Shown piece by piece: positions 1 to 64,000 of a DNA stretch of 64,000 bases (position 1 is its first letter; each line of letters opens with the position of its first letter). The notes under the pieces were generated by a model. That model was not told where the DNA came from and ran no database searches. It saw only the letters and a list, made by a program, of their open reading frames with translations. A program made the translations under genes and the position numbers. The DNA is from an uncultured Acidobacteriota bacterium (GTDB lineage: Bacteria > Acidobacteriota > Thermoanaerobaculia > Multivoradales > SZUA-115): the NCBI GenBank assembly GCA_963805975.1, contig CAWDVR010000004.1, positions 320,001 through 384,000 on the forward strand, written 5' to 3'.

Positions 1-1244
1 GGCGGGCCCACGAAGAGGAGGATCGGGCTGCGCCGCGACGGGTCCTCGGGATCCTTCGCCACGGGCGCCACCGGCTGAGGTTCCACGACCGGCTCATCTG
101 CGATCGGCTCCTCGCTCGCCGCGATCGTTTCCTCGCGCGGCTCGGCCGGAGCGTCGTCCATCTCGTCGTCGGCCTCGGCAACAGCCGCCTCGGCCTGTTC
201 CCGTTCTTTCTGCGCCGCCTGCCGCAACTGGCGCACCGCCAGGAACTCGAGCACGCGGTCCTTGACGTCGCCCAGGGCGTAGTGGTCCTGGTCGAGAATC
301 TCGGCCGCCTGCCCCAGGTCGAGGGACTCCTCGTCACGCTCGTTCCAGGGCAGCTCCGACACCGTCTCGAGGAAGGTGCGAATGACCTGCGACTCCATGC
401 CCTCGCGACCGATGCGCGACAGGCGCCCGAGCTCCCGGTCGACCTCCTTCTTCGCCGTCGGCGGCAGGTTCAGGGCCTCGAGGCGCTCCTTGAGCTCGGC
501 CACGTCGTCGCCGCCGTCGCTCTCGCCGAGCTCCTTCTGGATGGCCTTCATCTGTTCGCGCAGCAGCATCTCGCGCTGGCGCCCGCCGAGCTCCTCCTGC
601 ACCTTGGACTTGATGTCCTCCTGCGCGTCGAGCACCGCGAGCTGCTTTTGCACGTGCACCAGCACGCGCCGCAGCCGCTCTTCGACGGAGAGGATCTCGA
701 GCAGGTTCTGGCGTTCGGCGATGGTGCCTTCCACGTGGGCGGCCACCAGATCGGCGAAGCGGCCGGGGTCCTCGACGCTCGACAGCACCTGCTGCACGGC
801 CTCGCGCGGCAGGCCGGACTTCTGGCCCAGCTCGGCCGCGCGCTGGTGGAGCTCGCGGTAGAGGCCGACGTAGCTCGGATCGTCCAGCTTGAGCGGCGGC
901 ATCTCCTCGGCCACGCGCACCACCGCCTGGAGGTAGCCCTCCTTCTCGACGATGCGCACGGCGATGCCGCGCTCCTGGCCGTGAAGCAGCAGATGGACGC
1001 CGGAAAGACCACGTTGCAACTGGTCGAAGCGGGCGATCGTGCCGATGGTGAAGAGGCTCTCGGGGGAGGCCTTGTCGGTCGCGTCGCGCTGGGCGACCGC
1101 GAACACCATGCGGTCGGTCTCGCGGGTGGCGACCTCGAGCGCCTTCAGGCTCGCGGGTCGGCCCACGCCGATGGGAAGGGTGACCTGCGGAAAGACGACG
1201 ACGTCTCGCAGGGCGAGGACGGGCAGGGTGAGCGTCTCGGTCAT
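1..1244 (-). CDS. lon: ATP-dependent Lon protease (endopeptidase La), 5' part; runs off the window start
   Basis: Translated by hand from ATG 1244 (RBS GAGAGG): MTETLTLPVLALRDVVVFP (LON N-domain), REMLLREQMKAIQKELG, LPWNER, DQDHYALGDVKDRVLEFLAV, PILLFVGP approaching Walker A at the window edge. Confidence 0.95.
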   Translation of the reverse strand, partial: MTETLTLPVLALRDVVVFPQVTLPIGVGRPASLKALEVATRETDRMVFAVAQRDATDKASPESLFTIGTIARFDQLQRGLSGVHLLLHGQERGIAVRIVEKEGYLQAVVRVAEEMPPLKLDDPSYVGLYRELHQRAAELGQKSGLPREAVQQVLSSVEDPGRFADLVAAHVEGTIAERQNLLEILSVEERLRRVLVHVQKQLAVLDAQEDIKSKVQEELGGRQREMLLREQMKAIQKELGESDGGDDVAELKERLEALNLPPTAKKEVDRELGRLSRIGREGMESQVIRTFLETVSELPWNERDEESLDLGQAAEILDQDHYALGDVKDRVLEFLAVRQLRQAAQKEREQAEAAVAEADDEMDDAPAEPREETIAASEEPIADEPVVEPQPVAPVAKDPEDPSRRSPILLFVGP

Positions 1245-1354
1245 GTCGATCCTCTCGATCGCGAAGAAGGGCCGCCCGACCCCCTGGGGGCATGGGCGGC
1301 CGACGCCTATCGAGAACGCCGACAGAGAAGGTGTTATTCCGAGGTCTTCGCGCC

Positions 1355-1396
1355 TCGCACTCAGGTTCGCGCGAAACCGGAAGAACCTGAGCGCGA
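1355..1396. promoter_or_regulatory. 14-bp inverted repeat (13/14) between the M56 gene stop and lon; terminator or operator
   Basis: tcgcactcaggttc-N14-gaacctgagcgcga. Confidence 0.4.
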
Positions 1397-1422
1397 ATGA
1401 CTACAATTTTCCTTGCGAGTCA

Positions 1423-3888
1423 TCATCCGGCCGGCGGCTCGATGGGCTCCTCGACCTCGTGCTCCGGCGCGTCCGGGGCCGGTGTGCTCTCGGCGCGTGG
1501 AGGGCGGGGTGGGTGCGGTGTCGCGTGGTCGCGGTGGTGGTTGCGCGAGCGATCGAGGTCCATCCGGGTGCGCTCGAGCTCGTGCACGGCACGCTCCAGG
1601 CTCTCGCGGGCCGCTCGCCCGGCCTCGGCCGTGGCCTGATCGATCGCGCTCCGGGCCTCTGCCAGCGCGCGGTCGATCTCGGCCTGGGACAGCTTGCCGC
1701 CTCGCGCCAGCTCTCGCTCGAGCTCGCCGCGGACCTGCTGTTCGATCACCTGCCGCTGCCCGGCGAGCTCACGATCGAGGCCGGCCAGATGACGCCGGAT
1801 CTCCACCTGCTGGCGGTCGAGGTTTCTCCTCACCTCGACCAGCGCCTGCCGTTGCGCGTCGGCCACGGCGTCTTCGATCGCCTCGCGCTGGTCCGCGAGC
1901 GAGTCGATCGCCTGCCGGCGGGCGTCCTCCATGGCGTCGTGCCGATACTGCTCCGAAGGGTCGTGGTGCGCGCGCGGCGCACGAGCGTCCCGGCCCGGCG
2001 GGCGTGGGGTGTAAAGCTCACCGGACCGGCGCTCGGACATCGACTCCGCCAGGGCCCGCGTCTCGGCCGCCATCTGCGCGACCTTGGCGGGCGAGCGGCT
2101 GGCCTCGGCGGCGCGGGCCGCGCTCGCCTCCACCATGCGGTCGTGCTCCTCGATCGAGATCGCGTCGGCGCGTAGCGCGACGCGCGCCGACTGCCGCAGC
2201 AGCCGCGTCAGCTCGACGGCCGGGACTTGGCGCGCCGCAGCCAGGGCCTCCATCTCATGAGCGATGGCCGCCAGCTCGTGCCCCGGGTGCCAGGCGCGCG
2301 GAGCGCGTGGCGTACCCGGTGCGGGAGGAGCCGGCGGTGCCCCGGGCGCTGGTGGAGCCTCGGGCGGCGGTGTCGCCTCCGGCGCGTGGCCGGGGGGAAG
2401 CGCGGCTCGCGGTGCCCGCGGTGCTCGCGGCGAAGGCGGAGCCATCGGGGGAGGTGGCGGCGAGCCCCAGGCCTCGGCGATCACGGGGTGCGGCGCCGGT
2501 ATTCCGGGCAGCGGCGCCATGCGTTCGATCACAACGGGCTCGATCACACCGGGGACCTCCGGCAGATCTCCGTCCAGGGGAGCCAGGGCGGGCAGCGCCT
2601 CGGGCAACGCGTGGAGCTCGATCGGCAAGACCTCGGGCATCGGTGCCAGCGGTTCGATGATCTCCAGCCGGGGCAGCTCCGGCTCGGGCGCCGCCGCGGG
2701 CTCGGGCATCGCTTCCGGCACAGGCCAGGCGATCTCCTCGCTCGGTGCCACCGGTTCTACGACCGGAACCTCTTGCGGCTCGGATGCGCCGCCGGCGAGC
2801 GTCAGGCCCGGCGCGAAGGCCACCACCGCCGTCAGCACCAGGGCCGATGCCGGCAAGGCCCAGCGCGGTACCCCGCGCTCGCCGGTGACCGTGCCGCTCG
2901 CGAGCAGACGCTCGATGCGCCGCGCCAGGTTCGACCGGCTGCGGCCCATGGCCGGCACCGGCAGCTCGGAGTACCGGTCCTTGACCAGCCAGGTGGCGAC
3001 CTCGGTCAGGGAGCGGGCGAGATCCTTGCCGCGCCCCGTGGCGCGGGCCGCCCAGTCGTCGCAGTGGAACTCGGAGAGCTCGAGGAGGCGGCGGCTCGCC
3101 AGCCGGTGGAGAGGCTGGAAGAAGAACAGCGCCTCCACCATCCGCAGGCCGGCGAGCCACAGTGGATCGCGCCGTACCAGGTGCGCCACCTCGTGGGCCA
3201 GGATGCCCTGCTGCAAGGTGGGGTGAAGCGAGGAGACGGCGCGTTCGGGCATGCAGATCTCCGGGCGGGCCAGGCCGCGGGCGAAAGGCACCGCGAAGCG
3301 GCGCGTGGAGGTGAGGCGCACGGCGCGACCGGCGAGGGCCGGGGCTGCGAGATCGTCGAGCATCTCGGTGAGCGGTCCACCGGCGATCGGCCGGCGGCCG
3401 GTGAGCCGGCGCCGGAAGGCGATCCAACCCGCGGTGAGGCGGATGGAGAAAAAGGCGGCGCCGGCAGCCCACAGGGCGAGGAGCAGAGCGGGCAGGGTCG
3501 ACGGGCTTCGTCCGAAGCCGGACGAGGCTCGCGGTGCGGGCCTGGCAGCCGTCGGCCGCAATTCGATCGCCGTGCCGCTCGCGAGCGGCATGGCCGTGAG
3601 CTCGGCCAGCGGTGTGATCGCGGCCGGCTGCTCGATCGCCGTGCGGGCTGCCGGGGGGGTGACCGGAGCTGCGGCCAACGCGCCGCCCAAGGCGAGCTGC
3701 AACGAAGCGGTGATCAGGCCGCCCGCCAGGGCCGAGCGCCAGATCCATTCCTCGGCCGCCGTGTTCCTGCCCGCGAGCCAGCGCGAGGCGAGCCAGGCCG
3801 CGCCCAGGAGCACGGTGCTGTGCACCAGATAGTTGACGAGCCAGGCTGCTGCCACGCCCGTCCAGCCGTTCGAGCTCAGTGCGTGCAT
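1423..3888 (-). CDS. BlaR1/MecR1-like M56 family membrane metallopeptidase with Pro-rich and coiled-coil C-terminal extension
   Basis: WLVNYLVHSTVLL N-terminal TM, ILAHEVAHLVRRD (HExxH), LFFFQPL, EFHCDDWA, LARRIERLL; directly downstream of blaI-like gene. Confidence 0.9.
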   Translation of the reverse strand: MHALSSNGWTGVAAAWLVNYLVHSTVLLGAAWLASRWLAGRNTAAEEWIWRSALAGGLITASLQLALGGALAAAPVTPPAARTAIEQPAAITPLAELTAMPLASGTAIELRPTAARPAPRASSGFGRSPSTLPALLLALWAAGAAFFSIRLTAGWIAFRRRLTGRRPIAGGPLTEMLDDLAAPALAGRAVRLTSTRRFAVPFARGLARPEICMPERAVSSLHPTLQQGILAHEVAHLVRRDPLWLAGLRMVEALFFFQPLHRLASRRLLELSEFHCDDWAARATGRGKDLARSLTEVATWLVKDRYSELPVPAMGRSRSNLARRIERLLASGTVTGERGVPRWALPASALVLTAVVAFAPGLTLAGGASEPQEVPVVEPVAPSEEIAWPVPEAMPEPAAAPEPELPRLEIIEPLAPMPEVLPIELHALPEALPALAPLDGDLPEVPGVIEPVVIERMAPLPGIPAPHPVIAEAWGSPPPPPMAPPSPRAPRAPRAALPPGHAPEATPPPEAPPAPGAPPAPPAPGTPRAPRAWHPGHELAAIAHEMEALAAARQVPAVELTRLLRQSARVALRADAISIEEHDRMVEASAARAAEASRSPAKVAQMAAETRALAESMSERRSGELYTPRPPGRDARAPRAHHDPSEQYRHDAMEDARRQAIDSLADQREAIEDAVADAQRQALVEVRRNLDRQQVEIRRHLAGLDRELAGQRQVIEQQVRGELERELARGGKLSQAEIDRALAEARSAIDQATAEAGRAARESLERAVHELERTRMDLDRSRNHHRDHATPHPPRPPRAESTPAPDAPEHEVEEPIEPPAG

Positions 3889-3889
3889 C

Positions 3890-4270
3890 TCAGCCCTCCT
3901 CTTCTTTCTCGGCGATGGTGGCTTTCAAGGCGGCCAGCTCGCTGGCGTCGATCTCGTACTCGGACAGCAGGTGGCTGACGAGCGCCGCGGCGTCGCCGGC
4001 AAAGAAGCGCGCCGTGAGATCGCTCACCATCGACTGGCGCACCTCGCTCTCGGACACCCGCGGCTGGTAGATGAACCGCCGGCCCTCGGTGCGATGGCCG
4101 ACGATTCCCCGGGCTTCCATCTTGGTCAACATGGTGGCGATCGTGGTCAGCGCCAGGCCGCGTTCCTCCTCGAGCTGCTGGTGAACGTCGGCAACCGACG
4201 CTTCACCGTGCTGCCAGAGAACGCTCAGGATGGCGTGCTGGAGATCGCCGAGGCGGTGGGGGGTAGACAT
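3890..4270 (-). CDS. BlaI/MecI/CopY family transcriptional repressor
   Basis: LGDLQHAILSVLWQHGEASVADV, LALTTIATMLTKMEARG, EGRRFIYQP, FFAGDAAALVSHLL; ATG 4270 with GGGAGG RBS. Confidence 0.93.
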   Translation of the reverse strand: MSTPHRLGDLQHAILSVLWQHGEASVADVHQQLEEERGLALTTIATMLTKMEARGIVGHRTEGRRFIYQPRVSESEVRQSMVSDLTARFFAGDAAALVSHLLSEYEIDASELAALKATIAEKEEEG

Positions 4271-4293
4271 GATCGGTGGTCCTCCCTGTCTCA

Positions 4294-4331
4294 ACTACCT
4301 GGATAGTACTACCGCGCTAGTTGAGAGTCAA
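4294..4331 (-). promoter_or_regulatory. Sigma70-type promoter (TTGACT-17-TACTAT) overlapped by two tandem BlaI-type operator palindromes
   Basis: Minus strand -35 at 4326-4331 and -10 at 4303-4308; ACTACctggATAGT (4294-4307) and ACTACcgcgCTAGT (4308-4321) resemble the BlaI/MecI ACTACAnnTGTAGT box. Confidence 0.8.
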
Positions 4332-4382
4332 GAGGGGACTGACTGAGTTACGCGAGATGGCAGGCGGGGTTGCTGGCCGGCC

Positions 4383-4459
4383 TCACTGCCGCGCGGCGAC
4401 CTCGGCGAAGACGGCGCGGAAGTCCGTGGTCACCGGCAGGTCCCGCTGCGCGTCCACAT
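4383..4459 (-). pseudogene. DUF1501-family gene remnant (start codon fused out of frame to C-terminal motif)
   Basis: ATG TGG ACG CGC (MWTR) at 4459 joined to RDLPVTTDFRAVFAEVAARQ*G, matching the DUF1501 C-terminal 'RDLxVTTDFRxVFAEV..RHLG' pattern. Confidence 0.65.
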
Positions 4460-4482
4460 GGCTCGCTCTCTCTCGAGCCTGC

Positions 4483-4650
4483 TCAGCGGCGCTGGAGCTC
4501 GGGCGAGCCGAAGATGGCGCTCACGATTTGTTCGATCGATGTGGGGCTCGGCGCGGTTGCGTGTGTAGATCGAGAAGCTCGCGCGCGTAGTTCTCGTTGA
4601 GCCCTTGCGGTACGCGTCGTCGTCGCCGCGGACCCCGGGGAGCGGAGCGG
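4483..4650 (-). pseudogene. DUF1800-family gene remnant
   Basis: GLNENYARELLDLHT (4604-4560) followed in another frame by SIEQIVSAIFGSPELQRR* (stop 4483); these are the internal and C-terminal DUF1800 signatures. Confidence 0.7.
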
Positions 4651-4719
4651 GGAAGCTTGGGATGCGAAAAGGGGAGAGGGAACCTTGGTGCCGAGCCGGG
4701 AGACCCGACACGAGTGAGG

Positions 4720-4763
4720 GGCCGGAGCCCGGCCTTCCGTTGCCGAAAGACCGGGCTCCGGCC
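4720..4763 (-). terminator. Hairpin downstream of the histone-like gene
   Basis: Perfect 13-bp arms ggccggagcccgg / ccgggctccggcc, 14 nt after the stop at 4778. Confidence 0.65.
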
Positions 4764-4777
4764 TCGTTGCAAGCTGC

Positions 4778-4927
4778 TTACTTCGCCTTCTTCGCGGCGG
4801 TCTTCTTGGCAGCGGGCTTCTTGGCGGCGGCCTTCTTCGGCGCAGCCTTCTTCGCTGCTGCGGGCTTCTTGGCGGCGGCCTTCTTCGGCGCAGCCTTCTT
4901 CGCGGCGGGCTTCTTCGCAGTGGCCAT
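4778..4927 (-). CDS. Small Lys/Ala/Pro-rich histone H1-like DNA-binding protein (49 aa)
   Basis: MATAKKPAAKKAAPKKAAAKKPAAAKKAAPKKAAAKKPAAKKTAAKKAK*; RBS GAGGAG; followed by a hairpin; absent from the ORF track. Confidence 0.85.
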   Translation of the reverse strand: MATAKKPAAKKAAPKKAAAKKPAAAKKAAPKKAAAKKPAAKKTAAKKAK

Positions 4928-5308
4928 AGTCTTTCTCCTCTAGAGTTGGCGGCGCGATCAAATCTCGCGTCGCAGTACCACGAAACTTCCCTCGGCAAAA
5001 AAAGAAGCGCCGGGCTCGAGGACGTCGTGCTGCGCGACCTCGTGCCATGCGCTTCCTAGACAGAATGTTTTGCTCATCGGTGAGAAAAACTGTAAGGCAC
5101 TCTGTCAAGAGAGTCAATCACTCGAAACGCACTTCGCGAGGTGTGCGCCACCGAGGAGCTCGCACCGCGCATGGAGCGACGAGGAGAGCTGCGAGCTTTC
5201 ATCGAGAAAATGGCTGCAACGTCACACTCGCGTGCATCGCGCTCCGGCACGTGCACCAACGACGCGCGCGCCGGAACACGCGCATCCACACGCGTTCGAG
5301 CGCGGCGT

Positions 5309-6379
5309 CTACAGACCGGCGGGAGTGAGTGAAGAGAGCGGCGGGTGATAGCCGACGCGTAGTGCGAGCTTCGCAGCGGCGCTCGTGAGCTCTACCTCGA
5401 CCTCGTCGGAGTGCGTTTGGCGCGCGGTGCGGTCGAAGACGGCGCGGCGGGAGAAGCGCAGACGAGTGTCCGCCGAACGTGCGCCGGAGAGCGGCACGTC
5501 GAAGCCGCCCTCGACGACGACCTCGCGCTCGCTCACCGCGCTCACGTGGAAGAGTGCACTGCCACCACCCTCACCGAGGAGCTTGCCGCGCACCTTGGGC
5601 GCCAGCGTCTCGAGCACGCGCCGCGCTGTCTCCGCGACGCGCTCTTGCCCGAGCGCGTACGAGCTGCCGAGCGCCGCGGCGCGCTCCGCGTCGTCGTCCG
5701 GGAAGAGCGGCAGCGCCAGGAGATCGAGAGCGGCGGCGAGCGCGTGGTAGGTGTGCGGCTCCCAGGGAAAAGGCCTTGTTTCGCCGTGGTTCCAGAACCA
5801 GTAGCCATGCGGCGGAGCGCGCTTCGCGGCCTCGGCCTGCCGCCAGGCCGCGAGGTGAGCGTCGAGGTCGCCGGGCAGCCAGCGGTCGGTGAGCCGATCG
5901 ACGGCGCTGGTCACGCGGCCCGAGCGCGCCACCTCGACGAGGAAGCGTCCGCGCGGCGGACCGATCACCACGAAGGCGAAGCTGCCGTCGAAGGGCAGGC
6001 GTGCGAGCCCGGCGTCCGCGAGGCGCCGATGCTGGTCGCGGCCGAGGCGGTCGACCTCGTCGCTCGCCTGCGCGAGCGCTTCCCAGCTCGGCTCGGCGAG
6101 CGTGACCACGGCACCGAGCTTCGCCTCTTCGCCGAGCGGTCCGGCAGGGTCGACGGTGTAGAGCTTCCATGCCGGGGCGAGAGGCTCGAGCAAGGAGAGC
6201 CGCACGCCGCCATCACTCTTCCTCTCACTTTCCATCAGCAGGCGCGCCGCGGCGCGCACCGTGGCGTCGAGCGCCGGTGTCTCGACGCGCGCGTCGAGCT
6301 CGAAGGAGAGCTCCACCGTGTACGGCGGTGAAGCGGCGGCGGCCAGCGTCGTGCCGAGCACCCACGCCGCGGCGAGCAC
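5309..6379 (-). CDS. Hypothetical exported protein
   Basis: Long ORF with signal-peptide-like start (GTG ~6379, MLAAAWVLGTTLAAAA); start uncertain; no family recognised. Confidence 0.6.
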   Translation of the reverse strand: MLAAAWVLGTTLAAAASPPYTVELSFELDARVETPALDATVRAAARLLMESERKSDGGVRLSLLEPLAPAWKLYTVDPAGPLGEEAKLGAVVTLAEPSWEALAQASDEVDRLGRDQHRRLADAGLARLPFDGSFAFVVIGPPRGRFLVEVARSGRVTSAVDRLTDRWLPGDLDAHLAAWRQAEAAKRAPPHGYWFWNHGETRPFPWEPHTYHALAAALDLLALPLFPDDDAERAAALGSSYALGQERVAETARRVLETLAPKVRGKLLGEGGGSALFHVSAVSEREVVVEGGFDVPLSGARSADTRLRFSRRAVFDRTARQTHSDEVEVELTSAAAKLALRVGYHPPLSSLTPAGL

Positions 6380-6384
6380 GCTGC

Positions 6385-7311
6385 TCAGTGCGGAGCGCCC
6401 CACATCTTCTCGCCCGCCTCGATCCGCAGCTCGAGCTTGTTCTGGCGCGGCGGCAGTGGGCAGGTGGCGTAGGGCGTGAACACGCAGGGAGGGTTGTAGG
6501 CCTGATTGAAGTCGAGGACCGCCTTGCCGCCCTGGGCGGCAGGCACGGACAGAAAGCGCCCACCGCCGTAGGTCTCGTGGCCGTTGGTCGCGTCGCCGAA
6601 GACCAGGAAGAGATCCTGGCCCGTCTCGCCGGTGGGCTCGAGCCGATAGGTCTCGCCGCCGCGTTCGAAGACCACGGCGCCGGGCGAGGTCTCGTCGAAG
6701 TCGGTGCCGATGATGTTGGGCACCTTGATCTTCTTGGGCGGATCGTAGGGCTCGAAGCGGGCCTCGATGCGCCACGAGGGGTCGACGGGGAAGCTCTCGA
6801 TGCCGGTGAAGCCCGCGAGCACCGGGCTCTCCTTGTCCTTCAATCGGATGCCGAGCTTGCCCGGCCGCTCGAGCACGTGGAAGGTGAGGCTGCCGATCGA
6901 GAGCAGGGTGGGCTTGCCGCTGGCGTCGGCGGCGAGCTCGATCCGCGGCGCGGTGATCTCTTTGCCGTCGGTCTGGAGGCCGGTGCCGGGAAGGGCTTCG
7001 AGCGAGACCTTCGTTCCCTGGCGATGGAAAGTGCCGAGCCGATCCGGCGCCTTGCCGGCGGGAAAGACCAGAGTGTTGTCCGGCGCCGAGCCGAAGGTGC
7101 TGGCGCCCTCCTCGAGCCAGAAGAGGCCCGCCAGGGTGAGCCAGCCGTTCTCACTCCTCAGGCTCTTCTCGCGCTCGGCACGCCACGCGTCGATCTCCGC
7201 GCGGTGTTCGGCATCCGTTGGCGCGGGGGGAGGCACGGGCGCCGGTGAGCACGCCGTGAGGGAAGAGACGGCAAAGGCGAGGAGAAAGACGCGCCGCAGG
7301 TGGGATCTCAT
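6385..7311 (-). CDS. DUF1684 domain lipoprotein
   Basis: LTAC lipobox, GWLTLAGLFWL, LFLVFGDATNGHETYGGGRFL, LDFNQAYNPPCVFTPYATCPLPPRQN, IEAGEK. Confidence 0.92.
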   Translation of the reverse strand: MRSHLRRVFLLAFAVSSLTACSPAPVPPPAPTDAEHRAEIDAWRAEREKSLRSENGWLTLAGLFWLEEGASTFGSAPDNTLVFPAGKAPDRLGTFHRQGTKVSLEALPGTGLQTDGKEITAPRIELAADASGKPTLLSIGSLTFHVLERPGKLGIRLKDKESPVLAGFTGIESFPVDPSWRIEARFEPYDPPKKIKVPNIIGTDFDETSPGAVVFERGGETYRLEPTGETGQDLFLVFGDATNGHETYGGGRFLSVPAAQGGKAVLDFNQAYNPPCVFTPYATCPLPPRQNKLELRIEAGEKMWGAPH

Positions 7312-7430
7312 GGCGGAAAGTCTACCAGCCCGCGCTTGCGTCCCGGCCGCGCACCCAGGCTAGAATCTGGCGCTCGAAGCACAAACCTTTCAGCCGACCG
7401 CGGCCTGGCCGCCGTCCCGAGGAACCGACG

Positions 7431-8174
7431 ATGAAGCGACGTCACGAGCTCATCCCCAGCCGTGCCATGGACCGGCGCATGAACGTATGGTGCTACGGCC
7501 ACTGGGGCGCGCCGCTCATGGTGCTGCCCACCGCGGCCGGCTTCGCCCACGAGTGGGAGGCGCAGGGCATGACCGAGGCCATCGAGGACCTGCTCGACGG
7601 CGGGCGCCTCAAGCTCTACTGCCCGGAGAGCAACGTCTCGCAGTCCTGGACCAGCAAGGAGGCGAGCCCGCAGGAGAAGGCGCTGCGCCACCGCGCTTAC
7701 GAGTCGTTCATCGTCGAGGAGCTGGTGCCCTGGATCCGGCAGGACTGCGGTGCGCCAGGCATCCGGGTCGGGGTCAGCGGCGCGAGCCTCGGCGGCTATT
7801 ACGCGGCCAACTTCGCGTTGAAGTTCCCCGAGATCTTCCACTACGCGCTCTGCATGAGCGGCCGCTACGACATCACCGAGTTCACGGACGGCGCTTCCAA
7901 CTCCGAGATCTACTTCAACAACCCGCTCGCCTACGTCCCCAACCTTCACGGCGAGCACCTGGAGCGCGTGCGCCGCGGCACGCACGTCACCCTGGTCTGC
8001 GGCCAGGGCCCCTGGGAGGAAGGCTGCATCGAGGAGACCATCCGCCTGGCGGAGGTGCTGGCGGCCAAGGACATCCCGCACGAGCGCGACATCTGGGGCC
8101 ACGACGTCTCCCACAACTGGGTGTGGTGGCAACGCCAGGCGCGGCTGCACTTGACGAAGACGTTCGGGGCGTGA
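7431..8174 (+). CDS. Esterase family alpha/beta hydrolase
   Basis: YGHWGAPLMVLPT, GASLGG nucleophile elbow, MSGRYD, YFNNP, IWGHDVSHNWVWW. Confidence 0.88.
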   Translation: MKRRHELIPSRAMDRRMNVWCYGHWGAPLMVLPTAAGFAHEWEAQGMTEAIEDLLDGGRLKLYCPESNVSQSWTSKEASPQEKALRHRAYESFIVEELVPWIRQDCGAPGIRVGVSGASLGGYYAANFALKFPEIFHYALCMSGRYDITEFTDGASNSEIYFNNPLAYVPNLHGEHLERVRRGTHVTLVCGQGPWEEGCIEETIRLAEVLAAKDIPHERDIWGHDVSHNWVWWQRQARLHLTKTFGA

Positions 8175-8176
8175 GG

Positions 8177-8307
8177 CCCCTCACCCCGACCCTCTCCCCG
8201 CTGACGCGGGGCGAGGGCGCCACCGCCCGCCGCGCGGAGTCGCTCGACCTCTCGCCAGCTCCGGTCCCCCCTCGCCCCGCTTGCGGGGAGAGGGCTAGGG
8301 TGAGGGG
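8177..8307. repeat. REP doublet / REPIN-like element, copy 1
   Basis: Two inverted CCCCTCACCCnnnCCCTCTCCCCGC..GCGGGGnGAGGG units around a spacer, between convergent genes; similar along its length (arms near-identical) to the reverse complement of 17367-17494. Confidence 0.85.
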
Positions 8308-8313
8308 CTCTGC

Positions 8314-9291
8314 CTACCCGGCCATCACGTAGGCGAAGATCAGCGGCGCGACGATGGTGGCGTCCGACTCGATGATGAACTTCGGCGACTCTGTGGAGAG
8401 CTTGCCCCAGGTGATCTTTTCGTTGGGCACCGCGCCGCTGTAGGAGCCGAACGAGGTCGTCGAGTCGCTGATCTGGCAGAAGTAGCTCCAGAGCTTGACC
8501 TCCTGCTCCATGTCCTGGGCGATCAACGGCACCACGCAGATCGGGAAGTCGCCGGCGATGCCGCCGCCGATCTGGAAGAAGCCGAGGCCGGCCTTGGCCG
8601 TGGTCTCCTGGTACCAGTGGATCAACCGGTGCATGTAGTGCAGGCCGCCCTTCACCGTATCCAGCCCCAGCTCGCCGCGGACCGTGGCGGCGACGAACAT
8701 GTTGCCCATCGTCGAGTCCTCCCAGCCCGGTACGTAGAGCGGGAGGTTGCGCTCTGCTGCCGCGTGGAGCCAGGAATGCGCGGGGTCGATCTGGTAACTC
8801 GCCGCGAGCTCGCCCGAGCGCAGGATCTCGTAGAAGTACTCGTGCGGCAGGTGGCGCTCGCCGGCCTCGTGCGCCCGCCGCCAGCGCGCCAGGATGGTCG
8901 ACTCCACACGCCGCATCGCCTCCTCTTCTGGGATGCAGGTGTCGGTCACCCGGTTCAGCCCCTGTTGGGCGAGCTCCCACTCCTGCTCGGCGGTCAGGGC
9001 CCGCCAGTTGGGGATGCGCCGGTAGTGGTCGTGCGCCAGCAGGTTGAAGAGATCCTCTTCGAGGTTGGCGCCGGTGCAGACGATGGCGTGGACCTTCTCC
9101 CGGCGGATCATCTCGGCGAGCAGGATGCCGAGCTCGGCCGTGCTCATCGCGCCGGCCATCGTCACCAGCATCTTGTTGCCCTGGGCGAGCTGATCGATCC
9201 AGCCGTCCGCCGCCTCGACCACCGTGGCGGCGTTGAAGTGGCGGTAGTGATGGCGGACAAACCGCTGGACGGCCTTGAAGTCCTCGCTCAT
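8314..9291 (-). CDS. Deoxyhypusine synthase-like family protein
   Basis: RHFNAA, MAGAMSTAELG, IVCTGANLEED, NRVTDTCIPEE, PGWEDST, GGGIAGDF, GSYSGAVPNEKITWGK, IESDATIVAPL. Confidence 0.92.
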   Translation of the reverse strand: MSEDFKAVQRFVRHHYRHFNAATVVEAADGWIDQLAQGNKMLVTMAGAMSTAELGILLAEMIRREKVHAIVCTGANLEEDLFNLLAHDHYRRIPNWRALTAEQEWELAQQGLNRVTDTCIPEEEAMRRVESTILARWRRAHEAGERHLPHEYFYEILRSGELAASYQIDPAHSWLHAAAERNLPLYVPGWEDSTMGNMFVAATVRGELGLDTVKGGLHYMHRLIHWYQETTAKAGLGFFQIGGGIAGDFPICVVPLIAQDMEQEVKLWSYFCQISDSTTSFGSYSGAVPNEKITWGKLSTESPKFIIESDATIVAPLIFAYVMAG

Positions 9292-9376
9292 GGCGTGCTC
9301 CCGGAAGAATGTTGCGATCTGGAGGCTTGGCAACGATCTGGTTTCGAACGGCGAGACTGTAGCACCAGCGCCGCGT

Positions 9377-10783
9377 TCAGCCGGTGCGCTCCGGCCCTTC
9401 CCGGACCTTCACCACCAGGAACGTCAGGTCGTCGGCCTGGGGCGCGCTGCCGCGGAAGGCGGTGAAGTCGCGGAGCACGGCGTCCCGCATCTCCACCGCG
9501 CCGGCGCTCGGCTCCTGGCGCGCGAGCGAAGCCGCCAGGCGGGCGAAGCCGTACGGCTCGCCGCTCGCGTTGGTCCCTTCGTAGAGACCGTCGGAGAGGA
9601 GGAGCAGCGTGTCGCCCGTCTCGAGCGGCACCTCACGCTCCCCGAACTCCGGCCGGAGCTGCGTGCCGAGCGGCACCGAGGGCAGGCTCACCTCTTCGAC
9701 ACGGCCGGCGCGGGCGACGAGCACCGGCGGATGGCCGGCGCTGGCGACGGTGGCGACGCGGCGGTGCGGATCGAAGACGACGATGGCGAGCGTCACCAGC
9801 ATGCGCCGCCGCGCCGTCTGCTGCACCATGCGGTTGAGCTTGGCGAGCACCTCGAGCGGCCGGTCGAGATCCTCGACAAGGATGGTCAGCGAGCTGCGCA
9901 CGCCGGCCAGGAGAAGGCCGCTCGCCATGCCGTGGCCGGCCACGTCGCCCACCACCACGGCGAGGCGGTCGCCGGGCAGCGGAAAGTAGTCGTAGTAGTC
10001 GCCGCCCACCTCGGTGGCAGGCCACGACAGGCTGCAGATCTCCAACCAGTCCTGCGTCGGGCAGTCCGCCGGCAGCATCGAGAGCTGGATCTCCCGCGCG
10101 TAGTCGAGCTCCTGGCGCATGCGGACCTGGACCCGCGCCTGCTCGCGGCCCTGGCGCAACCGGTCGACGAGCGAGCGCCGCACCCGGCGCGTGGTCAGGA
10201 GGCCGATCACCATCGCGAAGCCCTGGCTCGTGATCAGGGCCGGCAGCAGCTCGCCGGATTCCCTGCCGGCCGGCGCTTGGCCGAGGCCGAGGATCGCGAC
10301 CCCCAGGCACAGGCCGATGACCGAGAGGTGGAGCGCGATGCGCTCGATCGCCCGCAGCCGGAACGCCGGCACGAAGAAGCCCAGCATGATGGTGAGCGGC
10401 AGCAGGCTCTCCGTGCCGTAGGCGCTGGCGATCACCAGCGAGATCCCCAGCAGCAGCCAGCTCAGGGTGAGGGACCGCGGCGAGCGCTGGTACAGGCGGG
10501 CGATCGGCTGGAGGAAGCGGGTCCGGCCGGCGTGCGGGGGAACCTTCAGCGTCACCCGGCGCAAGCCCAGGAAGATCGCCGCGGAGAGGAGCACGGTCAG
10601 CGCGGGCATCGCCGCGAACGCCCCGCGCTCGCCCGCCGCCGCCAGGAACAGGCCGAACGAGATGAAGCCCACGACCGCCGAGAACAGCCGGCCGATGCGA
10701 GCGTTGCCCGCATCGAACTGGCGCGCCACCGCCTCGTCCTCGCCGAGGGTCGCCAGCTCGTCGAGGGTCAGCTCGTCGCTCAT
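9377..10783 (-). CDS. Membrane-bound PP2C/SpoIIE (RsbU-like) phosphatase
   Basis: Several N-terminal TMs; AREIQLSMLP, EVGGDYYD, VGDVAGHG, SAGHPP, LSDGLYE, QADDLT. Confidence 0.92.
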   Translation of the reverse strand: MSDELTLDELATLGEDEAVARQFDAGNARIGRLFSAVVGFISFGLFLAAAGERGAFAAMPALTVLLSAAIFLGLRRVTLKVPPHAGRTRFLQPIARLYQRSPRSLTLSWLLLGISLVIASAYGTESLLPLTIMLGFFVPAFRLRAIERIALHLSVIGLCLGVAILGLGQAPAGRESGELLPALITSQGFAMVIGLLTTRRVRRSLVDRLRQGREQARVQVRMRQELDYAREIQLSMLPADCPTQDWLEICSLSWPATEVGGDYYDYFPLPGDRLAVVVGDVAGHGMASGLLLAGVRSSLTILVEDLDRPLEVLAKLNRMVQQTARRRMLVTLAIVVFDPHRRVATVASAGHPPVLVARAGRVEEVSLPSVPLGTQLRPEFGEREVPLETGDTLLLLSDGLYEGTNASGEPYGFARLAASLARQEPSAGAVEMRDAVLRDFTAFRGSAPQADDLTFLVVKVREGPERTG

Positions 10784-11883
10784 CGCACCGGCTCTCCGAG
10801 ACAGATCCCCAGCTCGCGCGCGGTCGCCACGGCGTCGCCGTCGAGCGGCACGGTCTTCAGGCGGCGGATGGCCTCCGACAGCGGCACCGCTTTGACCCGC
10901 GGCGGATCGACGGCCACCATCACCGAGAAGCGGCCCCGCGCCACCATACGCACCGCCGCGGCGCCGAAGGAGAGGGCGAGCAGGCGGTCGTGCGCCGTGG
11001 GCCCGCCGCCCCGCTGCAGGTGCCCGAGAGTCACGGTGCGCGTTTCCTTGCCGGTCCAGCGCGCGATCTCGGCGGCGATCGGCTCGCAGACGCCGCCCAG
11101 CCGCACCTCGCGGCCGATCTCTTGCGGCCCGCGGATCGTCAGTGCGCCTCCCGCGGGCTTGGCTCCTTCCGCAGCGACCACGATCGAGAAGCGGCGGCCG
11201 TTCGCCTCGCGGTCGAGGATCTTTCGCGCCACGGCCTCGAGGTCGTAAGGGATCTCCGGGATGAGGATCACGTCCGCGCCGCCGGCCAGCCCCGAGTGCA
11301 GCGCGATCCAGCCGGCATAGCGGCCCATCACCTCCACCACGAAGACCCGCTCGTGCGCCTCCGCGGTCGAGTGCAGGCGGCCGATGGCCTCGCTCGCCAC
11401 CGTCACCGCGGTGTCGAAGCCGAAGGTGGCGGCGGTGCCCTCGAGATCGTTGTCGATGGTCTTCGGTACTCCGACCACCGGCAGGCCCTTCTGCGCCAGG
11501 CCGTGCGCGATCCGCATCGAGCCGTCGCCGCCGATGGCGATCAGCGCGTCGAGGCCCAGGCGATGGAAGTTGGCCACCACCTCGTCGGAGCGGTCCGCGG
11601 TGGTGGTGCCGCCGTCCGGCTGCGCCACCGGGATGGCGAAAGGGTCGCCCTTGTTGGTGGTGCCGAGGATGGTGCCGCCCAGGTGGGTGATCCCGCGCAC
11701 CCGCTCGCGGTCGAGGGGGACGACCTGGCTGGTGTCGAGGAGCCCCAGGTAGCCTTTCCGGATGCCGAGCACCTCCCAGCCGCGCAGCTCGGCCGCGAGC
11801 ACCGCGGCACGGATCACCGCGTTCAGACCGGGAGCGTCACCACCGCCGGTGTTGATGGCGATGCGACGGATCTTGCGTCTCAT
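10780..11883 (-). CDS. pfkA: 6-phosphofructokinase (PfkA family)
   Basis: TGGGDAPGLNAVIR, GGTILGT, IGGDGS, PKTIDND, FGFDTA, EVMGRYAGWIA, LGHLQRGG. Confidence 0.95.
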   Translation of the reverse strand: MRRKIRRIAINTGGGDAPGLNAVIRAAVLAAELRGWEVLGIRKGYLGLLDTSQVVPLDRERVRGITHLGGTILGTTNKGDPFAIPVAQPDGGTTTADRSDEVVANFHRLGLDALIAIGGDGSMRIAHGLAQKGLPVVGVPKTIDNDLEGTAATFGFDTAVTVASEAIGRLHSTAEAHERVFVVEVMGRYAGWIALHSGLAGGADVILIPEIPYDLEAVARKILDREANGRRFSIVVAAEGAKPAGGALTIRGPQEIGREVRLGGVCEPIAAEIARWTGKETRTVTLGHLQRGGGPTAHDRLLALSFGAAAVRMVARGRFSVMVAVDPPRVKAVPLSEAIRRLKTVPLDGDAVATARELGICLGEPVR

Positions 11884-11894
11884 GAGCGGCGATC

Positions 11895-12416
11895 CTAGCG
11901 CGGGGCCAGCGGGCTCACCAGGATGCGGTCGATCTGCGGGTCGTTGCCCACCGGGAAGAGGTGCCAGCCCACGTCCACGAAGCCGCACTTGGCGTAGAAG
12001 GCGATGGCGCGGGCATTACGCTCCCAGACGCCCAGCCAGATGGTCTCGGCACCCGCTCGGCGCGCCTCCTCCCGGGCCGCTTCCATCAGCGCCTGTGCGA
12101 CGCCCCGGCCCTGCCACTTGCGGTCGAGATACAAGCGATAGATCTCGATCGGCCGGGGGCCCGTGACGCAGTCGGGCGGCGGCCCGGCCTTGAGCTGTGC
12201 GAAGCCGGCGAGCTCGCCCGCCACCTCGGCGAGGAGAGTCGTCATCGCCGGGTCTCGGAGCTCGGCCGTCTGCTGCGGGACGCCGTATCTTTCCTCGAGA
12301 AACAGCGCGAGGTCCTCGGCCGGAGTTTGCGGCGCGAAGGTGTCGCGGAAAGTTCGCGCTGCGATCTCGGCCAGAGGCGCTGCGTCGGCAACGGTGGCGT
12401 GGCGGATGATGAGCAA
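11895..12416 (-). CDS. GNAT family N-acetyltransferase (PaiA-like)
   Basis: TFRDTF, EIYRLYLDRKWQGRGVAQALM, IWLGVWERNARAIAFYAKCGF; TTG start approximate. Confidence 0.88.
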   Translation of the reverse strand: MLIIRHATVADAAPLAEIAARTFRDTFAPQTPAEDLALFLEERYGVPQQTAELRDPAMTTLLAEVAGELAGFAQLKAGPPPDCVTGPRPIEIYRLYLDRKWQGRGVAQALMEAAREEARRAGAETIWLGVWERNARAIAFYAKCGFVDVGWHLFPVGNDPQIDRILVSPLAPR

Positions 12417-12436
12417 GGCCGGTGGGCTCTCGAGAG

Positions 12437-13056
12437 TCAGCGCTGCTGCAGCCGCGCTGCCTCGGCCGCGAGCCGGCGCACGCGCTGCCAGTCGCCCGCG
12501 GCCACCGCGTCGGCCGGAGAGAGCCAAGTGCCGCCCACGGCGCGCACGTTGGGCAGTCTCAAATAGTCCGGCGCGTTCGCCGGGCCGATGCCGCCCGTGG
12601 GACAGAACCAGATCTCGGGGAAGACGGCGGCGAATGCCTTGAGCGCGGTCACGCCGCCGCTCGCCTCGGCCGGAAAAAACTTGAGACAGCGAAAGCCCGC
12701 CTCGCGTGCCCGCATCACCTCGGACGCCGTCGCCACGCCGGGCAGGAGCGGCACCGCCCGCGTGCTCGCCGCTTCGGCCAGCGCCTCGGTGAGGCCCGGG
12801 GAGACCACGAAGCGCGCCCCGGCGGCGATGGCATCGTCGTACTGCGTGGCGGAGAGCACCGTGCCCGCACCGACCAGGGCACCGTCGATCCCGGCCATGG
12901 CCCGGAGCGCCGCGAGCGCTGCCGGCGTACGCAAGGTGACCTCGAGCACCGGAAGGCCGCCTTCGACGAGCGCCCGCGCCAGCGGCACCGCGTCCGCGGC
13001 GCGCTCGATCACCAGCACCGGCACCACCGGCCCCAGGGCGAGAATCTCTTCGATCG

Positions 13057-13060
<4 letters not shown>
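12437..13060 (-). CDS. eda: KDPG/KHG aldolase
   Basis: [44 protein letters not shown]; overlaps the edd stop. Confidence 0.95.
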
Positions 13061-14895
<1,835 letters not shown>

Positions 14896-14998
14896 GGACA
14901 CAGCCCGCTAGGGTAGCAAAGGCCGGGACGGACAACACTTGACTGTGGCAGTAGGGCGGGAACGCCTGGGCGGCCCCGAGGTGTAGCACAATCTCTCC

Positions 14999-16198
14999 AT
15001 GCCCATCCCCGCCTACCACCGCGACCCCTATCTCCAATCCCTCGAAACCCGCGTGCTCGCCACCGGCTACGACGCCGACCGGCCGTATGCGCTGCTCGAA
15101 GACACAGTCCTCTTTCCCGAAGGTGGGGGGCAGCCGGCGGATCGGGGTTGGCTGCGATTGGGAGCAGGTGAGGTGGAGGTGGTGGACGTGCAGAAGGCCG
15201 AGGACGGGGCGCGGCACTATCTGGCGGCGGCGGTGGAGGCGGGGCCTGCGACGGTGGTGCTCGACTGGCGGCGGCGCTTCGACAACATGCAGCAGCACAC
15301 GGCGCAGCACCTGCTCTCGGCGGTGGCGGGGGACCGCTTCGGCTGGCGCACCACCGCTTTCCACCTGGGTGCGGTGATCTGCGACATCGAGCTCGACGTG
15401 CGCGGCCTGGGCGCGACCGAGCTCGAGACGCTCGAAGAAGCGGTGATGACGGAGATCCGCGCCGCGCGGCCGGTGACGGACCGCCGCGTGAGCGCCGAGG
15501 AGTACGCGGCGCTGCCCACGGTGAGGAGCCGCGGCCTACCAGCCGGCCACACGGGAGACGTGCGGCTGGTGGAGATCGCCGGCGTGGATCTGGCCACCTG
15601 CGGCGGCACGCACGTCTCCTCGACCGCCCACCTCGAGGGCCTGAAGCTTCTCGACACCGAGTCCCTCCGCGGCGGGGTGCGCCTCTCCTGGGTGGCGGGG
15701 GGTCGTGTGCGTTCGCGCCTCGCGGCGCACGAGGCGCGCAATGCGCAGATGCGCGCGGCCTTCAACACCTCGGACGAGGACCTCGCCACGGTGGCGGTGC
15801 TGAAGCTTGGCCAGCTCAAGGATGCCGCCCGCCGCGAGCGCCTGCTCTCGGACCAGCTCGCGGACCTCGCGGTGGACGCTCTCGCCGCCGCGCCCGCCCG
15901 GCTCGTCGAGCGGCACTTCGAGGGCGCCGACGCCGGCCTCCTCCAGCTCGTGGCGCGGCGGTTCGCGGCGCTCTCCCACGACAAGGTCGCCTTCCTCACC
16001 GCCGCGACACCCAAGGGCGGGGCCTTCGCGCTCGCCGCCGGCGAAGGCGCCGCGGTGGACCTGGCCGCCCTGGGGCGCGAGGCGGCGGCGGCCCTCGGCG
16101 GGCGGGGAGGCGGCTCGGGGCGCACCTTCCAGGGCCAGGCACCCTCCCTTGACCACCGGACCGAGGCCCTCGAGCTACTGGCCCCCTTTTTCCCGTAG
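14999..16198 (+). CDS. AlaX-type alanyl-tRNA editing protein with C-terminal DHHA1-like region
   Basis: FPEGGGQPAD, MQQHTAQHLLS (HxxxH), CGGTHV (CxxxH), GGRGGG. Confidence 0.9.
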   Translation: MPIPAYHRDPYLQSLETRVLATGYDADRPYALLEDTVLFPEGGGQPADRGWLRLGAGEVEVVDVQKAEDGARHYLAAAVEAGPATVVLDWRRRFDNMQQHTAQHLLSAVAGDRFGWRTTAFHLGAVICDIELDVRGLGATELETLEEAVMTEIRAARPVTDRRVSAEEYAALPTVRSRGLPAGHTGDVRLVEIAGVDLATCGGTHVSSTAHLEGLKLLDTESLRGGVRLSWVAGGRVRSRLAAHEARNAQMRAAFNTSDEDLATVAVLKLGQLKDAARRERLLSDQLADLAVDALAAAPARLVERHFEGADAGLLQLVARRFAALSHDKVAFLTAATPKGGAFALAAGEGAAVDLAALGREAAAALGGRGGGSGRTFQGQAPSLDHRTEALELLAPFFP

Positions 16199-16255
16199 AC
16201 TCCGCCGGCAATTTCAGGCTCGGGAGCGGGACGGCGCGACCGGAGGGAGACGAGC

Positions 16256-17362
16256 ATGGCGCGGCAGGCTTTTACCATCGGCATCGAAGAGGAATACCAG
16301 ATCATCGATCCCGAGACCCGGGAGCTGACCTCCTACATCCAGGAGTTCCTGGAGCAGGGCAGGGTCGTGCTCAAGGACCAGATCAAGCCCGAGTTTCTGC
16401 AGTCCCAGGTGGAGGTCGGGAGCCAGATCTGCCACTCGATCGAGGAGGCGCGCGCCGAGCTGGTGCGCCTCCGGCGCTCGGTGCTCGAGATCGCCGACGC
16501 CAACGACCTTCGCGTGGCCGCCGCCAGCACCCATCCCTTCTCCAAGTGGATGGACCAGCTCATCACCGCCGGCGAGCGCTACACCAAGCACGAGCGCGAG
16601 ATGGTGGACGTGGCCCGGCGCCTGCTGATCTTCGGCATGCACGTCCACATCGGCATCGACGACAAGGACCTGATGATCGACGTGATGGACCAGGCGCGCT
16701 ACTTCCTGCCGCACCTGCTGGCCCTTTCGACCAGCTCGCCCTTCTGGTACGGGCGCGAGACCGGCCTCAAGTCGTACCGCTCGGTGGTCTTCGAGAGCGT
16801 GCCGCGCAGCGGCCCGCCGCCGGCCTTCAGCTCGTGGAGCGACTATCAGCAGACCATCGACATGCTGATCAAGACCCACTGCATCGAGGACGGCACCCGC
16901 ATCTGGTGGGACTGCCGGCCGCACTCCAAGTTCCCCACGCTGGAGTTCCGCGTCACCGACATCTGCACCCGGGTGGACGACGCGATCTGCCTCGCCTCGC
17001 TGATCCTCGCCATCGTCACCAAGCTCATCAAGCTGCGGCGCTCGAACCTCTCCTGGCGCCACTACCGCCACCACCTGATCACCGAGAACAAGTGGCGGGC
17101 GGTGCGCTACGGCATCGACGGCAAGCTGCTCGACTTCGGCCGCCAGGAAGAGGTGCCGTTCAAGGAGCTCGCCGTCGAGCTCCTCGAGCTGGTGGACGAC
17201 GTGGTGGACGGCCTCGGCGTGAGGAAAGAGGTGGAGCACGTGCACACCATCCTCAGGGAAGGCACCAGCGCCGATCGCCAGCTCGCCGTGTTCCGCGAGA
17301 CCCAGGACATGAAGGCCGTGGTCGATCACGTGGTGGCGGAGACGCGGAAGGGCTGCGAGTAA
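16256..17362 (+). CDS. ybdK: YbdK-family carboxylate-amine ligase (GCS2)
   Basis: FTIGIEEEYQIIDP, IFGMHVHIG, LALSTSSPFW, IWWDCRPH..FPTLEFR, ENKWRAVRYG. Confidence 0.92.
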   Translation: MARQAFTIGIEEEYQIIDPETRELTSYIQEFLEQGRVVLKDQIKPEFLQSQVEVGSQICHSIEEARAELVRLRRSVLEIADANDLRVAAASTHPFSKWMDQLITAGERYTKHEREMVDVARRLLIFGMHVHIGIDDKDLMIDVMDQARYFLPHLLALSTSSPFWYGRETGLKSYRSVVFESVPRSGPPPAFSSWSDYQQTIDMLIKTHCIEDGTRIWWDCRPHSKFPTLEFRVTDICTRVDDAICLASLILAIVTKLIKLRRSNLSWRHYRHHLITENKWRAVRYGIDGKLLDFGRQEEVPFKELAVELLELVDDVVDGLGVRKEVEHVHTILREGTSADRQLAVFRETQDMKAVVDHVVAETRKGCE

Positions 17363-17366
17363 GCGT

Positions 17367-17494
17367 CCCCTCACCCCAGCCCTCTCCCCGCAAGCGGGGA
17401 GAGGGGACCGGAACAAGAGAGGTTGGAGCGTCCGACCTGGTCGGGTGGTGGCGCCCTCGCCCCGCGTTAGCGGGGAGAGGGTCGGGGTGAGGGG
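17367..17494. repeat. REP doublet / REPIN-like element, copy 2
   Basis: Same arms and a similar spacer as 8177-8307, opposite orientation, between convergent genes. Confidence 0.85.
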
Positions 17495-19789
17495 TTACTG
17501 CGCTGGCGCCGGGTTCACCACCGTCTTCGAGTACACCAGGCTCGAGTCCGTGCTCCACACCGAGAGCGGCATGGTGTCCGCGGGCCGCTCGACGAGCGTC
17601 ACCCCGGGGAGCTGGGGCAGGCCGAAACGCTGGGTGACGACCTCGACCTCGACCGGCCCGCCGGCGGCCGGCGAGACCTCGATCTCCAAGCCTTCCGCCG
17701 GCGGCGCGTAGTAGAGCAGCGTCCTTTCCTTCCCTTCCTCACCGGCCAGCGGGCGGCCGTTGACGCGCACGGCGCCGAGCGAGGTGGCGGAGCGCAGCGT
17801 GACGATGGCGCGGGCCACCGGCTCCGGCCAGGAGAGGCCGAGCCGCACGGTCTTCGCCGCCGGGTCGCCGCCGGGGAGAGCCGTCACCTTCGCCGCGGCG
17901 AGCGGCGCCATCGGGGCCGGTGCGGTGAGCACCGGGGCGCGGATGCCGAAGGCGGGCGGCAGGGCCTCGCGTGTCGCGGCAGCGGGGATGACCTGCGAGG
18001 TCCAGGCGTCGGGCGCGCGGTCGTAGCTCGCCCAGCGCGCCGTGCCGGCTTCGGTGTCCAGCACGTAGACCAGGCTGTTCGGCCGGCGGCTGTCGGCGTC
18101 GTAGGCGGAGCCGAGCCGCACCGTCGCGATCAGCGCCAGGGCCGCGAGCAAAACTCCCACCGGGAAGCCCCAGCCGCCTTGCCCCGGCCTGCCCCAGGAG
18201 AGTCCCGTGCCGAAGAGCCCGAGCCCCAGGAGCACCACGGCCCCGGCCATGGCCGGGGCTGCGGCCTGACCGAGGGCCACGCCGAGCAGGCTGAGCGTCG
18301 GCACCCACAGGAGAGCCGTCACCACGACGGCGAGGGCCGCCAGCGCCACGGTCCCGGCGGGCAGCGGCGCTTCGGGCTCGGCCTGCCACCAGCGCGCCAC
18401 CGCGGCCAGCGTGAAGGCGAGCGGCAGGCCCACCATGTAGCTGGCGCCGGGTGCCGCGAAGGCCGCCGCCACCGCCAGCGCCAGCGAGACCACCAGGCCG
18501 CCGGCCGCCAGACCTTCCCCCTGGATCCGCCGGCCGAGGAAACGCTCGAGGCCGACGGTGAGGGCGAAGGCGGCGAGCGCCAGGCCCCACAGCACGAGCG
18601 AGGTGCTGCGCGCGCCGCCCCACAGGGTGAAGTCATGCGGGCCGGGGAAGGCCAGGCGCGCGCCCAGGGCCGCGAGGTAGCCGATGCCACCGATGGCCAG
18701 CAGGCAGGCGACGCTGCCCAGGAGCACGCCACCCGGTGTGAACCGGCGCCGCCGCAAGCCGAGCGCCAGTGCCGCCCCGGTGGCCACCACCAGGGCCAGC
18801 GCGAGCGGCAGCACCCAGAAGCCCGAGTAGCGCAGGAAGACGGGGCCGAGCAGGTTGAAGTACACCGCGTTGGGCTCGCCGGCCCGGGGCGGCAGCTCCT
18901 GGTTGCCGAAGGCGCGGGCCAGGGCGAGCGCCGCGTCGCCGTGGTGCTGCAGGCTCGCGAGGCTCAGCCGCTCGATCGAGTCCTGCGCCGTGTGGTAAGC
19001 CGCGGGGTCGTGGATGTAGGCGAAGTTCAGGCCGGGGACTCCTTTGCCGCGCAGCACCGTGAAGTCGGTGTCGTTCGGCATCAGCCGGTAGACCTCGTAG
19101 CTGAACGAGTAGGCGACCGGCCGCGGCACGGCGCGGCCGAGGGTGGAGATCAGAGGGCCGTTGCCGGGGCTGGTCTCGAACATCAGCGAGGGCCCGTCCG
19201 CACCCCGCGCCTCGAAGTTGAGCGCCACGCCCACCTCGGCCGCCCAGGGGTGCTGGTCGGCGAAGGCGTGGGCGCCGAGGAGGGCCACCTCCTCGCCATC
19301 GGTGAAGAGGAAGATGACGTCGTTCTCGAGGGGCTCGCCGCTCTTGAGGGCGCGGAGCGTCTCGAGCAGGACGGCGACCCCGGAGGCGTCGTCCGAGGCC
19401 CCCGGTCCGGCGGGCACCGAGTCGTAGTGGGCCATCAGCAGCACGGCCTTGCCCTTCTCCCGTCCAGGCAGGCGTGCGAGGACGTTGGCGACCGTGCCGC
19501 CGATGCCGCGTCCCGGCGAGAGCGCGGTCGTGGTCTGCACCTGCGGCTCGACGCCGAGGCTCCGCAGCCGCTCCACCAGCCAGGCGCGCGCCCGGCCGTT
19601 CTCGGCCGAGCCCATGGGCCGTGGCCGCCGGGCGAGGCTCTCGAGAGTGCTGCTGGCGCGCTCGGCGGAGAACTCTCCGGCCGGTGCCGTCACGGGCTTC
19701 GGGCGAGGGGGGGCGAGCGAACGAATGCCGATCGCGCCAGAGAGCAGAAACAGGACGAACAGGAAAGGAGCCGCGGACGACGCCTTCAT
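17495..19789 (-). CDS. M28 family membrane metallopeptidase (ERMP1-like)
   Basis: LMAHYDSV, GASDDASG, FTDGEEVALLG, NFEARG, PNDTDF, YHTAQD, then multiple TMs. Confidence 0.92.
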   Translation of the reverse strand: MKASSAAPFLFVLFLLSGAIGIRSLAPPRPKPVTAPAGEFSAERASSTLESLARRPRPMGSAENGRARAWLVERLRSLGVEPQVQTTTALSPGRGIGGTVANVLARLPGREKGKAVLLMAHYDSVPAGPGASDDASGVAVLLETLRALKSGEPLENDVIFLFTDGEEVALLGAHAFADQHPWAAEVGVALNFEARGADGPSLMFETSPGNGPLISTLGRAVPRPVAYSFSYEVYRLMPNDTDFTVLRGKGVPGLNFAYIHDPAAYHTAQDSIERLSLASLQHHGDAALALARAFGNQELPPRAGEPNAVYFNLLGPVFLRYSGFWVLPLALALVVATGAALALGLRRRRFTPGGVLLGSVACLLAIGGIGYLAALGARLAFPGPHDFTLWGGARSTSLVLWGLALAAFALTVGLERFLGRRIQGEGLAAGGLVVSLALAVAAAFAAPGASYMVGLPLAFTLAAVARWWQAEPEAPLPAGTVALAALAVVVTALLWVPTLSLLGVALGQAAAPAMAGAVVLLGLGLFGTGLSWGRPGQGGWGFPVGVLLAALALIATVRLGSAYDADSRRPNSLVYVLDTEAGTARWASYDRAPDAWTSQVIPAAATREALPPAFGIRAPVLTAPAPMAPLAAAKVTALPGGDPAAKTVRLGLSWPEPVARAIVTLRSATSLGAVRVNGRPLAGEEGKERTLLYYAPPAEGLEIEVSPAAGGPVEVEVVTQRFGLPQLPGVTLVERPADTMPLSVWSTDSSLVYSKTVVNPAPAQ

Positions 19790-19871
19790 CAGAATCCCCC
19801 TTTGTAAGGCCGGCGATGCACGAGTGCGCGCGCACGGTGGGCGCGGGACACCCGAGTCAATTCACCCCGGA

Positions 19872-21857
19872 TCAATGTACGTATCCCAAGGCTTCCAGGG
19901 CCCGTCGCTGCTCGGGCGTCAGCACCGGCGCCGCCGCTGCCGGCGCCACCGCGAGCGGCGGCAGCAGCGCGGCGAGGACGGCGACCAGGTCGGGCCTGGC
20001 GGCGCCCAGGTCGCGCGTCTCACCGGGGTCGGCGTCGAGGTCGTAGAGCTCCCGCCGTCCGCCGTGCTCGATCAGCTTCCAGTTGCCGAGCACCACGGCG
20101 CGCCCGGGCTCGGCCGCCAGCGCGCCGAAGTACGGGGCCTTTCCCGGGTCGCCCGTGCTCTCGATCACCACCGGGCGCCGGGCCAGGGGTCGCCGGAGGT
20201 CCCGGCCGGCGCCCGGCAGCTCGACCCCCGCGATGGCGGCGACGGTGGCGGCGACGTCCGTCAGGTCGACCGGCTCGGCGCTCGCCGCGATGCGTCGCCC
20301 AAGCGGCGGCAGCACCACGAGAGGCACGCGCACCTCTTCGTTGTAGAGCGCGGTGCCGTGCTCGGTGACGCCGTGCTCGCCGAAGGCCTCGCCGTGGTCG
20401 GCGGTGATGAACACCCAGCCGTGCTCCGAGAACCGCCGCCGGTCGAGCTCGGCCAGCAGGCCGGCCACCGCCAGGTCGAGCGCACAGATCTCCTCGTCGT
20501 AGCGGACCACGAGGCGTGACAGGAGCTCCGGAGGATGGGCGAGCAAGGGGTGCTCGATGGGCTCGCGCCAGCTCCAGGGCCGAAAGCGCCCGCGGCAGGG
20601 GAGGGGTGGAGCATAGAGCGCGTGCGGCTCGAAGTAGTTGGCGAGCACGAAGCAAGGCCCGCCCTGGCAGGCGTCCAGCGCGGCGAGCACCCACTGGTTG
20701 ATGCGCGGCGCGGCCGGATGCCAGAGCAGGGCGTCGGGGAAGAGGCCCGGCACGGCGAGGCGGCGCAGGTGCTCGCCGAGCACCGGGATCCCCGCGGTCG
20801 AGGGCGGCAGGCCGAAGGAGTCGAACCCCCGTGCGAAGCCGCCCGACAGCACGACCTGAGGGTTCGCCACCACGCCGTGGCTCTCGTAGCCGGAGGCGCG
20901 CAGGCGCTCGGCGAGCGTCGCCACCTCCGGCCGCAGCTTCCCGGCCCGCTGCCGAGCCTCGCCCGCGGCCCGCTGGAAGCGAGCTCCGTGCTCGGACGGC
21001 AGGAGGCCGGTCAACAGGGAGCCGTGCGAGGGGATCGTCCAGTTGCCGTTGGCGAAGGCGCGCGGATAGACCGCGATCGGCCGCCCGTCCTCGAAGAGCG
21101 CCTCGAGCTTCGAGGTCGTCGGCCGCGAGTAGCCGTCCCACGACAGGTGGTCGGCGCGCACCGTGTCGAGCACCAGGACGAGGATGGACGGCCGCTGTGC
21201 CGCCGCGGCCCGGCTCGCCGCCGCCGGTGCCGCGGCCTCCGGCGGCACGGGAACCTGGTACCAGGCCCACAGCACGGCGGCTACCGCCGGCAGCACGGCG
21301 GCGAGCGCGAGCCGCCAGGCCAGGCTGCGGCCTGGCCGCAGCCAGAGGGCCAGCGCCAGGCAGACCAGGAAGAGGGCCAGATGGGGCCTGGCCCACTCGA
21401 CGGACCAGGCGGGCAGGCCGAACGTCGGCAGCGCCCAGCCGGAGTAGATGACGGCGGCGAAGAAGGTCGCCCCGGCGGCGGCGATGGCCGCGCCGCGCGG
21501 CACCGGCTTCGCCAGCGCCAGCGCCGCGGCGAGCGCGATCGCGGGCAGCAGGCAGCGGGCCAGAACCGGCAGCGGTCCCGAGGTCTGCCAGATCCACCAG
21601 CGGACGGCGGTGAGCTGGGTCAGCGCCACCCAGGCGGAGAGGGTGAGCACCAGGGGCAGCCGGAGGCGTGCCGCCAAGAGGCCCAGCAGGCCGGAGCCCA
21701 GGATCCCCAGCGCGAGGCACAGCAGGAAATAGAAGGGGGAGAGCGGCCAGCGGCCGGCGAGCCGGGCGTAGAGGCTGGCGTAGAGGGTGACGAGCGCCCC
21801 CGCCAGTACCAGGGCTCGGGCTTGCGAAGGGTGGTCACGCTCCACGGTGGGCGCCAT
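19872..21857 (-). CDS. Membrane-anchored sulfatase-like hydrolase/transferase
   Basis: N-terminal TMs; LVLDTVRADH, WTIPSHGSLLTG, NYFEPH, ITADHGE..GEHG, LYDLDADPGE; start approximate. Confidence 0.88.
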   Translation of the reverse strand: MAPTVERDHPSQARALVLAGALVTLYASLYARLAGRWPLSPFYFLLCLALGILGSGLLGLLAARLRLPLVLTLSAWVALTQLTAVRWWIWQTSGPLPVLARCLLPAIALAAALALAKPVPRGAAIAAAGATFFAAVIYSGWALPTFGLPAWSVEWARPHLALFLVCLALALWLRPGRSLAWRLALAAVLPAVAAVLWAWYQVPVPPEAAAPAAASRAAAAQRPSILVLVLDTVRADHLSWDGYSRPTTSKLEALFEDGRPIAVYPRAFANGNWTIPSHGSLLTGLLPSEHGARFQRAAGEARQRAGKLRPEVATLAERLRASGYESHGVVANPQVVLSGGFARGFDSFGLPPSTAGIPVLGEHLRRLAVPGLFPDALLWHPAAPRINQWVLAALDACQGGPCFVLANYFEPHALYAPPLPCRGRFRPWSWREPIEHPLLAHPPELLSRLVVRYDEEICALDLAVAGLLAELDRRRFSEHGWVFITADHGEAFGEHGVTEHGTALYNEEVRVPLVVLPPLGRRIAASAEPVDLTDVAATVAAIAGVELPGAGRDLRRPLARRPVVIESTGDPGKAPYFGALAAEPGRAVVLGNWKLIEHGGRRELYDLDADPGETRDLGAARPDLVAVLAALLPPLAVAPAAAAPVLTPEQRRALEALGYVH

Positions 21858-21912
21858 TCTATGCACCCGCCGCCGCCCGCCCGGGCGGCCGGCCGCGATT
21901 AGACTGCCGCGG

Positions 21913-24246
21913 ATGAGCGTTGCCGTGCGTGGTTTCATCCTCCAGCCGACCTATCGCATCGAAGGCGGCAGGACGGTGGTGCAGCTCTTCGGCAAGCTGG
22001 AGACGGGTGAGCCCTTCCTGGTGCGCGACGGCCGCGAGAAGCCGCACTTCTACGTCGCGGCCGAGGATGCGGTGCGGGCGCGGAGCCTCGGTGCCCAGCC
22101 GCTCGCGCCGACCTCCCGCGTCACCCTCGAAGGGAGGAAGCCGGTGGTGCGGGTCGAGGTGCCGACCCCTCCGGACACCCCGGCGCTCCGCGACCGGCTG
22201 CGCGACGCCGGCATCGCCTGCTACGAGGCGGACGTGCGCTTCGCCCTGCGCTTCCTGATCGACCGCGGCATCAAGGGCTCGCTCGCGATCACGGGAGAGC
22301 CGCGCCAGGTGCCGGGCGTGGGCTTGGTCTTCGACGATCCCCAGCTCGCCCCGGCCGACTGGCGGCCGTCGCCCACCGTGCTCTCCTTCGACATCGAGAC
22401 CGATCCGCGCGCCCGGCGGCTGCTGTCGATCGCCCTCTACGGCTGCGGCGCCGCCGAGGTGCTGCTGCTGACCCCCGAGGGCTGGACCTGTCCCGAGAGC
22501 GCCGTGCCTTTCGCCAGCGAGCGGGACCTGCTCGCCGCCTTCGTCCGCAGGGTGCGAGAGCTCGACCCGGACGTCCTCACCGGCTGGAACGCCGTCGACT
22601 TCGACCTCACGGTGCTCGCCCGCATCGGAGCGCGGGTCGGGGTGCCGCTCGAGCTCGGCCGCGGGCCGGGCCTGCTGCGCCTGCGGGAGGAGCGATCGCT
22701 GCGCGGTGGCAGCCAGGCCACGATCCCCGGCCGGCTGGTGCTCGACGGCATCGAGCTGCTGCGCGGCGCCTTCGTGCGCATGGAGGAGTACTCGCTCGAC
22801 TTCGTCGCCCGGCAGGTGCTCGGCGAGGGCAAGCTCCTCGCCGGCCACGACCGCGGCGAAGAGATCCTGCGCCAGTTCAAGGAGGACCGCGCGCGGCTGG
22901 TGGACTACAACCTCACCGACGCCCGCCTGGTGATGGAGATCCTGGAACGGCTCCAGGTCATCGAGCTGGCCGTCGAGCGGAGCCTTCTGACCGGCATGCC
23001 GCTCGACCGGGTGGCGGCGTCGATCGCCTCCTTCGACTTCCTCTACCTCTCCGAGCTCGGCCGGCGCGGGGTGGTGGCGCCCACCGTGGGCTGGGGCGCC
23101 AGCTCCGAGATCCCGACCGGTGGCGGGCACGTGCTGGAGCCCGAGCCGGGGCTCTACCGGAACGTCCTGGTCTTCGACTTCAAGAGCCTGTACCCGAGCC
23201 TCATCCGCACCTTCCACATCGACCCGCTCGGCTACCTCCCGTCGCCCGGGCCCGAGGACGACCCGATCGTGGCACCCAACGGCGCCGCGTTCCGCCGCGA
23301 GCCGGGCATCCTCTCGCAGTTGCTCGACGACCTCTTCCCGCGGCGCGAGGTGGCGAGAAAGGCCGGCGACGCGGTGGCCACCCACGCCATCAAGATCCTG
23401 ATGAACAGTTTCTACGGCGTGCTCGGCACCCCGGCCTGCCGCTTCTACAACCCGCTGGTGGCCAACGCCATCACCAGCTTTGGCCGCGAGATCCTGCTGT
23501 GGTCGAAGGCCCGCTTCGAGGCCTACGGGCACCGCGTGCTCTACGGCGACACGGACAGCCTGTTCGTGGCCTCGGGCGAAGAGGAGGCCGCGGCCGCGCG
23601 GGCGGTGGGCACCCGCCTGGCGGCGGCGCTCAACCGCGATCTCGCGGCCCACGTCGCCGCCACCTGGCGGGCGGAGAGCCGGCTCGAGCTGCAGTTCGAG
23701 CGGCTGTACCTGAAGCTCCACCTGGGCTCGGTGCGCCACGGCACGGGAGGCGCCCGCAAGCGCTACGCGGGGTGGATCGAGGACGTCGCAGGCGCCGAGC
23801 GCGTGGTGTTCACCGGCATGGAGTCCGTTCGCCGCGACGCGACCGAGCTCGCCAAGCAGGTGCAGCGCGGGCTCTACGAGCGGCTGTTCACCGAGCAGCC
23901 GGTCGAGGGCTACCTGCGGAACGTCGTCGAGGAGCTCCGGGCCGGCCGGCTCGACGCCCTCCTGGTCTACCGCAAGGCCTTGCGCAAGCCGCCCGAGGAC
24001 TACACCACCACCACGCCACCCCACGTGGCGGCGGCGCGGAAGCTCGCCTCGCAGCCGCGCCGGGGCCTGATCTCCTATTTGATGACCGTCAACGGCCCGG
24101 AGCCCACCGCCGAGGTCGCGAGCCCGCTCGACTACGACCACTACGTGGACAAGCAGGTGCAGCCGGTAGCCGAGCCGATCCTAGCCCTCCTGGGCCTCGA
24201 CTTCCGCCGGGTCACGGGGGAGGAGAAGCAGTTGGGGCTGTTCTGA
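21913..24246 (+). CDS. polB: Family B DNA polymerase (Pol II)
   Basis: Exo FDIET, TGWN..DFD, YNLTDA; pol DFKSLYPS, KILMNSFYG, YGDTDS, RKRYAG. Confidence 0.95.
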   Translation: MSVAVRGFILQPTYRIEGGRTVVQLFGKLETGEPFLVRDGREKPHFYVAAEDAVRARSLGAQPLAPTSRVTLEGRKPVVRVEVPTPPDTPALRDRLRDAGIACYEADVRFALRFLIDRGIKGSLAITGEPRQVPGVGLVFDDPQLAPADWRPSPTVLSFDIETDPRARRLLSIALYGCGAAEVLLLTPEGWTCPESAVPFASERDLLAAFVRRVRELDPDVLTGWNAVDFDLTVLARIGARVGVPLELGRGPGLLRLREERSLRGGSQATIPGRLVLDGIELLRGAFVRMEEYSLDFVARQVLGEGKLLAGHDRGEEILRQFKEDRARLVDYNLTDARLVMEILERLQVIELAVERSLLTGMPLDRVAASIASFDFLYLSELGRRGVVAPTVGWGASSEIPTGGGHVLEPEPGLYRNVLVFDFKSLYPSLIRTFHIDPLGYLPSPGPEDDPIVAPNGAAFRREPGILSQLLDDLFPRREVARKAGDAVATHAIKILMNSFYGVLGTPACRFYNPLVANAITSFGREILLWSKARFEAYGHRVLYGDTDSLFVASGEEEAAAARAVGTRLAAALNRDLAAHVAATWRAESRLELQFERLYLKLHLGSVRHGTGGARKRYAGWIEDVAGAERVVFTGMESVRRDATELAKQVQRGLYERLFTEQPVEGYLRNVVEELRAGRLDALLVYRKALRKPPEDYTTTTPPHVAAARKLASQPRRGLISYLMTVNGPEPTAEVASPLDYDHYVDKQVQPVAEPILALLGLDFRRVTGEEKQLGLF

Positions 24247-24287
24247 TCGAGACTCCTGGGCGGTCGCCGCCCTGGGCTCGGGTCAGC

Positions 24288-26057
24288 TCAACCCGGCTTC
24301 CGCGGCAGGCGGGTCTTGCTCTCTCCCCCGACCAGCACCAGCGCCGTCGCCTTGCCGTTCTCGACCTCGAAGGTCATGCCGTAGCCGGGCGGTGCGCCGG
24401 CGGCGCGGAAATGGGTGGCGGTCTCGGGCAGCAGGATGAAGGTCTCCTCGCCCAGGATCGCGGCCTTGAGCTTGTCGCCTTCGAGCCGGACGGTCACCGA
24501 GAGGCCGCCTCCCTCCTGCGCGTAGGTGCCGGCGAAGCGGCCGAGGTCCGCGGCGCTGAGCTCCACCGCGCTCACTTTCGGGACCTCGAGCAGGAAGGGC
24601 GCGCGGCGGATGCGCGAGACGCACGACGTATCGAGACCGCGCGTGCTGCCGGCCTCGATGAACGCGGTCACCATCTCCGGCAGGCACTCCGCGCCGGCCA
24701 TGCCGTCGGTGCCGTGGCTGCCGTCCGGGATCACCAGGTGCAGGCTGTTGGGCAGATGGCTCGCCACCCGCTCGGCGCCCGCCGCCGGGGTCGCCGGGTC
24801 GCGCTCGCCCGAGAGGAGGAGCGCCGGCACCTCGGAGCGCACCGGCTCGAGGACGCTCGGCGGCAGCTTTCTCGCCGGCCACTCGGCGCAGGCGGCAAGC
24901 TGCTGGCGGACACGGAAGTCCCCCATGAAAGAGCCGGCGACCGCTGCCGGCACCTGGGAGCGGTCGATGAAGGCCACGTCCTCCGGGCAGACGACCGAAA
25001 GGTAGAACCCCTCGGACATCTGCGTCAGGCCGCTGCCGAAGAAGTAGGCCGTCTCGGCCAGCGGGCGGAAGTCGCCCTGGGCCGCGGCGTGGAGGTAGGC
25101 CGGGATCGCCACCGCGGTGGCCGGTACGTACAGCATGTAGCGCACGGTCTGCGCGAAGCCGGGGTACGCGAGCCGGACCGGCTCGGGCTCGCCGGTCGTG
25201 GGGTGCTCGATCTCGACCGTCACCGGCGCGGTCTCCAGCCGCTTCGCGATCGCCGCGAGATCCGCAGGGAGGTCCGGGAACGCGCCGTGGCAGGCGGCGT
25301 CGCCCGCGCACTCGGCGAAGAGCCCGTCGAGCGCCTCCTGCGTGTGCTGGGCGAGGAACAGGGGCATGCGCTCGTCGGAGGGGACCACTCCCTCGAGGAT
25401 GATGGTCCGCACCTGATCCGGGTGCCGGGCGAGGAAGACCTGCACGGCGCGGGTGCCGTAGGAGCCACCGAGCAGGTTGGCCTTGGGGTAGCCCAGGGCG
25501 AGGAGCATCTCGGCCACATCGTCCGTGGCCTCGATCGAGGTGTAGAGATCGAGGCGGCGCCCCTCCTTCTCCAGCCGTTCGCGGCAACGGCGCACCGCAT
25601 CGGCCGGCATGAAGCTGTCGAGGAAAGCCTGTACGCCGCCTTTCCGGGCGGAAAGCTCGTCGCACATCAGCGCCGCCGAGCCGCCGGTGCCGCGCACGTC
25701 GACGAGCACGATGTCGCGGTGGGTGCGGAGAGCCTTGAAGGCGTGCGCGAGGCCGGCCGCCCCGTCGGTGGCCGCTTCGCCGGGCCCGCCCGAGAAGTAG
25801 ACCAGCGGATCGGGCTCGCGAGGCGTGCCGGTCGCAGGCAGCACGACGATCTTGAGCGGGATCTTCCGGCCCTGCCGGGTCTCCCGGTTCTCGAACACCT
25901 CGTAAGTGCCGCACCGGGCTTCGCCGTCGAGGCTGGGGACACTGCAGGAAGTGAGCTTGACCTTGGCTTCACCGCTTTTGTCGGCAGCGGAGCAAGCCGC
26001 CGAGGAGCCGAGGAATGCGAGGCAGAGCAAGAGCCGGGCGGGGATCGATGGCTGCAT
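24288..26057 (-). CDS. Exported alpha/beta hydrolase (TAP-like, S33) with extra C-terminal domain
   Basis: SGGPGEA, DVRGTG, GGSYGT, SGERDPATP, PDGSHG. Confidence 0.88.
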   Translation of the reverse strand: MQPSIPARLLLCLAFLGSSAACSAADKSGEAKVKLTSCSVPSLDGEARCGTYEVFENRETRQGRKIPLKIVVLPATGTPREPDPLVYFSGGPGEAATDGAAGLAHAFKALRTHRDIVLVDVRGTGGSAALMCDELSARKGGVQAFLDSFMPADAVRRCRERLEKEGRRLDLYTSIEATDDVAEMLLALGYPKANLLGGSYGTRAVQVFLARHPDQVRTIILEGVVPSDERMPLFLAQHTQEALDGLFAECAGDAACHGAFPDLPADLAAIAKRLETAPVTVEIEHPTTGEPEPVRLAYPGFAQTVRYMLYVPATAVAIPAYLHAAAQGDFRPLAETAYFFGSGLTQMSEGFYLSVVCPEDVAFIDRSQVPAAVAGSFMGDFRVRQQLAACAEWPARKLPPSVLEPVRSEVPALLLSGERDPATPAAGAERVASHLPNSLHLVIPDGSHGTDGMAGAECLPEMVTAFIEAGSTRGLDTSCVSRIRRAPFLLEVPKVSAVELSAADLGRFAGTYAQEGGGLSVTVRLEGDKLKAAILGEETFILLPETATHFRAAGAPPGYGMTFEVENGKATALVLVGGESKTRLPRKPG

Positions 26058-26144
26058 GAGCGGGCTCCGGGAGAGACGAGGGCGGGTGGCTCCGCCCCCT
26101 GTCGAGAGTACGGCAGGAAGGCGGGCTGAGTTGCAGCGCTCGCT

Positions 26145-26696
26145 CTACGTCGCCCCGTGGGCCTTGAGCAGCTCCACCATCGCCTCCTGCTTGCCCAGCA
26201 CCGCGTGCCGCAGCAGCGGGATGCGGTGCGGCCCCGGCAGGTCCACCACCTTCGGGTCGAAGGCCAGGAACGCCTTCACGAGGGCGATCTCGCCGAGCAT
26301 CGCGGCGCAGAACACGTCCATCCGCGCCCCACGCGAGAGGAGGAACCGCGCGATCTCCGCGTTGCCCATGTGCGAGGCGCCGCCCAGACCCGTCTCCCAA
26401 TCGCCGCCGCCCCAGTCCCAGGTGGCGTTCACCAGCGCCGGCACCGCGTCCAGCATCTCGCGCGTGCGCCCCAGGTTGCCGTGCGCGGCCCCCACGAACT
26501 CCTTCACCAGGCCCGGGTCCAACTGCGGCCCGCGATCCGGGGTCGCTTTCTGGGTCGACCCGGCCCCTCCCGCCTGCGCACGGGCCTCGAGGCCCACCAC
26601 GCCCAGAACTCCGGCCAGCGCCGTCCAGCGCGCACCGTGGCGGAGCAGCTCTTTTCTCGTCATCTCCTGAAGCAATCCGGCCGGCTCGTCTCGCAT
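26145..26696 (-). CDS. Ankyrin-repeat-like protein with Tat-like leader
   Basis: RBS GAGGAGG; MTRKELL.. leader; EFVGAAHG, ATWDWGGGDWETGLGGASHMG, GPHRIPLLRHA. Confidence 0.8.
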   Translation of the reverse strand: MRDEPAGLLQEMTRKELLRHGARWTALAGVLGVVGLEARAQAGGAGSTQKATPDRGPQLDPGLVKEFVGAAHGNLGRTREMLDAVPALVNATWDWGGGDWETGLGGASHMGNAEIARFLLSRGARMDVFCAAMLGEIALVKAFLAFDPKVVDLPGPHRIPLLRHAVLGKQEAMVELLKAHGAT

Positions 26697-26822
26697 CGCC
26701 TTTCCTCCTCGGTCCAAGCTATCCCGGCGCCGGGGAGGGCGCATCTGCGGGCGGTCGTAGGCGGCGCCTATGTCTTTCGGCCTACGCGGTGCCGCGGGCC
26801 GCGCGCTAAGCTCGCCCGCGGC

Positions 26823-27950
26823 ATGACCTCCCTCCCTCGCGACACCCTGCGCCTCCTCGCCTGGGCGGGGACCGCCGCCTGGCTGGCGGTGGGCTCCCCG
26901 GTGCTCGCCGGGGGCTCGATCCAGTCCGGCCGCTTCCTCCTCTGGCTGGCCTCGTTCCTGCTCTTCGGCGCCGCGTTTCTCGCCACCGTGCGCCAGCTCG
27001 CCCGCGGCGGGGCCGGCGTGCGGTGGCTGCTGGCCTTCCAGGTGGCGGCGGTCCTCGGTCTCGTGCTCACCCTCTGCGACGGCTACGAGGGCACGCTCTT
27101 GGTGCTGGTGGCCATGGTGCTCGGCCTCACCGCCCCGCGCCGGACCGGCCTCGCCTGGATCCTCGTGCAGTCGCTCGCCCTCACCGCCGCCATCGCCTAC
27201 CACTGGTCGGCGCGGCCGGCGCTGCTCCTGGCGCCGCCCTACCTGGGCTTCCAGCTCCTGGCTTTCTTCGTCCTCTCCTCGCTGGGCCGCGAAACGCGGG
27301 CGCGCGAGGCACTCGCGCGCTCACATGCCGAGCTCGAGGCGACGCAGGACCTGCTGGGCGAGAGCGCCCGTCTGGCCGAGCGCCTGCGCATCTCGCGCGA
27401 GCTCCACGATGCCGTGGGCCATCATCTGGTGGCCCTGTCCCTCAACCTGGAGGCGGCCCTCCACCGCCACGGCGCGGACGACGAGGAGCTGGCGACCGCG
27501 CGCTCGCTGGCGCGCCTGGTGCTGACCGACCTCGGCGAGATGGTCGCGACCCTCCGCCACGAGGGCGGCGTGGACCTCGGCCGTGCCCTCGGGCTCCTGG
27601 CGCGCGACATCCCGCGGCCCCGGGTCCATCTCGAGGCTCCGGCCTCGTTCCGTCTTGCGGACCCGGAGCGCGCCCACGCCCTGCTGCGCTGCTGCCAGGA
27701 GGCGATCACCAACGCGGTCAAGCATTCCGGCGCCGAGAACCTCTGGCTCTCCGTGGCGCGCGAGGACGGCGTCGCGGTGCTCGCGGCCCACGACGACGGC
27801 CGCGGCGCGGCAGCCTTCGAGCCCGGCCACGGCCTCGCCGGCATGCGCGAGCGGCTGGCGGCCTTCGGCGGCACCCTGACGACGGAGGCCCGCCCCGGCG
27901 CCGGTTTCCGCCTGACGATCCGGCTGCCCCTCGCCGAGGAGCCGGCGTGA
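26823..27950 (+). CDS. HisKA_3 (DesK/NarX-like) sensor histidine kinase
   Basis: TMs; ERLRISRELHDAVGH, QEAITNAVKH, DDGRG, GHGLAGMRER. Confidence 0.93.
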   Translation: MTSLPRDTLRLLAWAGTAAWLAVGSPVLAGGSIQSGRFLLWLASFLLFGAAFLATVRQLARGGAGVRWLLAFQVAAVLGLVLTLCDGYEGTLLVLVAMVLGLTAPRRTGLAWILVQSLALTAAIAYHWSARPALLLAPPYLGFQLLAFFVLSSLGRETRAREALARSHAELEATQDLLGESARLAERLRISRELHDAVGHHLVALSLNLEAALHRHGADDEELATARSLARLVLTDLGEMVATLRHEGGVDLGRALGLLARDIPRPRVHLEAPASFRLADPERAHALLRCCQEAITNAVKHSGAENLWLSVAREDGVAVLAAHDDGRGAAAFEPGHGLAGMRERLAAFGGTLTTEARPGAGFRLTIRLPLAEEPA

Positions 27951-28603
27951 TCCGCGTGCTGATCGCCGAGGACGAGACCCTGGTCCGCCGCGGCCTGGTG
28001 AAGCTGCTCGAGCTCGAAGCGGGCGTCCTCGTGGTGGGCGAGGCCCAGGACGGCGACGAGGCGCTCGCCCTCGTCGAGCGGCTGCGGCCGGACGTCGTGC
28101 TCCTCGATCTGCGGATGCCGCGGCGTGACGGGCTCGAGGTGCTGGCGGCGCTCGCCGGACGGGAGGGAGCGCCGCGCTGCCTGGTGCTCACCACCTTCGA
28201 CGACGCCGAGCTGTTCCTCAAGGCGGCGCGAGCCGGCGCCGCCGGCTACCTGCGAAAAGACGTGCCGCTCGAAGAGCTGCTGGCGGCGATCCGCACCGTG
28301 GCCGGCGGCGGCACCTACCTGCAGCCGGCCCTGACCGCGAGCCTGTTGCGCGGCTTCGAGGCGGTGCGCCGGGGCGCCGCGACCTCGACCGCCGGCGGCT
28401 CGCCGCTCCTCGAGCCGCTGACGGCGCGGGAGACCGAGGTGCTTCGCCTGATGGCCCGCGGCCTCTCCAACCGCGAGATCGGCCTCGCCCTCGACGCCGC
28501 GGAGGGCACGGTCAAGATCCACGTCTCGAGCATCCTCGGCAAGCTCGCGGTGCGCGACCGCACGCAGGCGGTGTTGAAGGGGATCGAGCTGGCGATTCTC
28601 TAG
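27947..28603 (+). CDS. NarL/LuxR family response regulator
   Basis: GTGA overlap; IRVLIAEDE, LLDLRMP, LTTFDD, LTARETEVL, TVKIHVSSILGKL. Confidence 0.94.
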   Translation: MIRVLIAEDETLVRRGLVKLLELEAGVLVVGEAQDGDEALALVERLRPDVVLLDLRMPRRDGLEVLAALAGREGAPRCLVLTTFDDAELFLKAARAGAAGYLRKDVPLEELLAAIRTVAGGGTYLQPALTASLLRGFEAVRRGAATSTAGGSPLLEPLTARETEVLRLMARGLSNREIGLALDAAEGTVKIHVSSILGKLAVRDRTQAVLKGIELAIL

Positions 28604-28695
28604 AGCCTCGCTGTCGGACGCTGGGCTCGTTCGGTCCCGGTTGGGGCACTAGTACTAAGCAGTAGGATCCGCTGGCACTCGCCGAGGAGCCTTCG

Positions 28696-29952
28696 ATGCC
28701 GTCTCGACAACGCCCCGCCCTTGTCGCCGCGCTCGCCGCCTGCTGGGCGGCGACCATCGCTCCTTCCTTGGCGGCAGGAGACTGGCCGCAGTGGGGCGGG
28801 GCTTCCCGCCAGTTCCGGGTGGACGACGTGCAGCTCGCCGACTCCTGGCCCGAGGGCGGGCCGAAGCTGCTGTGGGAGCGTGAGCTAGGCGAGGGCTACG
28901 CCGGCGTGGCGGCGGTCGGTGGACGGCTCTACGCCCACTACCGCGTGGAACAGGAGGAGCGGGTGGTGGCGATCGACGCCGCGACCGGCAAGACGGTCTG
29001 GGAGCAGCCCTATCCCTCGCCCACCACGACCCTCACCGACCAGTACGGCTTCGGCCCGGACGCCACACCCCTGGTGGCGGGGGAGCGGGTCTTCACCATC
29101 GGCTCGCTCGGTGATCTCAAGGCGCTGGACGCGGCCACCGGCAAGGTGCTCTGGACGCAGGAGCTGGTCAAGGGCCTGGGCGGCACCTTCCGCGGCCTGA
29201 GCTACTCGTCGAGCCCCATCGCCTACGGCGACACGGTGATCGCCCAGGTGGGCGGGACCGGCCGCGCCCTGGTGGCCTTCCGCCAGAGCGACGGCGCCGT
29301 CGTCTGGCAGAGCGGCGACTTCGAGGGCTCGGCGGCCTCGCCGCTCCTCATCCGCCTCGGGGAGCGCGATCAGATCGTGGCCTTCCTGGGCTTCGAGCTC
29401 GCCGGCTTCGACCCTGCCACCGGCAAGCTCCTCTGGTCCCACCCGCACAAGACCACCATGGGCCACAACATCTCGACCCCGGTGTGGGGCGACGACGGCG
29501 TGCTCTTCGCCTCCGCGGCCTACGACGGCGGCAGCGCCGCCGTGCGGCTGGTGGCCGAAGGGGGCGCGGTCAAGGTGGAGCCCCTGTGGAAGCACCAGCA
29601 GATGCGGGTGCATTTCACCTCCGCGGTGCGGATGGGCGACCTGGTGCTGGGCTCCTCCGGCGACTTCGGGCCGATCCCGCTCGCGGCGGTCGACATCAAG
29701 ACCGGCAAGATCCTCTGGCGGGACCGGGCCTTCTCCCGCTCGAACCTCCTGCTGGTGGGGGACCGCGTGCTGCTCCTCGACGAGGACGGCACCCTGGGCC
29801 TCGCGACGTTCTCGCCCGAGGGCCTCACCGTCCTCGCCAGGGCCGAGCTCGGCGGGGACCGCAAGTGGACCGTGCCGACCCTCACCGGCAACCGCCTCTA
29901 CGTGCGGGACAGGAAGGTGCTGAAGGCCCTCGAGCTGCCGCTCCGGCAGTGA
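28696..29952 (+). CDS. PQQ-like beta-propeller repeat protein
   Basis: Signal peptide, DWPQWGG, repeated DAATGKxxW. Confidence 0.9.
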   Translation: MPSRQRPALVAALAACWAATIAPSLAAGDWPQWGGASRQFRVDDVQLADSWPEGGPKLLWERELGEGYAGVAAVGGRLYAHYRVEQEERVVAIDAATGKTVWEQPYPSPTTTLTDQYGFGPDATPLVAGERVFTIGSLGDLKALDAATGKVLWTQELVKGLGGTFRGLSYSSSPIAYGDTVIAQVGGTGRALVAFRQSDGAVVWQSGDFEGSAASPLLIRLGERDQIVAFLGFELAGFDPATGKLLWSHPHKTTMGHNISTPVWGDDGVLFASAAYDGGSAAVRLVAEGGAVKVEPLWKHQQMRVHFTSAVRMGDLVLGSSGDFGPIPLAAVDIKTGKILWRDRAFSRSNLLLVGDRVLLLDEDGTLGLATFSPEGLTVLARAELGGDRKWTVPTLTGNRLYVRDRKVLKALELPLRQ

Positions 29953-29970
29953 GAGTGGGCGGGTGACGCC

Positions 29971-31662
29971 TTACCGCGCCAGCGACAGCCGCTGGCCGGG
30001 GTAGATGCGGTGGCCGCTCTTGAGGCCGTTGACCTGCACCAGCGTCTTGATCGGCACGCCGTAGCGCTGCGAGATGCCGTAGAGCGTGTCGCCGGGGCGC
30101 ACCACGTGCTCCCTGGGCCTCGCCTTCTCCCTGCCGTCGGCCGGCAGCGCCGGCGCCACCACCGCCTGGGTGGTCGCGGTGGCCTGGGGCGCGGGGGCCG
30201 GGGCGGGCGTCACCGACGCCACCCGCGGCGTCGCCGGGCCGGCGGTGAAGCGACCCGGGATCTGCAGCACCTGGCCGATGCGGAGCGTGGTCTTCCTGCC
30301 CATGTGGTTGGCCTGCTGGAGAGCGGCCACCGAGACGCCGTTGCGGCGGGCGATCACCGACAGCGTCTCGCCGCTGCGCACGCGGTGCTGGGTACCGGCC
30401 TGGCGCGCCACCTTGACCTCGGCGGGCAGCTCGGCGTAGGCCTTGCGGAAAGCCTCGCCCTGGCCCGGCGGCACCCGCAGGCGGTAGCCGGCCGGCAGCA
30501 GCAGGCGGCCCGTCCACACGTCGGAATCGACCGCCGGGTTGAGCGCCGCGAGATCCAGCACCGGGAGGCCCACCTTGCCGGCGAGGGCCGGCGCCGGCAC
30601 GTGGTTCGGCACCACGAGCTCGTCGAACCGCACCTCGGGCAGGGGCTCTGCGCCGGGGAAGTAGTGGCCGCGGTTCTCGTAGATGGTGGCGGCGGCCACG
30701 AACTCCGAGTAGAAGTTGCGCGAGGCGAAGCCGAAGGTGCGGCCCTGGTGCTGGGCGGCAATGGTGCCCAGGTCCCTGGTGCCCAGGTTCTTGACCGCCT
30801 TCATCAGGCCGCCCGGCCCGTGGTTGTAGGCGGTGACGGCGAGCGGCCAGGTGCCGAGATAGCGGTAGTTCTCCTTGAGCACCGCGGCGGCGGCCGAGGC
30901 GGCGAGCAGCGGATCGAAGCGCTCGTCCACGTCCGCCGCCACGCGCAGGAAGCGGCGGCCGGTCGAGGGCATGATCTGCCAGATGCCGCCCGCCGCCACC
31001 TTGGAGCGCGCCTGCTCGTTGAACATCGACTCGACGAACGGCAGGCGGGTGAGGGTGAGCGGCAGGGCGCGGTCCTCGAACAGCCGCTCGATGGCCGGCA
31101 GGTAGCGCCCGGCGCGTCCGATCGCCTCGGTGAAATGGTCTTTGAGGCCGGCCTGCTGGCGCAGGCGGTCCGCCGCCAGGCCGAGCTCGCTCGTGGGGGC
31201 GCCGGCAAAGAGCGCCGCGATCTTCTTCGCCTCGTCCGGGTAGGCCGGCGAGCGGCCGGCGGCCAGATCCTGGAGCGTGACCTCGATCTTGGTCATCTCC
31301 TCGCGGATGGCGTCCTTGCGGCGGCGCTCCTTGGCCGCCTCGGACAGAGGCGAGGTGGCGAGCTCGGTGAAATCCAGCACCGCGTAGGTGCGCTGGATGT
31401 GCCACTCGTCGTGCAGCACCACATGGTCGCTGGTGTAGCGGCTGAAGATGTCGTTCCAGAAGGAGACGTTCGGTACGAGCTGGCTCGGCAGGGGGAAGAG
31501 CTTGCCGTCGATCTGCTTGAGGGCAGGGGGGGCCGGCGCCTCCGGCACCGGCTGCGCGGAGACGGCCGAGGCGAGCGCCGCGAGCACCGCCGGGGCCAGG
31601 GTCGACGCGAGGATGCGAGCGGGGAAGATGCGAACGGACACCGCGGATCGCTTCGAGCTCAT
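29971..31662 (-). CDS. Lytic transglycosylase with two LysM domains (MltD-like)
   Basis: LPFVESMF, AAGGIWQIMP, AYNHG, HRVRSGETLS, HVVRPGDTLY. Confidence 0.92.
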   Translation of the reverse strand: MSSKRSAVSVRIFPARILASTLAPAVLAALASAVSAQPVPEAPAPPALKQIDGKLFPLPSQLVPNVSFWNDIFSRYTSDHVVLHDEWHIQRTYAVLDFTELATSPLSEAAKERRRKDAIREEMTKIEVTLQDLAAGRSPAYPDEAKKIAALFAGAPTSELGLAADRLRQQAGLKDHFTEAIGRAGRYLPAIERLFEDRALPLTLTRLPFVESMFNEQARSKVAAGGIWQIMPSTGRRFLRVAADVDERFDPLLAASAAAAVLKENYRYLGTWPLAVTAYNHGPGGLMKAVKNLGTRDLGTIAAQHQGRTFGFASRNFYSEFVAAATIYENRGHYFPGAEPLPEVRFDELVVPNHVPAPALAGKVGLPVLDLAALNPAVDSDVWTGRLLLPAGYRLRVPPGQGEAFRKAYAELPAEVKVARQAGTQHRVRSGETLSVIARRNGVSVAALQQANHMGRKTTLRIGQVLQIPGRFTAGPATPRVASVTPAPAPAPQATATTQAVVAPALPADGREKARPREHVVRPGDTLYGISQRYGVPIKTLVQVNGLKSGHRIYPGQRLSLAR

Positions 31663-31800
31663 CTGCCTTCAACGCCTCCAAACCGGAACCGGGTTACCTC
31701 GTAGAGCACGGGCGTTTTCCTATCGTAAACCCTTTTGCGGCGATCCGGACCAGGGAGTTGGGGAGTTTTTGACCGGGAAAGGCGCTTCGATGGGCCGCTC

Positions 31801-34441
31801 TCAGGTCCCGATCCGCTCGAGCTCCAGGAGCGGACCCTCGGGCACCTGGCCGGAGGAGAGGTCCACCTGCCCTGAGAGATGCCAGAGGTCGTCGGAGCTG
31901 GGGTCGAGGAGCACCTGCCGCACCCGCCAGGTGCGGGGGCCGGTGGCCTCCACCAGGGTGCGGTGGGCCTGCCGGGCCTCGGGCGTGAACAGCAGCTCGC
32001 CGTATTCGGCCAGGAAGGGCGCCAGCGCCTGCTCGAGGCGCTCGGCGTTCCACACCTCCTCGGGGGTCGCCTCCGGGCCGGGGCGGACCCAGAGCGCCGC
32101 CTCCTCGTAGTTGCCCTGGGCCAGGGCCCGCACGAGCTGGTGCATCTCGGCCCGCACGCGGGCGGCGAAGACTTTGGGGTTGTCGAGCAGCTCGTGGGCC
32201 CGGGCCACGGCGCGCTCGCTCTCCCGCGCCCGGTCGGGCTCGAAGCGCCACTCCGGATGGAGCAAATTCTCCCACTCCTCGAGCAGGCTGGTGTCGGTGT
32301 GCTCGATGACGGCGCGCAGGAACCCCTCGACGTCGATCAGCTCCTCGCTCTTGGCCTGGGTGGGGACGCTCTGGGCGAGCGTCTTGTAGAGCTGCGAGAG
32401 GTAGCGCAGCAGCACGCCCTCGCTGCGCTCCAGGCCGTAGTGGCGCACGTAGTCGGTGAAGCTCCAGTAGCCCTCGTAGAGCTCGCGGCCGATCGACTTC
32501 GGCCGGATGTTCTCGGACAGTCACCCAGGGGTGCTCGTCGCGGAAGCGGTTGAAGGTCCCGTAGATGAACTCGGCGTTGGGCTTCGGGTGGGTGACCTCC
32601 TGGAGCCTCTCCATCCGCTCCTCGTACTCGACGCCCTCGGCCTTGAGCTTCGCCACCAGGTCGCCCTTGGCGCGGTCGATCTGCTTGTAGAGGACGGCGT
32701 GCGGGTCCTCGAGGATGGACTCGACCAGGGTCACGAGGTCGAGGGCGTAGCTGGGGGAGGACTTGTCGAGGAGGCCCAGGGTCTCGACCATGTAGAGCGA
32801 GAGCGTGTGGAAGAGCGAGAAGTCCCACTGCAAGTCTTCGGAGATCGTCACCCAGAAGTAGCGGGTGCGGGTGTCGCGCGTCATGCGGATCAGGCCGGCG
32901 CGGTAGAGCGAGCGCACCAGCACCGCCGCCTCGCGCACCAGCTCGGCCTTGCGCTTGTCGTCCTCGTGGCTGCCGGCGATGAGGCGGCGCAGCGAGTCGA
33001 AGTTCTCGGCGTCCGGGTCGTTGGCCTCGGCGTCGTGCTGCAGCAGGTTCATCACCATGCTGTGGGTGAGGCGGAAGCGCGACACCAGCATCTCCGGCGG
33101 GCGCGTGATCAGTTTCTCGAAGGTCTCCCGGTTCCAGGGCACGAAGCCCTTCACCGGCGGCTTCTTCTTCACCAGGTTCTTCTTGCCGCCGGCCGCGAGC
33201 TTGGCGTCGATGCGTTTGTTTTCGATCACGTGCTCGGGCGCCTGGGAGACGACGCTGCCCTGGACGTCGAAGCCCTTCCTGCCGGCACGGCCGGCGATCT
33301 GCTTGAAGTCGCGCACCGAGAGGATCGCCGTCTTCTCGCCGTCGAACTTGCAGAGCTTCGAGAACAGCACGGTGCGGATCGGGATGTTGACCCCCACGCC
33401 CAGGGTGTCGGTGCCGCAGATCACCTTGAGCAGGCCCTGCTGCGAAAGCTGCTCGACCAGCAGCCGGTACTTGGGCAGGAGGCCCGCGTGGTGGACGCCG
33501 ATGCCAAAGGCGAGGAAGCGCCGGATCTCCTTGCCGTAGGGCGTGTCGAAGCGGAAGTCGGCGATCGCCTCGACGATCCGCTTGCGGTCTTCTTTGCCCG
33601 CGACCTTCATGCTGGTCAGGTCCTGGGCCAGCTCGGCGCACTCGCGCTGGGTGAAGCTCACGATGTAGATCGGCGCCTTGCCGCTCTCGACCAGCCCCTC
33701 GACCGTCTCGTGCATCGGCGTTTCGCGGTACTCGTAGTCGAGCGGCACCGGCCGCTCCTCGGAGGAGACCAGCGCCACCTCGCGCCCGGTGTCTCGTGCC
33801 AGCCGCTCGGCGATCGGCGCCATGTTGCCGAGCGTCGCGGACATCAGGAGGAAGGTGCTCCTGGGGAGCGTGATGAGCGGCACCTGCCAGGCGATCCCGC
33901 GCTCGGCGTCGGCGTAGTAGTGGAACTCGTCCATCACCACGTAGACCGCGTCCGCCCCCTGGCCGCGGCGCAGCGCCACGTCGCGCAGCGACGAGTTCAT
34001 CAGCACCTCGGCCGTGCAGCAGAGGACCGGCGCACGGCCGTTGATCGAAGCGTCGCCGGTCAGCATGCCGACGCGCTCGGCGCCGAGGTCCTGGCAGAGA
34101 GCGAAGAACTTCTCGGAGGCCAGGGCCTTGATCGGCGAGGTGTAGTACGAGGTGTGGCCCTCGCACAGCGCCTTGAAGTGCATCCCCAGCGCCACCAGCG
34201 ACTTGCCGGAGCCGGTCGGCGTGTTGAGGATCACGTGCTTGCCGGCCATCAGCTCGAGGAGCGCCTCCTCCTGCGCCGGATAGAGCGTGAGACCGGTGTC
34301 CGCCACCCAGCCCAGGAAGAGGTCGAGGATGCGGTCGGGGTCGCGTGTCCCGCCCTCGGGTACCCGCTCGCCCAGGGAGGGAAAGGGGGCTGCGGCCGCC
34401 CTGGTCGCTGCCGGTTCGGAGAGTGTGTCGAGATCCGCCAT
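31801..34441 (-). pseudogene. DEAD/DEAH helicase with DUF3516 domain, split by a +1 frameshift near 32521 (real or sequence error)
   Basis: [33 protein letters not shown]; HPWV-[actgtcc][11 protein letters not shown] continues in the 31801..32448 frame ([15 protein letters not shown]). Confidence 0.85.
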
Positions 34442-34452
34442 CGAGCTGGTGC

Positions 34453-34866
34453 TCAGGCCAACAGCGTGACCCATGGAAGCTCTTCTCGGACTTTCATCCA
34501 GAGGGCCCGATCTGCCGTGACGAGCTCGCAATCCAATTGCCGTGCGAGCACCACGAAGACGGCATCGTAGGGTGAGATCTGGTAGCGATAGGCGGTCTCG
34601 AGACCTGCCGGCAGCAGGTCGCTCGTGGCGAAGACCTGGAGCGGGAGGGTCACCGCCTTCTGATACATCTGCAAGGCCAGCGCTGCGGACAGACCGTTAC
34701 GGCGCTGCACCCAGAAAATGCTCGACAGCTCGACAAAGAGCAGCGAAGGAGCGCTCAGGCGGGCTTTCTCCTCCAGCAGGGCTTTCAGATAGGTCTCCGC
34801 CGCTTCGGAACCCTCCTCGGCCAGGAACCACTTGGCAACGACGCTGGTATCGAGGACGACCGTCAC
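34453..34866 (-). CDS. vapC: VapC PIN-domain toxin
   Basis: [34 protein letters not shown]. Confidence 0.9.
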
Positions 34867-35108
34867 CAGCCGTGATCCCTGGCCTCGCGGACGATCACCG
34901 CGCTGTCGGGCATCGGACCGGCGGCCTCCCGGAGGGCACGAATACTCTCGAGCAGATCCTCACCCCGTTCTGCAATCCCCAACTCGCTCGCCAGGAGGGT
35001 CCGCGCCAGCTCGGACATGCTGACCCGGCGGCGATGCGATTCCTTGCGCAGCGCGCGCAGCAGCCGATCGTCCAGCATGAGGTTCGTTCGCTTGAGGTCG
35101 GTTGCCAT
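34863..35108 (-). CDS. Probable RHH-type antitoxin (VapB-like)
   Basis: KRTNLML..SMSELAR..DSAVIVREARD; GTGA overlap with vapC; TATAAT upstream (35134-35139). Confidence 0.82.
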   Translation of the reverse strand: MATDLKRTNLMLDDRLLRALRKESHRRRVSMSELARTLLASELGIAERGEDLLESIRALREAAGPMPDSAVIVREARDHGW

Positions 35109-35168
35109 GAGGATCCTCTACCTCGGGTTCCACATTATACACACCACTCCACACGCGAGACCCGCCGT

Positions 35169-36059
35169 TCACACCTGCAACCGTTGCATGTCCGCCGGCA
35201 GCGGCGAGCGGATCACCAGCCGCTCGCCGGTTCGTGGGTGGGGCAGCGCGAGCTCGGCGGCGTGGAGCAGGGGCCGGGCGGGGCCTCCCTCGCGGGCGCC
35301 GTAGAGACGGTCGCCGGCCACGGGAAAGCCCAGGTCGGCGAGATGAACGCGCACCTGGTGCGTGCGTCCCGTGGCGAGCCGGCACTCGACGCGGCTGAAG
35401 CGCTCGCCGCGCTCGACCACCACGATCTCGGTGGCCGCCGGCAGCCCGCCGGGTGCCACCTCGAAGCGCCAGGCGCCGCCGGCCACGCGGGCGATCGGCG
35501 CTTCCGCGAGCCGGCGCTCGAAGGGCGGCGCGCCCTCGACGATCGCCTCGTAGCGCCGTTCCACCTTTCCTGCCCTCCACGCGGCGGCGAGCGGCCCCAG
35601 GGCCTCCGGCGAGCGCGCGAAGAGCAGCAGGCCGCTGGTCATGCGGTCGATGCGGTGGACCAGCCGCACGAAGGCGCGCCGGCCCTCGCGGAGCGAGAGG
35701 CGGAGGAGGAGCAGCTCGTCGCAGGCCAGCTCGCCCGGCGAGCGAGCTTCGGCCGGCTGCGAGAGCATCCCGGCCGGCTTGTCGGCGGCGGCGAGATCGG
35801 CGTCCTCGTAGGCCAGGGGGAGCGGCGGCAGCTGGGGTTCCGCCGGGAGCCCCGGCGCCGGGTCGATCTCTAGGAGGTCGATCACATCGCCCGTCTCGAG
35901 CGCCCGCGACGCCACCTTGAGCGGTCGGCCGTTGCGCTGCACCTGGCCGGCAGCCAGGAGAGCACGCGCCTTGCGCCGCGAGATGGGCGTGGCCGCGGCC
36001 AGGAACTGGTCGGCGCGCAGCCCGGTGTGGTCGGGGAAGACGACGAGGCGGACCGGCAT
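35169..36059 (-). CDS. RluA/RluD family pseudouridine synthase
   Basis: S4-like N-terminus, DKPAG, HRIDRMTSG, TGRTHQVRVH, GDRLYG, LHAAEL. Confidence 0.93.
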   Translation of the reverse strand: MPVRLVVFPDHTGLRADQFLAAATPISRRKARALLAAGQVQRNGRPLKVASRALETGDVIDLLEIDPAPGLPAEPQLPPLPLAYEDADLAAADKPAGMLSQPAEARSPGELACDELLLLRLSLREGRRAFVRLVHRIDRMTSGLLLFARSPEALGPLAAAWRAGKVERRYEAIVEGAPPFERRLAEAPIARVAGGAWRFEVAPGGLPAATEIVVVERGERFSRVECRLATGRTHQVRVHLADLGFPVAGDRLYGAREGGPARPLLHAAELALPHPRTGERLVIRSPLPADMQRLQV

Positions 36060-36063
36060 GCCG

Positions 36064-37722
36064 CTACGGCGCCGGGCGGGGGGCCGGCGCGGCGGCGAGA
36101 TACGCCTTGGCCTCGGCCAGCGGGGCGAAGCCGGCGTCGGCGCTCTTCCAGATCGCGGCGAGCGTCGCATAGCGCTCGCGGGCGACCTCGCCTTTGCCGC
36201 CTTGGGCCGCGGCGCGGGCCGCGGCGAGGAGCGACGCCGGCCGCTTGGGGGTGCGCTCCAGGGCCTTGGCCAGCTCGGCCGCGGCTTCGTCGAAGCGCTT
36301 GGCCGCCAGCAGCTCCTCGCCGTAGAGCTCGTGCGCCGGCTTGATCGGCGTGGGTGGCCCCGAGGGGAAGCCCAGCCCGTCCTCGATCCGTGCCGCCTCG
36401 GCGAGCTCGGCCAGGCCCGCTTCGACCCGGCCGGCGCCGATCTCGGCCAGGCCGCTCACCTGGCGGGCCATGATGCGCAGCTCCTGGTCCGCCACGCTGT
36501 CGCCGCTCCCCGCCAGGGTCGAGAGCCGCTGGGCCACGTTCCGGGCCGCCTCCAGGTCTCCGCGGCGGGCCGCGGCATAGCCCGCGGCGAAGAGCTGGGT
36601 GGTGCCTTCTCCGGTGCCGTAAGAATGCGAGGCGTGCGCAGCGCAGGTTCCGATGGTTGCCTCTGGGGTCACCGCGGAGGCCGTCTCCACTCTCACGTTG
36701 CGCGCCAGGCCGCTCCCGGTCTCGACCGCCTGGCGCGCCGCCATCTGCTCGGCGGCCTCGGTGGCCCTCTTCTCTCCGCTCTGCTGCGCCGCCGCGAGGC
36801 CGGTCTCGAGCACCGCTTGCGCGTCCGTCAGGCGGCCGAGCTGAAGGTAGGCGTAGTGCAGCCAGCCCAGGCTGTGGAAGTCCCGCTTGCCGAGCGGGTG
36901 CGAGCGGCGCTCGACCCAGGCGACGGAGGCGTCGTAGGCCGCGATGTTCGAGGCCACGACTTCGTCCCAGATGCCGAGCTGCACGAAAATGTGGGATGGC
37001 ATGTGCAGGGCGTGGTGGGCGGCCGGGGCGATGCGCGCGTACACCCTCGCCGCCCGCAGGCCGAGCGGCGCGTGGATGGGGTCGTCGTAGGCGTGGATCA
37101 GGTAGTGGGCCGCCCCCGGGTGGTCCGGGTTGGCGGCGAAGACCTCCTCGAGGATCGCCGCCGAGCGCATGTTGAGCCGCGGGTCGGCGGCGCCCATGGG
37201 TTGCAGGCCCTGGAGCGATAGGGCGAAGAACGCCGCGGCCTCGTGGTCGTCCGGGTGAGCGGCAAAGAGCTTCTCGAGCGCCGCGGAGTAGGCGCGGTTG
37301 CGCTCGTCCCTCTCGCCCTCTCCGTAGAGCGCCTCGGCGGCTGCCAGGTACAGCTTCTCGCGCTCGGTGGGCGCCTTGGCGGCGCGCTCCGCCGCGGTCG
37401 CGCCCAGCTTGTCCAGCGCGGCCCGCCCGGCGTCGAGGTCGACTTCCCGCCAGATGGGATGGTTGTGGGTCATGGCCTCGCCCCAGTAGGCGAGGACGAA
37501 GCCGGGGTCGAGGCGCTCGGCCTCGCGGAAATAGTCGGCGGCCTCGTCGTACCAGAAGCTGTGGAGAGCGGCCAGGCCCTGCAGGAAGGCCTCCTGCGCC
37601 GCCGGCGCGCCGGAGGTGGGCATCTGGACCCGGCCGAGGCTCGCCCTCTCGGCCGCGGCGGTGCAGCTCCAGGAAGTGAGCGCGGCGACTGCCGCGGCAA
37701 GAACGATTCGTCGGATGAGCAT
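36064..37722 (-). CDS. Exported TPR-repeat protein
   Basis: FLQGLAALHSFWY, HPGAAHYLIHAYD, HALHMPSHIF. Confidence 0.8.
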   Translation of the reverse strand: MLIRRIVLAAAVAALTSWSCTAAAERASLGRVQMPTSGAPAAQEAFLQGLAALHSFWYDEAADYFREAERLDPGFVLAYWGEAMTHNHPIWREVDLDAGRAALDKLGATAAERAAKAPTEREKLYLAAAEALYGEGERDERNRAYSAALEKLFAAHPDDHEAAAFFALSLQGLQPMGAADPRLNMRSAAILEEVFAANPDHPGAAHYLIHAYDDPIHAPLGLRAARVYARIAPAAHHALHMPSHIFVQLGIWDEVVASNIAAYDASVAWVERRSHPLGKRDFHSLGWLHYAYLQLGRLTDAQAVLETGLAAAQQSGEKRATEAAEQMAARQAVETGSGLARNVRVETASAVTPEATIGTCAAHASHSYGTGEGTTQLFAAGYAAARRGDLEAARNVAQRLSTLAGSGDSVADQELRIMARQVSGLAEIGAGRVEAGLAELAEAARIEDGLGFPSGPPTPIKPAHELYGEELLAAKRFDEAAAELAKALERTPKRPASLLAAARAAAQGGKGEVARERYATLAAIWKSADAGFAPLAEAKAYLAAAPAPRPAP

Positions 37723-37746
37723 GGCGATCTTCCTCTTCTCGGCTGC

Positions 37747-39012
37747 CTATCCCGGCAGCGCCCACATCGTCAGCGTGGAACGGTCCTTGACCAGCAGCCG
37801 CCGGCCGAGGACGGCGGGGGAGGCCCACGTCGCGCTCGTCGCCACGGGGTAGCGGGCCACCTCGGCGTAGGCGCTGCCGCCGGACTTGGCCACCACCAGC
37901 TCGCCGCCGTCGGTCGACACCAGGAGCAGGTCGCCGGCGGTGTAGACGGCGGCGTTCTCGGCCATCCGGCCCTCGTGGGTCCACGCGGTCTTGCCGGTCG
38001 CCGCGTCCAGGCAGAAGAGCTGCCCCTTGCGCTTGTGCGAGAGGCCGCAGACGCGCCCTCCCGCCTCGACCGGCGAGCTCATGTAGAGCGCGACGTCCTC
38101 GTTCTTCCACACCGGCTTGACCAGCCAGCCGCCCTCTACCCGCACCGGCCGGACGGCGGTGACGCCCTTGTCGATCCCCGAGTAGACGAGGTTGTCGCCC
38201 ACCACCAGCGGGGTGACGATGTTCTGCACGTACTCGGTCTCGAACGGGATCTTCCACAAGAGGGCACCGTCGGCGAGCGCCACCCCGGCCACCGAGGCCT
38301 GCATCTGCGTCACCACCTGCGGCACCCCGAACCAGCGCGCCACCACCGGCGTGGCATAGCCGGGCCCCTCCTCCGGCCGGCTCCAGACCTCGTTGCCGGT
38401 GGCGGTGTCGAGCGCCAGCAGGGCACCGCTCCCGGAGCCCCCCACGTGGACGATCAAGAGCTTGCCCTCGACGATCGGCGAGGTGGCGGTGCCGAAGTCC
38501 GGTGCGGTCTCCTTGAAGCGGCCGCGGAACTCTTTCCTCCACGCGAGGTCGCCGGTGGCGGCGTCCCAGGCCGAGAGGATGCCGCTAATGCCGAAGGTGT
38601 AGACACGGCCCCCCGCCACCACCGGGGTGGACTTGGGGCCCTTGCCGTGGCTCGTCGCCGCCGGGTTCATCTCGTAGGGAGTGGGGTAGCTCTTCTGCCA
38701 GACCACCTTGCCGTCGGCGAGCGAGATGGCGGTCGCCGTCTCCTGCTCGCCCCGGCGGGTGAAGGTGTAGGCGCGGTCGCCATCCGCCACCGGCGAGGCG
38801 TGGCCCTCCCCCACTTCGAGCTGCCAGACCTTGTCGAGCTTCGCCGGCCAGCTCGCGGGCGCGACGAAGCCCTCCAGCCGGCCGTCGCGCCCCGGCCCGC
38901 GCCAGCCGGGCCACTGCTGGCCGGTGCCGGCTCCAGCCAGCAGGGCGAGGCCCAGCCCGGCCGTCGCCAGCACCGCCGGCACTGTCTTCAGGGGGACCGG
39001 TCGCTGCTTCAT
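37747..39012 (-). CDS. PQQ-like beta-propeller repeat protein
   Basis: WPGWRGPGRDG, GPKSTP, DAATGxxxW repeats. Confidence 0.9.
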   Translation of the reverse strand: MKQRPVPLKTVPAVLATAGLGLALLAGAGTGQQWPGWRGPGRDGRLEGFVAPASWPAKLDKVWQLEVGEGHASPVADGDRAYTFTRRGEQETATAISLADGKVVWQKSYPTPYEMNPAATSHGKGPKSTPVVAGGRVYTFGISGILSAWDAATGDLAWRKEFRGRFKETAPDFGTATSPIVEGKLLIVHVGGSGSGALLALDTATGNEVWSRPEEGPGYATPVVARWFGVPQVVTQMQASVAGVALADGALLWKIPFETEYVQNIVTPLVVGDNLVYSGIDKGVTAVRPVRVEGGWLVKPVWKNEDVALYMSSPVEAGGRVCGLSHKRKGQLFCLDAATGKTAWTHEGRMAENAAVYTAGDLLLVSTDGGELVVAKSGGSAYAEVARYPVATSATWASPAVLGRRLLVKDRSTLTMWALPG

Positions 39013-39129
39013 CGCATCCTTTCTACTACGGCTGTAGAATTTCGGTCAAACCGCGAGCGGCGGCCGGGATGTCCTTGATATGGTGCCCGCTCCCAAACCC
39101 GCCGCTCGACGCACCACGGAGACTCGACG

Positions 39130-41748
39130 ATGCCGCGCATGCTCAGCACTCTGACGGCAGGGCTCGCCCTGCTCGCCGCGGGGGTGATCGCCCGCGCCCA
39201 GGAGGCAACGACGGCCACTGCCGCGCCGTCGCCTCCGCCCGAGGTGACGCTCGAGCTCATCATGTCCGATCCCGACTGGCTTGGGAACCCACCCGAGAGC
39301 CCCTACTTCGCGGACGACGGCCGCTCGATCTTCTACTCGCAGAAGCGGCCCGGCGAAGAGGTGCGGGACCTGGTGCAGATCGACCTCGCGGGCCAGGTGC
39401 TGCGCACCGTGGCCCTTTCCGACTTGGGGGCCGTGGACGCCCCCGGCGGCTCCTTCTCGCTCGACCGGAAGCGCAAGGCCTTCGTGCGCGAGGGCGATCT
39501 CTTCGTCAAGGATCTCGAGAGCGGCGAGCTCCGGCAGCTCACCCGCACCGCCGAGCGCGAGCGCTCCCCGCTGTTTCTCACCGACGGCAGGAGCGTGGCT
39601 TTCCGGCGCGGCGACGCGATCTTCGTGCGCGACCTCGTGACCGGGCTCGAGCGCCAGACGGCCGATCTGAAGCTCGAGGTGGACCCGGAGAAGAAAGAGG
39701 AGAAGTTCGACTACCTGGCCGAGCAGCAGCCGCGGCTCCTCGAGTTCGTGCGCGAGACGAAAGAGAAGGAGGAGGCGCAGCGGGAGCGCGAGCTGGCGCT
39801 CCGCCGCGCGGACCCGACGCGCATCCCGCCGCCGTTCTACCTTGGCGACAAGGTCGAGATCCGCCAGATGTCGCTCTCACCCTCCGGTGAGTGGCTGCTG
39901 CTGGTGCTGGGAAAGAAGGACGAGGACGAGGGCAAGAAGGACCAGATGCCCAACTACGTGACCGCCAGCGGCTACGTGGAGACCAAGGAAGCGCGGAGCA
40001 AGGTGGGCACCGGCGAGGGCGTGAGCGAGAGCCTGCTGCTCGTCGACCTCGTCCGCGGCGAGAGCCATGCGCTCGCTCTCGACGGCCTGCCGGGCATCAC
40101 CGACGATCCGCTGCGCGAGATCCGCGAGAGGACCGAGGCGGCGCGCAAAGCGAAGAAGGAGACGAAGAGGAAGCGCGGGCTGGAGGAAGAAGACCTGCCG
40201 CCCGAGACCACGCCGCCGCCGGTCACGGAGGAAGCGGAGACGGATGCCACCGGCCTCGCCGCCACGGTGGAGCCCGGCCCGGAATCTCCCGACCCTGCCG
40301 CAGACCCTGCCGAGGAGAAGCCGGCGACGCCCAAGGCACGGCCCGTGCGGTTCACCGAACCGGTGTGGAGCGACGACGGCCGGCGCCTGGCGCTCTCCGC
40401 CTTCTCGGTCGACAACAAGGACCGCTGGATCGCCACCGTCGACTTCGAGAAGAAGGCGCTGGTGCCGCGGCACCATCTGCACGACGAGGCCTGGCTCGGC
40501 TGGGACTTCGACGAGCTGGGCTTCCTGCCGGATGGCGGGAAGCTCTGGTATCTGTCCGAGGAGAGCGGCTTCTCGCAGCTCTATCTGTTGGACCTTGGTT
40601 TGGACCTCACGGCAGACGGCGCTGCGTCACCCCGGCAGCTCACCTCGGGCGAGCAACTGGTCTCCGAGGTCCGCGCCTCACGCGACGGAGAGCACCTCTA
40701 CTACCTGGCCAACCCCGCTCATCCAGGCGTCTACGAGGTGTTCCGGGTCGCGGTCGAGAGCGGCGAGGTCGAGCCCCTGACCCGGCTCGGCGGGCTCAAC
40801 ACCTACCAGCTCTCGCTCGACGAGAAGCTGCTCCTGGTGGAGCACTCCGATGCTCTGCAGCCGGTGGAGCTCTATCTCCAGAGGAACGAGCCGGAGGCAT
40901 CCGCCACCCGCCTCACGCAGACGGTGAGCCCCCGGTTCGCGTCCATCGCCTGGACGCCACCGCAGTTCGTGCCCGTGCCCTCCACGCACGCCAGCCGACC
41001 CGTCCACTCGCGGCTCTATCTGCCGGCCGATGGGCCGGAGGGAGCCAGCCCCGCCTCGCGTCCGGCGGTGGTTTTCATCCACGGCGCCGGCTACCTCCAG
41101 AACGCGCACCAGGGCTGGTCCACCTACTTCCGCGAGTTCATGTTCCACACCTTCCTCACCCGCCACGGCTACGTGGTGCTGGACATGGACTACCGCGCCT
41201 CGTCCGGCTACGGCCGCGACTGGCGGACCGCGATCTACCGCCAGATGGGCACCCCCGAGGTGGAAGACCTGGAGGACGGCGTCGCCTACCTGGTCGCCGA
41301 GCACGGCGTGGACCCGGCGCGGATCGGCACCTACGGCGGCTCGTACGGCGGGTTCCTCACCCTGATGGCGCTGTTCAAGAAGCCCGACCTCTTCGCCGCC
41401 GGCGCTGCGCTGCGGCCGGTGACGGACTGGGCGCACTACAACCACCCCTACACCTCGTCGATCTTGAACACTCCCACCCTCGACCCCGAGGCCTACGAAC
41501 GCAGCTCACCCATCGAGTTCGCCGACGGCCTCGCCAAGCCGCTCCTGATCTGCGCCCCGATGCAGGACGACAACGTCTTCTTCCAGGACACCGTGCGCCT
41601 GGCGCAGCGGCTGATCGAGCTCGAGAAGGAGAACTGGGAGGTGGCGATCTTCCCGGTCGAGCCCCACGGCTTCCGCGAGCCCTCGTCCTGGCTCAACGAG
41701 TACCGGCGGATCTTCAAGCTGTTCGAGGAGAACGTCGGGCGCCGCTAG
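39130..41748 (+). CDS. S9 family (DPP IV-like) peptidase
   Basis: FIHGAGYLQN, DYRASSGYG, GGSYGG, DDNV, EPHGF. Confidence 0.93.
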   Translation: MPRMLSTLTAGLALLAAGVIARAQEATTATAAPSPPPEVTLELIMSDPDWLGNPPESPYFADDGRSIFYSQKRPGEEVRDLVQIDLAGQVLRTVALSDLGAVDAPGGSFSLDRKRKAFVREGDLFVKDLESGELRQLTRTAERERSPLFLTDGRSVAFRRGDAIFVRDLVTGLERQTADLKLEVDPEKKEEKFDYLAEQQPRLLEFVRETKEKEEAQRERELALRRADPTRIPPPFYLGDKVEIRQMSLSPSGEWLLLVLGKKDEDEGKKDQMPNYVTASGYVETKEARSKVGTGEGVSESLLLVDLVRGESHALALDGLPGITDDPLREIRERTEAARKAKKETKRKRGLEEEDLPPETTPPPVTEEAETDATGLAATVEPGPESPDPAADPAEEKPATPKARPVRFTEPVWSDDGRRLALSAFSVDNKDRWIATVDFEKKALVPRHHLHDEAWLGWDFDELGFLPDGGKLWYLSEESGFSQLYLLDLGLDLTADGAASPRQLTSGEQLVSEVRASRDGEHLYYLANPAHPGVYEVFRVAVESGEVEPLTRLGGLNTYQLSLDEKLLLVEHSDALQPVELYLQRNEPEASATRLTQTVSPRFASIAWTPPQFVPVPSTHASRPVHSRLYLPADGPEGASPASRPAVVFIHGAGYLQNAHQGWSTYFREFMFHTFLTRHGYVVLDMDYRASSGYGRDWRTAIYRQMGTPEVEDLEDGVAYLVAEHGVDPARIGTYGGSYGGFLTLMALFKKPDLFAAGAALRPVTDWAHYNHPYTSSILNTPTLDPEAYERSSPIEFADGLAKPLLICAPMQDDNVFFQDTVRLAQRLIELEKENWEVAIFPVEPHGFREPSSWLNEYRRIFKLFEENVGRR

Positions 41749-41879
41749 GGAGACCTGCCTCGAGGGCGATCTGCTCCGTCGCGGGTCCTTCCGGAAACCG
41801 GATGGTTCCAGAGTAGACTCGGTGATCGAGCCGCTCCGTCATCGAAACACCGCCGCCCAGCGGTTCGAGGAGGCTTGCC

Positions 41880-42620
41880 TTGGCCCAGAAGCCGCCTGCT
41901 CCACTCCGTCCTCCCGCTTTCCCGGCTCGTGCTCTGGCCGCTCATGTGCAGAGAGCCGTCCTGCGAGCGGTCCAAGCCAAGCTGCCGGAGCGGCCGGCAT
42001 CGACCGCCGGCACGACAGCCCAGCCGAACGCTCACTCCTCAGTGCCGGCCGCACGACCCTTGGCGCCCCACGTGCGGGCCGCGGTGGTGCGGGCGGCACA
42101 AACCAAGCCCCTGAGCCGCGCGGCTCTCCAACCCAGTGCCGTCGGCCGGCTGGGCGATCCCAGCAGGGCCCTGGGTACGCGATCCACGCTGCGACCGATC
42201 TCGGCCAAGGCCGTGATCCAGCGCGCCGCAATATCGGATGACGAGGATGACGAGATCGCGGCCATCTTTGCGGGCAATGTCCAGCATCGAGCTCCGGAGG
42301 AGCTCAAGAAGCTCCTCGGGGGTAGCTTTCCCACTATCATGGTCGCAGACAACTACTTGACGCGATGCTCGGCCGCCGAGATCGACGCTCTCTACGGCTT
42401 CGCAGTCACGCTCTCGAGCGGCCGGGCGCCGCGCGGATCCATCTTCGAGGATTTCAAGGCCAAGTTCACGTCAGCTCCTAGCAAGTACATCGCCGAACTC
42501 ATGTTCGTGAACACTCCTGCCTGGGACTTCGGCGAGGTGTCGGCGAGCGGCCAACAGATCCTCACCTACAGCAAGACGACGTGGGACACGAAGGGAACGA
42601 CCCTGGACGCGAAGGACTAG
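41880..42620 (+). CDS. Hypothetical protein: repetitive leader ending in VIQR plus unknown ~131-aa C-terminal domain (candidate effector)
   Basis: GAGGAGG RBS before TTG 41880; RALAAHVQRAV and RPLAPHVRAAV repeats; VIQR at 42213-42224. Confidence 0.7.
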   Translation: MAQKPPAPLRPPAFPARALAAHVQRAVLRAVQAKLPERPASTAGTTAQPNAHSSVPAARPLAPHVRAAVVRAAQTKPLSRAALQPSAVGRLGDPSRALGTRSTLRPISAKAVIQRAAISDDEDDEIAAIFAGNVQHRAPEELKKLLGGSFPTIMVADNYLTRCSAAEIDALYGFAVTLSSGRAPRGSIFEDFKAKFTSAPSKYIAELMFVNTPAWDFGEVSASGQQILTYSKTTWDTKGTTLDAKD

Positions 42621-42645
42621 CTCTGCTGCGGAGATGGCGAAGCGG

Positions 42646-43392
42646 CTAGCCAACCCTCCCTACTCTCAGCACCAGCGGCCAGCGGATCGCCCGCACCGAC
42701 TCCGCCTTACCCCACTCTGCCTCCAGCTCGGAGCGGATGAGATCCAGCGGGTCCTCGCCGCGCTCCTTTTGGTAGCGCCGTGCCGCCGACCAGGTATCGA
42801 GGTAGCCGGTGAGGTCGGCGAGGGTCCACTCGACGCGCATCTCGAAGGGAGGGTTGGAAAGCTCCTCGAACGGGAAGGGCAGCGTCTCGTAGAGCTCGTC
42901 CACCCACTTGCGCTCGGGCGGCCAGTAGGGCCCGACGATCTCCTCGTGGTAGAGCCGGATCACGGCATCGATCCCGGGCGCCACCCTCAGCAGGTCGTAG
43001 ACCCACACCGCGAGCGACCCGCCCGGTGCCGCCACCCGGCGAACCTCGGCGTAGAAGGCGTCGAAGTCGAACCAGTGGAGGGCCTGCGCCACGGTGACGA
43101 GGTCGACCGTCCCGCTCTCGAGGCCGGAGCGCTCGGCTGGCGCCGTCCTGTAGCTGATGCCGGGATGGGCCTCGGCCTGGGCGATCTGGCGGGCGCTGGC
43201 GTCGGTGGCGATCACGCTCTCGAAGTGCTGGGCGAGCCCCAGGGCCGCCTGGCCGTTGCCGGTGGCGCAGTCCCAGGCGAGGCGCCGGCCGGGGACGATG
43301 GCGGCGAGGTAGGCGAAGAGCTCCACCGGGTAGCGCGGCCGGTGCAGCGCGTAGGCACCGGCGTGGCCGGAGAAGTGGTCCTTGAAGTTCAT
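42646..43392 (-). CDS. Class I SAM-dependent methyltransferase
   Basis: FKDHFS, RPRYP, AWDCATGNGQ, AQALHWF. Confidence 0.92.
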   Translation of the reverse strand: MNFKDHFSGHAGAYALHRPRYPVELFAYLAAIVPGRRLAWDCATGNGQAALGLAQHFESVIATDASARQIAQAEAHPGISYRTAPAERSGLESGTVDLVTVAQALHWFDFDAFYAEVRRVAAPGGSLAVWVYDLLRVAPGIDAVIRLYHEEIVGPYWPPERKWVDELYETLPFPFEELSNPPFEMRVEWTLADLTGYLDTWSAARRYQKERGEDPLDLIRSELEAEWGKAESVRAIRWPLVLRVGRVG

Positions 43393-43481
43393 GCCTCAAG
43401 CTTACGCCCGGAACGAAACCGCCCATGGCCCGGGAGCGTAGGATGGGTAGCAGGCTGGGGCGGTAGCCCCCGGAGGTGGTG

Positions 43482-44483
43482 ATGGCGGAGGAAGCGAGCT
43501 CTTCCAAGGGTTGTGCCAAGAAGGGATGCATCGGCTGCGGGGCGGTCTTCGCCGTGCTGGCGGTGATCCCCCTGGTTCTGCTGCTGGTGGGTCTGTTCAA
43601 CCGGTCCGGCGAGGCGAGGCCGGAGACCAAGGAGCTGACCAGGCCGCTGCCCGCCCTGCCGAGTGCCTCTCCCCCCGCATCGCCCGGCTCTCCCGGGTCC
43701 GACACGCCCGTCGCTCCTCTGCCCGGCGCTCTCGAGTCCAGCGAGCTCGGCACCAGCCTGGGGGCCGGCGAGCCGGTCCGCCTGGTGCTCAGTCTCTCCA
43801 AAGGCTTCTTCGTCGTCGAGCCGGGGCCGGCCGGCGAGCCGCTCCGCGTCCAGGCCGACTACGATGCCGCGCGCTATGAGCTCGAAGAGCACTACGACGA
43901 AGCTGACCGCCGCTACGAGATCCGTTTCGACGCGCGTCACGGCTGGGTGAGCCTGATCGGCTCTTCCGACAACAGCAACCGGGTACGGGTGACCGTGCCG
44001 CGCGGCTACCCGCTGTCGATCGAGGGCAAGATCGCGATGGGTGAGTCCCACGTCGAGCTGGGGGGGCTGAGCCTCGGCGAGGTCAATCTCACGCTCGGCA
44101 TGGGAGACCACAGCCTCTCCTTCAGCGAACCGACCGCGGCGCCTCTGGAGCGCCTGGAGATCGACGGCTCGATGGGCGAGCTGGATCTCGACGACATCGG
44201 TAACGCCAGCCCGCGGCTCGTGCGCTTCGCCCACTCGATGGGCGACCTCAGCGCCGACCTCGCCGGCGCCTGGCTGCGTGACGCCGAGATCGACGTCCGG
44301 TGCGGCATGGGCCAGTGCACGCTGCACACTCCGGACAACGTGGCGGTGCGCATCGAGCGGGCGTCGGTCGGCTTGGGCGAGAGCACCACCCGCGGTGCCG
44401 ACCGCGAGCGCGAGCTTCCGGCCGGCGCCCCCACGCTCACCATTCGGGCGACCGGCACGATGGGCCAGCTCGTCATCGACTGA
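43482..44483 (+). CDS. Membrane-anchored beta-strand-repeat protein (DUF2154/DUF4097-like)
   Basis: GCxxGC plus TM, Pro-rich linker, repeated xxMGE/MGD/MGQ strands. Confidence 0.65.
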   Translation: MAEEASSSKGCAKKGCIGCGAVFAVLAVIPLVLLLVGLFNRSGEARPETKELTRPLPALPSASPPASPGSPGSDTPVAPLPGALESSELGTSLGAGEPVRLVLSLSKGFFVVEPGPAGEPLRVQADYDAARYELEEHYDEADRRYEIRFDARHGWVSLIGSSDNSNRVRVTVPRGYPLSIEGKIAMGESHVELGGLSLGEVNLTLGMGDHSLSFSEPTAAPLERLEIDGSMGELDLDDIGNASPRLVRFAHSMGDLSADLAGAWLRDAEIDVRCGMGQCTLHTPDNVAVRIERASVGLGESTTRGADRERELPAGAPTLTIRATGTMGQLVID

Positions 44484-44507
44484 GAAGCCGGCTCGCGCCG
44501 GTTTCTC
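44482..44507. terminator. Hairpin between convergent genes
   Basis: gagaagccggc-tcgc-gccggtttctc. Confidence 0.65.
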
Positions 44508-44509
44508 GG

Positions 44510-44803
44510 TCACTCCACCTGGAGCTCGACGCCGCCCACCAAGCCGGCCGCGAGGTTGTAGAGCGCGCTCCCCAGCAGGCCGGCGATCAAACCGATCGTG
44601 CCGTAGAAGAGCGGCATCACGATGATCGCACCTATGCCGAAGATCAGTCCCAGGACGGCGTTCTCCTCGCCGGCCGCCATGCCGATCGCCGAGCCGAGCA
44701 GCGTGAACAGGGTGAAGACCCCGCCAATGAGCAGGCCCAGCCCGGCGTAGATCACGGCCAGCAGCTTTCCACACGACAACACGCCAATCCGCTTCAGGGT
44801 CAT
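44510..44803 (-). CDS. Small membrane protein (DUF3566-like)
   Basis: MTLKRIGVLSCGKL..LYNLAAGLVGGVEL. Confidence 0.75.
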   Translation of the reverse strand: MTLKRIGVLSCGKLLAVIYAGLGLLIGGVFTLFTLLGSAIGMAAGEENAVLGLIFGIGAIIVMPLFYGTIGLIAGLLGSALYNLAAGLVGGVELQVE

Positions 44804-44999
44804 GGCAAGGCTCCTTTCCAGACGCGCTCTCCGGGCGCACCTCGGGGAGACGAGCGTCCGGCCGATTCGAGTTGTCCCGAAGATCTCGGGTGAGGGTACT
44901 ACGACCCGAGAGGAGTGAGCATTCCCGCCGGCCGCAGCCTGGCTCGACAGCCGCTGAGAGCCTCTGCTAGGGTCGGCGCCTTACAGAAAAGGAGCTTTC

Positions 45000-45731
45000 A
45001 TGCGGTCCCCACGTCTTTTCTCGGCCTTGTTCCTCTTCCTGGCGCTCTCGGCCTGCGCCAACAAGGCCTCTTCTCAAGCCCCCGTGGTTCTCGAGACCGA
45101 GGACCAGAAGACCCTCTACGCCCTCGGGCTGGCGCTCGCTCAGAACGCTCTCGGCCAGTTCGATCTCACCGAGGCCGAGCTGGCGACGGTGCAGGCGGGC
45201 CTGGCCGACGGCGTCCTCAAGCGCACGGCCAAGGTGGACCTCCAGACCTACGGCCCCAAGCTCGGCCCCCTGGCCCAGGCGCGGGCCACCGCTCTCGCCG
45301 AGAAGGAGAAGGCCGCCTCGACCGAGTTCCTGACCCAGGAGGCGGGCAAGTCCGGCGCCGTGAAGGCCGATTCCGGCCTGATCTACACCGAGATCACCGC
45401 CGGTACCGGCGAGAACCCGAAGCCGACCGACAATGTGACCGTCCACTACAAGGGCACGCTGCGCGACGGCACGGTGTTCGACAGCTCGATCGACCGCGGC
45501 CAGCCGGCCACCTTCCGGCTCGACCAGGTGATCGCCTGCTGGACCGAGGGCGTGCAGAAGATCAAGGTCGGCGGCAAGGCGCGGCTCGTCTGCCCGGCCG
45601 CCATCGCCTACGGCGACCGTGGCCGTCCGCCCCAGATCCCCGGCGGCGCCACCCTGATCTTCGAGGTGGAGTTGCTCAAGGCAGAGGCCACCCCGGCACC
45701 GGCCGCACCCCCCACGCCTCCGCAGCAGTAG
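45000..45731 (+). CDS. fkpA: FKBP-type peptidyl-prolyl isomerase (lipoprotein)
   Basis: LSAC, YALG, SGLIY, VHYKGTLRDGTVFDSS, AYGDRG, IPGGATLIFEVEL. Confidence 0.93.
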   Translation: MRSPRLFSALFLFLALSACANKASSQAPVVLETEDQKTLYALGLALAQNALGQFDLTEAELATVQAGLADGVLKRTAKVDLQTYGPKLGPLAQARATALAEKEKAASTEFLTQEAGKSGAVKADSGLIYTEITAGTGENPKPTDNVTVHYKGTLRDGTVFDSSIDRGQPATFRLDQVIACWTEGVQKIKVGGKARLVCPAAIAYGDRGRPPQIPGGATLIFEVELLKAEATPAPAAPPTPPQQ

Positions 45732-45748
45732 CTCTCCCGCTGTCTTCT

Positions 45749-45776
45749 CATTGGCCCGGCGCAAGCCGGGCCAATG
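45749..45776. terminator. Hairpin between convergent fkpA and sufU
   Basis: cattggcccggc-GCAA-gccgggccaatg, perfect 12-bp stem. Confidence 0.7.
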
Positions 45777-45820
45777 CGTCTTCGCCGCGGTCGCGTGGCC
45801 TACCGACGAACTGCTCGACC

Positions 45821-46276
45821 CTACTCCGTGCTCACCGGCTTCGGCACGTTCTGGAGCGCGGCCTGGAGGGTGTGCCAGGCGAGGGTGGCGCATTTGACGC
45901 GCACCGGGTACTCGCGGACGCCGGAGAAGGCGGCGAGCTTGCCCAGGGACGGAGGCGGCTCGGCGACGAGGGAGGGGTCGCCGGTCAGAAGCTGGTGGAA
46001 CTCGTGGAACAGCGCATCGACCTCGGGCAGGGTCTTGCCCTTGATCGCCTCGGTCATCAGCGAGGCCGAGGCCGTGGAGATGGCGCAGCCGGCGCCCTGG
46101 AAGGAAAGGTCCTTCACCCGGCCCTCCTCGACCTCGAGGAAGACGGTGACCTTGTCGCCGCAGAGTGGGTTGTCGCCCCGTGCGCTACGGTTGGCCGACG
46201 CGAGCGGCCCGAAGTTCCGGGGCCGCCGGTTGTGGTCGAGGATGATGTCCTGGTAGAGCGCGGTGAGATCGTTCAT
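45821..46276 (-). CDS. sufU: SUF system NifU-family protein
   Basis: LYQDIILDH, NPLCGD, GCAISTAS, RVKCATLAWH. Confidence 0.95.
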   Translation of the reverse strand: MNDLTALYQDIILDHNRRPRNFGPLASANRSARGDNPLCGDKVTVFLEVEEGRVKDLSFQGAGCAISTASASLMTEAIKGKTLPEVDALFHEFHQLLTGDPSLVAEPPPSLGKLAAFSGVREYPVRVKCATLAWHTLQAALQNVPKPVSTE

Positions 46277-47550
46277 CGGCCGAACATCTCCCGCACCCGA
46301 GCGAGCCCTGCCGCCAGCGCGTCCACCTCGGCGAGGGTGTTGTAGAAGGCGAAAGAGGCCCGCACCGTGGCCGGCACGCCGAGGCGCTCCATGAGCGGCT
46401 GGGCGCAGTGGTGTCCGGCGCGCACGGCGACGCCCTCGTGGTCGAGGATGGTGCCGATATCGTGGGGATGGACGCCGTCCATCACGAAGGACACGACGCT
46501 CGCCTTGTCCGCCGCGGTGCCGAGGATCGTCAGGCCGGGTATCTCCTGCAGCCGCTCGGTGGCCCGCGCGAGGAGCGCGCTCTCGTGCGCCGCCGCCGCG
46601 TCCCTGCCCACGCCGTCGAAGTAGGCGAGCGCCGCGCCCAGGCCGATGGCGCCGGCGATGTCCGGCGTGCCGGCCTCGAAGCGGGCCGGCGGGTCGGCGT
46701 AGGTGGTGCCGTTGAAGCTCACGGTGCGGATCATGCTGCCGCCGCCCTGGTAGGGCGGCATGGCGGCGAGCAGCTCGCGCCGGCCGTAGAGCGCGCCGAT
46801 GCCGGTGGGGCCGAACACCTTGTGGCCGGAGAAGCAGTAGAAATCGCAGCCCAGGGCTTGGACGTCGACGGGGAGGTGCGGCACACCCTGCGCGCCGTCG
46901 ACCGCGACCGGCACGCCGAGCGAGTGGGCGAGGGCGGTCATCTCCGCCACCGGGTTCACCGTGCCGAGAGCGTTCGAGACGTGGGCGAACGCGGCCAGCG
47001 CCACGCCGTCCGCGAGCAGCCGTGCATATTCCTCGAGCACCACCTGCCCGCGGTCGTCGATCGGCGCCACCAGGAGGCGCCCGCCCACCTCTTCGAGCAG
47101 GAGCTGCCAGGGCACGATGTTCGAGTGGTGCTCGAGAGCGGTGACCAGGATCGCGTCGCCGTGGCTGCCGGAGCGCAGCCGCTCCTTGGCAAAGGTCTGT
47201 GCCACCAAGTTCACGGCCTCGGTGGTGCCGCGCACGAAGACGATCTCCTCGTCCGCGGCGGCATTGAGGAATCGCCGTACCGTGCCTCGCGACGCTTCGT
47301 ACGAGGCAGAGGCTTTGGCGGCCAGCCGGTAGACGCCGCGGTGGACGTTCGAGCACTCCTCGAGATAGTGATGCTCGAGGGCATCGAGCACCGCGCGCGG
47401 TTTCTGGGTGGTGGCGGTGTTGTCCAGGTAGACGAGCGGCCGGCCACCGGGAGACTGCGCGAGCGCCGGGAAGTCGAGGCGCACGCGCTCGACGTCGAAC
47501 GGCTCGACCCGCGGCTCGGCTACGTCCAGGACAGGCGTCACGGCGGTCAT
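46273..47550 (-). CDS. sufS: Cysteine desulfurase
   Basis: YLDNTATTQKP, EHHSNIVPW, FSGHK, RAGHHCA. Confidence 0.95.
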   Translation of the reverse strand: MTAVTPVLDVAEPRVEPFDVERVRLDFPALAQSPGGRPLVYLDNTATTQKPRAVLDALEHHYLEECSNVHRGVYRLAAKASASYEASRGTVRRFLNAAADEEIVFVRGTTEAVNLVAQTFAKERLRSGSHGDAILVTALEHHSNIVPWQLLLEEVGGRLLVAPIDDRGQVVLEEYARLLADGVALAAFAHVSNALGTVNPVAEMTALAHSLGVPVAVDGAQGVPHLPVDVQALGCDFYCFSGHKVFGPTGIGALYGRRELLAAMPPYQGGGSMIRTVSFNGTTYADPPARFEAGTPDIAGAIGLGAALAYFDGVGRDAAAAHESALLARATERLQEIPGLTILGTAADKASVVSFVMDGVHPHDIGTILDHEGVAVRAGHHCAQPLMERLGVPATVRASFAFYNTLAEVDALAAGLARVREMFGR

Positions 47551-47561
47551 GGCACCGCTCC

Positions 47562-49660
<2,099 letters not shown>

Positions 49661-49708
49661 CACTCTCTATCTCTCAGAAAATAGTAGGTCGCGTAGTGTT
49701 CCCCCCAT

Positions 49709-49772
49709 CCAGATCCTTCGCTGCGCTCAGGATGACAAGGACATGTCATCCTGAGCGCAGCGAAGGATCTGG
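49709..49772. repeat. Perfect 29-bp inverted repeat (REP-type doublet) inside the suf operon
   Basis: ccagatccttcgctgcgctcaggatgaca-aggaca-tgtcatcctgagcgcagcgaaggatctgg. Confidence 0.85.
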
Positions 49773-49791
49773 GCGGAGGTTCGGGCACGTT

Positions 49792-51246
<1,455 letters not shown>

Positions 51247-51305
51247 GGTGTCTTACCTCGATTCGATAGGCTGGCGAAGTCTCGCGCCCGGTGGCGCCGG
51301 GTCGG

Positions 51306-51758
51306 TCAGCTCGCGGCGCGGTGGCTGCCCAGGGTGACGAGCTGCGCCGGGCCGGCGGAGAACCCCATCTCGGCGAGAGTGATCCCCGCGAGAGCCTCCG
51401 AGATGGCGCGGTTGATGCGCCGCCAGTTGCTCGACACCGGGCAGAACGGCTCGGTGCTGCACAGGCCCGGCGCCAGGTCGCTGCACTCGGTGAGGGCGAT
51501 CGGCCCCTCCAGCGCTTCGAGGATCTCGGCCACCGAGATCTCCTCGGCCGGCCGTGCCAGGCCGTAGCCACCGTGCACGCCGCGGTGCGACTCCAGGAGC
51601 CGGGCGCGAGTCAGCCGCTTCAGGATCTTGCTCACCATGGGCAGCGGCAGCCGCGCCTCGGCCGCCAGCTCCGGGGCGGCGAAGGGCCGTTCCGGGTGGG
51701 CGGCAAGCTGGCTCATGAGCACGATGCCGTAGTCTGTGAGCTTGGTGATGCGGATCAT
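51306..51758 (-). CDS. Rrf2-family SUF regulator with three Cys
   Basis: IRITKLTDYG, SHRGVHGGY, EGPIALTEC..C..C. Confidence 0.92.
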   Translation of the reverse strand: MIRITKLTDYGIVLMSQLAAHPERPFAAPELAAEARLPLPMVSKILKRLTRARLLESHRGVHGGYGLARPAEEISVAEILEALEGPIALTECSDLAPGLCSTEPFCPVSSNWRRINRAISEALAGITLAEMGFSAGPAQLVTLGSHRAAS

Positions 51759-51780
51759 CAATCGCCTCTTCGGACCGCAA

Positions 51781-51810
51781 ATCGTACCAGCTTGGTACGG
51801 ATTGGGTCAA
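51781..51810 (-). promoter_or_regulatory. suf promoter (TTGACC-18-TACGAT) containing a palindromic Rrf2 operator candidate
   Basis: cgtacca-gct-tggtacg (51783-51799) overlapping the -10 and spacer. Confidence 0.7.
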
Positions 51811-51815
51811 ACGTA

Positions 51816-51843
51816 AGAGGGGAGGGGGGCTAGGGTGAGGGGC
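51816..51843. repeat. Degenerate single REP unit of the 8177/17367 family
   Basis: gaggggaggggggctagggtgagggg; supplies the AI-2E gene's last codons and stop. Confidence 0.5.
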
Positions 51844-52879
51844 TCAGGGGCGCCGGGACCGGGCTGGCGGCCTTGGGCGCGTGCTCCATCAGCTTGCCGA
51901 GCCAGGTGAGGTGGGGGGAGTTCTCGAGCACGATCTTGATCACCATGGTGAGCGGCACGGCCAGGAGCGCGCCGACGATCCCCCACACGAACCCCCAGAA
52001 CAGCAGCGAGAGCAGCACGGTCAGGGGCGACAGCCCGAGCTGGTGGCCCATGAGCTGGGGCTCCACCAGGTTGCCGATGATGAAGTGCGCCACCAGGTAG
52101 GCGGCCGCCGCGCCCAGGGCCCCCAGCGGGCCGATCTGCACCAGCGCCAGGAGCACCGGCGGGATGGCCGAGATGAAGGCCCCGAGGTTGGGGATGTAGT
52201 TGAGGAGGCCGGCCGTCACTCCCCAGAAAAGCGGCATGTCCACCCCCTGGATCCACAGCCAGACACCGATGAAGAGGCCGGTGGCAGCGCTCACCACGGT
52301 CTTGAGGAAGAGGTAGTGCTGGATCTCGCGGTAGGCCCGCTTCAGGCGGTCGTGCACCGCCACGCTGCCCACCGCCACCCCGAGCTTCCGGGGGAACTCG
52401 AGCGCCTCGACGAGGATGAAAACGGTGATCAGCAGCACCAGCACGCCCTCGGACAGGAGGGTCGCGAGCCCGCTCACCAGCCCCGAGAACAGGCTAAAGA
52501 GCCGTTCCAGGTTGAACAGCTTGTCTACCTCCAGGCCCTCGGCCCGCGCGCGCTCCAGCCACGGCCGGGCCAGCTCTTCGAGCCGGGCCTGGTAGGTGGG
52601 CGCGAGCTCCGTGATGCGGTCGACGGAGGTGGCCACGAAGGCTCCGAAGCCGAAGACCAGGAGCGCCAGCCCGAGGAGGATCAAGAGGATGGCGAGCCAG
52701 CCCGGCACTCCCCGGCGCCGCAGCCAGGCGAGGGCCGGCAGGGCCGGCACGGCGAGGAAGAAGCCGAGCAGCACCGGCACGAACACCGAGGCCGCGGCCT
52801 TGAGGCCGGCGACGATGATGACCAGCGCCGCCGCCGCGATCACCGGGCGGGGCGCCGAGGAAGCGGCCTCTGAGGACAT
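51830..52879 (-). CDS. AI-2E family transporter
   Basis: YLFLKT, LLNYIPNLG, GNLVEPQLMG, LSP..SLLFWG..GALLAVPLT. Confidence 0.93.
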   Translation of the reverse strand: MSSEAASSAPRPVIAAAALVIIVAGLKAAASVFVPVLLGFFLAVPALPALAWLRRRGVPGWLAILLILLGLALLVFGFGAFVATSVDRITELAPTYQARLEELARPWLERARAEGLEVDKLFNLERLFSLFSGLVSGLATLLSEGVLVLLITVFILVEALEFPRKLGVAVGSVAVHDRLKRAYREIQHYLFLKTVVSAATGLFIGVWLWIQGVDMPLFWGVTAGLLNYIPNLGAFISAIPPVLLALVQIGPLGALGAAAAYLVAHFIIGNLVEPQLMGHQLGLSPLTVLLSLLFWGFVWGIVGALLAVPLTMVIKIVLENSPHLTWLGKLMEHAPKAASPVPAPLSPSP

Positions 52880-52962
52880 GACGCCAAGGATCATAGCGCC
52901 GGGCGTCGAGGCAGGGCTAGACTTCCCGTTGCCCCCGGACCTCCCCTTGCAAGGAGTCGCTC

Positions 52963-53532
52963 ATGATTCGATGGCTCTCGCCACTTCCACTCGTCGCCCT
53001 GGCGCTGGCAGCGCCGGTGATCGCCGCCGCCCAGAAGCCCGGCGAGGAATGGCAGAAGCCCAAGGACGTTTGGCAGCAGCCCAAGGAGATCCAGCAGCCG
53101 AAGGGCCCTTGGCTCACTCCCAAAGAGCTGCAGAAGATCGAGGAGGCCTGCCGCACCCGCCTGGTGGTGGCGGCCGACGCGCTCTTCGCCTTCGACAAGG
53201 CCGACTTGAGCCCCGACGCGGAAAAGGCCCTCCTCTCCCTGGGCGACGAGCTTCGGGCGCTCCCGGCGGCCAAGCTCTCGATCGAAGGCCACACGGACGC
53301 GGTAGGCGACGAGGCCTACAACCAGCGGCTCTCCGAGCGCCGGGCACGCGCAGTGCGCGACGCCCTCGCCCGCCAGGGCCTCGCCCAAGCGGCCACGCCC
53401 ATCGTGGGCTACGGCGAGTCCAACCCGGCGGCGCCCAACACCCATCCCGACGGCAGCGACGACCCCGAGGGCCGCGCCAAGAACCGCCGCGTGGAGCTGG
53501 TGTTCGCCACTTGCGACAAGGCGGACGGGTGA
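52963..53532 (+). CDS. OmpA-like peptidoglycan-binding protein with N-terminal QxPK repeats
   Basis: LFAFDKA, IEGHTD, YNQRLSERRA, GYGE, NRRVE. Confidence 0.9.
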   Translation: MIRWLSPLPLVALALAAPVIAAAQKPGEEWQKPKDVWQQPKEIQQPKGPWLTPKELQKIEEACRTRLVVAADALFAFDKADLSPDAEKALLSLGDELRALPAAKLSIEGHTDAVGDEAYNQRLSERRARAVRDALARQGLAQAATPIVGYGESNPAAPNTHPDGSDDPEGRAKNRRVELVFATCDKADG

Positions 53533-53560
53533 TAGAGCTCAGTGGCTAGTTAGATCGCAT

Positions 53561-53924
53561 TCAGCGCATGGGCAGCGCCCGCACCCGGATCAAGGTTTCC
53601 GTGACGCTGACGAAGGCGCCGGCATCCAGGGCCTCGCGACACTGACTCAGCACCTTCTGAAGGTGGAGCAGAACTGACTCCGGCCGCATGTTCCGCAGGC
53701 GGAACAGGACGACGCTCGGTAGTCGCTCACCGCTGGCAGCGGTGAGCTCGGCGAAGTCCAGATCGTGAGTGATCAGACCCGATGCTCGATCTTTGCCTTC
53801 TGGAGGATCAGCGGATCTGGAGCCGGTCGTGGTTCTCGTCGTGAAGATGGGTGGAAGGGAAGCCGAGAGCAGAGAGGATCGGCACCAGGTCACGCGAGAT
53901 CCCCATGTCGAGAAGTAGCCGCAA
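53561..53924 (-). pseudogene. DUF5615 PIN-like toxin with two -1 frameshifts
   Basis: MRLLLDMGIS..HLHDE..RL / PDPLILQKAKIEHRV / LITHDLDFAEL..PSVVLFRL; adding one C near 53820 and one near 53776 gives a 121-aa ORF. Confidence 0.8.
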
Positions 53925-53935
53925 GGGAGAATCGC

Positions 53936-54159
53936 CTAGATGGGAGTGATCAGGTTTTCTTCGGCAAGCCAGCCGCGTACTGGAGCGCTTGCTGCACGTC
54001 CTCGGCTTCCAGGTAGGGATAGGCCTGGAGGATCTCTGCCGTCGTCATTTCGTTGGCCACCAGATTCAGCACCAGCGCTACCGTCACCCGCATTCCGCGT
54101 ATACAGGCCTTACCACCCATGAGGTTGGGGTCGAAGGTGATGCGTTCGAAACCAAGCAT
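53936..54159 (-). CDS. DUF433 antitoxin; probable -1 frameshift near the 3' end
   Basis: RITFDPNLMGGKACIRGMRVTV, YPYLEAEDV; adding one C near 53972 gives YAAWLAEE. Confidence 0.85.
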
Positions 54160-54221
54160 GATCAATCTCCGGTAGGGCGCGATCGAGCCCGAACCTGCAG
54201 GTATCAGCCTGCACAGTATAG

Positions 54222-54962
54222 CTACCTCTGCTCCTTCACCCGCGCATACCCCGACCGGCTGACCGGTAGCTTGGTGCCGTCCTGGAGAACTGCCACGCGG
54301 CTGTCTTTGGCGTAGAGCTCGAGGTGGGCGAGGCGGGCGAGGTTCAGGATGTAGGAGCGGTGGATGCGGGCGAAGCGCGCGGGGTCGAGCAGCTCCTCGA
54401 GCTCGCCCAGGCTCTGTTGCTTGCCGAGCTTCTTGGCGCCGATGCGGAAGACGGCGTAGTCGCCCTGCGCTTCGATGTAGTCGATCTTCTCGACCGGCAG
54501 CACGTGCACCTCGCCCTCGGAGCGCACCAGGATGCGGGAGAGCGGCGAACGCTCCTTCTGCACCGCGGAGGCGAGCTTCCCGAGCGCCGCCTGCGAGCCG
54601 GCGCCGCGGCGCGCGGTGGCGCGCGACAGGGCCTCGGCGAGCCGGTCGCGAGAGAACGGCTTGAGCAGGTAGTCCACCGCGCCCACCTCGAAGGCGCGCA
54701 CGGCGTACTCGTCGTAGGCGGTGGTGAACACCACGCCGACCTCACGGTCCAGGAGCTCCAGCGCCTCGAAGCCGTCGAGCCCCGGCATCTGGACGTCGAG
54801 CAGCAGAAGGTCCGGCGCCAGGCGGGCGACCGCCTCCACGGCCTCGAAGCCGTTGGCGCACTCGGCCACCACCTCGTAGCCCGCGAGCCCGGCGAGATAC
54901 TCGCGGAGCAGAGCGCGGGCCGGTGCCTCGTCGTCGACGATCACCACGGAGCAGGCGGCCAT
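54222..54962 (-). CDS. LytTR family response regulator
   Basis: DDEAPAR, LDVQMP, FTTAYDEYA, DYLLKP, FARIHRSYILN, VSR. Confidence 0.95.
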   Translation of the reverse strand: MAACSVVIVDDEAPARALLREYLAGLAGYEVVAECANGFEAVEAVARLAPDLLLLDVQMPGLDGFEALELLDREVGVVFTTAYDEYAVRAFEVGAVDYLLKPFSRDRLAEALSRATARRGAGSQAALGKLASAVQKERSPLSRILVRSEGEVHVLPVEKIDYIEAQGDYAVFRIGAKKLGKQQSLGELEELLDPARFARIHRSYILNLARLAHLELYAKDSRVAVLQDGTKLPVSRSGYARVKEQR

Positions 54963-54963
54963 C

Positions 54964-56034
54964 TCAGCCCGGCTCCGGCGCGAGCGCTCGCGGCAGATCG
55001 ATCTCGACCGTGAAGCGCTCGTCGTCGCGCTGCGTGGTCAACCCGGCCTGCCCGCCGTAGATCAGGCGCAGCCGGCGCCGCACGTTGGTGAGCCCCGTGC
55101 CCGAGCCCCGGCTCTTGCCGCGCGAGGAAGGGTCGAAGGGGTTCTCGACCGTGAGGCGCAGGCGGTCTGCCACCAGGGCGGCCTCGATCCGCACCTCGCC
55201 GCCGGCCACCAGGTGGGCGATGCCGTGGCGCACGGCATTCTCCACTACCGGCTGCAGGACGAGCGGCGGAACGGTCCACGTGCGGGCCGCTTCGTCCACC
55301 CGCTGCACGACCTTGAGGCGGTCGCCGAAGCGCACCTTCTCGATGGCTAGATACGAGGCGGCGAGGTCCAGCTCCTCGGTGAGCGTCAGCGCCGCGCGGC
55401 TCGCCGCGACGCGGCTGGCGCGCAGGAAGCCGGCCAGCGACAGCGCCATCTCCCGCGCCGCCGGCGGGTCGGAGCCGGCGAGCGAGGCCACGGCGTTCAG
55501 GCTGTTGAACAGGAAGTGGGGGTCGATCTGCGCCTTGAGCGCCGAGAGCTCGGCCTCGCGTGCCGTGACCTCGAGCTCGAGCGCCTGCGCCTCGGCGCGG
55601 CGGGAGCGCTCGCCGGCGATCAGCAGGTAGCAGAAGGCGGCGGCGAGGAGGTAGAGGAGCACCCCCGCCGCGAAATAGAGCGCCCGCTCCTGGCGGAAGA
55701 CCTCGGCGCTCTTCGCGAGGAGCGGCAGGCGGGCGAAGAGCGCCGCCGCGCCGGTACCCAGCGCGAGCCATAGCCCGCTGGCGAAGGCCGCCGCGGCGCC
55801 GTGGGTGACCGCCACCCGCAGGGCGCCGCTGCCGGCGAGCGGTGTCGCCCGGCACGGGTACCAGACCGCGAGGCAGAGAAAGCTGTAGGCGAGCGCGAGC
55901 GGCAGCGCCAGGGCCGCCGCGGCCAACCACTCGCCTGGGCCCGCACCCGAGACCGCCGCCAGCAGAGCGCCCAGGAAGGACCAGGCCGCGAGGTACGGCC
56001 CCAGCAGGCCGCGACGGCTGAGGATGGGATGCAT
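54964..56034 (-). CDS. LytS/YehU family sensor histidine kinase
   Basis: LKAQIDPHFLFNSLN, EKVRFGDRL, QPVVENAVRHG, GTGLTNV. Confidence 0.94.
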   Translation of the reverse strand: MHPILSRRGLLGPYLAAWSFLGALLAAVSGAGPGEWLAAAALALPLALAYSFLCLAVWYPCRATPLAGSGALRVAVTHGAAAAFASGLWLALGTGAAALFARLPLLAKSAEVFRQERALYFAAGVLLYLLAAAFCYLLIAGERSRRAEAQALELEVTAREAELSALKAQIDPHFLFNSLNAVASLAGSDPPAAREMALSLAGFLRASRVAASRAALTLTEELDLAASYLAIEKVRFGDRLKVVQRVDEAARTWTVPPLVLQPVVENAVRHGIAHLVAGGEVRIEAALVADRLRLTVENPFDPSSRGKSRGSGTGLTNVRRRLRLIYGGQAGLTTQRDDERFTVEIDLPRALAPEPG

Positions 56035-56080
56035 GACGGCGGTCGCTCAGTTCGTTCCGAAAGTATGGCAGGCGTGGCGC

Positions 56081-56845
56081 TCACTCCCCGGCTCGGGCAT
56101 CCTCGTCCTTGCCGTGCTTCACCTCGATCCCGCCCATCAATACGATGCCGCGCACCAGCAGGCGATCGGTCACTGGGCCCGCCGGCGGCCGGGTGTTGTC
56201 TTCGAAGGCGCCGAGGAGCGGCAGCACACGGCTCTCGACCGCCCATCCTTCCGGCACCTGGATGTCGATCCCGCCCCACATCGCGAACACTTCCAGCACC
56301 GCCTGGCCGCCGCCGGTCGAGGCGCGCCGCAGGTCGAGGTCACAGCCGCCCATCATGGCCCCCACGTCGCCGCCGGTGAACTGCTGGCTCACGACCTTGG
56401 CGACGTTGCCGCTCATCAGGGCGAACATGGACACGGTGGGGCTCACTCTGGCCTCCCCGTTCTCCACGTCCCGTTCCTGCCGGGGCGCAGCCCCGCGATG
56501 GAACGCGCCGTACACCAGCCGCAGCCCGATCACCACCAGCAGCACCGGCCAGAGATCGTCGAGGTCGACGTCGATTCCCAGCCAGGGCAGCTCGTTGGCG
56601 AGGAGCACCACCCCCAGGACGAGCGGTACCAGCCCGAACATCCTCCCGCCGCGGTCGTTGGGCTGGACGAGCCGCCAGAGCCCGGCGATCACCAGCAGGA
56701 TCGGCCAGAAGCGGAGGACGTGCCCGGCCTCGACCAGGTCCAGGTTGTCGAGCGCGAAGAGCACCCCCAGCGCGATCACCACCAGGCCGACGAAGAGCCG
56801 CGGCGTCACATGGGGTGCCAGGTCGTACTTGGCTTCAGCCCTCAT
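56081..56845 (-). CDS. LiaF-like membrane protein (DUF5668 TMs plus DUF2154-type domain)
   Basis: FWPILLVIAG, LWPVLLVVIG, MGGCDLDLR, MWGGIDIQVP, MGGIEVK. Confidence 0.85.
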   Translation of the reverse strand: MRAEAKYDLAPHVTPRLFVGLVVIALGVLFALDNLDLVEAGHVLRFWPILLVIAGLWRLVQPNDRGGRMFGLVPLVLGVVLLANELPWLGIDVDLDDLWPVLLVVIGLRLVYGAFHRGAAPRQERDVENGEARVSPTVSMFALMSGNVAKVVSQQFTGGDVGAMMGGCDLDLRRASTGGGQAVLEVFAMWGGIDIQVPEGWAVESRVLPLLGAFEDNTRPPAGPVTDRLLVRGIVLMGGIEVKHGKDEDARAGE

Positions 56846-57395
56846 GGTTGCCCCCTTCCGGAGCGGCCTTGGCCGGCTTGCGGTCGGTGAAAGAGCGGAT
56901 CACGATGGCGATGCCCGCCACGATCAGGAAGAGCGGCCAGGAGTTGCCCCAGTCGAGGCCACCCAGGCCGCGCATATTGACCAGCAGCCACAGGCCGATG
57001 CCGAGCGGCCACAGACCATCCCACCGGCTGTCGCCGGGCTCCGGCTGGATCAGGCTGACGACGCCGGCGACCATCACCATCAGCGGCCAGGAGTTGCCCC
57101 AGTAGAAGCCCCCGAGATGCAGGAGATTGATCAGCAGCCAGCTACTGATGCCGAGCAGCCAGAGGCCGGAGCGGATCTGGTCCGGCCGCTTGGCGGTCGC
57201 CAGGCAGGCGATGGCGATCACCGTCAGGATCAGGGGAAAGAAGCGGTAGTAGCCGCCGATATCGAACGGGCTGAAGCGGTCCAGGGCGAAGAGGCCGCCC
57301 AGGACCACGAGCACCAGCCCCCAGGCCAGGCGGCTGGCGTCCACCCGCTCGGCGAAGGCCTTGTACGAGGCGGCGGCGGATGAGTTTTCTTGCAT
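56835..57395 (-). CDS. LiaI/LiaF-like (DUF5668) multi-pass membrane protein
   Basis: Internally duplicated GLWxLGI..WLL..GG..WGNSWPL units. Confidence 0.78.
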   Translation of the reverse strand: MQENSSAAASYKAFAERVDASRLAWGLVLVVLGGLFALDRFSPFDIGGYYRFFPLILTVIAIACLATAKRPDQIRSGLWLLGISSWLLINLLHLGGFYWGNSWPLMVMVAGVVSLIQPEPGDSRWDGLWPLGIGLWLLVNMRGLGGLDWGNSWPLFLIVAGIAIVIRSFTDRKPAKAAPEGGNHEG

Positions 57396-57479
57396 CGAGA
57401 GCCTCCTTGTCGAGCCGCGTCCGTCGCGGCTGTGAAGGAGGGTACGCAGGACCGGGCACCCGGTCCCCGCTCTGCCGCC

Positions 57480-57537
57480 CAACGGCGGTGGTTTGCCGCC
57501 GGTTGGCGGTCTTGGGCCCCTGGTTGGCCGTCTTGGG
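57480..57537 (-). promoter_or_regulatory. 21-bp-period direct repeats, candidate LytTR binding site
   Basis: ggttggcggtcttggg (57501) and ggttggccgtcttggg (57522), weak third copy at 57480. Confidence 0.7.
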
Positions 57538-57545
57538 GCGGCGGC

Positions 57546-59918
57546 CTAGTCGCGGCGCAGCAGCCGGGTCGGGTCGGCCTGGAGCATCCGGCGCGCGGGG
57601 AGGTAGGAGGCGGCCAGCGCCACCGTGGTGAGGAGCGCGGCGACCGTGGCGACCGTCCACGGGTCGTGCGGCTCGATGCCATAGAGGAAGCTCGCGAGGA
57701 GCCGCATGGCCGGCAGGGCGCCGGCCGCGCCGACCGCCAGACCCAGCAAGGCGAGCCGGGCTCCTTCGCCCACCAGCGGCCGGACCACCTGGCCCCTGCC
57801 GGCCCCGAGCGCGATCCGGATGCCGGTCTCCAACCGCCGGCTCTCGACCAGGAAGGCCACCAGCCCGTAGAGGCCGACGCTCGCCAGCAGGAGGGCCACC
57901 GCGGCGCAGGCCAGCAGCAGCACCGCCGGCTGGCGCCGCGGCGCCAGGGCCGCGGTGAGCAGGGCCTCGGAGCTCCGGATCGGCCCTACCGGCTGGCGGG
58001 GGTCGAGCGCCGTGGCCGCCGCCGAGACGGCCGGCGCCAGCGTCGCCAAGGGGAGAGCGGAGGCGATCACCACCTCGAAGCGGCGGCGGGGTATCTGGGC
58101 CAACGGCGTGTAGATCTCGAGGTCGGGAGGAGCATCGAGCTGGTCGTGCCGCACGCCGCCCACCACGCCCACGATCTCGTGGCGCCTGCCGCCCAGGAGG
58201 AGGGCCTTGCCCAGCGCCCCGCCTCCGAAGAACCTCTCGGCCAGCACGCGGTTGACGAGCGCCACCCGCCCCGAGCCCTCGGTGTCCGCGGCGGTGAAGG
58301 CACGCCCGGCGAGGAGCGGGACCCTCACGGTGGCGAAGTAGTCGGGGCTCACCTGGCGCTCGGCCGACATCAGCCGCGGCTCGGCCGGCGGCTTCTCGCG
58401 GCCCTCGATCTCGAAGCTCGTCACCGCGTTCCTGCCGGACAACGGCATCTCGCTCACCAGGGCCGCGCGCTCCACTCCCTCCATGCCCGCGACCGCCGCG
58501 AGCAGGCTCTCCGCGTAGGCGCGCTGCTCGGCGGCCGTTGCGTAGCGGTGCGGCGAGAGCTGGACGGGGAGCGCCGCCAGCCCGGCGGCCTCGAAGCCCG
58601 GGTCGGTGGCCGCCACGCGGGCCAGGCTCTTGGCCAGGAGGCCCCCGGCGAGCACCAGCACCACGGCGCCGGCGAGCTGCGCCACGACCAGCACGCGCCG
58701 CAGCGTCGGGCGCACGGCGCCGGTTTGAGCGCGATCCAACCCGGCGAGCGAGCGCGTGGGGCGTGCGAGCGCCGAGAGCGTCGCCACCAGGCCGGAGATC
58801 ACCCCGCCCAGCAACCCGAGGGCCGCCGCCAGCGCCAGCTCCGGCCCGGCGAACCGGATCTCGGCCAGGCGCGGCAGCGAGGTCGGGTTCATCGCCACCA
58901 TGAGATCCGTTCCCCAGGCGGCGAGCAGCGCGCCGATGCCGCCCCCGGCGAGCCCGATCCACAGGCACTCGCCGACCCCGCGGGCCACGAGCTGCCGCGG
59001 CGCGGCTCCCAGGGCGAGTCGGATCCCGACCTCCTGCCGGCGCCCGGCCCAGCGCGCCACCAGCAGGCTCCCCAGGTTGGCGCAGGCCACCACGTACACC
59101 AGGAGCACCGCTGCCAGGAGCAGGCCCAGGGAGCGGCCGGCCCCGCCGAGCGTCACCGCCGTGAGATCCTCTGCCCAGACCCCGAAGCCGTCCTCGTTGG
59201 CGCTGGCCGCCGCCAGCGCCGCCTCCGCCTGCTGCCGGGCGACGCCGGGCGCGAGACGGGCCACCACTCCCAGCCCGAAGGACTCGGTATCCGCCCAGTC
59301 GACGGCACCCCCCATGGGCAGCCATACCTCGGCGCCGGCCAGCCCCAGCGCCTCCGGCGGGTGGAAGTCGGCCGGCAGGATGCCGACCACCTCGAGCGCC
59401 TGGTCGTTGACCAGGAGCGTCCTGCCCAGGCCGCCCCCGGCACCGAAGAGGCGGAGCGAGGTCTCGTGGCTGAGCACCGCGGTGGGTGGAGCGCCGGGGA
59501 GGTCCTCGGCCGGGCCGAAGAAGCGACCGCGACGCGGTGCAAGGCCGAGCAAGGGGAAGAAGCTGGCCGTGACGCGCGCTCCCGCCAGGCGCTCGGTGCC
59601 CTCGGGGCTCGAGGTATCGGCGTCGAGGGTGGTCGCGGCGGCCACTCCCTCCAGGGCCGCGTGGCCCGCCCATGCCCGGTAACCGGCCGGCGAGGCCGGG
59701 ATCCTGTAGCTCGAGGGGGTCGTCATCCCGGCGAGCACCAGCCGCTCGGGATCGCGGTACGGCAGCTCGGCCAGCACGATGCGGCCCAGGGCGCTGCCCA
59801 GGACCGTCACACAGCCCACGCCCAGGGCAAGGATCGAGATCGCCGCCAGGGCGAACCCCGGGGCGCGGGCCAGCGTGCGCCAGGTGATGCGGATCTCGCG
59901 GAGAAGTGTGGTCGGCAT
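57546..59918 (-). CDS. Duplicated MacB/FtsX ABC permease (ADOP family)
   Basis: APGFA..LALGVG, ACANL, GIRLALGA, LVVAQLA, GLYGLVAF, GIRIALGA, YLPARR..DP. Confidence 0.9.
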   Translation of the reverse strand: MPTTLLREIRITWRTLARAPGFALAAISILALGVGCVTVLGSALGRIVLAELPYRDPERLVLAGMTTPSSYRIPASPAGYRAWAGHAALEGVAAATTLDADTSSPEGTERLAGARVTASFFPLLGLAPRRGRFFGPAEDLPGAPPTAVLSHETSLRLFGAGGGLGRTLLVNDQALEVVGILPADFHPPEALGLAGAEVWLPMGGAVDWADTESFGLGVVARLAPGVARQQAEAALAAASANEDGFGVWAEDLTAVTLGGAGRSLGLLLAAVLLVYVVACANLGSLLVARWAGRRQEVGIRLALGAAPRQLVARGVGECLWIGLAGGGIGALLAAWGTDLMVAMNPTSLPRLAEIRFAGPELALAAALGLLGGVISGLVATLSALARPTRSLAGLDRAQTGAVRPTLRRVLVVAQLAGAVVLVLAGGLLAKSLARVAATDPGFEAAGLAALPVQLSPHRYATAAEQRAYAESLLAAVAGMEGVERAALVSEMPLSGRNAVTSFEIEGREKPPAEPRLMSAERQVSPDYFATVRVPLLAGRAFTAADTEGSGRVALVNRVLAERFFGGGALGKALLLGGRRHEIVGVVGGVRHDQLDAPPDLEIYTPLAQIPRRRFEVVIASALPLATLAPAVSAAATALDPRQPVGPIRSSEALLTAALAPRRQPAVLLLACAAVALLLASVGLYGLVAFLVESRRLETGIRIALGAGRGQVVRPLVGEGARLALLGLAVGAAGALPAMRLLASFLYGIEPHDPWTVATVAALLTTVALAASYLPARRMLQADPTRLLRRD

Positions 59919-60063
59919 GCGGGCGAGGAGAGCAACCCGCGTGCCGCACCTCCGGCCCGGCTCTTCGGGGCCGGGACAGGGCCCGAGGGCCAGCGGCGCG
60001 TCCGTTGGCGGGACAGCCGGTTCCCGCGACCGGACGCGCCGAGGGCTGGCTCAGTGGGCCCGG

Positions 60064-61170
60064 TTACGGGTTGCCGTTGACGGTGACCTCGACGCTGTCT
60101 GCCCGGGTCTGGCCTTCGCTGGTGGCCGTGGCGCTGACGGTGAAGCTGCCGCCTGCCGGAATATTGGCGAGCTGACTGCGGGTGACCGTCAGGGTCGATT
60201 CCGCGATGCCGCTGCTGTTCGTCGATTCTGCCGGCGGGTTGAGCGTGCCTTCCTCCGAGTCGAATCGAACCAGAACGTTGCTCAAGGGCACGCCCAGCGG
60301 GTCGAGGAGAATGGCTCGCAGAGTCACGGTGTCGCCGGCATCGAGGCGGTCGACGTCCGGCGGGTTCACGGTCAGGGTGAGGGAGTCCAGGATCGAGTTC
60401 ACGGTGATCTCCACCGTCGCGGTCTCGCTGGTGCCCAGGATCGCAGACACCTCGGCCGTCCCTCCGCGCTCGTCCGGCAGGAGCGTGGCCTGGGCCTCGC
60501 CCCGGGAATCAGTGCACACCGCGTTGCAAGGGCTTCCCGACTCCCCTGCGCAGCGATAGGGAGCGGCGCAGGTCAGCGTCCCGAGGTTGGTCGTGAGCCG
60601 GATCCGCTGCCCCGCACCCACGGCCGTACCGTCGCTGGCACGACCGAGGAGAGTGATGGTGGAAGTTTCGCAACTGGAGGTGCTATCCCCGCACACCGGG
60701 ATCGTCGTGGGGTTGGCGCTGATGAGGACCGTCGGCCGGCTGGCGTCGGTCTCGCCGATCTGCACCGTGACCGTGGCCGAGCCGGACGCTCCTTCGCCGG
60801 AGCCGGCGCTGGTGAGGGACGCCGTCACCGTCGCCTCGCCGCCACGGCCGTCGCCGCAGAGGCTGGCGACCGCCTGGCCCCGGTCATCGGCCTCGACGAT
60901 GCTCACCGTGGCCGAGCCGGTGCACGAGCTGCCGGCGGGCCGCAACACTCCCAGGCTGGAAGAGAGCGAGATCTGCGTGCCGGGTCGGATCGGGTTGCCG
61001 GCCGGGAGGATACCGGTCACGGTAACGCTGGAGGCCTGGCCGGTGAGACTGATCTTGCTGGGGGACGCGGTGACCGTGACGATGGTTCCGGACGGCGCCA
61101 CCGGGTTGGGAGCCTTGTCGCAGGCCAGCAGTCCGAAACAGAGGGCGAAGGCAAAAATGTGGGCTCTCAT
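60064..61170 (-). CDS. Lipoprotein with three Ig-like (invasin Big_1-type) repeats
   Basis: LLAC lipobox; repeats of (A/N)P..I..S.ITL..G..V..TT.LG..TD.RG.A. Confidence 0.72.
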   Translation of the reverse strand: MRAHIFAFALCFGLLACDKAPNPVAPSGTIVTVTASPSKISLTGQASSVTVTGILPAGNPIRPGTQISLSSSLGVLRPAGSSCTGSATVSIVEADDRGQAVASLCGDGRGGEATVTASLTSAGSGEGASGSATVTVQIGETDASRPTVLISANPTTIPVCGDSTSSCETSTITLLGRASDGTAVGAGQRIRLTTNLGTLTCAAPYRCAGESGSPCNAVCTDSRGEAQATLLPDERGGTAEVSAILGTSETATVEITVNSILDSLTLTVNPPDVDRLDAGDTVTLRAILLDPLGVPLSNVLVRFDSEEGTLNPPAESTNSSGIAESTLTVTRSQLANIPAGGSFTVSATATSEGQTRADSVEVTVNGNP

Positions 61171-61327
61171 TGCGATGGGAGTATACGGGCGTGCTTTCCC
61201 GCCCGTCTAGCTTGGCGCTCGCGCCCCTGCCGCTCGTCGGGGCGACCGCCTTGCGGCCGGACCGCCTGCTATAATGCTTCGGTTTTGAAGAGTTTAGCCA
61301 TGCCCACACCCTGGTCAGAGCCTCCGC

Positions 61328-62449
61328 ATGCCTGATTTCGCCACCGCCACCGAGCGCCTCGCCGAGCTCCGGCGCCGGTGGGAGGAGGATCCCTCCTCCC
61401 CCGTCTTCCTGCAGCTCGCGGAAGAGCACCGCCGCATGGGCCAGACCGACGAGGCCTTGAAGGTGCTCGACGCCGGCCTGGCCAAGAACCCGAGCTACCT
61501 CGCGGCCCAGGTCTCCCGCGGCCGGTGCCTGCTGGACCTGGGACGCACGGCCGAGTCCGTGGCGGCCCTCGAGCCCGTGCTCGAGCGGGACGCGACCCAG
61601 CTCGTGGCGCGGAAGCTCCTGGTCGAAGCCCGGTTGCGGCTGGGCGAGCCGGCCCGGGCCCGGCGGCAGCTCGATCTCTATTCCAACCTCAACCCGAGCG
61701 ATCCCGAGATCGACGCCCTGCGGGACCGTATCCAGGGTCTGATGCTCGCGGACCCTGAGCCTTTGCGGCCCTCGGCCCCGTTGCCGCCCTCGACTCCGGC
61801 GCCGTCCGGGCCTTCGGGACCAGGGCCGCGAGCCGCGGCGCTCACCGCTGTCCCATCGGCTGCGCCCCTGGACCCTCGAGACCCCTTTCCGGACCTCCGT
61901 CCGATGGACCGCCGCCGCCATCTCGGCGGCTTGGCGACCGAGGGGATCTTCGTCCTGGCGCCGGCCGCGGACCCGGAGCCCGTGGCGCCGCCCCCGGAGA
62001 GCGTTCCGGCCTCGGCCCTCGAGGAGACGGCGGCTCAGGAGGACCCTTTCCCCGTGCTCGAGGCCGCCGCCCCGGAAGCCGCGGGCGCCGACGACGAACC
62101 GGAGGCGGCGTCGCCCGGGTCCGGCCCGGACGACGAGACCCTGCCCTTCGTGTCACCGGAGCCGGCGGCTGCTCCCGAAGAGGAGCGGGCGACCGTGACC
62201 TTGGGCGAGCTCTACCTGCGCCAGGGCCACCATGGCGAGGCGGAGAGCATCTTCCTCTCCGTGCTGCGGCAGGACCCGGGCAACGCGCAGGCGCGCTCCG
62301 GCCTGGCGACGCTCGCCCAAGCGGGTCGCGAGGCGGAGCTCGAGCGCGAGACCGAGGCTCCGGGCGAGACGGCGGCGGCCCGCAAGGTACTGGCGCTCGG
62401 GCGCTACCTCACTCGGCTGCGCGCCGGAGTGGAGCGCGATGTTTCTTGA
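61328..62449 (+). CDS. TPR-repeat protein with Pro/acidic linker
   Basis: DPSSPVFLQLAEEHR, P.YLAA..GRCL, TVTLGELYLRQGH. Confidence 0.85.
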   Translation: MPDFATATERLAELRRRWEEDPSSPVFLQLAEEHRRMGQTDEALKVLDAGLAKNPSYLAAQVSRGRCLLDLGRTAESVAALEPVLERDATQLVARKLLVEARLRLGEPARARRQLDLYSNLNPSDPEIDALRDRIQGLMLADPEPLRPSAPLPPSTPAPSGPSGPGPRAAALTAVPSAAPLDPRDPFPDLRPMDRRRHLGGLATEGIFVLAPAADPEPVAPPPESVPASALEETAAQEDPFPVLEAAAPEAAGADDEPEAASPGSGPDDETLPFVSPEPAAAPEEERATVTLGELYLRQGHHGEAESIFLSVLRQDPGNAQARSGLATLAQAGREAELERETEAPGETAAARKVLALGRYLTRLRAGVERDVS

Positions 62450-62798
62450 GCGTCTGAGCAGGATCGGCAACCGGATCCAGGGCGCGATTGCCCTGTCCCT
62501 GGTCGACGAGGACGGGATCTCCGTCGAGTCGATCAACTCGAACCCGGAGCTCGACCTCGAGGTTCTCGCGGCCGAGCTCATCGCGCAGGTCAAGACCATG
62601 CAGGGGGCCTACAGCGAGCTCGCTGCGGGCCGGTTCCGCCAGTGCTCGATCACCACGGACCGCATGACCCTCGTGGTAAGCTCGCTCGGTCAAGGCTATT
62701 ACCTGCTTCTGGTGTTGAACCGGGAAGCGAGCATCGGCCAGGCTCGTTTCGAGCTGCGGCGGGCGCGGCTGCTTCTCGAGCCCGAGCTTGTTGCCTGA
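62439..62798 (+). CDS. Roadblock/LC7 domain protein (MglB/MglC-like)
   Basis: ATG 62439; GAIALSLVDEDGISVE, GYYLLLVL, GQARFELRR. Confidence 0.82.
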   Translation: MFLERLSRIGNRIQGAIALSLVDEDGISVESINSNPELDLEVLAAELIAQVKTMQGAYSELAAGRFRQCSITTDRMTLVVSSLGQGYYLLLVLNREASIGQARFELRRARLLLEPELVA

Positions 62799-62892
62799 GG
62801 CGGCCCGAGACCCGGCACGCCGGATCTCGGGTACCCCAGATCTCGGGTAGCCTGGGGGTTCGTGGCCCCGGCCCTGCTTCAAGGAGAGAGCG

Positions 62893-63390
62893 TTGTTCAC
62901 TTTCGAGCAGATCATCGAGCTCATCGAGCTCGTCGGCAAACGGCAGCTCGGCGGCCTGGAGCTCGAGAAGGCGGGCTTCCGGCTGAAGATCGAAGGGCAG
63001 CCTCCGGCCCCGGTCGCGGCGCCCATGCCGCAGCTCGCCGGCCCGCCGAGCCTGGCGGCCCCCCTCGCTCCGGCAGCTCCCTCGTCGTCGCCGCTCACCG
63101 CTCCCGCACCGGCGGCGAGCGAGGGAGCGGCGGCCAAGCCCAGCGACGGAGCGCATATCCTGACCTCGCCCATCGTCGGCACCTTCTATCGCTCGCCGGC
63201 CCCGGACGCCGACCCCTACGTCGACGTCGGCAGCCGGGTGAGCCGAGGCCAAGTGCTGTGCATCGTCGAGGCCATGAAGCTGATGAACGAGATCGAGTCG
63301 GACGTCGACGGCGTGATCGAGGAGATCTACACCAAGAACGCGCAGCCCGTGGAGTTCGGCGAGCCTCTGTTCGCGATTCGTCCGAGCTAG
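62893..63390 (+). CDS. accB: Acetyl-CoA carboxylase biotin carboxyl carrier protein
   Basis: [26 protein letters not shown]. Confidence 0.96.
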
Positions 63391-63400
63391 GCCTCTTCCC

Positions 63401-64000
63401 ATGTTCAAGAAGGTCCTGATCGCCAACCGCGGCGAGATCGCGCTGCGGGTCATTCAGGCCTGCCGCGAGCTCGGCATCGCCACCGTCGCGGTGCATTCGA
63501 CCGCCGACCGCGAGAGCCTGCACGTGGTCTACGCGGACGAAGAGGTGTGCATCGGGCCGCCGCCCTCGCCCTCGTCGTACCTCAACATCCCCAGCCTGAT
63601 CGCCGCCGCCGAGATCACGCGCGCCGACGCGGTGCACCCGGGCTACGGTTTCCTCGCCGAGAACGCCCACTTCGCCGAGGTGGTGGCCGAGTGCGGCATG
63701 GCCTGGATCGGCCCGCGGCCGGAGACCATCCGACTGATGGGCGACAAGGCCAAGGCGCGGCAGATGGCGGCCGAGGCCGGCGTGCCGGTGCTCCCCGGCA
63801 GCAAGGAACCGCTCGCCGACGCCGAGGAAGCGGCGCGCATGGCCGCCAGCATCGGCTACCCGGTGATCCTCAAGGCCGCGGCCGGAGGCGGTGGGCGCGG
63901 CATGCGCATCGTGCACGCCGCCGACGCCCTCGAGGGCCAGTTCGGGACTGCCCGGGCCGAGGCGGAGAAGGCCTTCAGCGACGGCTCGATCTACCTCGAG
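63401..64000 (+). CDS. accC: Biotin carboxylase, 5' part; runs off the window end
   Basis: [41 protein letters not shown]. Confidence 0.96.

Follow-up and report, generated by a model that had tools for sequence, protein, structure and literature searches.

What does an isolated gene in this uncultured acidobacterial genome encode, given that its product joins a basic, repeat-bearing leader to a C-terminal domain of no known family, and which secretion machine, if any, would deliver it? [quoted passage not shown] The gene lies in a window of 64,000 nucleotides (the whole stretch of DNA that was analysed, part of contig C4 of the genome designated here G000), and its features are collected in Table 1. 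In our preferred reading, to which we give an even chance on the basis of sequence comparison, the protein is an orphan member of a lineage-restricted modular (polymorphic) effector family that is likely T6SS-delivered, the leader being a predicted loading signal and the C-terminal domain a predicted payload.

Table 1. Features of the target gene and its surroundings (positions in the window, residues of the target protein) and of the leader genes in the T6SS cluster (positions on contig C6).
Feature	Position	Strand	Remarks
Target CDS	41880..42620	+	246 aa plus stop, TTG start; orphan AxHV-leader family member; syntenic G001 ortholog with same start and frame
Shine-Dalgarno-like GAGGAGG	41867..41873	+	6 nt 5' of the TTG start; read from the sequence
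N-terminal leader, aa 1–115	41880..42224	+	Pro-rich basic head, two units, VIQR end; AlphaFold2 pLDDT 29–46
Leader unit 1, LAAHVQRAVLRAVQAKL, aa 19–35	41934..41984	+	From the unit profile; modelled short helix aa 21–33, low confidence
Leader unit 2, LAPHVRAAVVRAAQTKP, aa 61–77	42060..42110	+	From the unit profile; modelled short helix aa 63–73, low confidence
Boundary motif VIQR, aa 112–115	42213..42224	+	From the sequence; similar motif closes relatives' leaders too
C-terminal domain, aa 116–246, 131 aa	42225..42617	+	Predicted payload with a helical core; matches no known family or fold
Acidic linker SDDEDDE, aa 119–125	42234..42254	+	E122, D123 and E125 invariant in 4 aligned homologs
Upstream neighbour, S9 prolyl oligopeptidase/DPP-IV family protein	39130..41748	+	Outside the system
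Convergent downstream neighbour, class I methyltransferase	42646..43392	-	Not immunity-type; unrelated to methyltransferases near other leader genes
C6 leader genes	157112, 158824 (DUF4157 plus unit), 162114, 170017		VgrG (162780) and PAAR (166010) lie between the last two

The leader is rich in alanine (23.5%), proline (13.9%) and arginine (12.2%), with a net charge of +16, and contains two copies of a 17-residue unit (consensus xAAHVQAAVxxAQAK; hence AxHV leader) that score 19.0 and 16.0 bits against the unit HMM. Both R.LA.HV..AV copies reported in a preliminary description of the sequence were recovered (RALAAHVQRAV and RPLAPHVRAAV), as were its hydrophobic-Gln motifs VQAK, AQTK and LQPS and the terminal VIQR. 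The whole target ORF matched the unit profile with E = 4.2e-7 among the genome's 43,649 six-frame ORFs, and in 300 further genomes from the phylum the profile had no match (E ≤ 0.001), which together place the repeat beyond chance. A search of aa 1–115 against a 5.8-billion-protein database returned the window's own protein as the sole match, its short length and low complexity making the query ill-suited to the E-value scale of that search. The pLDDT values of the leader model fit disorder. Its first 70 residues contain no run of five or more hydrophobic residues and reach a highest 12-residue Kyte-Doolittle mean of 0.74, so that no Sec-type h-region is present, and the absence of a signal peptide noted earlier agrees with this reading of composition and hydropathy (as distinct from a SignalP prediction).

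Counting the target, at least 14 genes in this genome have such a leader. The unit HMM (E < 0.01, 43,649 ORFs) found 12 ORF pieces corresponding to 11 genes, and BLASTP added three more (C6:170017, C1:731137 and C6:158824). The shared architecture comprises a Pro-rich basic head, two to six copies of the 17-aa unit and an [AV][VI]QR boundary; in its broader form, [AVIL][VILA]Q[RP]x, this boundary closes 9 of the 11 leaders scanned among the DUF4157-less family entries of this genome. The C-terminal domains that follow are mutually unrelated except for two pairs (C2:204914/C2:474096, the latter bearing DUF4157, and C2:252945/C1:441663), and the paralog matches to the target (BLASTP, n = 3) all fall within aa 8–111, none entering its C-terminal domain. 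The search with the leader alone, by yielding at least 13 further genes, therefore bore out the suggestion that leader genes form a dispersed family in which V(I/V)QR is followed by unrelated domains, and the target and most paralogs are indeed dispersed orphans. One leader-family gene follows a tRNA-Lys gene at a distance of 25 nt, a position typical of island insertion.

Some family members carry recognisable toxin domains. In a related genome, G002, five tandem leader proteins are encoded directly after clpV, two of them with a GH-E HNH nuclease domain (PF14410) and one with an OTT_1508 deaminase domain (PF14441), and no immunity gene fits inside this array. Four further proteins (C2:204914, C2:474096, C6:170017 and one from G003) may be deaminase-like, judged by an H/CAE...PCxxC-type motif alone; Pfam found nothing in any of the four. 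The leader occurs in a single family of uncultured bacteria, and among the publications listed on Acidobacteriota T6SS effectors with N-terminal modules none describes it, judged by title. We infer from these sequences a lineage-restricted, previously undescribed leader that would serve the delivery of polymorphic effectors.

A full T6SS-i gene set is encoded on C6 of this genome, in the order TssK-M-A-B-C, Hcp, TssE-F-G, ClpV, a two-component block, leader genes, VgrG, PAAR and a leader gene (Table 1), and the T6SS region of G001, a genome of the same genus, is syntenic with it. A conserved leader-bearing gene stands 4–25 nt upstream of vgrG in G000, G001 and G002. T6SS-type VgrG, PAAR and Hcp are encoded once each in the genome, all on C6, against at least 14 leader proteins, which fits a common handle. 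Across eight related genomes of the family, representing five genera, the leader was found in G000, G001, G002, G003 and G006 and the sheath protein TssC in exactly those five, neither being found in G004, G005 and G007, a distribution for which one gain or loss event might account. No leader gene was present in the 20 kb examined beside the T6SS of G003. The presence of leader paralogs in T6SS clusters and the co-occurrence with TssC favour T6SS over eCIS. The target itself lies on C4 with no T6SS, vgrG or DUF4157 gene nearby, so its own assignment to T6SS follows from the shared leader, and it is without a downstream immunity gene, which counts against this assignment as unusual for antibacterial T6SS toxins. 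Relative to G001, tssC of the G000 assembly contains four single-base frameshifts and tssF two, reflecting either decay of the machine in this organism or assembly indel errors; two leader genes on C1 are likewise broken up over frames.

The leader also meets DUF4157 (PF13699, Pfam 'eCIS_core'), a PVC-metallopeptidase. Two paralogs join the unit and DUF4157 in one protein, with the leader before DUF4157 in C1:444989 and after it in C6:158824, and leader genes adjoin DUF4157 genes in G000, G001, G002 and G006. The target, in contrast, is a DUF4157-less member of the family, as first described: hmmscan at E ≤ 1 retrieved no family from it, and hence no HExxH-containing DUF4157 of about 80 aa, and there is no PF13699 on its contig. 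In a tree of 33 DUF4157 rows from the family's genomes, 14 formed a clade (SH-aLRT 97) drawn from the six eCIS-positive genomes only and mostly from contigs with eCIS markers. The other 19 came from T6SS-positive genomes, apart from one long-branch G004 row, and include every row fused to a leader unit. DUF4157 here thus falls into two clades, one belonging to the eCIS loci and the other almost confined to genomes with a T6SS. T6SS clusters are known to include DUF4157 metallopeptidases, and the family of the C-terminal metallopeptidase of VgrG2b is linked to T6SS, as outlined in PMC6899460.

Under T6SS delivery, the units, modelled as short helices in a disordered segment, would attach the protein to the only VgrG/PAAR spike or seat it within the Hcp tube, either directly or via the conserved vgrG-linked leader protein; after delivery the C-terminal domain would act in the target cell, and processing might take place at the VQR boundary. 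A bolder combination, which we hold to be distinctly unlikely as a whole, would make the AxHV leader a lineage-specific T6SS signal of a structurally new kind, made up of short helical units in a row and docking on VgrG via the vgrG-upstream leader protein; DUF4157 of the T6SS clade would cut at VQR in cis or in trans, the leader would keep toxins inactive until delivery, which is how nuclease and deaminase toxins could be carried without immunity genes, and the C-terminal domain would represent a novel toxin fold.

Polymorphic toxins, as Zhang et al. reportedly described them in 2012, combine an N-terminal trafficking module with a variable C-terminal toxin and an immunity gene. The AxHV family resembles such systems in its swapped C-terminal domains behind a conserved N-terminus and in its tandem array of variants at a secretion locus, and differs from them in that no adjacent immunity genes are recognisable and that the target's C-terminal domain belongs to no catalogued toxin family. 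Three classes of polymorphic T6SS effectors are defined by an N-terminal delivery domain, namely RIX in Vibrionaceae (PMC10435454), PIX in Enterobacterales (10.1101/2023.07.16.549128) and WHIX (PMC12135965). As summarised in these reports, they share with the AxHV family a lineage-restricted N-terminal module on many unrelated C-terminal toxin domains, members both in T6SS clusters and as orphans, and some proteins that may be adaptors. Compared by description with the summaries of those classes, the AxHV leader is not a folded domain but a low-complexity basic segment of two to six tandem 17-aa units with a VQR close, and its family, which is confined to one family of uncultured bacteria and is also fused to DUF4157, shows no immunity genes.

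As a simple searchable motif, the AxHV leader flags at least 14 proteins in this genome of one uncultured acidobacterial family, and as most of the flagged C-terminal domains have no Pfam match they offer a ready-made set of candidates for new toxin folds. The family spans genomes with T6SS and eCIS, with T6SS alone and with eCIS alone, which makes it a natural test bed for cargo sorting between two contractile machines. Both the build of the leader from repeat units and the presence of nuclease and deaminase toxins without adjacent immunity genes are unusual and open to testing.

The leader might act other than through a contractile machine, as a pro-region or inhibitory segment or as another export or processing signal (read, for example, by a dedicated peptidase or transporter), its proximity to T6SS genes then reflecting a shared competition island. 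The scatter of the target and most paralogs as orphans, one of them next to tRNA-Lys, would suit this, as would the resemblance of the conserved VQR boundary to a processing site, the intactness of most leader genes in an assembly where tssC and tssF are broken, and the need to hold nuclease and deaminase toxins inactive in the producer where no immunity genes accompany them. We nevertheless consider it unlikely, since the leader has no Sec-type h-region, no transporter was conserved next to leader genes in the annotated loci, and the coupling to vgrG in three genomes and the array after clpV are hard to explain without T6SS.

The preliminary description had favoured eCIS, in which case the leader would be a disordered loading sequence recognised by an Afp15/Pvc15-like AAA+ ATPase and the protein would be packed into the tube of the eCIS on C3. 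The Afp/PVC-like locus that it anticipated does exist in full (C3:889797-919604), with sheath, gp19 tube, Pvc16_N, an AAA+ ATPase with a winged-helix N-domain, gp25 and two DUF4157 genes. The family's layout (disordered NTD, optional DUF4157, variable CTD), moreover, is exactly that of proven eCIS cargo, and together with the presence of an eCIS in the genome this counts against T6SS. [quoted passage not shown] The leader is, in addition, basic and modelled at low confidence.

The genomic distribution, however, separates the leader from eCIS and did not uphold the proposed link. Pvc16_N and the gp19 tube were detected together in G000, G001, G002, G004, G005 and G007, that is, in 3/5 genomes with the leader and in 3/3 genomes lacking it, and thus do not co-occur with the leader as TssC does. 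G003 (98% complete) and G006 (95% complete) had no Pvc16_N, gp19 or phage-type sheath, yet both contain the leader, and G004, G005 and G007 have eCIS without it. None of the 14 DUF4157 proteins of the eCIS clade carries a leader unit; the two encoded in the eCIS locus of G000 have a GNQAV/FxR-type N-terminus instead, and the leader genes found in G000 are all outside that locus, some standing in the T6SS cluster beside vgrG. C3 and C2 carry the eCIS loci; the target, on C4, is outside any eCIS operon, which also sets it apart from EATs. Operon membership is the strongest classifier feature in the account given by PMC11297309. That account profiles the EAT N-terminus as hydrophilic, disordered and positively charged, and as having an aromatic among its first 8 residues. 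The target agrees in its leader pLDDT of 29–46 and in a charge of +2 over aa 6–21, but has a mean hydropathy of 0.04 over aa 1–35 (hence not markedly hydrophilic) and no aromatic residue in aa 1–8, a comparison made on these properties and not on the authors' own score. The same account reports no specific conserved sequence in eCIS signal peptides, unlike the clear repeated motif of the AxHV leader. We accordingly judge delivery by eCIS to be rather improbable, and T6SS remains the machine that we prefer.

The C-terminal domain, with a net charge of -7, is a candidate payload, judged by its place behind the leader, and no comparison made assigned it a function. No family was found in Pfam (E ≤ 1 and E ≤ 5), NCBIfam or a PDB profile search, the best score in the ESM Atlas was 0.85 (below lead level) and no catalytic motif was recognised. 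Foldseek of the predicted structure against the PDB gave no match at E ≤ 0.001, the top hits being NusB with E of about 1, and VIA-align wide reached at best a Z of 5.8 (80 residues aligned at an rmsd of 3.3), in the generic range for helical proteins, on a model with a pLDDT of 59.9 built from a 5-sequence alignment. Among 1.84 billion representatives the target had three real homologs (42–54% identity, with 52 invariant C-domain columns), to which the G001 ortholog is added. Two long tandem-repeat proteins, P0007 (2983 aa) and P0008 (713 aa), were rejected as spurious since they match over 40–47 residues only, as were the Laspinema/cyanobacterial loci L053–L055, whose match is confined to the residues 'EDDEIAAIYAG' within a membrane protein of 872 aa. 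The real homologs carry the same leader type and are conserved end to end, so that the C-terminal swapping proposed earlier is seen among leader paralogs, whose C-terminal domains are unrelated, and not for this particular domain.

These properties leave room for a domain that is not a toxin at all, namely an adaptor, structural protein or regulator that shares the leader, in the manner of the leader protein encoded upstream of vgrG. RIX-type domains also occur on secreted adaptors, as summarised in PMC10435454. The missing catalytic motif, family and fold match, the lack of an immunity gene after the target, and a conservation between G000 and G001 equal to that of housekeeping neighbours would all agree with such a role, which we nonetheless regard as very unlikely: the domain sits where paralogs hold recognised toxin domains, its distribution is patchy even among 1.84 billion representatives, and its codon usage is atypical. 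A payload remains the preferred reading of aa 116–246.

The target is a genuine gene. Its syntenic ortholog in G001, 82.5% identical (neighbouring genes, 77–81%), keeps the TTG start, frame and length and shows a single in-frame codon indel. That it could be a spurious or decaying ORF is hardly credible in view of this ortholog, the strong ribosome-binding site and the invariant columns shared with more distant homologs, even though chance long ORFs are common at 70% GC, its GC3 is below that of its neighbours and no promoter-like or terminator-like site was found (0 sites each in sigma-70 promoter and intrinsic terminator scans of 41500–42900). Nor do leader genes share an upstream DNA motif, the best 7-mer occurring in 5 of the 14 regions compared, where controls averaged 5.4. 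As the preliminary description had it, the gene stands alone with its own ribosome-binding site and no immunity gene after it, its stop codon being 25 nt from that of the convergent methyltransferase gene. Several leader genes have a methyltransferase gene nearby (for the target its convergent neighbour, elsewhere C1:439276, C6:164856 and, in G002, a PKMT-like gene); these show no similarity to one another (BLASTP, E ≤ 0.01), and the idea of a dedicated leader methyltransferase was dropped. The shift towards A/T-ending codons that had been noted for the C-terminal domain is real in that its GC3 of 0.80 is below the 0.89–0.93 of four neighbouring genes, but it does not begin at the domain boundary, the leader being atypical too (0.75). 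With the GC minimum of the 8 kb scanned (0.61) falling at 42200–42599, it is the whole gene, and not the C-terminal domain alone, that is atypical in composition.

Database searches support the preliminary description of the target ORF: an orphan that lacks DUF4157 and belongs to a dispersed effector family defined by its leader, with an uncharacterized payload. Its C-terminal domain (aa 116–246) matched no known domain. In the window's own genome (G000; 5.36 Mb, six contigs, 70% GC) the target protein matched a second ORF in aa 8–82 only, which contains three similar 17-aa units, an AVQRM boundary and a C-domain different from that of the target. Run against the 43 649 six-frame ORFs of the genome, a unit profile (units extracted by pattern, 17 columns, one iteration) gave 12 ORF pieces with E < 0.01 that belong to 11 genes, and BLASTP added C6:170017 (target aa 15–111), C1:731137 (aa 8–74) and C6:158824, where the units come after a DUF4157 domain; two or three further candidates are weaker (C3:81268, C2:474096). 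The prediction that leader paralogs would carry unrelated domains behind V(I/V)QR was borne out: all three target–paralog BLASTP matches were confined to aa 8–111, and the paralog C-domains are mutually unrelated by BLASTP except for two pairs: C2:252945/C1:441663, and C2:204914/C2:474096, which share a C-domain placed behind a bare leader in one case and behind DUF4157 in the other. From 25 units the consensus xAAHVQAAVxxAQAKxx was derived, in which A2 and H4 do not vary. The leaders examined are basic, mostly start with M-P/A-x-x-P-P and contain two to six units; of 11 scanned entries that lack DUF4157, 9 have a leader ending in [AVIL][VILA]Q[RP]x. The only Pfam domains recognized in the paralogs were DUF4157 (four off-locus DUF4157 proteins scanned) and 'Stv' in C1:444127.

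Two leader-bearing genes (L019:8962–10316 and L019:11096–12086; G000:C1:440962–442316 and 443096–444086) lie in a four-gene island and are split, with changes of reading frame separating the leader, a Ser/Ala-rich linker and the C-domain. One of the two C-domains is a homologue of the C2:252945 C-domain; the other looks GNAT-like by eye, with no Pfam match. A tRNA-Lys(ttt) gene (L023:3700–3775; G000:C1:1006700–1006775) ends 25 nt upstream of another leader gene, C1:1006801, and tRNA gene ends are typical insertion sites for mobile islands.

The unit profile detected the leader in four of the seven other genomes of the family (G001, of the same genus, G002, G003 and G006), again with diverse C-domains, but in none of 33 genomes from other families of the order and none of 300 more genomes drawn from across the phylum (E ≤ 0.001). 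The leader is therefore restricted to this lineage rather than a by-product of composition. G000 and these same four genomes also have the T6SS sheath gene TssC (PF05943), which was not found in G004, G005 and G007, so that its split among the eight genomes is that of the leader; coming from eight related genomes of five genera, this co-occurrence with T6SS rather than eCIS (an Afp/PVC-like particle) is by itself only suggestive.

Gene neighbourhoods agree with a T6SS link. Contig C6 of G000 encodes a canonical set (TssK, TssM, TssA, TssB, TssC, Hcp, TssE, TssF, TssG, ClpV) and a two-component/cyclase block, followed in order by leader gene C6:157112, a SPOR protein, the DUF4157-plus-unit gene C6:158824, a TIG protein, a further leader gene and vgrG (see table); its VgrG, PAAR and Hcp are the sole T6SS-type copies in the genome. 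The T6SS region of G001 is syntenic with it. An orthologous protein of 213–219 aa, starting MSRP-APHV and containing two units, is encoded 4–25 nt upstream of vgrG in G000, G001 and G002; its conserved C-domain matches no Pfam or NCBIfam family, and the protein may be a spike adaptor or a core effector. Five leader-bearing genes stand in tandem directly after clpV in G002 (L049:8337–14745; G002:C69), with no room for immunity genes between them and a DUF4157-plus-unit gene next in line. The C-terminal domain is a GH-E HNH nuclease (PF14410) in two of the five and an OTT_1508 deaminase (PF14441) in a third; a fourth ends in an HAE...C..C motif (two of the five domains are unassigned). No leader gene was found in the 20 kb beside the T6SS of G003.

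Coordinates of the target, its neighbours and the principal leader, T6SS and DUF4157 features
Feature	Location	Strand	Remark
S9/DPP-IV-type peptidase gene	window 39130–41748		
Target ORF	window 41880–42620	+	246 aa
Class I methyltransferase gene	window 42646–43392		convergent with target
Leader gene upstream of vgrG	G000 C6:162114–162755		25 nt before vgrG
vgrG	G000 C6:162780–164843		
PAAR gene	G000 C6:166010–166336	minus	
Leader gene	G000 C6:170017	minus	after PAAR gene in order
vgrG-upstream leader protein	L020:10114–10755, L075:1868–2509, L076:3608–4267		three genomes
DUF4157 split, eCIS locus	L015:17764–19644 and L016:1848–3314		G000:C3

After the G003 T6SS cluster (L050:9711–17086; G003:C11) come genes for an HlyD-like protein, a C39-peptidase ABC transporter and a LanC-like protein, which together resemble the export and processing genes of a lanthipeptide-type system. 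In G000, a patatin-like phospholipase protein of 1143 aa and a Ser/Thr protein kinase are encoded a few kb upstream of the T6SS (L046:14784–19901; G000:C6:126784–131901).

Compared with G001, two T6SS genes of G000 (L047:13015–17233; G000:C6:145015–149233) carry single-base indels: tssC has four and is read in five frame pieces, tssF has two and is read in three. No such break affects tssB, tssM or clpV. A TCGGAG context surrounds two of the insertions, and these indels, together with the split leader genes on C1, represent either real decay or systematic assembly error. If real, the T6SS of G000 would be dead and the target perhaps a relic or the user of another route. The target is moreover an orphan whose end lies 25 nt from that of a convergent gene of housekeeping type, and its surroundings link it to no machine. 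We put delivery of the target by T6SS at about an even chance, and consider it rather unlikely that neither T6SS nor eCIS delivers it.

The preliminary description had pointed to an eCIS, and an Afp/PVC-like locus does occur elsewhere in G000 (C3:889797–919604), with sheath, gp19 tube, Pvc16_N terminator, AAA+ ATPase with winged-helix N-domain, CIS tube protein, gp25, large baseplate/fibre genes and two DUF4157 (PF13699, 'eCIS_core') genes. The attribution is nevertheless not favoured, because eCIS markers, unlike TssC, do not track the leader: Pvc16_N and gp19 are present in G000, G001, G002 and the leaderless G004, G005 and G007, whereas these and a phage-type sheath are absent from the leader-bearing G003 (98% complete, 30 contigs) and G006 (95% complete). 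The unit is also absent from both eCIS-locus DUF4157 proteins, whose N-termini are of GNQAV/FxR type. When 33 DUF4157 domains of the eight genomes were placed in a tree, 14 formed a clade (SH-aLRT 97, stem length 0.79) drawn exclusively from the six eCIS-positive genomes, mostly from contigs with eCIS markers; the other 19, which include every DUF4157 protein with leader units, belong to the five T6SS-positive genomes, apart from one long-branch G004 row. DUF4157 in this bacterial family thus forms an eCIS-locus clade and a second clade found almost only in T6SS-bearing genomes, for which the Pfam name is unfit; the VgrG2b C-terminal family (PMC6899460) offers a precedent for DUF4157 metallopeptidases in T6SS clusters. 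Delivery of the target by eCIS therefore appears unlikely, slightly more so than delivery by neither system.

A second phage-tail-like cluster in G000 (C2:1021133–1033631), in which no AAA+ ATPase was seen, may be a tailocin, a prophage remnant or another CIS. The contractile genes there (L017:10667–L018:3628; G000:C2:1020667–1033631) include sheath, gp19 tube, CIS tube, VgrG-like hub, baseplate J and P2-I-like genes, with a weak Pvc16_N match, NPCBM-assoc/FG-GAP proteins and no DUF4157 seen.

In layout, a putative N-terminal delivery module with a variable C-terminus, the leader resembles RIX, PIX and WHIX, the N-terminal delivery domains described for polymorphic T6SS cargo effectors and adaptors, as well as eCIS N-terminal domains. 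Unlike them, it consists of short repeated units in a row, closed by a conserved boundary motif; it also differs in lineage and in occurring both with and without DUF4157. Geller et al. (PMC8213781) present DUF4157 as an eCIS core marker N-terminal to toxins, many of them without immunity genes; Danov et al. (PMC11297309) report no specific conserved sequence detected in eCIS signal peptides; and an AlgoCIS preprint (2026; 10.64898/2026.05.27.728243) describes a disordered, system-specific N-terminal domain as needed for loading, with DUF4157 dispensable. We found no description of the leader in the literature, where such a motif is unsearchable as text, and no Pfam or NCBIfam model, a weak indication that it is unpublished.

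Whole-protein homologues of the target are very few (4 at E ≤ 0.001 of 6127 candidates, including the window's own, in a search of 5.8 billion proteins). Aa 105–246, searched exhaustively against 1.84 billion representatives, gave five matches, three of them real (P0003, P0005 and P0006); the other two, long repeat proteins, were rejected as homologues. P0005 and P0006 are 47% identical to the target over the full length and are built like it, with two units followed by an xIQRA/VVQRA boundary, an acidic patch and the C-domain, so this C-domain has so far been seen only behind such a leader. It has no recognizable family or fold: no family was detected in Pfam, NCBIfam or a PDB profile search, no Foldseek match in the PDB at E ≤ 0.001 and nothing above 0.85 in the ESM Atlas. 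Its AlphaFold2 model (five-sequence alignment; mean pLDDT 59.9) shows a helical core of six helices (model residues ~18–105), for which a Foldseek-independent structure search gave a best Z of 5.8 (rmsd 3.3 over 80 residues), within the generic helical-bundle range. That this domain is non-toxic seems improbable. In the full-length model the leader (pLDDT 29–46) forms only two short helices (aa 21–33 and 63–73), which coincide exactly with the two units.

The sequence features ascribed to the target were all recovered. The leader is rich in Ala (23.5%), Pro (13.9%) and Arg (12.2%), with a net charge of +16 and no Sec-type hydrophobic stretch (aa 1–115), and contains both R.LA.HV..AV copies, VQAK, AQTK, LQPS and VIQR; the C-domain is of ordinary composition (net charge −7). 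The gene stands alone, 131 nt beyond the peptidase gene, with GAGGAGG 6 nt before its TTG start. The leader has a GC3 of 0.75 and the C-domain one of 0.80, both below the 0.89–0.93 of four neighbouring genes, and the GC minimum of the 8 kb scanned (0.61, window 42200–42599) falls within the target. Judging by its syntenic ortholog in G001, the target is a real gene: the two are 82.5% identical (neighbours, 77–81%), with the TTG start kept and one in-frame codon indel, and a spurious ORF is hardly credible. At window 43476–44803, a 335-aa protein with weak LiaF-C/DUF4097-like matches, all under Pfam cut-offs, is accompanied on the opposite strand by a 97-aa membrane-protein-like ORF.
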